Position numbers and translations under genes: made by a program | Notes under the pieces: generated by a model | What the model was told of the DNA's origin: nothing | Database searches by the model: none | What the model saw: only the letters and a program-made list of their open reading frames with translations | NCBI RefSeq assembly: GCF_032062105.1 | Contig: NW_026927214.1 | Coordinates: forward strand, 1 to 64,000 | DNA: 64,000 nt | Reading direction: 5' to 3' | DNA from: Saccostrea cucullata | Lineage: Eukaryota | Shown: positions 1-64,000 of the stretch, piece after piece | Layout: the number at the start of each line of letters is the position of its first letter | Position numbering within the stretch: position 1 is the stretch's first letter

Positions 1-2050
1 TTGAATATTTACAGATTAATGAAAAAAAGACAAAATGGGTGAATGTTAATTTTTTTTAAAATTAGATGTTCTGAGTTATTTCCACTATGGCAGAAAATCA
101 TCATTGCACTGTGAGATTCTGACACGCCCTTATAAATTCACACAGAAATGAATAGATATTTGCTCTTTAATATCTTCACCTGAAGAAAAAGTACAAATTT
201 TAATACTGTATATAAAAATTGAAAAAAAAAAGAATTGGTATGTCTGGTCCAGTTAAAAAAGCAAGAAAGACAATCTGGTTAAAATCAGCTGTTGTAAGCA
301 GTAGCATATCAGAACAGCTGATTTTAATCAGATTGCAAGAAAGAGAACTCTGTTGTTCTTAAGACGGAGGATAGTCTAATATCATTGACTGAAAATGTCA
401 ACTGTATTCGTTAATTCCTGTGTCAGTTTGTCTTAATTATAAAATGTTTAAAAAGTTTTGCTGATTATTATTAAATAATTAATTTGTTTGTGAGAAGAGG
501 GGAGGGAATTGGTAATACAGGTACAATGATTATGTACGGTATGTACCATGATTATATTAGTACATCATAATTTAAAAAAGTTTTCTAGATATTTATGACA
601 AAGTCAAGCAGAATAAATATTGCATCTAAAGGTTCCTATATTTCTACAGAACATTGAACATACCAATATATGATTACTGGTATAATGATTTTCTCATATT
701 TAACAGATACTTCTCAGTGATTTCTAAGAGTACATTACAAAGTGCAAGTCAAACTTAATACTTTTTAAAAGAAAATGCTCAATTAGATTGATTGTTAATT
801 TACATTGATTTGTATTTTATTGAAGATCATTGGATACAAAAGCTGCTTATTTAATTCCTACAAATAAAAATTCATGTACTTGGTTGATCATGTTGGTTGT
901 TTACTTATATGTTAATTCAAATGTAAACAGGTTTTTAGCTTCAAGTTGCCTGTGTATTATTGTTCAAGACAGTTGTACATTATCCTAGTTTTTAATAAAG
1001 CTTGTCACATAAAATAGAGAGCACCCATTTATAACTCAGTCAGGGGTCTAGATTTACATTGTTCAGTAACATTCTATGGGAACTGTGAATTTATCGGCCA
1101 TTTCTTAACCTCTAACATTAGTTACACTAAAGACTCATTTGCACTTTTGCCCAAGTATATACAGCTCAAATCACCTTTAAACACACCTCTCTGCATAAAG
1201 AAACTTCTCTCAAACAAAGTTGCAATGGTTTGCCAAAATTGATATCAACTTGATGGTAAATATAACAAGAGCTGTGAATAATGTGTCCATTTTGTTAAGT
1301 GAAGTTAAATTTTAAGTTTAATCTTGAGGCATAGTAAAAACTATTCAGTCCTCCCCTGCTTTATAGAACTCTTGTTGTAAAACTCAAGTGTTAAAAACCC
1401 ATTAAAACACAGGTAATGTGTATAATGTGTATTTGACTGTTCAGGTGACAAAGTGAGTCATCTTTTAATTATTTCCCATCAGAAGTAGCATTGACAAAAG
1501 TTCATCTGAATGAACCTGAAGAAATGTCTCCCTTGATGTGGGTTTGAGTTCCACTGGGTGCTTTGACTAGATATCAATGTAGGTATTTGTGAGAACTTAT
1601 TTTACGGGATGGTTGACACTAGAACCGTCTCTGTAAACAATTAAATGTTAGTTTTATACAGTTCTCACACACTTTGCCTTGCCTATGGACTTTACTCTTG
1701 TAACTTGGATTACTTGATGATTTACTTGAAATTCTATCAGCTTGATCCTTTGGGCCATTTCTTGTCTCAAATAGAAATACTTACCTGATTTGATTACACA
1801 CATTATACCGTTTCTCAGTTTTCTAGTGGCAAATTTAGACAAAACCAAATCTCAAACCCCTTTTCTTTATCAAAAATATATTTCCTAGTAAAATAAATAA
1901 ATAATTGTCTTTAAATATACTAAAAATACTGCTTAAATTACAACTAAAAGCCACAAACTTAGAGGGGTTTCAACCTCAGCCTCCACCAGGATATTACTCC
2001 ACTGGGTCACGGTTTTAAGTTTTAAGTCCATCTGTTTCCAGTCTTCAAAC

Positions 2051-3050
2051 CCCAGTATGTAGGGTCCCAATCTTAAGGAGGTCCTCAGACTTAAGTCTTA
2101 AGGTGATCATCAGATCAGTCTCAGTCTAAACAAAACCCAGTCTGTTGGGTCACAATCTTAAGGTGGTCCTCAGACCTAAGTCTTAAGGTGATCATCAGAT
2201 TAGTCTCAGTCTAAACAAAACCCAGTCTGTTGGGTCACAATCTTAAGGTGGTCCTCAGACCTAAGTCTTAAGGTGATCATCAGATCAGTCTCAGTCTAAA
2301 CAAAACCCAGTCTGTTGGGTCACAATCTTAAGGAGGTCCTCAGACTTAAGTCTTTAGGTGATCATCAGATCAGTCTCAGTCTAAACAAAATCCAGTCTGT
2401 TGGGTCCCAATCTTAAGGTGGTCCTCAGACCTAAGTCTTAAGGTGATCATCAGATCAGTCTCAGTTTAAACAAAACCCAGTCTGTTGGGTCCCAATCTTA
2501 AGGTGGTCCTCAGACCTAAGTCTTAAGGTAATCATCAGATCAGTCTAAGTCTTAACCCCAGAAAAGGTGATTATCTGACCTCAGTCTGTTGGGTTTAGAA
2601 GTGTTCCTCAGACCCCAGTCTGTTGGGTCCCAATCTTAAGGTAGTCATCAGACTGAAGTCTTAAGGTGATCAGATCAGTCTCAGTCTTAACCCCAGTTAA
2701 GGTGATCATCAGACCTCAGTCTGTTGGGTTTAGAAGTGTTCCTCAGACCCCAGTCTTTTGGGTCCCAATCTTAAGGTAGTCATCAGACTGAAGTCTTAAG
2801 GTGATCAGATCAGTCTCAGTCTTAACCCCAGTTAAGGTGATTATCAGACCTCAGTCTGTTGGGTTTAGAAGTGTTCCTCAGACCCCAGTCTGTTGGGTCC
2901 CAATCTTAAGGTAGACTTGATGTCCCCGTCTGTTGGGTCCCAGTTTTAAGGTAGTCTTGAGATCTCTGTCTGTTGTCTTCTGATGTTCACGTGGTTTTCA
3001 GACTCGGTCTGTTGGGTCCCAGTCATAAGGTGGTCCTGAGACCTCAAACT
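2051..3050. repeat. Tandem minisatellite: six ~85-bp units followed by ~135-bp derived units, then degenerate copies
   Basis: CCCAGTCTGTTGGGTC-like start recurs at 2051, 2136, 2221, 2306, 2391, 2476 (period 85) and at 2614, 2749, 2884 (period 135). Confidence 0.95.
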
Positions 3051-4031
3051 GTTAGGTTTCAAATCTCAGCTTTTTTGACCATCTTTTAAAAATTCCTCTC
3101 TCCTTTTTGGTTGAAAAAGACGAGAGAAAATGTTATGTAGATAATTTATTTCTTAATTAATATACTAAGTTTTAATGAAAACTCTCATCTGGGCTGAAGA
3201 GAGTCTCTGCATGCTCTGTACTATGTTACCTCTCTATAATTATTATACAACAGGAAGGAGACTTCAAGGTTCGTGCAAATTCACCGAGTGCTTCTGGTTT
3301 AAAAAGTGCACTTTCATTTCTCTCCATATTTAAAAAAAAAAGCTCTTCAGGTTGAATTCATGGTTATAATCAGGATTTAAGCTTTGAAAAAAATTCAAAT
3401 TGTGTGTTTTTGAAAGGATTTTCTAATTCCTTACTTAGACTGATAAAGTTGTTCCAACGTGTCTGTCATAAATCACTAATTATGCATATGTGATAAAATG
3501 AATATACCTTTGAAGTTAAAGTGTCATCTTGCTAAGATATAATCAGAAATGAGGCTATTTCATCCAACATTTATAGTACCTTATGAATATCCATGCCGCT
3601 GTTTTAAACCTAGGGGATAAAACACAGTGAATATCAATTCCTACATTTATTTGAGGAAGAAAAAAATAAAGACATCAGTTGTCAGAAAATTGTCAATAAT
3701 TTTGATTTTTGGGATGATGTATGAGTGCTTAAGATGTCTGGACTTCCAAATGAGCAATGAAAGTACGAGGTGTATTTCATTTTAGTTCGTAAAATTGTCG
3801 CCTAAACAAATTCCAGGCTATTAACATAAACTCTTTTTGTGTTGCTGCAGAACACACCAGTCTAAACAGAAGTGTTGGCTGTAGTACAAATCAATGCACT
3901 GAAAGTTTACCTAAGTTTTCTTTATGGAACAATGCGTATGTGCACCTTGCATTCAAACCTCTAATACTCTCTACAAGTGTTGCTGAGAATTTGTTGATGT
4001 TTTCAGTTGCATGCATTATTGATTTAAACTC

Positions 4032-4034
<3 letters not shown>

Positions 4035-4070
<36 letters not shown>
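4035..4070. repeat. (GA)n microsatellite
   Basis: Perfect GA run. Confidence 0.98.
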
Positions 4071-4072
<2 letters not shown>

Positions 4073-5199
4073 CAGTTACAATAATTTTATATGTTATTAA
4101 TTTTTATACTTTTATGTTAATTAAACAAGCACACAGTTACATTTACTACAGTGAGTCACGCTCAAGTTTGAGTGTTAGACTTGTCAGCGCTCCAAAAGAA
4201 TATCAATCTGAACAATGTATCTTTTGAGCAAAAACTCGAGAGAAAAAATGGGTCTAAAAATTTGACCAACAAAGCTTAAATTTAAATTCCTTACGTTATG
4301 TTTGTTTTGGTCATTTCAGTATGTGGACGTAGGGTGTATTATATTTGGTTAATTTGATTTCATATTTCGTTGGCTGTGTCTTTACTTATTCTGTCTACCA
4401 CGCTGTGTCTCTTACAGTAATTCACCGGGAAATGTGGACTTCCTTCACTGAAGAGGAAAACAGTGGTAGGAAATTCATGGGAGATTATTTCTATAATTAG
4501 ATGAGAAAAAAGCTCTATCACAAATCTCGTAGTCTCAGGTTTCTGTGTTTTAGTAGGAACAGAAATGATTAAATGTAATTAATAATCAAAATGAAGCAAT
4601 GAATAAACACCTTAAAACAAAACTCCCAGAAATAGAGTCAGAGTGTTATTAACACGGCCATGGGATTGATTTTAATGACCATTTTTTTGACTTGGACCAT
4701 GAAGACTTGAACAGACCAGCTGAAACACTAGCCTAACTTAATGAAGCACAAACTGTGGGTTTCCCTTGTTATTTCTATCGTATTGAAAAACCCCGGTGCT
4801 GGGGGTCGTTTCTTTTTTCCTCTTTACATCAGTTTTGTAAGCAATGAAAAGAAAACAATTGGAACCCGAGCTGTCTTATGTGACATGCGAGAGAAACATC
4901 GCGTTATGGTACAAGCTATTGTGAACTTTGTCGCCATTGTTAACCTGACGGGGAGATTGATTAATGAAAGCTTATTATGTTATTAATATTTAGAATTGTT
5001 CATTTCGAACACGCACATTTTTGGCCTGAAATAACAAATGCTCAAGGTCAATATGCCCGACAAATTTTTAAAAAAGGTTAAGAAAATGAGAAAAACATAA
5101 TTTAGAGACAAATTACGAAGAATGTTAAAAATGAACAAGTGAAAATAAAGAACAGCGACCGATCTTAATAAATATCGCAAAGTCTATGGAGTTATCCTT

Positions 5200-5475
5200 G
5201 AAATTCTATTGCAATGATCTCTAGGTTTTTCTTACGTTAAAATCTTCCCGTGCAATAACCTTTTGGGATAGCCCATGCTAAGATCTTCCCATGCAATACT
5301 CTTTTAAATTCCTTGGAGTTTTCCTTAGTGAAGAACTTCCCATGCAATAACTTTTTGGGATAGTCAATGGTCCATACTCTTAATTCTTCAGAGTTTTTCC
5401 TGTGTGAAGAACTTCCAATGCTATAATCTTTTGGATTATCTGACTTTAAGAATTTCCTGTGCAATGATCTTTGGG
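5200..5475. repeat. Degenerate short tandem repeat
   Basis: Variants of AAGAACTTCCCATGCAATAACTTTTTGGGA recur 5-6 times. Confidence 0.6.
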
Positions 5476-6292
5476 AGTTGTTTACAAAAATGTATTAATT
5501 AAAATTTCTGTAATTTGTGTTACCTTAACATATACGTACAATGCCGACCTTTGTTATAACACGAAATTAATTGCATGTTTTCCCGTAAACAGGACACGAG
5601 TTCAAATTTTTCATAAATCTTCCTACCCAAAAGAAACGTAAAGCGTTTTTTTTTTTTTTTAAAAAGATTTATTACATTTTTCTGTAACACATGTATATTA
5701 AACTAAACAGAGATACAAAGGAAGCTGCGTCTGTCAATTATCGCCTTTACAAATATATTATGAAAATTAAATTACGTATCAATGATCCATTCCAGTAAAA
5801 TATTCAACTGGATAATGAAGGTGAATCCCTGTACACAACTACACAGTACTCACGTAGAAGTATTTTTTTGACAGGAGAGACATAAAATGTTTTTATAAGC
5901 ATGTAAGAAGCATCTGTCGATCAATATCAATAAATACAAAATAAAAACACGCCATTATATGTTAAGAATCCTTTGAAAAATTGTATGATTTCCCTAAGAC
6001 TGTAGACTTAAGCCTAAACTTGGGAAGAGTGACTTTCCTCGTTTAAAGGGCGGATGATATAGCCTATGGTTAGGCTAATGGTTAACCTAGTTCCGGTGGG
6101 CCACTTTGCCACCTTAACAATATGGTGTGCGCGAAAATATGCCCAACAGTACTAGTATCACGCTGTGCTTTGATTCCATCTTATTTACAATAATATCAAC
6201 GTTTTTTAATTTTTGTAGCAAGAATTTCGCTACACTTCAAAATAGGCTTTCTGTTTCATAGTTATTGTAACCATTCAAGTTTTATGTCTGGT

Positions 6293-9200
6293 TCATCTCT
6301 CAAGAAACACTGCATACCACAGAGAACCTTTGTCTTCATATGCGACAACAATACGAGGCAGTTTGCCGTACATCTCCTCTCGCTTTATAAGTTTTGTCAT
6401 GTCTTTTACAGATAGTTTGGAATTGAATAGCATCGAATTCACTTTATCATTAACAAATACTGCTGAAAATTGGGGTTTTCCGAAGTAGTCTGCTTCGTCT
6501 AAGTAAACTAGTTTCCTCTTGTACCTGGCGTTCCTGTTGACCAGTTTATAGAGTCGTGACTGCGGGATGTCTTCATAAGATCGATAATCTTTTTGGGATT
6601 TCCTGTCCTCGTCCTCTTGGAGAATAAAGCTTACAAGGCCATCCACGCCATTGTACATCAGCGACTGCGATGTTGGAATGTAGCCTTGCTCGGAGTAAAG
6701 CTCGATCAGTTTTTTGTACGACTGTGTGTAATGCTGAACACCGTATCGTATGACTGTCGAATTTTTGTAGGAATTTTTCCGAAAGATTGCCAAGAAAACG
6801 GAACCACGGTGGGAATGCGACATATAGTTTTGCATGTACGTTAAGTTGAAACCTGATTTCTCCAGGTGTAATTTATGTTGGGTTAAGCTTGATTCCGTCA
6901 GTCCTGGTGTAATGACAACTTTATCGAAGAGTGGCTTGTCTGATTTCTGAGCAATAACGACAAAGTATGTATTCTTCAGGTACGAAAAACCATTTATCCA
7001 CTTGATGTCGTAACGAAGGAGGGACAGAGCGCGAGTATAACCTTGGAGATGGTGTTCTTCCAGTTTATATTTTATTACTTGTTCTATTTTCCCGGATTTT
7101 GTTTTTACGTCAGCCAAGTCATCAAGAAACTTATTTTCGGCAGACCATGTGTTCTCTGCTTTCACAAGGCCATGAATTCCACTTTTTAAAGGTGTGAACA
7201 TCTGACCCGTGAAGAAAGCAGCATATGCTGTAGGGGTCGTTGTATCAGAATTCTGCTGCTGTGCATCCTTGACTAGAGGACCATGATGGAAGAACAACAA
7301 ATCATCCGTGAAGAATTCCCCCTCCATCCAGATAGCGCCGCGACTGTTAACACTGAATCCAGCCCCGATCCAGGTACTGCTGTGTTGAACTGGGGCTGCA
7401 GAAGGTTTTGCCATTAAGGACTTGAGAGATTTATCAGACAAAAGCTTGAAGTCTCCTGACCCATCCAAACAAGAAGAAAATCTCATGATGTCATACATGT
7501 TCGATTCCCATCCCAATGCGGGTCCAACGAACTCGGGGCTCACTTTTGTGACGTCACTCATTAGCGGTTCGTTTGTGTCACGTGTCTTTGTGAAGACATG
7601 TGGTCGTCCAATTTTCGTGTACATCATTCCACACGGAATCATTACGTGCTTTTTGACGTATTCGTCATAATCAAAATCCGTTATCATTTCGATGATTTGT
7701 CCTAGAATAGCGTACCCAAGGTTTGACACAGCTGAGCGTGTACCTGGGGTAAAATCAAGGGGTTTGGACATCATAAACCGAATGACATCGATGGGGGTTT
7801 TGAGCTCTGGAACGTTCATTTCTGCAGAGATGTTTTCTACGTTGTAGCCGTTTGCTATAAGAGCGGAATTCAGAAGCGGTTCCATCAGTTTGGACTTGGT
7901 GTAATCCCATCCCCCGGTGTGTCGGAGTAAGTGGTCCACGGTAATGTCGTAGATCCGCCGATCCACCGTCGCCTTGTTCCAGGGTTTGATCACGTGAAGC
8001 AGCCCGTCTTTTCCGAACACTTTAGCGTTAATGTCAAGTTGTCCGTCTTCCACCAGCTTCAGGATCGTCACTGCCGTGAACGCCTTGGAGAAGGAACCGA
8101 CCGGAATCAGGTTGTGGACGTAGATATCCTGATGCTCGTGGTTTTTACCGTAACCTTTAGCAAACGCTAATCTGTCCTGAATCATTACCCCCACCTGTCC
8201 CCCTTTGTAGCCATTGTCTGACATGTACTTCACAAACGATCTGTCAAAATCCGCACTGGGGAGAGTCCCGGCTGAAAAAAGGAAAAGAACAATGTAGTCT
8301 CGAAAATGCCTCTGTAATTTTACATTACATAGAGGGACAATTTCTAAAACGAAGTAAATTATTGACAAACAAGTTGATGAAACAAGAATATCAGCAGTCT
8401 CGTTTAAAGTCATCAGTTCGTAAGTTCTATGGTCGATACAATGAGCTTGTCAGCAAATACAATTTATCATTGAATCAAATACTAACTGACGTTTTTCATA
8501 CTAAATGTTAGGCCATTATTGTTAGGCCATTATTTACACGCTGAATTGACGACGGATTTTTCTGTTATTTCCCGATCCCGAGCATACGGCGGTTGTGACC
8601 GGTCGGCAGGGTATGCTCTTTCCCCCATGGCACCTGCACACCTCTGACGTTTTCTGCTCCTATTTTGTATTGTTTAATGGACTTTTGATCTTGAATACTG
8701 TTCGTCATCTCTAAATATATGTCATTACTTTCAAATAGTAATTACAAACTTTGTACTAATATAACTGCTGTTTTAGGGATATTTGATGATATATTTTTGT
8801 TTTGTTTTGTTTTTTGGTTTGTGTGTTTGTTTTATTTATTTATGTAGCTATTTCTTGAATATATAGTGCTAAAACTTTTTGCACTGCTAGCAGCTCGGTC
8901 TACGATCTCATCGAAGTTTAAGCTTTATAAATTTTGCTTCTAAAATATCTCCAATTTACGGTCAAATAAAGTGACAAAGCGGCCACTTAATGATACGGCG
9001 TTATGTTTCTAATTCCCTGCCGACAGAAATGATACAGTTGCCGACCTCCCTGGCGATTGTACTTGATATGAAGCATTGACTTTCAGTTGTCCTATAGTGC
9101 AGACTGACTGTTTTAAACGTCTATCACTAACAAGACGAACCCGACACTTGATTCAAGAGGACGAACCCGACACTTAATGCAAGAGAAACATGTCAGATAT

Positions 9201-12200
9201 TTCACCGGGTCTAAATACACCTCCTCTACCCCTGGCTGGCGGCCATTGTTATTGGTGGTGTGGAATTTGACAGAAGAAATGCATTAAGTAAAGATCTGTA
9301 GTAACGCGAAACTCAGGAGACAAAACCTGGTGTATTTTTAAAACCATTTACATTTCTTATGCAACAATCTTATCTCAAACGTATATAGTTATATTTTTTG
9401 CCATTTCTCATTATAAACTCCCTGACTTGAAATAAGATCGTAGGGGGACATATTTTTGGACTTCGCCGCCGTGGTTTACTTTGTAAGGGTTAATTGTTTT
9501 CGCCGATAACATCGCATCTTCTTTTTGTTGTATAGGGGTAAAAGTACAGAAATTTCTTAAAGGATATTGAACCGTTAACTAGCACCAAATTGTTTTCCGC
9601 ACGTATGGTTAAAAAAATTATATTTATTGAAACATAGTTGTGGCCGGCGGGACTGCATGTTGTGTAACCTACCCCGAGGAGAACTTATTCTACGCCGTTT
9701 ATAAACCAATATTTTCATGACTTTTCAAAAACAGCGTGTATGTTATCCTAAAACTCGTGTATCGTGGGAGTTTCTGTATAAAAACACGAGGGAAATCTCT
9801 GCCTAAAGACGGAATTACTTCTAGTACCCGATGTTATATTAAGGGATTGTTGAAATGATACATCTCTGTGTTTGCTCTTAGCATAAGTCTACAAACCTCT
9901 ATAGAAAAAACACATCTTAAGGATTAAAATTGTTTAGCTACTCTGCTTTTGTTTTCTTGTACGTAGGTAAATGTTAGTTTTGCGGAACCTTTGATAAAAT
10001 TTCGTTTTTTCAGGTCTAACCTTGACGGAGAGTTATTTTGTTAACTTAAGCTGGTTTTTTAAGTCGGGTTATTTTTTCTGGGTGGTTTGTCTTTATTGGA
10101 AGAAAGTTACTAATGGATTTTAAAATTGCAAGTGGTGTGTTCATATTAAAACTTTAATTATATATATTTTGTCACAGTTTTGACAAATAATGATAAAACA
10201 TGGTCGTTTTTATGGCCTTTAAAATATTCCTATGAAAGAATTTCATTAGTTGTGTCTCTGTCCTGTGGATTTTGGCCTCTGATGGTTAATGATGCGACAA
10301 CAGAAATGTTTCCTCCCTTTAAGCAAGTTATACACCTGAGAGCCTGTACAGTTAGTAATTTACCGACTTATTTTGAAATTTGTTCATCACCCTTGTCGTA
10401 AATAGCTATTTAATGTCATATTTTTATAGATTGTGTGCTTTGGATTACTTTTCTACATTTAATAATGGCGAAACTCTACATCAGAATTATTTTGCTAAGT
10501 TAGGTTGCGGGTATCTTTGCTCCGCTTGAACTTCTATTTGTTCTTACCCAAGATTAAAGCTTTAGAACATTATGAACCACGAGGTTCACCATCGCACTGT
10601 TTGGTCGATGGTGCGAGGACGATGGCGCGAAGGAGATGAAGCGATAGTGAGTATCGCTCTCTCCTCACCGTACCATCCATATGTCGTGGTCATCTAGCCT
10701 CATCGATGTCATACCATCGAGTTATCGTGCTATCGTTTTACTGTGTCATTTGTTCGCCCTCATCGTTTTGTTGTGCCATCACATCTGTCATCACGCTATT
10801 ACTTTATTTCATCGCGTCATCATTATTTATATAATCGAATTATATCGATCCAAACCTCAATGATGCGATAGTGAACTACATGGTCCTATCCAGATTTCAT
10901 TTGGTAAAGAATAACATTTTACTCCTACAGTTTCAGCCCAAACAGTCCTAAGAGCTTAATAGAATTTAGAATACGGAAACTTGACACAGTAGCTAAATCT
11001 TTTTGGAAGGATCATGATCACAGAATGACATATAAGAACTCTCTCATCATTATCTCGGAAATTTACCCAAGTAAGCTCCTCTCTATATACAGGGTTGTCA
11101 GTAATCAAATATGCAGGGTTTTCAGAGAGTCACTCGTTTCACAGAAGTTTCAGGTTTGTCCTAACACAAGGTCATTTAAAAAGGTAAAAGTTATAAGAAT
11201 TTTCGTTCGGAAAATGATCAAATACTTAAAGCAATATGAGTTGCATTTTCGATTCGGCAGAGGGTGACATAACACTCCAGGGCTTTCCTGTCACCGAGGG
11301 GCAAATATTCTGGTATGTCACCCTCGAAGCCATGTGATATATGTATAATGACTCGCTTATACTGTACTCTCTAACTGTTAGGAATACGAAAAAAAATATT
11401 TTGCTGTTCAAATATGTTATTGTGATAAATTTGTATGTAACTTAAACCTTTATGATCAATTAGACTAAAATAAAGCAGACGAAAGACTTCTATATTCAAC
11501 CCAACATACAGTTTTACATAAGAGATCATAATAAAGGACGAGTACAGGACGACAATAATGTAAATTCTGATTCAATGGAAGCTTATAAATAGTTCTTTAA
11601 TCGCAAATATAAACAACAGAAGTTTATTAATGTTCTTTTTTTCTGTCATTGAAATAGTTATAAACAATTTTGCAACAACAAAAAAATTCCTAAATCAAAG
11701 TTGCAGCTCATATTGCTTTAAGATGTTTTGTTTGAAGAGAAAAAATAGCAACGTGACGGAGTTAGCTGTCTAAGACAATTAATTTGTTAAGCTGGGTATG
11801 CTGAAGTTTATAGGGAGAGTTATTTCTGAGACGCAGTGTCAGTATCAGATTTTGTCGTTCAAAAATATAGCATTTCAAACAGGAGTTTATCTCACGGGGA
11901 AATAAGTGCCTTAAATTTTAATTCCGAATTCAGAGGTTATAACAACTAACGTACTGCAAAGTGAAATCCTATTTTCGATAAGATAGCAGTCCTTTACTTA
12001 TTTTATGTATACAAGGACAGTTATCTCTAGCTCAGCCCTCCGATGGGGTACCCCTGGTTTTATGGTTTGGACAAATCGAACTTTTCTTGCGTGAGCGTTG
12101 CTTCAACCTAAGACATTGCCTTCGATATGCACAGAAAACTGAAACGTCAATCTTTGATAAAGGTTTAATATCGCATTTAAAATTAAAGTTTTATTGGCGT

Positions 12201-14245
12201 CTGGGCTTAGAAAACCGACATTAAATTGACACATTGATGTTATCTGGCTTGGGTTTGACAATCCAGTTTGATGTTATCCTGTCATTTGGTATGCCGTATT
12301 GCCCATGTGGAGGTATCACACGAAGTTCTATATCAGCAATTCTAACCGAAAAAATCTGATAAATTGTATGCAGGTACACGGTCAATCCGGGTATCGGGCC
12401 ATGTAACGAATTCGAATAAACTGCCACCTTTATTTCCGTGTGCATTATGTCTGTTAGTCAGGGAAGCGTACAAGAGAACAAAATGACTGCACCAGAGCGG
12501 GTCATTCATAAAATGAGACCATTGTTTTAGGAGTGGAATTTAATTCATGTAAATATGGGCCATGAAAACAAATATTTAGTCCACATTAGTACCAACCTAT
12601 TTTTTTATGCTTTTTTATATGAAAAAATATGATTACCATTTTTCGTAACAAGACAAACGTACCTGCACGCATAAGTTGATGCCTAACACAAAATATCTCG
12701 AGGTTACATTTTTCATTTACATTTTTCATATATTTACAAATTTTTCTTAAGAATTCAATTTGTATGAGAAATATAAAAACAGAAAATATTATAGTGTCAA
12801 AGCAATTCCTTTTTTCGATTTTATATCCTTTTATGACTTGTTAATTGATTTATATTTCATTATATCAAAAGCCTTCATGCGCTCGGTGACATTTACTTCA
12901 AAATAATAGTTAACTCTTTCTTTCCGTACATATGGCGTCATAATCAAAAACAGTTAAAGAACTTAATTAAATATACCTAAGTTTATTGTTGGTATTTTTG
13001 TCATAAAACTAAATTCCTTTTTTTCGAATTATGACTTGTTAATTGATTTATATTTCTACAAAAGCCTTTAAGTTAACTCTTTCTTTCCTTAGATAATCAA
13101 AAACAGAGAAACCTAATATTGTTGGTATTTTTGGAATACTATGGGTGGTACTGTTTAACACCTCTGTTTTGATTTTAATTTTTGAGTACATTTTCCAGGT
13201 GTTTTAGCTTATTTTTGCTCTCTGTAACCTGTTTTAGCGTTCTGAAGCACAATTCAAGATAGCATGTTAATCTAAGAATACCGGTGATGTTTTAAAAATA
13301 AGCTGTTTTCCGTGCTAATGAGGAAAGAGAAGCACGAATAAAGAATTTTATGCCTTGCATTCCTACAATTAGTGCTGTACATCTAGAACCCATTATTCTT
13401 TGATTACCGCTGTGTAAATTTTCTCGTGTTTTCCGAGTTTGTTGCAAACTTGGGGAAAGGAGATGTGCTGCAGAACCAAGGTTTCAATTTGTAAAATTCT
13501 ATAATTTAACTAAACATGTACTAAACAAACTATAAATCGAATAAAACATTTTAATATCAGAATCTTGATTTGCGTGTTTGAGAAATTGAATTGAAATTAG
13601 GAAAATGTCATTTAAATGTAAACTGCAGAAACCTTCTTAACTTTGACATTTGACATTTCGACTCATTAAAACATTTACACGTATAAATGCCTTCTGTTTT
13701 AGAAAGGCGTCTTCCTCAATACTTGATCTTTTTACCCGCATACCATGGCGTCTACGATTTGATGGTCTTTTTTTATGGAGTCAAAGGATTTCTTGTCAAG
13801 TAAAATGTTTATTTTTTCTTTCTTTTCAAGTTTTTTCAAACAATTTACTTGCGATAGGCCTTGGGCTTGTCTACTAATAAAGTTTCCTTGCTCACATTTA
13901 ACAAATTTTCAACATAAATCTTGTCAAATTCAGGGAATTAACACAGCTACATGCACAGATACATGTTGGCTTCATTTGCTTAATTTATTACGCGTAACGA
14001 AGAAGAGACATTTAGAAAATTGCTACTTTAATAGTGAAAATAATCGATTAAAATTAAATTGGTTTTTATATATACCGATTTTCCGTTTCATATTCAGCAG
14101 AAGTATAAATGTCATATTAACTTAAACAATGGCTCCATAATTCATGACTTTGAATTTTCTATCATTATTCATTTTTTTTGACACTGTGTGTAATATACTT
14201 ACCTGTACAAAAAACAGCCAAACTAAGGAAGACTAGCAATCTCAT
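6293..14245 (-). CDS. Secreted serine beta-lactamase/PBP-fold protein with five C-terminal BTRD1-like (polyglycine-hydrolase-like) repeats; exons 14245-14203 and 8271-6293, ~673 aa
   Basis: Exon 1 encodes MRLLVFLSLAVFCT with donor G|GTAAGT (phase 1). It joins in frame at a TTTTTTCAG acceptor (8271) to AGTLPSADF. SxxK motif SFSK at 8095-8084; also LLRHTGG and F-PG...SNLGY. The ORF-track N-terminus (8272-8413) is intronic. Confidence 0.85.
8370..8700 (+). mobile_element. 3' fragment of a Penelope-like (Naiad-type) retroelement
   Basis: Translates ...QEYQQSRLKSSVRKFYGRYNELV...LTDVFHT, followed by the conserved CGGCGG.TGTGACCGGTCGGCAGGG...GGCACCTG motif. Confidence 0.75.
10570..10900. mobile_element. 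Degenerate (CGATG/CATCG)-rich foldback element, same family as 61342-62471
   Basis: Shares GTTCAC.ATCGCAC and GCGATAGTGAAC...CCTATCCAGATT ends with the element at 61342-62471. Confidence 0.6.
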
Positions 14246-16480
14246 TTTAGCGCATATTCCAAGTAGAAAGAAAAAGTATTACTAAAACGTTTTAATCCCA
14301 AAACACAGTAAAATCCCCAATTTAGACAGAGAAGGAAGTCACACCATTGTTTCTTAATTATCCATTGAAGTAATTAACTATTTTCCAACATAATGCGAAG
14401 AAGCTGTGCAGTGTTTGTAAGATTTCACGCTTGTTACATGTGAGATATGATAATATGCATATTGGTCACGTGGTCTTTACGGAACTGTGGACCAAACCAT
14501 TCACAAAAGAGCTACATACCACAGAAGAAAGATTTAACAAACCATTGAGCAGTTCAACAGTTGACTGGGAACAAAAATTAACTGGGGCATTTAAAGTTTG
14601 TCTAATGTGTTTTTGCCAGTAGTATGGTCTCCTTGAAGATGTACATTGTATATAATACTGGTGCTAAAGAAGAGTCATTACAGACATAGAAAACAAGTTT
14701 TTTTCTGACGGCAGACTGTATCAAACAGCACCTGTTATTTGTAGTCTAAACACTTGCAACATACTGCATTTTTTTTCTTAATCCAGTGTTATCCATGTTC
14801 ATTTTTTTCAATGAAAAAAACTCTTTTAATCGATAGAATAGAAGGTGATAATCATGGTAATCTCTAAATGTTCTCTAAGTATGATAACCTTATATTTGTA
14901 CAGTATTGCATGCCAAATTGCGCAGACCATGCGATCTCACATTTATGTGAATTTACTGTGCATAATACACAAAAGACAACCTTTTTCAGTTCATTAACTT
15001 GGTTAAAAAAGAGCATAAAGTCTGGAGAAGGGTACACGCAATGTTTGAGGGGATACAATGTACCCCCTCAATCGAGCAGAGCGGTGTGTTGGTAAGACAC
15101 CGTACGACTCGCAAGAGAAGTACCTAAGTGAGTCGATAATGCATCCATTACTTAGGTTATTTTGACCCAGTTCTAACTTTTCAATTGACTTAAATTTAAA
15201 GAAGTAAAAATACTTTACATTCAATTTGCTTAGAGACTGATACGAAGTGCACCAATTATTTATACATAATTTTTATACAATGTATACGACATTCTTGTCA
15301 AAAGAACTGACGACACGGTCCTGGATTTTTATATCATTTGTGATATACCAAATAATGATTGTTATTAAAAATGTATAAACATAAAAATATGTTTTATCAG
15401 AAATCCAACTGTATTATGCCAATTGTATTTTCAAAATATTAGAAATGAGCACTGAACAAAAATATTAAATTGGAGCTTTTTCCCTCTTTATATCTTGTAA
15501 AGATCGTAATTTCAAGAAAGGTGTGGTTTTTGTCGAAAAGGAGAGAAAGACGTTATTTGTATAGGCCGGCGATTGTGCATTATATCAGTATCAGCGGTGA
15601 GAAAAGCGTGAATGTTGTAAGGTTATCTGCAGGTAATTACAAAAATACCTGGTCAGGTATCCGACAAAGCGCAACTCTATGTTTCCATTACTCCACCCTA
15701 TTTAATGTGGGTCTGCATATAGGAGCTGAAATTACAGATACGGCTTTCTTCGATATAGATATTTTTCGTAATTGTTTCTTTCTGAGGTATTTTGCTCAAG
15801 TATACTTCTGGATCTTTTAAAGGTCATGTCGACCGAAAGAAATGTTAAGGATAATTTTAAAAGGATTTTTGAAAGAGTTACTTACTCGAGTTGGATTTTT
15901 TTCTGCAATAGAATTTCAATTGCATATGTGCCAGGCATAAGGTACCTCAATTCAATCAAATGAAGTAGACTGAAGATACGTGTTGTATAGGGGATAGATT
16001 TAATTCAAATCACAAATCGAGAGGTGTACTATTAATATACAACCTGGAGACAACAGAGCCATTATAAAGCATTCTAAAAGACTAAAATAAATTGATAAAA
16101 ATGCAGTAATTTAATTTTTCAAGTCTGAATCCAACAAATTGTTACAATTGCAATTTGGGTTAAGCATGTGCATGTATGTTACATTTTGGAGTGTATAGCA
16201 CCTAGTGGTAAAACCAACAATACCGCTAACTAATTTATACCTAAAGGTACACAAAAATGATAATATTTTAAAACTTTGATACTGGAGAGATGCCATGAAA
16301 ATTTGGTATGCTCAACAGCCTCAACTGTTCGTTGACTTTGACCTCATCATACGTAGATCTAGCTGTGGGGTCGTCATCTTACTGGTAAATAAAAATGGAC
16401 AACCAGAAACCAGCGCGCAGCTAATATAAATTGTCCGTGCACTGTGCGAAAATGAAAATTTTAACGCAAATATTGAATTC

Positions 16481-16496
16481 TTTTTTTGGCTCACCT

Positions 16497-16537
<41 letters not shown>

Positions 16538-16558
16538 GCTGTCGTCGTTGGTGTCGTC

Positions 16559-16635
<77 letters not shown>

Positions 16636-16645
16636 AGTGTCCTTA

Positions 16646-16688
<43 letters not shown>

Positions 16689-17452
16689 CTTCCAAGGGGA
16701 GATAATAATGAATTAGTGAAAAATTAAATCTTCTTCTCAAGAACCACTGGGCCAGGAAAGATGAAACTCATGTGGAAGCATCCTTAGATAGTGTATATTC
16801 AAATTTGTTCAAATCATGACCCCCGGGGGTAGGGTGGGGCCACAATGGCCGACCAAAGTTTTACATAGGAGTATATAGGGAAAATCTTTAAAAATCTTCT
16901 TCTCAATAACCACTGGGCCAGGAAAGATGACACTCATGTGGAAGCATCCTCAGATAGTGTAGATTCAAGTTTGTTCAAATCATGACCCCCGGGGGTAGGG
17001 TGGGGCCACAATGGCCGACCAAATTTTTACATAGGAGTATATAGGAAAAAATCTATAAAAAATCCTCTTCTCAAGAACCATTGAGACAGGAAAGATGAAA
17101 CTCATGTGAAATTATCCTCAGGTAGTGTAGATTTAAGTTTATTCAAATCATGACCCCTGGGGGTAGGGTGGGGCCACAATGGCCGACCAAAGTTTTACAT
17201 AGGAATATATAGGGAAACCTTTTAAAATCTTCTTTTCAAGTACTTCAAAGCCATGATTAGTAATATTTATATGGAATCATCCTCAGGTAGTGTAGATTCT
17301 AGTTTGTTCAAATCATGATCCTCTGGGGTGTTAAAATTCAAGTCCCCCTCCCCCCCCCCCCAACCTCAGTAAACTTTAAGTTCTGATCTGATATGTGCTT
17401 TCTCCTAGCTGAATATGCTCAGGTGAGCGCTGTGGCCCTTGGGCCTCTTGTT
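16481..17452 (+). mobile_element. Non-autonomous Helentron (HINE) with internal ~167-bp Cg170-like satellite array
   Basis: Subterminal inverted repeat GCTCACCTGA...TCAGGTGAGC, (GTC)n microsatellite, ~4 units of ~167 bp, 3' hairpin GGCCC-TT-GGGCC, T-rich flanks. Confidence 0.85.
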
Positions 17453-17728
17453 TTTAATGCTTTTTTTTTGAAAATTTTCGTACATACAAAAGGACAAAAA
17501 ATAGACACACTAACACACCCTCACACACCACACGCACTATATGGAATTCAGTCCATTTTGAGAGTGTTTTATACATTTTGGGTTATAACTTTTTGAATTT
17601 ATTGTATGCTAAAAATCAAGCCCAATTTCAACATTCATGATAAATGAATAAATGTTTGTAAATGAATCAAATACAAATCCTCTAACATTATTTTAATATG
17701 TGTATTTAGACAGTTGGAATCTGAGACG

Positions 17729-17736
17729 TGACGTCA
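17729..17736. promoter_or_regulatory. Full CRE palindrome TGACGTCA immediately before the RBIS ATG
   Basis: Exact motif ending 3 nt upstream of ATG 17740; function inferred. Confidence 0.4.
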
Positions 17737-17739
17737 TCC

Positions 17740-18552
17740 ATGGGCAAAAGTAAACAGAAAGGAAGCGGAACCGGAAAGAGAGATTCCGCCGTGTTCAAAG
17801 TAGCCGGTGTCCGGAAACCCAAGATCAAATCCGTCAACACCAATCTTAAAAAGGTTCGTAAAATATTTTCTGTCTTTTAAACTCATCTGTGCCAAAGGTT
17901 TTTGATCAAAATTGTGCCTCCTCTTTTAAGGGGGAGAAAATTAAGAATTAGTGAACAATTATAATACTTTTTTCCCCGAGAGTTCCATTGGCCACATCGC
18001 TCATCGGAGTCACTTTGCCCAAGCATATTTAAATTTCCCTCGTTATTATAAATATTTTAACTCCATATATGGACCAAAAGGTTAGATCTGAGTTCCAGAA
18101 TATATAGAGTAATTTTTTTAAAGTTATTAAAAAGGGAAATTTAAATGAAATCAGCTGCTGAAGGACTGCAGGATCAAAGCGAGTCAGGCGAGTGTTATGT
18201 CCCATGGATCTCTTGTTTAACAAGTAAGGGATCTAAAATGTCACTGATTCAAAATTGTTTTTTTAGCTGAATTTCAAAAATAAACAGAAAACTGAAGAAT
18301 CCAACAAAGTCTTCAACTCTGTGCAAAGAGCCATCACTGAGACCACAAAACCTGTGAAACAAGCGCCAAAGAAACAGGTAAACTGAAGACTTAATAGTCT
18401 GGGGATCTAGATGTGGAAATAAACATTTCAGTCTCATTGCTCAATAGCATTACTTTTAATTTTTTATTTCCGTTTTCCACTTTTAGTCATCCACTGCCAG
18501 TAAACCGTTACCAGACATGGAGGAAACGGCAAAACAGTTTGCTCAGCTCTAA
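17740..18552 (+). CDS. RBIS: Ribosomal biogenesis factor (C8orf59 homologue); exons 17740-17853, 18267-18377, 18487-18552; 96 aa
   Basis: Three phase-0 GT-AG exons give MGKSKQKGSGTGKRDSAVFKVAGVRKPKIKSVNTNLKK-LNFKNKQKTEESNKVFNSVQRAITETTKPVKQAPKKQ-SSTASKPLPDMEETAKQFAQL*. This matches the RBIS pattern VF.....K.V.TNLKK.N..N..K....NK.F..VQ. AATAAA at ~18641. Confidence 0.9.
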
Positions 18553-19703
18553 CGGTACAAAGAGAGATAACTCTGACTCGTCCACTGAACTCGAGGAAAA
18601 GAAACACAGAACTTTTTTTTTTTTTTTTACCACGGAATGTAATAAATAAATGCTCCTGGCAGACAATACAAATGACTAAAATTACATTCATCTATAATAT
18701 AAACAAGAAACATGACAATTTTAATGTACATATCATCAAGATATTATAGTACATTGTATATACATTCTCTAAAGGAATTAAAGTGAAAAAATCTTTGGTG
18801 TATTTTTTTTCAACAATGAAAACAAAATCTTGTAGATCTGCTAATATTATGCACCTTGTACTTTATGAAATCCAAAATAAAATCTTGTCATCAACCTGAT
18901 TGATATATGGCATTTATTGTGTTTAACATACAAAAAAAATTACCAGGTAGAACCTAATTTAAAAAAATCAGAATCCACATGGAATACACTACTGAACAGT
19001 TGATCAAATTTTCACCTGATCTAAGATACATCATGTGATTTTCATATATTCATGTATAGTTTGACCAAAAAAAACCTATAACTTAGTGCAGTACATATCA
19101 GTATATTACTGTAATATCAACTTTTGGTATTATGATATTATGTAACAAAATTATTGTGGATTTTTTTTTATATTTTGCATTTTGCAAAAAAAAAGTTTTC
19201 AAGTGTATGTTTGCCTTAAATATGTTTAATGGAAACCATGTAAATTTTTCAGATTATTTGTGTTTGACAATAGGAATAAAGCAACACCATAAGTAAATAA
19301 ATATCCTAAGTTTCTTCTGACAAACCTTGCAGCATATTGAGACATTAGCTCAGTCATTCAAGTACAGTCACCTAGAACAATAACAAATTCATCAATCTTC
19401 ATCAAAGGCAAGAGAGAAAAAATACTGTCCCCCGACACTATAAAATCAACAAGGGCTGTAACTCCTGAAATTTTCCTTGCTCATGGTCTGGAGTACCTTA
19501 AGTTGTCAAGTATGCTATCTACTTATCTTTGTTAACAATTTACATCAAAACCTGATCTTTGGGCCAGGATAAAATGGCAGGAGTAGCAGACATTTTGATT
19601 TAATAGTTTAGTGTTACAATTTTTCTTAATTTAATGATTTCATTTGGGACATTTCTTAAATGTTGACTGTCTAATGTTTACAAAATCATACATAACACAC
19701 AAT

Positions 19704-20232
19704 AACAAGATGTGATTGTGAAACACTGATGCCCCTGTATGACAGCTTATGGCAACCGTTCAAGTTTCTCAGATGCAAGTCTCTAAGATCAAAATTATTG
19801 GTATCCAAAGGAAGGTCTAAATGTCATTAGGAATTAATATACCTGTGGAATACAAAAACCCTAGTACTGATTGTTTAAAAGTTTTGGTCAAGGTTAAAGT
19901 TTATTAAAAGTAGGTCAAACTCTAAGATCAAGGTCAAAAATATTAATATCCATTGAAAGGTAAATACACATGTAAAGTATGAAAGCACTAGCACTAAGGT
20001 CAAGGTTAAAGTTCTGAAATTCTTTTTATAAAAGTGGGTCAAAGTAAAGAGGTCGAATAGTGTGGCACCCGAAGAAAGGTCTTGTCACAAGGAATAAACC
20101 TGTGAAATATGAAAGCCATTATAGCTTCACTGTGGCCAAGGTTAAAGTTTTTGCAGCCAAATAGACAGACAGATGGACAGGGCAAAAACTACCTGTATAT
20201 ACCCCTGAATCTTCGATTATGGGAGCATAAAA
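19704..20232 (-). mobile_element. HINE-type non-autonomous element (second family, CAAGGTCAA-rich core)
   Basis: AACAAGATGTG...GAAACAC end, GACA microsatellite, GCATAAAAA end; same layout as 37818-38702 and 42170-45552. Confidence 0.7.
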
Positions 20233-22660
20233 ATATCTGGATTTCAAATGAATATAAATGCATATCACTTAATTATCTATAAAGGATTTCTCTTGTTCAT
20301 ATATTAGTACTAAAACATTGAAATCTGACCATCATGTGCAAAACAATTATCTGAATGCAATTTAATTTAGATGAAAAAAAAAGATTTTGTGTAATAATGA
20401 AACGACCTAATAGGCATTTTTTTTAACAATTTGTTTCCTTTAAAGCCCAAATCTGTAAAATGAAAATTAATGAATTTCATTTCAATTAAGATTTTCTTAC
20501 TCTTATCCATAAGCACAGTTTCAAAATTATAGGGACATAACACACCAAAAAACAAGAACCTGGGTTATCAAAGATTGTTAGCTCACTTCAATGAATGGTG
20601 TCTAAGTAAGGCAAAGATCCACACTAAACTAATAATCCTTAGGAGTAACATTTATACAATTCTTGTCCTTGAAGAGCTTGCAGTTACTTGCAGTGTTAAA
20701 AATATTAAATTAGTCACTCATCAAGAATATGCAGACCTAGAATACAAAGCAGGTCTATTAGTGAATCAGCCAGGTGTTTCATCCAGGTGAGCCTCACAGT
20801 AACTTGGAACAGATCTCTTCAAAATACAAACTTAAACCTGGTCCCAAGACCACACACTGAGAAAAAGCCAAACCAAAATAACCTTTGAAATAATTTTGAT
20901 AAAGATACAAAATTTCAACATGAGATTGATTTAAATGCTATAAAATGCAATGTTTTAAGTAAATACACAGATTAAAACTAAAAATATGAAAAATGAAAAT
21001 TTTGATGCAAGTCTGTTTTCATTTTTGGACTTGGGGCCTGGCCACTCAGCTGGAAAGGGTACATTCAATCTAGCATCCAAAGTAAGTCAGGTTGTGTACC
21101 TCTTAGTTGTATCAGTAATGCCAATTTACTTTATGATGGGCCTAAAAATAAGTCCATGATGGGCCTAAAAAAAGTCCATGATTGGATGAACCTCTCCAAA
21201 ATGATTAACTTGGTCACTCACCCAGAAAATGTAGGTCAAATTCAGCAGCCAAAGAAAATCTGATAGTGTGCATCCCTAAATTGTGAATCCATAAAAGTTT
21301 GTTGCAGATAGGACTTAAAGAGCTTGTTCCAAAAAGATTCAACATTTTCACTCATCTGGAAAGGCAATATCAAAATTATCCAAAGAACCTATACTGGGCA
21401 TCCAAATAAAAGTTCCATGAAAGTTTGGTCCGGATAGGGATAGAAGTGGCACCAGAATGAGCCTGCTCCAAACCTTTCAGCATTATTACTCATCTGGAAA
21501 ATGTAGGTCAGATCCAGCCTCTTAATCAAACATGGTAGTGTACATCCTTTGATGCACCATCCATGTAACTTTGGCCAGGTGCTTTTGGTTACGGTACTTA
21601 ATGAAGCTGCTATGAAAACTTTAACCTGTTCACTCATCCAGGAATATAGGCAACTTTCGGCGTCCAAAACAAGTCTTGTAATGGGCATCCTAGAAAGTTT
21701 GGTCAATATAAATGTAATAGTTTCTTGGAGATGGGGACTTTCTTACTTTAATCTGAAGGTAATTTGGCTGAAAATGAAGTTACCAAAACCTGACTAGTGC
21801 AAGGAAACATGTCCATACATCTCTGTTCAAAACAGGCCACAGAAATACTTAAAAAGAAATCTGCTCCAAAACATTTAAGCTGGCACATGAATGGTATAAA
21901 CAGACTTAATTGAGATGAGCTAAAAATGGCTTGGAGCAACCAAAAAAAACTTTTTATTCACATGCGATAAAAATTGCAAAAAATATTTTAAAAAAACAAA
22001 ATGTGCACCCAAAAATCTGCCTACTTCTCTTTCTTCATCTTTTACTCCAGTTAGTATTATTCACAACAGTACACTCAATTTTTAAGAAGTTATGAAATAT
22101 AATTGAATTTGTATTTGCATGACTGTATGGCTGAATGCTTTTCATGTATAATGCATTCATATCTCAAATGATTGGGGGTGGTCAAAACAAATTATGGTAG
22201 GCTTATGTGCAGTGTACTTTAAGCAAGCATTTTAAAGGCATTCTGTCAAGAAAATAATATCACTTTAGAGCCTGGAGTTCATAATAAACTATTCCACAAA
22301 TATTTAACTGAACCAATAAAAAAGTTTTTATAAATACACTATGTGAAATGCTTTAAACCTCTGCATTTCTGATTATGTAAAGCTATATACATGTAAATTG
22401 TGTAGAATACATATGGTTGTGTAGAATATGTTGTAGATTGTATACAATATGTTGTGGATTGTGAAAATATATTATAGATTGTGTAAATATGATACACAAT
22501 GAATAGAACATGTTTGTAACTGGGTTACATTTGGACACAGGGCCATTTTTGATAGTTCTTGGCTGTTGCTTTTTTCATCAGGAAATTAATTCAGTTTAAC
22601 ACAGCTAATCACATTATGGCTTGCGTAGATTGATGCTTGTAAGCTTGTAGAAGGAACTTG

Positions 22661-25600
22661 TCACATAGGGATCCAGTCAGGCAAATAGTAGTCCTCTTTC
22701 TTAAATAAAGCGGCCAGACTGGAGTTGGGTGTAGGGTAGCCTTTATAGTAGATAGTTCTACCTTTGATTAGCCAAGCAGTCCACCAGCCGTAACTCCCAA
22801 CGGTCATCACAGCATGGTTACAGTTGGAGAGTATCGCCACGTCCATTTCAGGAGAATTACCCGGAGGAATGAATACAGTATCCTCCTTCTTCAGGTTCTC
22901 TCTACACCACTTCAGGTCATCAGACCCCACGACAAAGAGAACCTTGTTGTTGAAGTCTTTACGGAATTTGTTCATGGCTCTCTCGAGGTAATCAACACCA
23001 GCCGTTGTGTATCCGTAGTTCACAAAGTTTTTATTATTTTTCATGTCCCCTCTGCGAACATGAACAGCCACGAAGACAATGTCGGGGCTGATTTTCTTCT
23101 CTGATATTACAGACTGGAATGTGGATTTGGCTTTTAATGCTATGTGGTCTTGAAATGTATATTGTTTTCGGAGTTCCTTCTCTGCATGTTGAAAGTATTT
23201 CCAGCTCTGAAGGTAGCCTTTTATCCATACGTTCTGTGACCCACCCAGCGACATCAGGCCTGGCTCAAAGGTACAGCCCTTCTTCTCGTTATACCTTCTG
23301 TTCATTTGGATTTCAGGCCTTGTATTGCCGAGAGTAATTTTGAAAATTCTACGAAGCAGGGAATTGGGAGGAATAACAGGTATGAGATTATTATGCTTAG
23401 CAATCCCAAACATGGAGGCAAATTCAAATATTTGATTCCCGAGCCGTCCTTCAAAATTGACAGTAACGTAGTGTGTGGGGGCAGGCCTAGTGGTGATTGG
23501 TCGGCTGGGAGGCCTCGTTAATTGACTGGATTTATTACGTGCAGACAAAAATTTCATCTGGTAAATATCTTTGGCCTTTTCTGTCTTTGGTCTATTATTT
23601 AAAATGATTGAAGACTTGGAGAAGTTAAATTCCATCATAACAAATGCAGCTCCAAGGACAAACACAACACAAAGACATGCTGCACATCTTCTTAGAAAAT
23701 CTGAAAAATGAAAATAAAATATAAAGACATGCTGTGGATCTTCTTAGTAAATCTGAAATATACAAATAAATGGGACTTTGATCATTATTCTAAAAAGTCA
23801 ATATTTAATCTTTAAGTTAGCAAGAATTAATTTTAGTGAATTTGTGACAAATAGAAAGATAAAATTTCTGCTTATAAGGTTTATCATTACTTATCCAAGT
23901 TCTTTACATAAATGTTTATCTATTTTAATATTCAAGAGTTTTCTATAAATATGAGCTTATTCAGGGATTAGTGTCCTTTACTTTAAGAAAAAGAAAAGAG
24001 TAGAAGACCTAATTAATATGCCAGTGGAGAAGAAACAAGAGGCTCCTGGGTCACAATGCCCACCTGAGTAATTGTGGCCTTTCTTATTCATCAGCAGATT
24101 CTTTTTCCTAAGTATATATTTCCTATTTAAAAATTGATCATCCATTGTAGCCCTACACTATAAGTGGGTGTTATGATTTGAACAGATTTGAATCTAATTC
24201 ACTTATGGATGCTTTTTCTAAAAATAAATATGACAAATCATGACTTGGCTCTTCCATCGCAGGGCTCTAATTGGCAACTAATTTATCTGCCACGTTTCGT
24301 AATTTCTCCATATACATGTATTGGAGATCATCTTTAATTGAAAGAGCAGAAAAGAAGATATCTTGTTTTCTTTGTCATTGTTTGTTAGTTGACAGTTTGT
24401 CATTGCTTACTAAGTATCTCTATTAGGCAGTTGTAAAGACTTACTTGATGATATCAGGGTCATTTTCAAAAAAAGTCTATTTTTTGAATGACATATTTTG
24501 AAAAATGAAAGTGGTTTTACTATGATTTTTTCAACTTTACTTGAATAATATAGTAATAAACTACTAAAATCCACTGCATTGCATAAAAGAAAATATTTCT
24601 TTTAAAAAATATTGACATTTTATCTTACTCATTTAAACTTTAATGTCCTTCCTGTTACTTTCATAAAAAAGAGCTGTAAAACTCTATTTCAAAATTTTCA
24701 TCAAATTATCTTTTGTATACCGTTCATAAATGAAAAAATTATCATTGAATGCCAAGATGTTTGACATTCATCTAATATATGAGCGTTTAAAAGCATGTCA
24801 AACTACCATATACCAAACAGAAGCAAAATCTACGGGTTTTTCTTCATGAAAAGCCTTATTGCGGAATGTTTATATGCTATAGTTGAAAAAAAACATTCTT
24901 GTACATTATTTTTGTGATTAGAATAAACAGTTACAGAAAGTTATTTAAACAGGTGCTCTGCCAAAGCAATTTAAACTAGGAAAATATACTGGTAACAGTA
25001 AGGACACGGTTAACAGGAAGGACAAAACAGTAACAGGATGGACAAAACAGTGTAACAGGATGGACAATGAAATCTACATTTTAAATAAAAATTGACTTTT
25101 TTTAACTTTATTGGTTAGGAAAAGAGAAATAAATGTAGAATAAAAAAAATGATTTTGTCAAATCTGGCAAATTTGAGACAATAAAAGACATTTATGTCCA
25201 TCCTGTTACGAAATTTAATTCTAAAGTGCTATTAAAATATTTATCAGTTCAATTTTTGTTTATTAAAGGTACTCTATGCTGTTGCAAAACTAAGAATTTT
25301 TCATAATTTTAAGAAAAACAAATGATGAAACTTAAATAGGTATATAAATACCAGGATAATTTGTCCCTCCTGTTACAATTTTTGTCCATTCTGTTACAAG
25401 AGTGCATGTTTAAGTTATAATGGCACAATTTGAAGCACTAACTTATTTCAATATGATTTACGAAGTTTTTTAACATGTGTTATTAAACTTATATTACTTA
25501 GAAAAATAAAAGTAATTGTTTTTATTGTTAAAACTCAAGATATGAAGTCCAGTTTTCCTTACTGTTACCATATTAATGGTAACAGGAATGACAGTAACAG

Positions 25601-26374
25601 GATGGACATTTCTCATATAAATCACCGGTTATTTAGTATAACGTAGTCTTTTTGCATCATCAAGACATTGAAACAGTTTCGTTGTAACTTAGTAAATCTG
25701 ATTGTTTTAGCAGAATAAACAATTTAAAGAGTATTTGCATATTATGAAGGTAACAGATAGGACATATTTTCATTATACTCTACCAATAAGACAAACTTAT
25801 CGACCTTTGAACCCTTTCTTTACTCACTTTCAAATCATGGCGCTCATAAACTTGAGACAACAGAAAATGATGATATATTGTGGATCATGAAAATAGTTCC
25901 TGGGAAAATGAGATAACTTTTATTTTAACATTTTCTTTCTGATAACAGGAATGACATAAACTGGTGGGACATGTCACTTCCTGAATGTTAAATACACGAT
26001 ACTAGTATTTAGTGGGCGGCATAAGTAAAACAATCATATTAAATTAATCTGTAAATGAATTCAATTAAAATGAGGTGCAAAATTTGTACATATCTTCACA
26101 GGGTAATATTTTCCCTATCATTTAAATAAGCGCGTTATAAAATTTTTGTTAATGTGACATGGTTTTACTGTTAAATTTTACTCGGAATGCAGAGAATATT
26201 TTTTATAAAACACCTGGGAGATGATCATAAAATTACTTATAAGCTATATGACCATGTATATTAACCAACGGGAAAAAAAATTTCACTCTAAAAAATGTTT
26301 TCCTATTATTCTGATCAAAAGACAAAAAAGTGGACTTTTTTTGAAAATGGCCCATCAATGATCTTACCTTGCAT
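22661..26374 (-). CDS. Galactoside alpha-1,2-fucosyltransferase (GT11, FUT1/FUT2-like); start micro-exon 26374-26368 plus main exon 23700-22661, ~348 aa
   Basis: GT11 motifs GRLGNQ, HVRRGD, SYGWW; type II anchor FLRRCAACLCVVFVLGAAFVMM; acceptor TTTTTCAG at 23700. A 20-nt exon (26387-26368, TTTCAG|...|GTAAGA) supplies ATG CAA G in the right phase. Main exon is secure; start exon is inferred. Confidence 0.9.
24457..26353. mobile_element. 1.9-kb non-autonomous TIR DNA transposon, 4-bp TSD (Sola-like)
   Basis: TIR GGG(T/C)CATTTTCAAAAAAAGTC, flanking ATCA direct repeat, internal GTAACAGGATGGACA motifs in both orientations. Confidence 0.75.
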
Positions 26375-27139
26375 CTTGAAGCATGACCTGAAACAGGAAA
26401 AGAGATAACATGTGTATAATAAAGAGGGTATAATTTATAGTATTCCATTTCACGTTACCAAATGATGTCCAACAGTTTTGTTGCATCAGAATTTAAGGGA
26501 AAAAAACTTCATTTTTATACTAAGATGATGGCAGAAAAAAATTCATGAAATATTTTAAGTAGAATGAAATCTACATATTGATAGGACAAACATGTCTTGA
26601 TTTCTTGAAGGATTTTTGGATATTTCTACTAAATGTTCATTAACACATCAAATACAAAATTCTGATAATATTTATAATAATAAAATAAGAACTCAGAAAG
26701 GGTGAAAAGATCATAAAAGAAGAATATAAAGCATATAAACTTCTGAAAAAAATTTAATATTTTTTTTTACCGAATATTTAACTGAGTATTATATTAGTTT
26801 CATGAAGTGGTAAGAGAATAAGAAACATACTATTTATTTATCTTGGCCTGATCAAGAGACTGGCTTGCATGATAATTTGTATAATTTAAACATGAATACA
26901 TTTATGCATAATTATCAGTCAAGCAAATTGCTTGATTATCATCAAGAAACAAAAAGTCTGGCAATTATTCCTTTAATTACATCTCTTGATTCCGTAAATT
27001 AACATGCTACAAGCCCAGCCTACTTCCTCTCTACCTTTCCCGCCCAGAATGTGGTCTTTTTAACCACACCACTCGACAGACCAGTAGCTTTACGATGGAA
27101 TTATTTTTTTTTTTTATTTAACTATTTGCACTTTTATCT

Positions 27140-27822
27140 CCAACAAAGAATTTATGAGACCAATAGGTCATATTGTTCACCTGAGCATTGTGGCTAGGAA
27201 AAAGCAAAAATCTTTTCAGCATTGTAAAGCTTACTTGGTCCATACCTACCCCTCAAAGGATATTGGGGTGTGATTTGAACAAACTATAATTGAATATACA
27301 CTAGCTTACAAATCTCTTTGGCTAACTGTAGCTCTTTTCCTATCCATTTGAACTTTCACTGTGGTGCCATCCTACCCCTGGGGGTCATGATTTTTAGGAG
27401 GCTGGGGGGTCAACAATTTAATCATAAATTAACCACCAGATTTAACTTATTTTTTTACATACAGTATCTTAAACTGTCAACTATCATTTGGCAAAGAAAA
27501 AATTCATATATTTTAGTTTTAAAATTTGACCATTTTTTATATCTTTATATGGAGCTCTTCTTTTAAAGGAGATAAAAATAGTCTTAAAATGGCTGCCATA
27601 CCCCAGCCTCGTTAACAAACTTGAATCTACACAACCTGAGGTTATGCTCCAATAGATAAAAACAGTAATCACTTTGCTGTTCTTTAATCACCCAAGGATA
27701 CTTTGTGGCCAGTTTGGTTGAAATTGGCCAATTGCTTCTTGAGAAGTTGAAAAATTAATGTAAAAAGTTTACAGATGGACAGTGAACAAAATGTGCTTAA
27801 GCCTTCAGTTCAGTTGAGCTAA
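27140..27822 (-). mobile_element. Degenerate HINE copy (family of 16481-17452)
   Basis: TCACCTGAGC end, TTTGAACAAAC core, GTTTGGTTGAAATTGGCC, TGAGCTAA end. Confidence 0.6.
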
Positions 27823-28016
27823 CAATTTACATGTATTTTAATATCATATATTTATTGATCTTTTAAAACATGAATGAAAAAAAAATTAAAAACTCAAGAT
27901 ATTCAAAATGAAAGTTTTGACTTAGTCATTTCTCACGTTTTGACTTAGTCATTTCTCACTTTGTGGTCCTGGAGCCAGTACCTGTTGCATGATGGAAAAT
28001 CAAAATTAGACATATT

Positions 28017-28274
28017 AGGCTATAAAAAAATATTTCTTGGTTCTCAGGCCCTCCCTCATCTCTTCCAAGGGTGCATCATTGACCCTTTTTATTGCTAAAT
28101 CAATAAAATAAAAACAACAAATAACCACCCTGATCATTTTTTGAGGTTTTGTACGGTGTAAAAAGCTGCTCTGTCATGTTTCTGGGGCAATAAAAAAGTT
28201 TTTTAAAAAATGCCTCCCTCCCTCATCACATGAAAAAAGGCCTGAGAACCAAAATATTAACTTTACATGGCCTT
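28017..28274. mobile_element. Small foldback MITE
   Basis: TAGGC...TTGGTTCTCAGGCC versus GGCCTGAGAACCAA...GGCCTTA inverted ends. Confidence 0.55.
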
Positions 28275-30451
28275 AGAAATAACACTAGCCTGGTGTAGAG
28301 ATCATGGGTTTTATAAACATATATTTACTGTCTCCTGTTACAAATCTAATTGTAAATAAAATTTAAATTACAGCTTTTCTGGGGTTTGACATCACTTCAG
28401 AAATATTTTAAAATCCAAAAGGTGCTTAAGATTAGTGAACTGAATGTAAAAGGCTGAAGAAAACATTGAAAAAGGCGGTACATTAGAGAGTAGTGAGAGA
28501 TTAAGAGTGATAGACAACTAATCAGGCATAAACCACAATATATCAGGCAAAACAATATCAATCTAGGAAGCTAAAATGCATGCAGATATTTGAGTTTTTT
28601 TTTATTTTTGGTCATGCAAGTTGTGAGTTTACAACACCCTCTACATGAGAATGGAAATTAGGCAATACTATAACTTTATGTATACTCCTTATTATAAGGC
28701 TTATAGTGAATTAGGAATCTAGAAAGTATGCTTAAGCTAACAGCAAGCCCTAACACATTAGAATAAGTTATCATTGTTAGTTCATACTACATGTAGTAAT
28801 ATGGTGTTATCCAATGCAATTATCATGCTTAGCAATACAGTAGTACTTACCGTAGCATTTTAGAAGCTAAAATACTGGCTTCTCTGTAAATTGGTTATTT
28901 TGTAATGTTAAAGGTAAAAACATGCATCATTTGAAAATTTATTTTACACATGGATTGCAAATCATGATTTGACTAGATGAGGTTTTACACGACCATAATT
29001 TGTATGTAGTATATATTTTGTATTTATGCAACATACATACATGTACTTCTCAAGGAAATATGATGTGTGAACTCTTATTTGGAGTTATTTCTCCATTATA
29101 TTTAATGTACTGGAAACAATTTACATTCAAATGAGTTGATATATATCTATTTTAAATAAAGAAAACGCTTTTACATTCTCCAAAAAAGTTTATCTTTATT
29201 TTTTATTTTCTATTCACAATAAATAAGGGCCTAGAATTGCTCTCAATTAATAAACCTAAGGCCATCATTAAAATTATTTTTGTTTGATGTACTCCGACCC
29301 ACATTTTTCAAGGTGGGTAGGTAGGTAGGTGTTTGATTTTTTCTTTGCGTAATACAGTATTGAACAAATTGAGAGGTGACATCAAAATTATAGGACTCAC
29401 AAATTTATTTATGTTTTCACTACACGCAGGATAGCTACACAAATTTAATATTTATTGCTATTAAATTTTTAATCAGAACTCATCCTAGAAAAATTGTATA
29501 CCTTACCTTATCTTATCAATTTCTATGGAACATCAATCATTTTCAAATCATTTTTTCTTGTTGGCCTAAGCTAAATTCTATCTCATGCCTATCATGCACA
29601 CATTTTCCCTGGGTAAATGTGTTATAAAAGTAACATGACTATAAAGATCACAAACAGAATGCTAGTGTTTAGGTTAGATCACAAACAGAATATGCTAGTG
29701 TTCAAGTTAGACAAAATTGTCATTCTACAGAGGCAATCAAAAATACTTTATATCAGCTAGTAACACTGCATCTTTGGAGAAATTATTCAGACTGGTTTCC
29801 GGACAGGCATGCACTGCTTCACATCAGTCTATCATCTTAATAATTACCTACACCAGCCCAGTGGAATTAATATCAAACAACTTTGTCATGGTATTTACAA
29901 TGAAGTGCATTGATTTGAAGTGGTAAAATTCTTCTTTTGAATGGAAAATTAGGCTCTATCCTACTGAACATCAGTCGTTACAAAAAGCCACACCTATTTC
30001 TTCAGAAATGATAATTAAAGAGGTATTCATCTTAATTCTTTAAACTAACTGTAACCCATTCAAAGCGAGCAACATGGGTTTAACAGATCTCAAATAGAAA
30101 ATTATGAAGTTAGTAGACAAAGTAAAAGACTTCTCACTTCTGTTAAACATTGTAATGAATATGTACATTATTTGTGAATCTATCATTTATTGGAGTATAG
30201 GTACATTACAATACATTATCGATCAAACACATTTTCTCTCTGTTTATGAAGACTGCTAAATTGATTGACTATTGTATTTTAGAATACAGCCTGTACATTA
30301 CATATATTCCAATCCATTTGACTGCTGTTTCAATCTCAACATTTAAGAACTAATTCACTTCATTGTATTTTGAAAATCTCCAAAAAAATGTTCTACATGT
30401 AATAATCATGATAATGAATGTAATAATGAAACTTGAACTATTGTTTAGAGA

Positions 30452-31142
30452 TAACTGCAAAACTGTAGTATTATGATTTTATATATGACCATAACACTAC
30501 AGTTCCCGTAATGCAAAAAAAGAGAGCAATTTACATAAGATTTTTTGCGCACTTTTGGAGAGAATTTCTCCAGTTTCCTTCATTGATCAACCAACATACT
30601 ACTTTCACTCACTAATTTTAGACACATTTTTTAACCAACCTTTGTATTTTATCCGCCTCCCAACCCATTATAATCGTCTATAATGGTGATGATAAACTAG
30701 CTTTACTTGTGTGGCGGTCAGCTGGATTTGATCACCGGTGGCCAGATCGCTCAGTTGGTAGAGCACTTGACCGGAGTTTCAGGGGGCCCGGGTTCGAATC
30801 CCGGTCTGGTCCGCTGCATTTTCTCCTCTCCCGTTACATTTGAAATGTCTGTTGGATTGCAGGAAATTCAAAACAAGCTGGTTTATCGCTTGTAGAGAAG
30901 ACTATAAAGGGTTGGGAGGTGAATAAAATATACAGATCATTGGGTAAAGAATGTGTCTAGAACTAGGGAATGAAAGGTAGATGACTGACCAATGCTGGAA
31001 ACTGGAAAACAATTTCCCTAACAATGCACAAAAAATCTTGCGCCATAAATTGCACATTTTAGCATCATGAGATCTGTAGCGTTATGGTCAAAGATAAATA
31101 GACAACCATACATAAAACCATAACACTACAGTTCTGCAGTTA
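30452..31142. mobile_element. Old foldback element with ~250-bp inverted arms, interrupted near its centre by a tRNA-containing solo LTR
   Basis: TAACTGCA.AACTGTAGT.TTATG inverted at both ends; CCTCCCAACCC/GGGTTGGGAGG and TAGACACATT/AATGTGTCTA paired. Confidence 0.75.
30710..30838 (+). mobile_element. tRNA-like sequence inside a 129-bp probable solo LTR (Helenus-like TRIM); not a canonical tRNA gene
   Basis: TGTGGCGG...CCGTTACA termini, CTTG/TTTG flanks, A box GCTCAGTTGG, B box GGTTCGAATCC, acceptor stem GGCCAGA/TCTGGTC, irregular 8-nt anticodon loop. Confidence 0.7.
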
Positions 31143-32575
31143 GTTTACAGAGTGAAAGGGAAAATGAGATTTATTTGGAATTTGTTACAATTCTATATCA
31201 ATTATAAACTTTGGGAGTATATTAATGTTGGAAGGAGTGATTTTTTTTTTTGGACAGGAAATATAAGATGCTATCAGACTCTGGCTGAAGATTATTGGGT
31301 TGGGAGGGATGGGGGTACGTGTTATCACTAAATGTTTATCACTTATGCAAAAGATTTCTCCCTATTTTTGTGACATTGCTTTTTGTCCTCTTTGATTATA
31401 TGGAAACTTGATACTAATGGGTGAGATTGTTAAAATTAAAATCTAAACCGTCGTACGCAAAAATCTGCAACTTTGACATGTTTGAGTTCAACTGTTATTG
31501 TTAAGCTCATAAAAGATCCGGAAAAAGAGAGTTTTAAGGAAATACACAGAAATTACATTTTAAATTTTCTAAATATTAAATCTCCATACCTGAATCACAT
31601 GTTTTGTTTCATTTTCTCTCATTCATGTTTGGTTTTTCCAGCCTAAGTAAATTCGAGGAATTTCGAACTATCCTTGAACAACTCGTTCAAAAATTGGGTC
31701 TTCTGAATAAACATACCTAGAATGTTTCGCGTCTGAGCGCGGGTTTTTGAATTTTATGAATCAGTCACCTGCAATGAAAAAGAAAATCTGGAAAAGGGGG
31801 GAATTAATCATAAATTTATTTACAAAGTTAAAACAGGAACATATATACTAAATATTATAGTAGAAAGAACATAGTCCCTGCTTAAACATTATTCGAGATC
31901 AAAAGTCCATAAAACAATACAAAATAGGAGCAAAGCAAACACGGATCTCCAAAGCATATAAGAGGTGGGATCAGGTGCCATAGAATGTAAAATCTGTAAT
32001 TTGAAAAAACAATTTTAATAAACCGTCAGTTAACTGAATATATATACTCCTTCTTCAGTGATTTGAATATTTTCTTTGAATAAAGAAAGTAATCCTTTTC
32101 TTTAGTTCTATATTTCATTGACTGAAGTTCATGATCGGAAATCAACGCTTTATCAATTCTGGGATTATCTTTCCGTTTTAAGGCGACAGAGCTAGGAATG
32201 GGGAAGGAAACGATTATAATACAACTTACGTGTATAATAGGCCTAGTTGATTGTGTAACAAAGACCCCGCTTTATTACGAGGTATATAAGATTTGGAGTT
32301 TGTAGACATTTCACCAGTGACATTATCTAACTGGTATCTCATTTTTTTTCACTTGCGCCCCTAGGTGGTACTGGCAGATATATGTAAGGGATAAATAACG
32401 AGATGGTATTGAATAGTTTAGAGAAAACATTCTTTCCGAGGGCCGAAGGCCCGAGGAGGGGATGTTTTCTCTAAACTATTCAACACTATCGAGTTATTTA
32501 TCTTACTTTAAAAAATTCCCTACTTTGGGCCCCAAAGAAACATTCACCCATTCAAATATCCAACTTACTGTAATA

Positions 32576-35500
32576 CAATGAAGCGCATTGAAGTGGTAAA
32601 ATTTTCCATTTGGACGAAACGTTCTGAGTCATGTTTTGAACGTCAATAATAACATAAAGACACGCCCATTTCTTTAGAAACGAGAAAGGAAAATATTCGT
32701 CGTGGGACACTACACTTTCCGCGACAAGCAACATGAGTTAACTGAAATGAAGATTTTTAAATAAGAAAAAGCTATATATAGAGTTCCCGCTTATGTAAAA
32801 CACGCATTGCAACGAATTTGTACATAATTATAATTTTATCATGTTTACTGGATTTAGCATAGCTCATGTATCAGTCGAACACGTGCTTACTCGGTGTTTA
32901 TGTAGACCGTCAATTTCATTGGCTATTATATTTATGATATACCTGTTCTACAGGTATTCTATGTAATAGTAAGATCATATGAAGAGAAATCTTCGTCATG
33001 AAGAATGGGCGGAGCGAAGCGGAAGATTTCTCTTCATATGATCTTACTGACTGTAAAAAATCAGCCAATCAAATGAATGGATTATCAAAAGAAACTCCTC
33101 CCACGGCTGTGTCATATATAAGGCTCAATTTGACCGCTCGTTGTACATATCGAGCACGCAATCAATATCGAACACACGCGGTTTCAGAATAGACTCCCAA
33201 CCCAGTCAGGTTAGCACGAGATTATATGAAATAGCTTGATTTACTGGGGAAATGGTATGGTGAAGATATTAAAGGTACTGAACTAATGAACACTAATGTA
33301 ACGAGAATCGTAATATCTAAATTTTTGAAAAATGATTTTGTTAAGATGACAAGGCCCTAGTCAGCAGGAGTGGGTATCGCTGTCTAGTATCAAATAAAAA
33401 TTTGTTGAAAATTGTGATTAAAATCTGTCTTCAAAGACAATGTTCGTCTCTGATATATACATGACGATGGTTGTATTTTCTGTATGTACCGACATGTGGA
33501 AAAAAAAATAATATTCAGAAAGGCGACAAAAGATTACAGTGGGGAAAAAAGTGTAGCAAGGCTTAGAAAATTTAAATATCATTGTAAACAGCACGTGGGT
33601 TTTGAATAGTTTCTTTTTGTGTGTTGAACAAAGACCAACGAAGACACACCCATTTAACTGTCAAGTGAACCAATCAGACACCGTCGAATTATTCAGAAAT
33701 AGAAGAATTCTTCACCATGAAGAATCAATTCTTCGCGAGGAATGGAAGCATTTGATTGGCTGAATAAGTAGGTTATGTTCTAATGAATCGTTTGACCGAT
33801 TTTTCCTTTCTAAAGAAATGGGCGTGTCTAAATATAGCTCAAAACGTTCCATCCAAACAGAAAATTTTACCACTTCAATGCGCTTCATTGTACAATAGGA
33901 TGTACAATGAAGCGCATTGAAGTGGTAAAATTTTCCGTTTGACTGGAACGTTTTGAGCTATCTTTAGAACAAAGATTTTCATACAATGACACGCCCATTT
34001 GTTTAGAAAGGAAAACATCGGTCTAATGGTTCATTCGAATACCTGTAGAACAGGTATTCCATAAATATAATAACCAATCAAATTGACGGTCTATATACAT
34101 AAACACCGAGTAAGCACGTGTTCGACCGATGCATGTGTTATGGTTACTCCAATAAACATGATACAATGAAACGCATTGAAGTGGTAAAATTTTCCGTTTG
34201 GATGGAACGTTTTGAGCGATCTTTAGACAGGCCCATTTCTTTAGAAAGGAAAAATCGGTCAAATGATTAAAACGAATACCTGTAGAACAGGTAATCGAAT
34301 ACCTGTAGAACAGGTATTCTATAGATATAATAGCCAATCAACTCTACGGTCTACATAAACACAGAGTAAGCACGTGTTCGACTGATACATGTGTTATGCT
34401 AACTCCAATAAACATGACAAAATCATAATTATGTACAAATTCGTTGCAATGCATGTTTTACAGAAGCGAGAACTCTATATATAGCTCTTTCTTATTTGAA
34501 GATCTTTATTTCAGTGAAACTCATGTTGCTTGTCGCGGAAAGTGGGGTGTCCTAAAACATTACGACGAATATTTCTTTCTCGTTTATAAAGAAATGGGCG
34601 TGTCATTATGTTATAATTGACGTTCAAAACATGACTCAGAACGTTTCATCCAAATGGAAAATTTTACCACTTCAATGCGCTTCATTGTAAATTAATAATT
34701 ATTGACAAATCCTTTGAAATACATGCTTTACAGAAGCAGGAACTATCTAACTTTCTCTCTCTTATAACTTTAAAAATCTCCATTTCGGTGTAACTTATGT
34801 TGTTTGTCACGAAGAGTGGGGTGTCCTAAACATTTTGACGAATATTTCTTATTCGTTTCTAAAGAAATGGGCGTGTCATTATGTTATAATTGACGTTCAA
34901 AACATGACTCAGAACGTGTCATCCAAACAGAAAATTTTACCACTTCAATGCGCTTCATTGTAGCCCATTCAAATATCCAACCGTTACACAAAACAATGGC
35001 CTAATCGAACACCCCTTTTTATTCATGGACTAGTGAGCACGAAACTACAATAATATGGTGCTGATTTCATTTTAACCCTTTTCATTGTACTGAACAGTCA
35101 TGAAATCAGACGAAGACTATTTTTAAATCCAATGTAAATTAGAGAGGTTCAGATAGTGTTATGGATACTTTTGACCTGAAAGCTGAAGGAAACTACAGGA
35201 TTTTTATAAAAGGTTGGGATTTTGTCATAACATATCGTAAGATGATGGTTTGTTGAGGAAAAGCGTTGAATTCTTCTGGAGTTCCATTCGGACAATACTT
35301 GTAATAGTGCTTAAACAGATGAAAAGATTGGCGGTGTTATGCTGAACCTGCTGTAAAAAATTCCATATCAAGATCTTCAATCAAAATGGTGTCGAAAATA
35401 GATGGGCTGTCAATTATTCCAGTTTTTTTGGGAAGTACGCCGGAAAAGAATGAAACAGATGAATATCGGATAATCTGAAGGGATTTACGGATGACGGACC

Positions 35501-37797
35501 CTGAAATAATATTAACCAATAAGAGGTGATGCAGTTTAAGATTCAAGGTGAAAATGTATTTATGTGTTAAAAAGTGATGCTTTCAAGATTTAAGACCGAA
35601 AACATTCCTAAAAGTGTGCAAAATTCGGAGGAATTGTTATTTCTGTGAGCATTGGAAGTGCGTTTGAAACACAATAAATGTGAAGTTATTACGGTAATTC
35701 CGTGTGCACTGGAAATTGATTCTAATAGTGTGGCAAATTCGGAGTAATTATTTTTCACATGCATTGGAAATACATTTTAAAATTGTTTTATCTCTTTTGT
35801 TCATTGTTTTATGTTTTCTGCACCTCATTTGGGTATTTAAATATCCAACCGATAGGCAGTTGGATATTTTGAATATCCAACTGCCTGTCGGTTGGATATT
35901 TTGAATATCCAACTGATGGCCAGTTGGATCTTTAAATATCCAACTAGTGCTGGTTGAATCGGTAAAATATACGTAGACTAATAACGGTGACGTCATAGAA
36001 GTTTTTTAAACTGAGATATATCTTTCAAATTAAGTACTGAGAATTTAATCTCTTGCATGTATGTCATGAGCATCTTTGCTAGCCAAGGGTTACTACAGGT
36101 ACTTGTGGACAGCAGCCCCCCCCCCCCCCACCAATTCAACCTCGGGGCTTGCTGGACTTTATTTCACAAATTATATTTATTACACTTATTCCCTATGTGT
36201 ACCATAAGAAAATTAGTTAAAACCCCAAAATAATTGTTCCAAAAAAAAACCCAACTCTACTAGGCATTACAAGAGGGATCCCTTTTATAAGCCCCGGGGC
36301 TGAATATGGGATAATCCTTGGCTAGCGAAGAAGCTCATGACATACATGTAGAAGAGAATGGTACACATGATGAACAAGTGTAATAGATATAATTTGTGAA
36401 AAAATATCAAACAAGCCCCGGGGTTGAATATCAGGGGTGGGGACTCCTTTCCACAGCGAGGGTTACCTGTACTTATAGGCTATTCATGTAAGAGGACAGT
36501 ATACCTATCAGTCACCCTTGCCTAGCGAAGATGCTGTGTTATGAGATGAAGAAAACACTTGACGCGGTGTCACGGTCACAGGCACTTGTTTCGGTAATAA
36601 ATATTTAACCCATAGTATAATATCATACTATGGGTTAAATACTATGAAGCGCATTGAAGTGGTAAAATTTTCCGTTTGGATGAAACGTTCTGAGTCATGT
36701 TTTGAACGTCAATTATAACATAACGACACGCCCATTTCTTTAGAAACGAGAAAGGAATTTTCGTCGTAATGTTTTAGGACACTACACTTTCCGCGACTTG
36801 CAACATGAGTTACACTGAAATGAAGATTTTTAAATAAGAAAAAAGCTATATATAGAGTCCTTGCTTTGGTAAAACATGCATTGCAACGAATTTGTAGATC
36901 TACATAATAATGATTTTATCATGTTTATTGGAGTTAGCATAGTATATGTATCAGTCGAACACGTGCTTACTCGGTGTTTATGTAGACCGTCAATTTCATT
37001 GGCTACTATATTTATGAAATACCTGTTCTGCAGGTATTCGATTGAATCATTTGACCGATATTTCTTTTCTAAAGAAATGGGCGTGTCTAAAGAAGCTCAA
37101 AACGTTCGATCCAAACAGAAAATTTTACCACTTCAATGCGCTTCATTGTATTTATTACCGAAACAAGTGCCTGTGGTCACGGTAGTACGTTCAATTCATA
37201 TGTCTTCCCGATATGCACATTGAGCTTGAAATAACAGTGATAAAGGATACCACAGAGTCACAGTGATATATCTGTTTCATACAATGAAGCGCACTGTTCA
37301 AAGTGGTAAAATTTTCCGTTTGGATGAAACGTTCTGAGTCATGCTTCGAACGTCAATTATGACATTATGACACGCCCATTTCTGTGGAAACGATAACGAA
37401 ATATTAGTCGTAATGTTTAAGGAACACCACTCTTCGTGACAAAAACATGAGTTACACCGAAAAGGAAATTTTTAAAGTTATAAGAGGGAGAGTTAGATAG
37501 TTCCTGCTTCTGTAAAACATGTATTTCAACGGATCTGTCAATAATTATGAATTAATCATGTTTATTGGAGTTACCATAACACTTGTATCGGTCGAACACG
37601 TGCTTACTCGGTGTTTATCTAGACCGTCAATTTGATTGGCTGTTATATTTATGGAATACCTGTTCTACAGGAACCATTTGGCCGATTTTACTTTTCTAAA
37701 GAAATGGGCGTGTCATTGTATGACAATCATCGTTCTAAAGATAGCCCAAAACGTTCCAGTCAAACGGAAAATTTTACCACTTCAATGCGCTTCATTG
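32576..37797. mobile_element. Cluster of five ~510-bp TA-flanked MITEs of one family: 32576-33890 (interrupted), 33905-34960, 34164-34687 (nested), 36642-37148, 37282-37797
   Basis: TIR CAATGAAGCGCATTGAAGTGGTAAAATTTTC with TA flanks and shared internal sequence (GTCGAACACGTGCTTACTCGGTG, AAAGAAATGGGCGTGTC). Confidence 0.9.
36577..37175. mobile_element. ~90-bp hairpin MITE with 8-bp TSD, split by the 36642-37148 MITE
   Basis: CACAGGCACTTGTTTCGGTAATAAA / TTTATTACCGAAACAAGTGCCTGTG; TSD GTCACGGT at 36569-36576 and 37176-37183. Confidence 0.9.
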
Positions 37798-37817
37798 TAT
37801 ATGAATATTTTAAAAGA

Positions 37818-38702
37818 AACAAGATGTGAAACACTATGTGCCCGGCGGTAATAAAGTTCGAAAAAGCTATTTTTAGCATATAGGTCATAGTCGAGGTCAC
37901 AAGGTCATTGACCTTGATGTCATTTGAAAGAACTTGTATAGTGGCCGGAGTACGTATACCAAATATGAAGTCTCTAGTTGTGGTTAAAAAAATTATGGAT
38001 TAATATGGCGAAGGTACGAGAAAGTTATTTTTAGCTTACAGGTCATAGTCAAGGTCTATAAGGTAATGACCTTGGTGTCATTTGAAAGAGCTTGATTAGT
38101 GGAGTATGCATACCAAATATGAAGTCTCTCTAGTTTAAGAAGTATTTTATTCATAATATACAAAATGTACAATATGAATATGGATTGAACAGCAGGCCAA
38201 GGGCCTATATCAGTTCTCTCCATTTGAGATCAAGGTACAATTAAATAAATTACTGTACATATTTTAAATTTCATAAAACATGTATTATAAATTAATATTG
38301 AGAAAATTATAAAGAATACATAATTGAAGAAGTCTCTCTCTTTTATGGTTCAATAGTTATCGCACATAGGTCACAGTCAAGGTCACAAGGTTATCGACAT
38401 TGGTATCATTTCAAAGAGCTTAATTAGTGGATTATGTATGGCAAATATGAATTCTCTTTCTCTCACGGTTTAAAAGTTATGGCAAAGATTAAAATTTCCA
38501 GACAAAAAGTGTATTTTTAGCAGTCAATGTCACTAAGTCATTGATCTTGATGTCATTTGAAAGTGCTTATTAAGTGGAGTATGCACACCAAATATGAAGT
38601 CTCTGTCTTTAATGGTTCAAAAGTTATGGCGAGGTTAACGTTTGCAGACAGACAGACAGACAGGACAAAAACAATATACGCCTCGATCCGGACGCATAAA
38701 AA
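37818..38702 (-). mobile_element. HINE-type element with CAAGGTCA-rich tandem core
   Basis: Repeated CCAAATATGAAGTCTCT units, (GACA)n, GCATAAAAA end. Confidence 0.75.
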
Positions 38703-51868: not shown

Positions 51869-52868
51869 CAGTGCTTTAAGTAGTTTCGGATTTTAAGCAG
51901 TTCCGGATAATTTTCGTTTAAAAATAAAAATTAAACACACAAAATGGTTTCTGTTTTTTGTGAATTTTTGTATAAACGAAGTTGAATTTATTGTCTAAAA
52001 TCTAGACGATAAAGCAAGATCATAAAGTCCGTCTCTCTTTTCATGTTAACAGCTTAATGTTTACTACCAGAAGCGCTTTATTTACTTTGAGTAGAAAAAT
52101 AACATGCAGTTCCTGAAGTTGTAGGTGTTTTTTGAAACTTTTTAAGGGTACCTATTCAATTCGTGAAGTGTGGATAAGACACTGGTGTTTCTTCTTTCTC
52201 AAGAATTTTGGGTTTTCTAATACTACGAAGCATCTGCAAAATAATGAGCAATCTTCACAACATCCCAATTTAAGTAGTTCTGGATTTACTACGGACGATG
52301 TTTTCTCAAAGGACTTGTACACCATACAACATGTACAAGATTAAAAAAAAATTAAAAAGGACAAAAATATAATTTAATTCTTCATTGAAATATTTGTAAG
52401 TAATTAAATTGATTTAAAAAGGGCTGAGAAAGTGTATAGAAACATAAGTTCACTTCATGTTGAGATTAATTCATGTTTTCATTTTCAATAAATTTGCTTA
52501 AACATCATGTTTTCTCCTTTATATTTTTATTCATATAATGCATATATAAATTACATGTTAAGGTCTCATTGTAGGTAATTCTCTACAAATTGATCATTTA
52601 TAATGAATTTTGATACGATTTCAATTTAATAATCCCGATAAATGGCTATAACCGGAACTACTTGAAATTTTCGAAACTGCTTGAATTCCCTTATATCTAA
52701 CGTACGAGAGTTTTATAATATAGTGTAACATTTTTAACAAAATGCCATTAGGGGTTGAAAAGGTAGGAAAAGGACTATTTGATTCAGTTTAGAAATCAAC
52801 TTTAAGTCCTACGCAAACAATGCAGCGAGCGTTTTCCTAGTTGCAATCCGGAACTACTTAAAACACTG
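51869..52868. mobile_element. 1.0-kb non-autonomous Tc1/mariner-type element
   Basis: TIR CAGTG.TTTAAGTAGTT.CGGATT with TA on both sides. Confidence 0.8.
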
Positions 52869-52979
52869 TATGTTCCTTTTGCAATTTAATTTATTAATTT
52901 GCAGCATATGTTAATTTATTAACATGCTAAATGATTTGAATATTTCCTGCATCAAATGTAGCAAACGTACTTGATGCTG

Positions 52980-53766
52980 GCTTTTATATGCTCTGTAATT
53001 GAAGATTTCTGCCTTGTCTGTATGTTTGTTTGCAAAAACTTTCACCTTGGCCATAACTTATGAGTGGGTGGAGCTATGGCTTTCGTATTTCACGGGTGTA
53101 TTCCTTGTGACAAGAACTTTCACTGGGTACCACCAATTTGACCTATTGACCTTTGACCCACTTTTACAAAAAAAATTCTGAAATTTTATAGTGGCCATAA
53201 CTTTTGAATAAGCGATGCTAAGGCCTTCGTACTTCACATGTGTATTAACTGTGACAAGACCTTTCAGTGGGTATAAAATATTTGACCTTTTGACAGAGTT
53301 TCACCTTGTTTTCTAAAACTTCATATAACCAATTTTTTTTATGCTACCATAATCAAAGATTCAGGGATATATAGTTTTTGCCCTGTCCATCCATCTGTCT
53401 GCCAAAGCATTAACCTTGCTCATAAATTTTGAGTGGTTGCATGGGGCTATGGCTTTTATATTTCACAAGTATATTCCTTGTGACATGACCTTTCTCTCAG
53501 TACCACCAAATGTGACCTCTTGAACTTGAAGTTTGACCCAAATTTACAAAAAAAATCACTTTAACCTTGGCCATAACTTTTGAACTGTTGTTGCTAGGGC
53601 TTTCAGATATCACATTTGTATTCATTGTGACAAGATCTTTCAGTGGATTTAAATATTTTTGACTTTTTGGCCTTGACCTTAGAGTTTGACTTGCATTTGA
53701 GAAAAAGCAACATTTTCCATGTAAGGTGCCATAGCGGCCATCAGCATTTCACAAACACATCTTGTC
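52980..53766 (+). mobile_element. Two HINE-type copies
   Basis: Same core motifs as 42170-45552; end CATTTCACAAACACATCTTGT. Confidence 0.7.
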
Positions 53767-53887
53767 TTCCTTGATAAAGCCTTCAATGTCTCTATATAAT
53801 AAAAACATTTTTTGGAGAAATTTATATTTTTATAAGTAACCAAGGCAACATCTTCAACAAAATCAAAAATAGTTAAAAAGAATTTAG

Positions 53888-54270
53888 TGCTGGGGATCGA
53901 ACGTGGGACCTCTGGCTTGCCAGTCCAGTGCTCTACCAATTGAGCTAAAGGGTTAATCCACTAGCCCAAGCAAGTAGGATGCCATGTATCTTACACTACT
54001 ACATTGCCCCCTCCAGAGAATGAGATGTCATCATCTCTTTTGGAGTGCCGACACCTGTGGGGCAAAGTTCTAGGGGCAATTACTCTCACCCTCCAGAGAA
54101 CACCCGGGTCCCTACATGGGCACCAAATGTAACAGAGACATTTTTGTGCCTCTGCTGGGGATCGAACCTGGGACCTAGCTGGCTTGCCAGTCCAGTGCTC
54201 TACCAATTGAGCTAAAGGGTTAACCCACTAGCCCAGGCTAGTAGGATGCCATGTATCTTACACTACTACA
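53888..54270 (-). mobile_element. TRIM (miniature LTR retrotransposon) with tRNA-like LTRs, Helenus-like: 5' LTR 54270-54128, internal 54127-54004, truncated 3' LTR 54003-53888
   Basis: TGTAG...TTACA LTR, PBS-like TGGTGCCCATGTAGGGAC, PPT GGAGGGGGCAA, A/B boxes in both LTRs. Confidence 0.9.
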
Positions 54271-54863
54271 GTACTTGGTGTAGTCTAATTGTGTGCCAGT
54301 TCTACTGAAATCAGACCAAAATTGTACGAGTAGCATTTTTAAAAAAAGATAGTTTACAGCTGGACAGACACAGATAGAAGGATTGACAATGGAGACTTTA
54401 TTGCTGCATACTAGTAAGCAGAGCTATATAGAGAAGAGAAACTAAAAACTTAATGATGTACTGCTTTTAAAATCCTTAGGCTCATAGAAAAGAAATCATA
54501 ATATGGAATGTTTTATTACATGTATTTTTACTTTACTTCTCAATACATGATATGCACCATAACAGACTTCATTATGATTATAATCAATGACATGAAAAAA
54601 ATGTAGCAATTAAAAAAATAAGATTCTGACACTAGCAAAATTGGTCTTGTGTTAAGAATTATAGTGTTTCAGTTTTACAAATATTTTATGTAATTAAATA
54701 ACTCCTGAAACAGGTATAAATACAATGTACCAGTATATACAGGTACTATCCACATTTATTGCACTTTCCCATCTTGCAGCATGAATTAGATAAAATATAC
54801 ATAACAACAAAAAAATTCAAAATATTTGGACCATTTCTCACTTTACTGATCAGTACGACAATT

Positions 54864-55427
54864 TTAAAAAGACCTCAGGAAAAGATAATTTCCCAAAATC
54901 AAAGCATAATGCAGCCAGTCAACATTGGGAAATCCCAGCAAGGATCCATCGGAACCAAAAATAAGTCCTGCAGCAACGTAGGTCACCCCTGCTCCAAGTC
55001 CAAAGTAGTTCTTGTTTACAAAGCTTAGCGTTAAGATCACCAGCATTGAGAATCCACTAGCTGCCTGTGTCGCCACTTCTTTGGTTTTTGGTGGGAGAAA
55101 TGCAGCCACAACAACCACCGCTAAAAGGAAAATAGCTATTTTGTTTGCTAGCAGTGCTGATCCGTACCTAGCACAGAATTCCATGGCGATCAGTGGTACG
55201 CCAGCTCCTGCAGCTAACCATGACAGAAATTTGTGACACTTAAAAATAATTCCTCCCTCGGGATACGTCATCGCAAAACGGAAGATTCCAAAGAAGGCGG
55301 CTGTGGCCTGAATGGAGAGTCCGGCAGATGCCTTGATTTTGTCCACTTTGTACCACTCCCATGCAACAAAGGACGCCACCAAACACAAAAGGAGGTCAGA
55401 AAAAGAGGTGCTCAGCTGCCGCGCCAT
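54864..55427 (-). CDS. TMEM276: Transmembrane protein 276 homologue, single coding exon, 187 aa
   Basis: Intact multi-TM ORF. STSFSDLLL, ASAGLSIQ, WLAAGAGVPLIA, VATQA, NYFG and DWLHYAL are collinear with human TMEM276 motifs as recalled. Confidence 0.8.
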   Translation of the reverse strand: MARQLSTSFSDLLLCLVASFVAWEWYKVDKIKASAGLSIQATAAFFGIFRFAMTYPEGGIIFKCHKFLSWLAAGAGVPLIAMEFCARYGSALLANKIAIFLLAVVVVAAFLPPKTKEVATQAASGFSMLVILTLSFVNKNYFGLGAGVTYVAAGLIFGSDGSLLGFPNVDWLHYALILGNYLFLRSF

Positions 55428-55721
55428 CTCCTTAAAATGATGGATAAAAAAAGTTGTGTAGAAAGTTTTATTAAATGTTAATTAAATGATGGATTAAAAA
55501 TAATGTATAAATTTAAGTATTATTATAAATCAGTCAAATGATAGGTTAAAAATACTGTAGAAAGTTTTGTCATATGTTAATCAAATGGTAGTTATGGAAA
55601 GCTAAGGCTGTTACCTAGCAAAATATATTATCACTACCTTCTTTTGTAATATCCACTAGGTATCTCAAGTTAATTTTATTTTAAAGGTGCATAGACACAG
55701 ATCAGAACTAAGTTTATACAG

Positions 55722-56521
55722 CAGGGTTTAAACTTAACTGAAATTTCCACGAGCCATGTGGGCTCCTGACATTTCAAATTTAGGAGCCCACTGCTAAATT
55801 TGTTAGCCCACAGTCTCCGTGATTTTTAAAAAAAAGCATAGATACTGGGACAAAAAGTAGATACAAAAAAGAAATACATGTACTAATATAAATTCATCTG
55901 TTTAAAATTGGAGTTCTTACTTTATAAAAAGCAGATGTCATATAAATATTTAATCAAAGGAAATAAAATTGTATTCAGTAAACATTTTTACTATCTTTTT
56001 TTTTTACTATGTATATAAATACATAACCCTGGTACATGTCTTCAACTGATAAATTGACAATGACACAATAAGATTTTCTAGGTTAAATATTTCAACTACA
56101 ACATATCTGAAATAGGTGAAAACACTTACTATTCATATGACTGAGTAGTTGGGAGTTATTAAAATTGTACATCTCTCACGTATCAACCATTTACAGAGGG
56201 TTAGAGGAAATTCGGATTAGGAAAAAAAGAGGAACGTTTTACTTTTAGGGAATTTCACAAATCGTGTAGTACTTTAAATGGAAAAGATGAAGGATATTTA
56301 CGAACAATAGGACCATACTGCTGTGATTTATTTCATTTTTCTGTAGTTTTAAATCAAAAACCTGCATAAAATGTCTGTTTTTCAGTAAGGGGACTGGGAA
56401 TGAATTCGGCCCCCTGCAGAATTTTTATTCGCCACGTGGGCGAACAACTTACAAATTTTATGAGCCCACACCAATTTTTACTCGCAATTTGCGAGTGGGC
56501 GAGCGTTAAGTTTAAACCCTG
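55722..56521. mobile_element. 800-bp TIR element with 5-bp TSD (hAT5-like)
   Basis: TIR CAGGGTTTAAACTTAAC; TACAG on both flanks. Confidence 0.75.
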
Positions 56522-59164
56522 TACAGGGACCTTTATACTAAGTTAGTATATAGGTCCCTGGTAAATATACATGTATTCTCAAATTTTCAAAATTTAAAGA
56601 TTCCATAACTTTTAGATGAAATAAGATTTTTAATATTATTTCATGTGAAATGCTATTACAATATATGTTGTGATATTATACAGAAAATATTTAACTTCAG
56701 ATCTGTGTATAGGTATCTTTAATATCATCATGCTGTACTTGGAGTGAAACATCGCAGTCTTCACCAAATCCAGGGAATCCGAAGCCCAGGACCTGGTAAA
56801 ATTGGAATTTGGAAGTGGGCATGTGGAAACTGTACACTTACAAGCCCGAAGGGCATGTAAATTCTGAGACATAAGCCTCCGTATTATCAAATTAAATAAG
56901 ACCAATAACATAAAATGTACATAAAAGTCTTCGATTTTTCATCTAAACAGCTTCAAGCACAAAAGAAAATTTTAGAGACAGTTCATTCTAGGAGTGAAAG
57001 GTTGAAAACAATATTAAGGGCGAGACAATAGATTGATAAAAATGGATTTTATATTATTTCCTTGGCTTGAAAGGGTAAAAAAGAATAAAATTACTTGATA
57101 AAATTCTGGGCATGAAAATATTTGTTCAGGCTAGTGTAATTAGATGCCCCAAGGGCATATACCGAGAAAAAGATTTGGTGAAGACTACATCACGGGGTAA
57201 ACCATCTCAGTGCAAAACAGAATTGGAGTGAAACATCGCAGTGGGAACCATGCAACAGGGCGAAACATCCCGTTACAAGAAAAAGCAAATCCTGATATAC
57301 GGATCAAGCTAATCAAGCTAACATGGTACACGAAACTAACTGCAATTTCCTTGAAACAGGGATGTCTCTTTTGTAGTTTAGAGAAGTAGTTAAGCAGCAA
57401 TCTTCAGTTTAAGAGTAGGTATCTAACGAGTTTAATGTGAGAAAAAAATGTATATTGAATCCAAATGGCCAAATGTGTACAGTATTCCGAATTTTCTCTC
57501 CACAAATTGTTGAAGGAGGTCAGCAAGAAAGCAGCGCCTTGAATTGCTCACTGCGCCCACTATAAATGCAAAAAATCATATTAAAAAGTATAATTACCTG
57601 AATATGTGTTGAATACACAGCACTGACACAGTTCGATGACTTTTAATCAGAGAACCAAGATAAGGATGATAATAACGGGTAAACAAGTATTAGCTTTCCT
57701 AAAAAGCTCGTCTGACGTGGTTTGCTTAAATTCACAAAGCAGAAAGAAATCAATAATTATATATATTTTACATATTTTTTTTTTGATCTGTAATCTATCT
57801 ATAAAAGACCATGTGCAATCAGTATTGCCATGACAGCTCAATTTCTTTTAAATCATGGTGAAGATGAATTTACTGAACACAATTTATTTGCAATAACATC
57901 TTTCTTTTCTCATTAATACTACGCTTTATTTTATAACATTTTTCTATGGAAAAGGGGTATAGCATTAAGAAAAAAAATTACCAAATGAAATATTATTTCC
58001 AACAATGAAGTTCAGACTACATAACGTCAATTGAAATTATTTTGTAATCTATGAATATATTTTTCAATTACTCAAGTTCAGTTTAATTTTAAACTATTTT
58101 ATGAAATGCCATGATATAACTATAACATTAAATTTAAGCTCTTGCATAGTTTAAGTAATGTTTTGTATGTTAAATGACCTTACTGATCTCTTTATTATAT
58201 TCAACAAACAAAATAAAATGTTTGTAAATGATATCAATGGAAAGATCTTTGTTTGATCACTTAATGGCCGGCGCGTATAAACAGCGATAACATTCTAAGC
58301 AGGGCTTTACACATGATGACCATTCCCCTGCTGTTAATTGATGGGTGTATTTCTGAAGTCTGTAGGAAAAGAAACAAGAAGACGCAAACTAAGTTACGTG
58401 TAATCGTCTAAAATATAATCGCTGGATTGGAGTTTTTTTTACTATAGTGGGAGCAGGGCAACTAAGAGAATATATTTGACCACGTGCTCAGTTAAGTAAA
58501 TATAAGATTAAAAGCGCATTTCCTCCTTGGCCGAACGGCATGCGTCTTCGGAGATTATGCACGTATCGAAATTTCCCCCATCGAACTATCTAAACAATTA
58601 ATGGAACGACTGCATAAATAAGCCCTGGTTAAATCTAGTACTGTCTGACGCCAAGACGTCAGACAACAAACTTGCTCCCAACTCTACTTCCGACGACGAC
58701 GGTAAATGTTAATTCGTACACTGGCAAAATTTTCTCAGAAGACCAAAGAGAAACAAAAAAAAAGATTTTTACTAAATTTTAATAAATAATTTTATAAATT
58801 GCACATTTATCGACCAAACAACAAAACAAGAGAAGTGGGGCGGGGGAGGAGGGGTGTTAGAACAAAGAATTATTTTCTCCGAATGTTTTCCCTTCTTAGA
58901 TTTTTCCTGAAAGTGCAAGCAACCGGTATATAGCGTCAGGTTTTTGACCCAATAAAGCAAAAATGTTCTTGTTCATAATTCTAATACTAATTTTGTATGT
59001 ATTTCCCTGAAAAAAGAAGTTTAACAGAAAGAAAAACCCAATGTTCAATATCGCTAATTCATATTTATAAATATATTGCTCAATCAGTTGAACATTTAAA
59101 AAATACATTTAGTGTGATGTTATAGAACATACACATTACAAATTCAAAATACATGCATGTATTT

Positions 59165-60070
59165 TTTCTTAAACCATGAAGGTTTTTCAACAATCTGTTG
59201 GAATTACCATGGGAACCAATTGGGCCCCATTTTGAGCAGACCTATTTTTGTAGTTATAGTGATCGTATGAAACAGAAAGAGTTATTCTTTATCATGCATG
59301 CATACATGAGAAGTCAAAACACTTACTGTGAACTTCAATAGCTGCCTTCTTCCATTCAAATGTCGACTCGATGTTTCCAAGAGAGCTTGAATTAAAAGTT
59401 TTATGTTTGGATATTTTACTAGGAATATACGTAACAATCTGATAACCTAACAACAAATCTATATATGATGAAACATATATGATAAAACATGTGGAAATAA
59501 CGAACAGTGTTCAAGTTCAAAGTCCATCAAACAATACAAAATGGATATGAGCAGAGCAAACACGGACCCAAAACATCAGAGGTAGGATAAGGTGCCATGG
59601 AGGAGTGAATATCCCCTGCCGGCCGCCGGTCACATCCGCCGTCATAATCGGGAAATAACGTAAAAATCAATCGTCTAAATAATAGACTAATAATAAGTGT
59701 GAAAAACGTTAGTCAGCATTTGACTCAATGATAAAATTGTATAGGCTGACAGCCCGACAATGTCATTGTATCGACCATAGAACCTACGAAATGATGACTT
59801 TAAACCAGTCTGCTGATATTCTTGTTTCTTCAACTTATTTGTCAATAATTTAACTCGTTTTAGAACATGTTCATACGTAGAGTATGCGTATCGAATCAAC
59901 TGAGATATATAAACTCTGTTGTATGTAGGTGTCACCGTGATGAAGGTATGTTGTTGCATTTAAGGAAGGGAAGTTGTCGGTAGAAAAAATTATATTCATC
60001 ACTTTTATTATAGAGCTCGGTTGTTAGATTACCATTAACGTCTTTTTCAAGTAAAATATCCAAATATGAA
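59165..60070. mobile_element. Decayed Penelope-like (Naiad-type) RT, two pieces in opposite orientation
   Basis: + strand: VFQQSVGITMGTNWAP..ADLFL (RT motif B). - strand: VYISQLIRYA...LTNKL...LKSSFRRFYGRYND...VFHT plus the 3' motif. Confidence 0.8.
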
Positions 60071-61245
60071 ACAAATTTGTGATAAAGTGAACGTGAAGGT
60101 CTTGAAAAAAAAAAATCCTAAAATTTTGTTTTGCGAAAAAATCATATCACCTGCTTGTGGGCTCTATGTCTCTCATTTGATATGTTTGCATTCATAACGT
60201 GTTCCAAAACAACATTAGCCGATCTAAGGGGGAGGGGGGTCAGTGAGTTATTAAAATAATGTATATACCCCCGGTATATACTAAACCAAGTACAAGTGAC
60301 CTTGGACCCTCCCCCGAAAACGGTGACCCCTCCTCAAAAACACGGATCTATGTGATATTGGTATGAGAAGTTATTAGTATGAAACTCTGAAAGTCATCCA
60401 CTATCTAGTTATTCTAGTAACTGTCTTTTCAAAGAAACATGTAGTTATTTTCTCGGTATACGACTTCTCTATTGTACGAGTTATCTTGATACCTCTCCGG
60501 AAAAACTCGGAAATATCCGAGATGTTGCGATTGACACTGAGCAGCAGATGATGCGAAAACTGACAAACGCGTAGAGTTGAATGCGAACACCGAGAAAAAA
60601 TCTCACAATGTGATATTCATATGGATTTTCTTGGCATAATAGGTAATATGTGTACAATTTTGTTGAGTGCGTTTGTTTCATGTTCGCAGCCTTGAGAAAA
60701 ATTGAGTCACATGAGGGATGATCGTTGTAATTATTCACACAAATCACTAAAACAGGTTGCTGTCTTAACAGAAAAGGCGTACATATTTATTTATTGGTCA
60801 TTAATGACAAGATTTTTATATTTTACTATGAACTGAACTTCGACAGGATTGTTTGTTATTCTCAAATGTCAATGACAGTGTTAAATCGTCACGTATTTAT
60901 AAATTTAAAGTGCAGTGCCCATTTCTGAAATCTGAATGTTCAGAAAGATGGATGTACAGTTATTTTATAAGTGTATTAAAACAATATTTATTTACACTTA
61001 TTCCTTGACCTAAGTCCAAGGTACATGTACCAAATAGTGGGGAAATGATTGAATATGCAGATACATACACATTCTTACTGGCACTGTTAATTTGTGATTT
61101 TTGATTTGGAAATGGGCACTATCATTCTATTGATATTGCTCATAGTTTTTCTCAATATTTGAGGATCAGTTTAATTTCCACAGTGAGTCATTTGTGTTCC
61201 GTGATATGACAGTAAGTGTATTTTTGACTCTGTTTCCTACAGATA

Positions 61246-62685
61246 ATGTCTTCAAAAGTGACACGATATCTGGGCTACCTCCTGTTTAGACTTCTACTGC
61301 CATTGGTTCTACTAGCAGGTAATTCACAACAACTATTTATGGAATCCGGATAAGGCCACGCAGTTCACTATCGCATCATCGCACCATCGAGGTTTAGGTC
61401 GATAGTGCGATGAAGAGGTAATGCGATGACGATGAGGCGATGGTGCGATAGCGATGAAGTGATGCAGGGATTTATCAGCCTATTTTGGGAAATGCCATTT
61501 TTTGGAAATTGGGAAAAAGTTATCGGTTTTTTGATGAAATTGGGAAAATAAATTGGGAGAAATAAGTATGTTGCTTTAAAATTATGAATAATAGACTAAT
61601 GAAAGTAAATTTGAATTCAATTAGTATTAATCATTTTACAATGTAGGGTATTATACTTGTGAATGAGATTCCAATTTAGGTCATGGGAGCTATATAAACC
61701 TGCAAAAAATTATACTGCATACACATTTTCTAAAATGTGCATTAAAAAATATTTTTCTATCTGAAATAATGCCTACAGTTCTTACCATTCACTCGTAGAT
61801 CAATTGAGTAAGTGAACATGAGTTAATAAACCTATAGAATTACTCAATATCACTACTTCAGAAAAAAACTGAGGAAATTCGGATTAAAAGTTGGCGATGT
61901 TTTTAAACGTGTGTTATGACTGTAGCTTTGCTAAATGAGTTAAATTGAGTAAAATACAGACAATCTGGCAAATTTACTTTGTGTTTTTTCCAAGGTAATC
62001 TAATAAAAAAGCATTGTTCTGCAATTGGGAAAAATTACTGCCAAATTGGGAAAAATTGAACTCATTTTCAATTGGGAATGGGGCCGAATTTCGGCCCCTG
62101 AGAAAGTACTGATAAATCCCTGTGATGGTGCTATAACGCGATGACGATGATGCTATGGCGCGACAATGCGATGACGATGGTGCGATGACGCGATGGTACG
62201 ATGATGCGATGGTGCGATAGTGATGACACGATGATGCGATGACGATGGTGCGATAGTACAATGACGATGAAGCGATATTCACTATCGCTCAATCGTGCTA
62301 TCGCACCATCGCCATCGCATTATCGCTCCATAGCATCATCGTCATCGCGCTATCGCTTCATTTATCGCACCACCGTTTCATCGTTATCGCGCCATCGCAT
62401 TATCGCGCCATCGACCTTTAAGTTGATGCTCGATGGTGCGCTAGTGAAGTGCGTGGCCCTATCCAGATTCCTTAACTATTGCATAAAATTCATTGTTATA
62501 GATGCCAGAATCAACACAACTAACTGGTCAGTTATGTTGTACAATATATTATCAGATGCGTCTCCTATAATTTTACTTTTTGATTCCAGGATGCGCTCTG
62601 AGATACAACATCATTTCATTCCTGTATTTACTATTCTTACTGGGCCTTCCATTAATTCCAACTCCAAGTTCCAAAACAGTAAAAG
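61246..62685 (+). CDS. Candidate 5' exons of a secreted/membrane protein gene running out of the window (61246-61318; possibly 62502-62526 and 62590-62685)
   Basis: TTTCCTACAG acceptor, MSSKVTRYLGYLLFRLLLPLVLLA, phase-1 donor G|GTAATT; downstream AG/GT-bounded segments stay open. Confidence 0.4.
61342..62471. mobile_element. (CGATG)n/(CATCG)n foldback element hosting a second insertion
   Basis: TIR GGAATC.GGATA.GGCCACGCA.TTCACTA; microsatellite-like arms switch strand near 62280. Confidence 0.8.
61465..62122. mobile_element. 658-bp TIR element with 5-bp TSD (hAT5-like)
   Basis: TIR CAGGGATTTATCAG; TGATG on both flanks. Confidence 0.8.
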
Positions 62686-64000
62686 GTGAGCTATTCAGAC
62701 ACGTCCCATCTATCCTCTATCTACTTTGTCCATTTTTCCCAATGTGATAAATTCTGTCAGTGATATGAAAAAAACATGTGCATCATCTTTCCTCTCTAAT
62801 CCAAAGATATATCTTGAATCAAAGAGATTAAAGTCATGGTCAGGAGAAACGACCTTGAATATTTTACAAATTAGGACATGTAGGAGAAAGAAATACAATA
62901 CTAGTAATTTGCTATGTCGTATTTTGAAAATGCTTGTTCATCTATCGAACTTTAAAAACTGTGCAGTAATGGTACATGTATACCGATATCTTAATCATGC
63001 ATTATGATTAAATCTAATAGTTAAAATATGGTTTATCAGATTCAGTACATTTTCAGGAAGTATTTACACTATACAATTTTCCCCTAAATTCCTAATAAAA
63101 TACTTGTATTTCCTGTGTTGTTGACATCACTTCCATCAAACTACTAGATAAATAGATAAAGAGATTATAACATTTTGACTCAAGTTGATTAAGAATATAT
63201 AAGCATCAAAAGAATATATGAGTTCTTTGCACTTCATAAGCCACAAAATTAGTCATACAAATCTTTATTATGCAATATTTTATTGGGTTCATTTTTAGCA
63301 CAGAAAATTACCTGACATATAGTATTTGATACTTCCATGAATAGGGTTTCTAATTTGATTCCTAATATCCTGAAACAAAACTTTGACCTATATGATATAC
63401 ACATGCATCATCAAAGTTCAGGATTTTTCCTGAATTTCCTTGATGTATAACAATATGACCTTAATAATGTCCTTGATATATAACAATATGACCAATCTAG
63501 ACATAGTAGTGGTGTCATTCAAACCCTTAAGACTATGATAATAGTCGCTGCCACTACAACAGTTATATCATCATCTTTAGGTCAAGAACTAGTAAATGAA
63601 AGGTGCCTACAGATTTATCAAATTGAGAAATAAATTCCTTTATTGATGCTTTACAACTTTAGCTTGGTCAGATAATGTGTTTCGGGGCATAATTTGTAGG
63701 TAAACAAGATGAAAAACTGTATTTTAAAATGTCATTTTCAATGAAAAAAGTAAGAAAATCAGTCATGAGTATGGGAGTTTTTTTCATATTCGACAAAGGA
63801 AATGTATCCAGATTGCCTACAGTCTCTCAGAAAACGGTAATTAGTATGTTCATAGCCTCTTCTTTAAATCAATATCAAATTTAATATAGGTATCTGGTTT
63901 ACATTTCATATGATTTCAAATTGAATGTCATGAAAATACCCTATTTTCTACATAATTCTGCTAAAGCTGTAAAGTACAGGAAAAAGAAAGTTGAAATTGA

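Follow-up and report, generated by a model that had tools for sequence, protein, structure and literature searches.

Gene structure and transcription

The window analysed here, a 64-kb stretch (64,000 nucleotides) of genomic DNA from the oyster Saccostrea cucullata, holds one copy of a minus-strand gene whose spliced frame of 674 aa is divided between two coding exons, arranged as follows:

14203..14451, minus strand: exon 1, comprising 5' UTR (to at least 14451) and 43 coding nt; a contig of X15 joins 14203-14451 to 8271
14245-14203, minus strand: coding part of exon 1, a predicted signal peptide, MRLLVFLSLAVFCT, its signal role proposed from hydropathy
8272..14202, minus strand: phase-1 GT-AG intron of 5,931 nt, joint 8271/14203, with CT..AC ends on the plus strand
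6293..8271, minus strand: coding part of exon 2, 1,979 nt, with the whole mature protein and the TGA stop at 6293-6295

The ATG lies at 14245 and is followed by a GTAAGT donor at 14202; the acceptor before exon 2 is a polypyrimidine/CAG signal at 8274-8272, from which the minus-strand frame at 6293-8271 runs stop-free for 658 codons and ends in a stop. After splicing, the protein begins with MRLLVFLSLAVFCTAGTLPS, and the same spliced N-terminus is found in P0002, a 98% identical protein from a 2.3-kb Logan contig. RNA support for the joint 8271/14203 comes from 7 reads in X21, 19 reads in X22 and one contig in X15, the joint not being listed for RNA run X2, and transcript depth runs on past the stop into a 3' UTR reaching about 5750-5850. 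The RNA joint thus bears out the original prediction, made from the sequence of the window, that a putative signal peptide occupies a separate exon and the mature protein a single one. Most of the RNA reads match the window at just 90-95% and so stem from other alleles or a close relative.

The exon-2 product matches an "uncharacterized" Saccostrea cucullata record at 658/658 residues, confirming the bivalve host that had been proposed, and is 92.5% identical to its S. echinata counterpart and 84-85% identical to those of Crassostrea virginica and Ostrea edulis. Exon GC is 0.446, against 0.42-0.45 in neighbouring host exons.

Other features of the window were recorded alongside the gene. An intronic segment at 8337-8711, outside the gene's exons, is a dispersed transcribed repeat element with high RNA depth and loose ends. 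On the minus strand, 22661-23743 is a single-exon open reading frame of glycosyltransferase family 11, alpha-1,2-fucosyltransferase-like (PF01531, E 2e-44); 54864-55481 is a hydrophobic frame of about 190 aa, likely a multi-pass membrane protein, with no convincing Pfam match; and 47627-48597 comprises two exon-like frames, one of them Cys/His-rich and neither matching Pfam, which presumably resemble CYHR1/ZFTRAF1. At 30740-30812 on the plus strand, ARAGORN finds a single tRNA-like element, its four-base anticodon undetermined, which is probably a pseudogene or a piece of a SINE.

A catalytic-type domain followed by a predicted five-repeat barrel

The models leave very little doubt that the oyster protein (P0001) consists of a beta-lactamase-fold domain and then a predicted five-repeat barrel of the polyglycine-hydrolase type, laid out on the minus strand as follows:

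7145..8254, minus strand: beta-lactamase/PBP-fold (S12-type) domain, residues about 6-375, from PF00144 and a structure match
6944..7087, minus strand: BTRD1-like repeat 1, residues 395-442
6776..6919, minus strand: BTRD1-like repeat 2, residues 451-498
6611..6757, minus strand: BTRD1-like repeat 3, the most divergent, residues 505-553
6449..6586, minus strand: BTRD1-like repeat 4, residues 562-607
6299..6433, minus strand: BTRD1-like repeat 5, residues 613-657

All five repeats were delimited by the structural model and profile comparison. Of the two Pfam families that the original prediction had named, PF00144 stood, covering residues 8-330 at E 2.7e-32 as the sole Pfam family in the window protein, and PF17660 (BTRD1) did not, giving no match there even at E<=10, though it is found in homologs: it matches 11 of 16 close homologs, five of them above the cut-off, and passes the cut-off in 12 of 13 more distant animal homologs. 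Databases already assign PF17660 to some family members.

The full-length AlphaFold2 model has two domains (pLDDT 85.6, pTM 0.88), and AlphaFold2 folds residues 395-657 into five strand-helix-strand-strand units, the predicted five-fold repeat that had been expected from the letters. Because catalytic-domain matches filled the full-length fold searches, the barrel was folded alone (pLDDT 95.0). The resulting model of residues 395-658 superimposes on residues 13-263 of chain A of PDB 7tpu, the fungal polyglycine hydrolase Fvan-cmp, with Z 25.0 and an rmsd of 3.0 Å over 246 residues, the next-best structure among the 48,161 chains compared reaching Z 5.7; Foldseek agrees, returning 7tpu at E 1.4e-5 as the only match with E<=0.001. 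The N-terminal model (residues 2-378) fits residues 284-616 of 7tpu with Z 26.9, other S12 enzymes reaching up to Z 30.2. Both domains of Fvan-cmp are therefore found at exchanged positions, and the order is reversed relative to the fungal enzyme, so that the domain pair and its reversal were both read correctly in the original prediction.

In sequence the repeats resemble one another weakly, with 6 of 10 profile pairs at probability >90% in a 48-row alignment, repeat 3 again being the most divergent, and only 3 of 10 pairs clearly above the best of 40 control comparisons in a shallower 16-row alignment. The nearest ESM Atlas clusters carry PF17660 and PF00144 (score 0.96); the match for the barrel alone, scoring under 0.9, is a lead only.

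Two animal clades with the same domain order

Full-length relatives with the enzyme-then-repeats order form two clades, A, which contains the oyster gene, and B, its paralogue. As drawn from the best 120-150 matches per homolog search, named members of clade A come from bivalves, gastropods, Lingula, hemichordates, sea urchins, a sea star, crinoids, a sea cucumber and amphioxus, and named members of clade B from molluscs, including cephalopods and a chiton, an annelid, Lingula and Montipora corals. The members of clade A form a single group (100/100) with deuterostome and protostome branches, and within this group molluscs, bivalves and pteriomorphs nest as expected from animal phylogeny; shell-less or shell-reduced lineages carry the gene too. 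That the family is at least bilaterian in age is hardly in question. Since orthologues occur across protostomes and deuterostomes and the paralogue reaches corals, the gene was not acquired by transfer in bivalves, as had been supposed.

Clade B (proteins P0104, P0110 and P0331-P0363; loci L155 and L157) keeps the Ser, Lys, Tyr and Asn positions intact together with an HTG-like third motif, and its sequences make it the best candidate for an active animal enzyme with the enzyme-then-barrel layout. A crude hydropathy test assigns a hydrophobic N-terminus to 17 of the 19 named proteins of clade A and to 1 of 24 in clade B. Introns lie inside the catalytic domain of clade B, at positions shared by two loci (L155, with five exons, and L157). 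On long contigs, several clade A proteins are almost complete but open with intron-like residues, a pattern that suggests that the single large exon of clade A is old.

A search of the open-access literature found no description of the oyster gene family, the available passages of PMC6641155, PMC9575672 and PMC4795696 being on other matters. Clades A and B thus apparently make up an old animal family that has gone undescribed.

Domain order and origin

Among 41 distinct fused genes of bacteria, 39 encode the repeats ahead of the enzyme, a tally that leaves repeat-only loci uncounted and includes about four repeat-first cases with weak catalytic-domain scores (11-23 bits). The enzyme comes first in the remaining two, L147:2497-4518 (G364:C6) and L148:1037-3988 (G003:C39), both from a Bacteroidota-phylum sample. 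A reversed order unique to animals, which the first 17 bacterial genes (17/17 repeat-first) had seemed to allow, is ruled out by these two genes. Both fall apart from the animal clades in the tree, one as a long branch, and the swap therefore happened more than once.

Five catalytic-domain trees, which hold no fungal Cmp, LACTB or protist sequences, place clades A and B among prokaryote-like S12 proteins without a starred sister group, and A plus B as a single clade is not rejected (AU p 0.358). These trees are compatible both with an acquisition from bacteria by early animals and with inheritance from older eukaryotes. Close to clade B, with weak support, lie the repeat-first protein P0115 and two giant-virus proteins (97/61; SH-aLRT 81). 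The viral proteins, encoded on giant-virus contigs (L150:3899-5173 and L151:3905-5224), belong to the same S12 subfamily; they are intact, lack repeats and have a hydrophobic N-terminus.

An intron-free body was taken at first as a sign of transfer, which it does not show: introns are present in the paralogue, and a retrocopy would have the same appearance. At close to even odds, we consider that the secreted, intron-free clade A is a retrocopy of the cytosolic, intron-containing clade B, placed behind a signal exon, with no separate bacterial acquisition. The rare domain order common to both clades, the shared intron positions of L155 and L157, the unrejected monophyly of A and B, and a denser sampling that puts only P0115 between them (98/78) argue for such a step; on the other hand, A and B are never sisters with starred support in any of the five trees, their repeat domains are no closer to one another than to bacterial repeats, and the same domain order arose independently in bacteria.

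A deeper history is also conceivable, with the odds leaning against it, in which the family descended vertically from early eukaryotes, sharing that origin with the fungal Cmps, and the barrel was shifted to the C-terminal end early in animal evolution, with no transfer from bacteria to animals. Consistent with it, the family profiles rank 7tpu first or second among PDB entries, above LACTB (120.8 vs 84.5 bits; 111.2 vs 69.2 bits), the giant-virus homologs and P0115 lie weakly near clade B (with the supports given above), and a single A plus B clade is not rejected. Against it, prokaryote-like single-domain proteins from metagenomes score up to 308 bits with the same profile that gives the fungal enzyme 121, and no named non-animal eukaryote is among the matches listed.

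Recent transfer from bacteria to a bivalve, or bacterial contamination, was suggested by bacterial-type domains on a single exon; it is refuted by the spliced transcript, the host-like GC of 0.446 and the Bilateria-wide orthologues with their species-like tree, leaving it a negligible probability.

Loss of the catalytic residues

Alignment places the three active-site motifs of the S12 fold as follows:

8084..8095, minus strand: motif 1, SxxK, intact as S59-F-S-K62
7721..7729, minus strand: motif 2, YxN, degenerate as V181-S-N183, which lines up with YSN in 7tpu and 4y7p
7319..7327, minus strand: motif 3 position, degenerate, with M315-E-G317 in place of H-T-G

The catalytic Tyr is thus Val181 in the oyster protein, a change that the original prediction overlooked along with the altered third motif. 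The latter, altered throughout clade A, is no sign of inactivity, because Fvan-cmp is active and also lacks it; the same paper notes that Fvan-cmp keeps the analogue of Tyr150 as a conserved residue (PMC9912923, in the part available). In class C beta-lactamases, a Y150F enzyme is described as deacylation-impaired (PMC7277225, likewise in part).

The loss of Tyr extends through the bivalves. With groups assigned from the trees, and once seven near-copies of P0010 and one fragment are set aside from the bivalves, the bivalve clade has Tyr in 0/16 proteins and Ser in 5/16, Lys and Asn being present in 16/16. Ser is kept by four oyster rows and Solemya, the rest having Ala, Gly or Glu, and the excluded P0010 near-copies have Ala at the Ser position wherever the site is present. 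Elsewhere the residues are better preserved, with Ser in 11/11 and Tyr in 11/11 of the gastropod/other mollusc clade, Ser in 12/12 and Tyr in 10/12 deuterostome-like rows, Ser in 29/29 and Tyr in 28/28 of paralogue clade B, and Ser in 322/326 and Tyr in 323/326 non-animal-like rows; other lophotrochozoan-like rows have Ser in 6/12 and Tyr in 5/13. A further set of clade A members (P0078, P0081, P0085, P0087-P0089, P0096, P0100 and P0103) lost Ser and/or Tyr separately from bivalves, with Asp, Glu, Gly or Gln at the Ser position. Judged from these alignments, conversion to a pseudo-enzyme seems to have recurred within clade A.

With its SFSK and VSN motifs, the oyster protein is likely a pseudo-peptidase. 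Its catalytic and repeat domains are 85 and 88% identical to those of P0003, 54 and 55% to those of Tegillarca, and 49 and 49% to those of Mytilus; the two domains are thus conserved to the same degree in bivalves, so that the gene is being kept even as its catalytic function erodes.

Proposed function

The reading we favour, at a probability of roughly 0.55, is that this transcribed and spliced oyster gene encodes a likely secreted member of an old family that has lost its catalytic Tyr and likely binds short peptides instead of cutting them. The loss of Tyr makes binding likelier than cutting, and the motif sequences make it probable that the protein has little or no turnover. In the mechanism we propose, the protein would be exported via the signal peptide predicted from hydropathy and exon layout. 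In the bilaterian ancestor the protein was probably an active, extracellular peptidase of the Ser/Lys/Tyr type, a state that the copies of gastropods and most deuterostomes seem to retain; Tyr would have been lost at the base of the bivalves and Ser later, in several lineages. Since the fold and both domains are conserved after catalytic loss, binding is what appears to have been kept, with the cleft possibly holding a short flexible peptide without efficient turnover and the barrel perhaps serving as an exosite or as an anchor to a partner or surface. With Ser59 and Lys62 retained, acylation or slow turnover by the oyster protein is conceivable, and another residue of the active site might stand in for Tyr.

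It is improbable, in our estimate, that serine hydrolase activity persists in the oyster protein through Ser59/Lys62 without Tyr, or that the protein is a covalent trap that acylates without release. The four oyster rows and Solemya retain SxxK, all bivalve rows keep Lys and Asn, and Y150F class C enzymes still form acyl-enzymes, as far as the available part of PMC7277225 describes; against this, 11 of the 16 bivalve-clade proteins have no Ser nucleophile at the same length and fold, and therefore whatever function bivalves share needs no Ser.

As to what a binding protein of this kind would hold, a microbial wall peptide containing D-Ala or Gly is our best guess, though the odds are against it. 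It is drawn by analogy with relatives, namely D-peptidases, the Gly-Gly cleavage of fungal Cmps and the bacterial fusion partners, and we reason that achiral Gly could fit D-specific pockets. D-peptidases are among the near PDB relatives by sequence, and among non-animal relatives picked for having fusions, seven are fused to amidohydrolase domains and one to a D-Ala-D-Ala dipeptidase; the fusion-bearing proteins and the animal clades occupy different branches of the subfamily.

We give little credence to the alternative that the protein serves the shell or the extracellular matrix in a structural or regulatory role, binding host proteins rich in Gly. It draws on gigasin-6, a beta-lactamase-domain protein of oyster shell that is possibly inactivated (PMC5854119), on a red-algal cuticle protein with the same barrel (bioRxiv 10.64898/2026.01.12.698930) and on the cutting of polyglycine by fungal Cmps (PMC9912923), each as given in the available part of its source. 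Speaking against it, the gene has orthologues in animals that build no mollusc shell (Elysia, hemichordates, amphioxus and sea cucumber), no gigasin-named protein is among the homolog matches listed, and shell proteome evidence for the oyster gene was not found.

The peptide-binding reading can be carried further, to a scheme that we regard as speculative and rather unlikely, in which clades A and B would be a fifth, overlooked animal PBP-like lineage pre-dating the coral-bilaterian split, with a cytosolic enzyme and a secreted paralogue digesting or sensing D-amino-acid/glycine peptides of bacterial walls, and the bivalve form would be a non-catalytic pattern-recognition receptor for peptidoglycan peptides.

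Comparison with known systems

The closest structural counterparts are the fungal polyglycine hydrolases (Fvan-cmp, PDB 7TPU; Bz-cmp and Es-cmp). These are secreted, as is predicted for the oyster protein; the predicted oyster model shares their barrel of five EHEE repeats (Z 25.0) and their catalytic domain (Z 26.9); SxxK is present and the third motif altered in both. They differ in that the barrel is N-terminal in the fungal enzymes and C-terminal in the oyster protein, in that the Tyr150-equivalent of YxN is replaced in V181-S-N, in identities of only about 9% and 21% in the two domains, and in the animal host, the substrate being known only for the fungal enzymes. Because domain order and Tyr differ, we do not file the oyster protein as a polyglycine hydrolase. 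The barrel itself is stated to occur in all kingdoms (PMC9912923, available part).

Uncharacterised bacterial serine hydrolases with PF17660 and PF00144 share the domain pair, and their catalytic domain falls in the same S12 sub-branch; unlike the oyster protein, they are overwhelmingly repeat-first, as tallied above, and keep their motifs intact, and their two reversed cases are not sister to the animals.

The metazoan LACTB family was surveyed by Peitsaro et al. in 2008, who, in the part available, define four lineages and require all three motifs (PMC2266909). Like the oyster protein, LACTB is an animal protein with a PBP/beta-lactamase fold of bacterial ancestry, and the survey's idea of peptidoglycan digestion resembles our ligand guess; in contrast, LACTB is mitochondrial, and the available passages describe no repeat-bearing lineage (PMC2266909). 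The oyster protein has the PF00144 domain and the S12 fold, but its version of the three-motif set SxxK, [YS]xN and [HK][TS]G is incomplete (SFSK, VSN, MEG), and it is outside the four LACTB lineages as the available part of PMC2266909 defines them. LACTB is also distant by score, at 25 bits against 146 bits for microbial relatives in a single-query search, in agreement with the original prediction, which had implied that the protein stands apart from LACTB-like ones.

Gigasin-6, compared here by description and name, is likewise an oyster extracellular beta-lactamase-domain protein proposed to be inactivated; unlike the protein studied here, it comes with no mention of a repeat barrel in the available part of its description (PMC5854119). 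Mollusc proteins of the "protein flp" type are represented by one Elysia orthologue, which carries that name as an automatic label. Assignment to class C beta-lactamases or to the named PBP families was rejected, the best NCBIfam match scoring 34.3 bits against curated cut-offs of 200-884.

Implications

To our knowledge, a single structure has been solved for the barrel domain and its function is not known, and the family formed by clades A and B supplies it with a conserved animal context. The story of a transfer into bivalves gives way to an old animal family with lineage-specific catalytic loss, and the oyster gene is no evidence for recent gene transfer or antibiotic resistance. The family adds a lineage to the animal PBP-like repertoire beyond those of the LACTB survey, as far as its available part shows (PMC2266909). 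It also offers a natural series, from intact proteins (gastropods, sea urchins and clade B) through Tyr-less ones (oysters) to those without Ser and Tyr (mussels, scallops and the ark clam), which makes the roles of barrel and cleft directly testable. If binding of wall peptides proves true, the oyster protein would be a new invertebrate microbe-handling protein.
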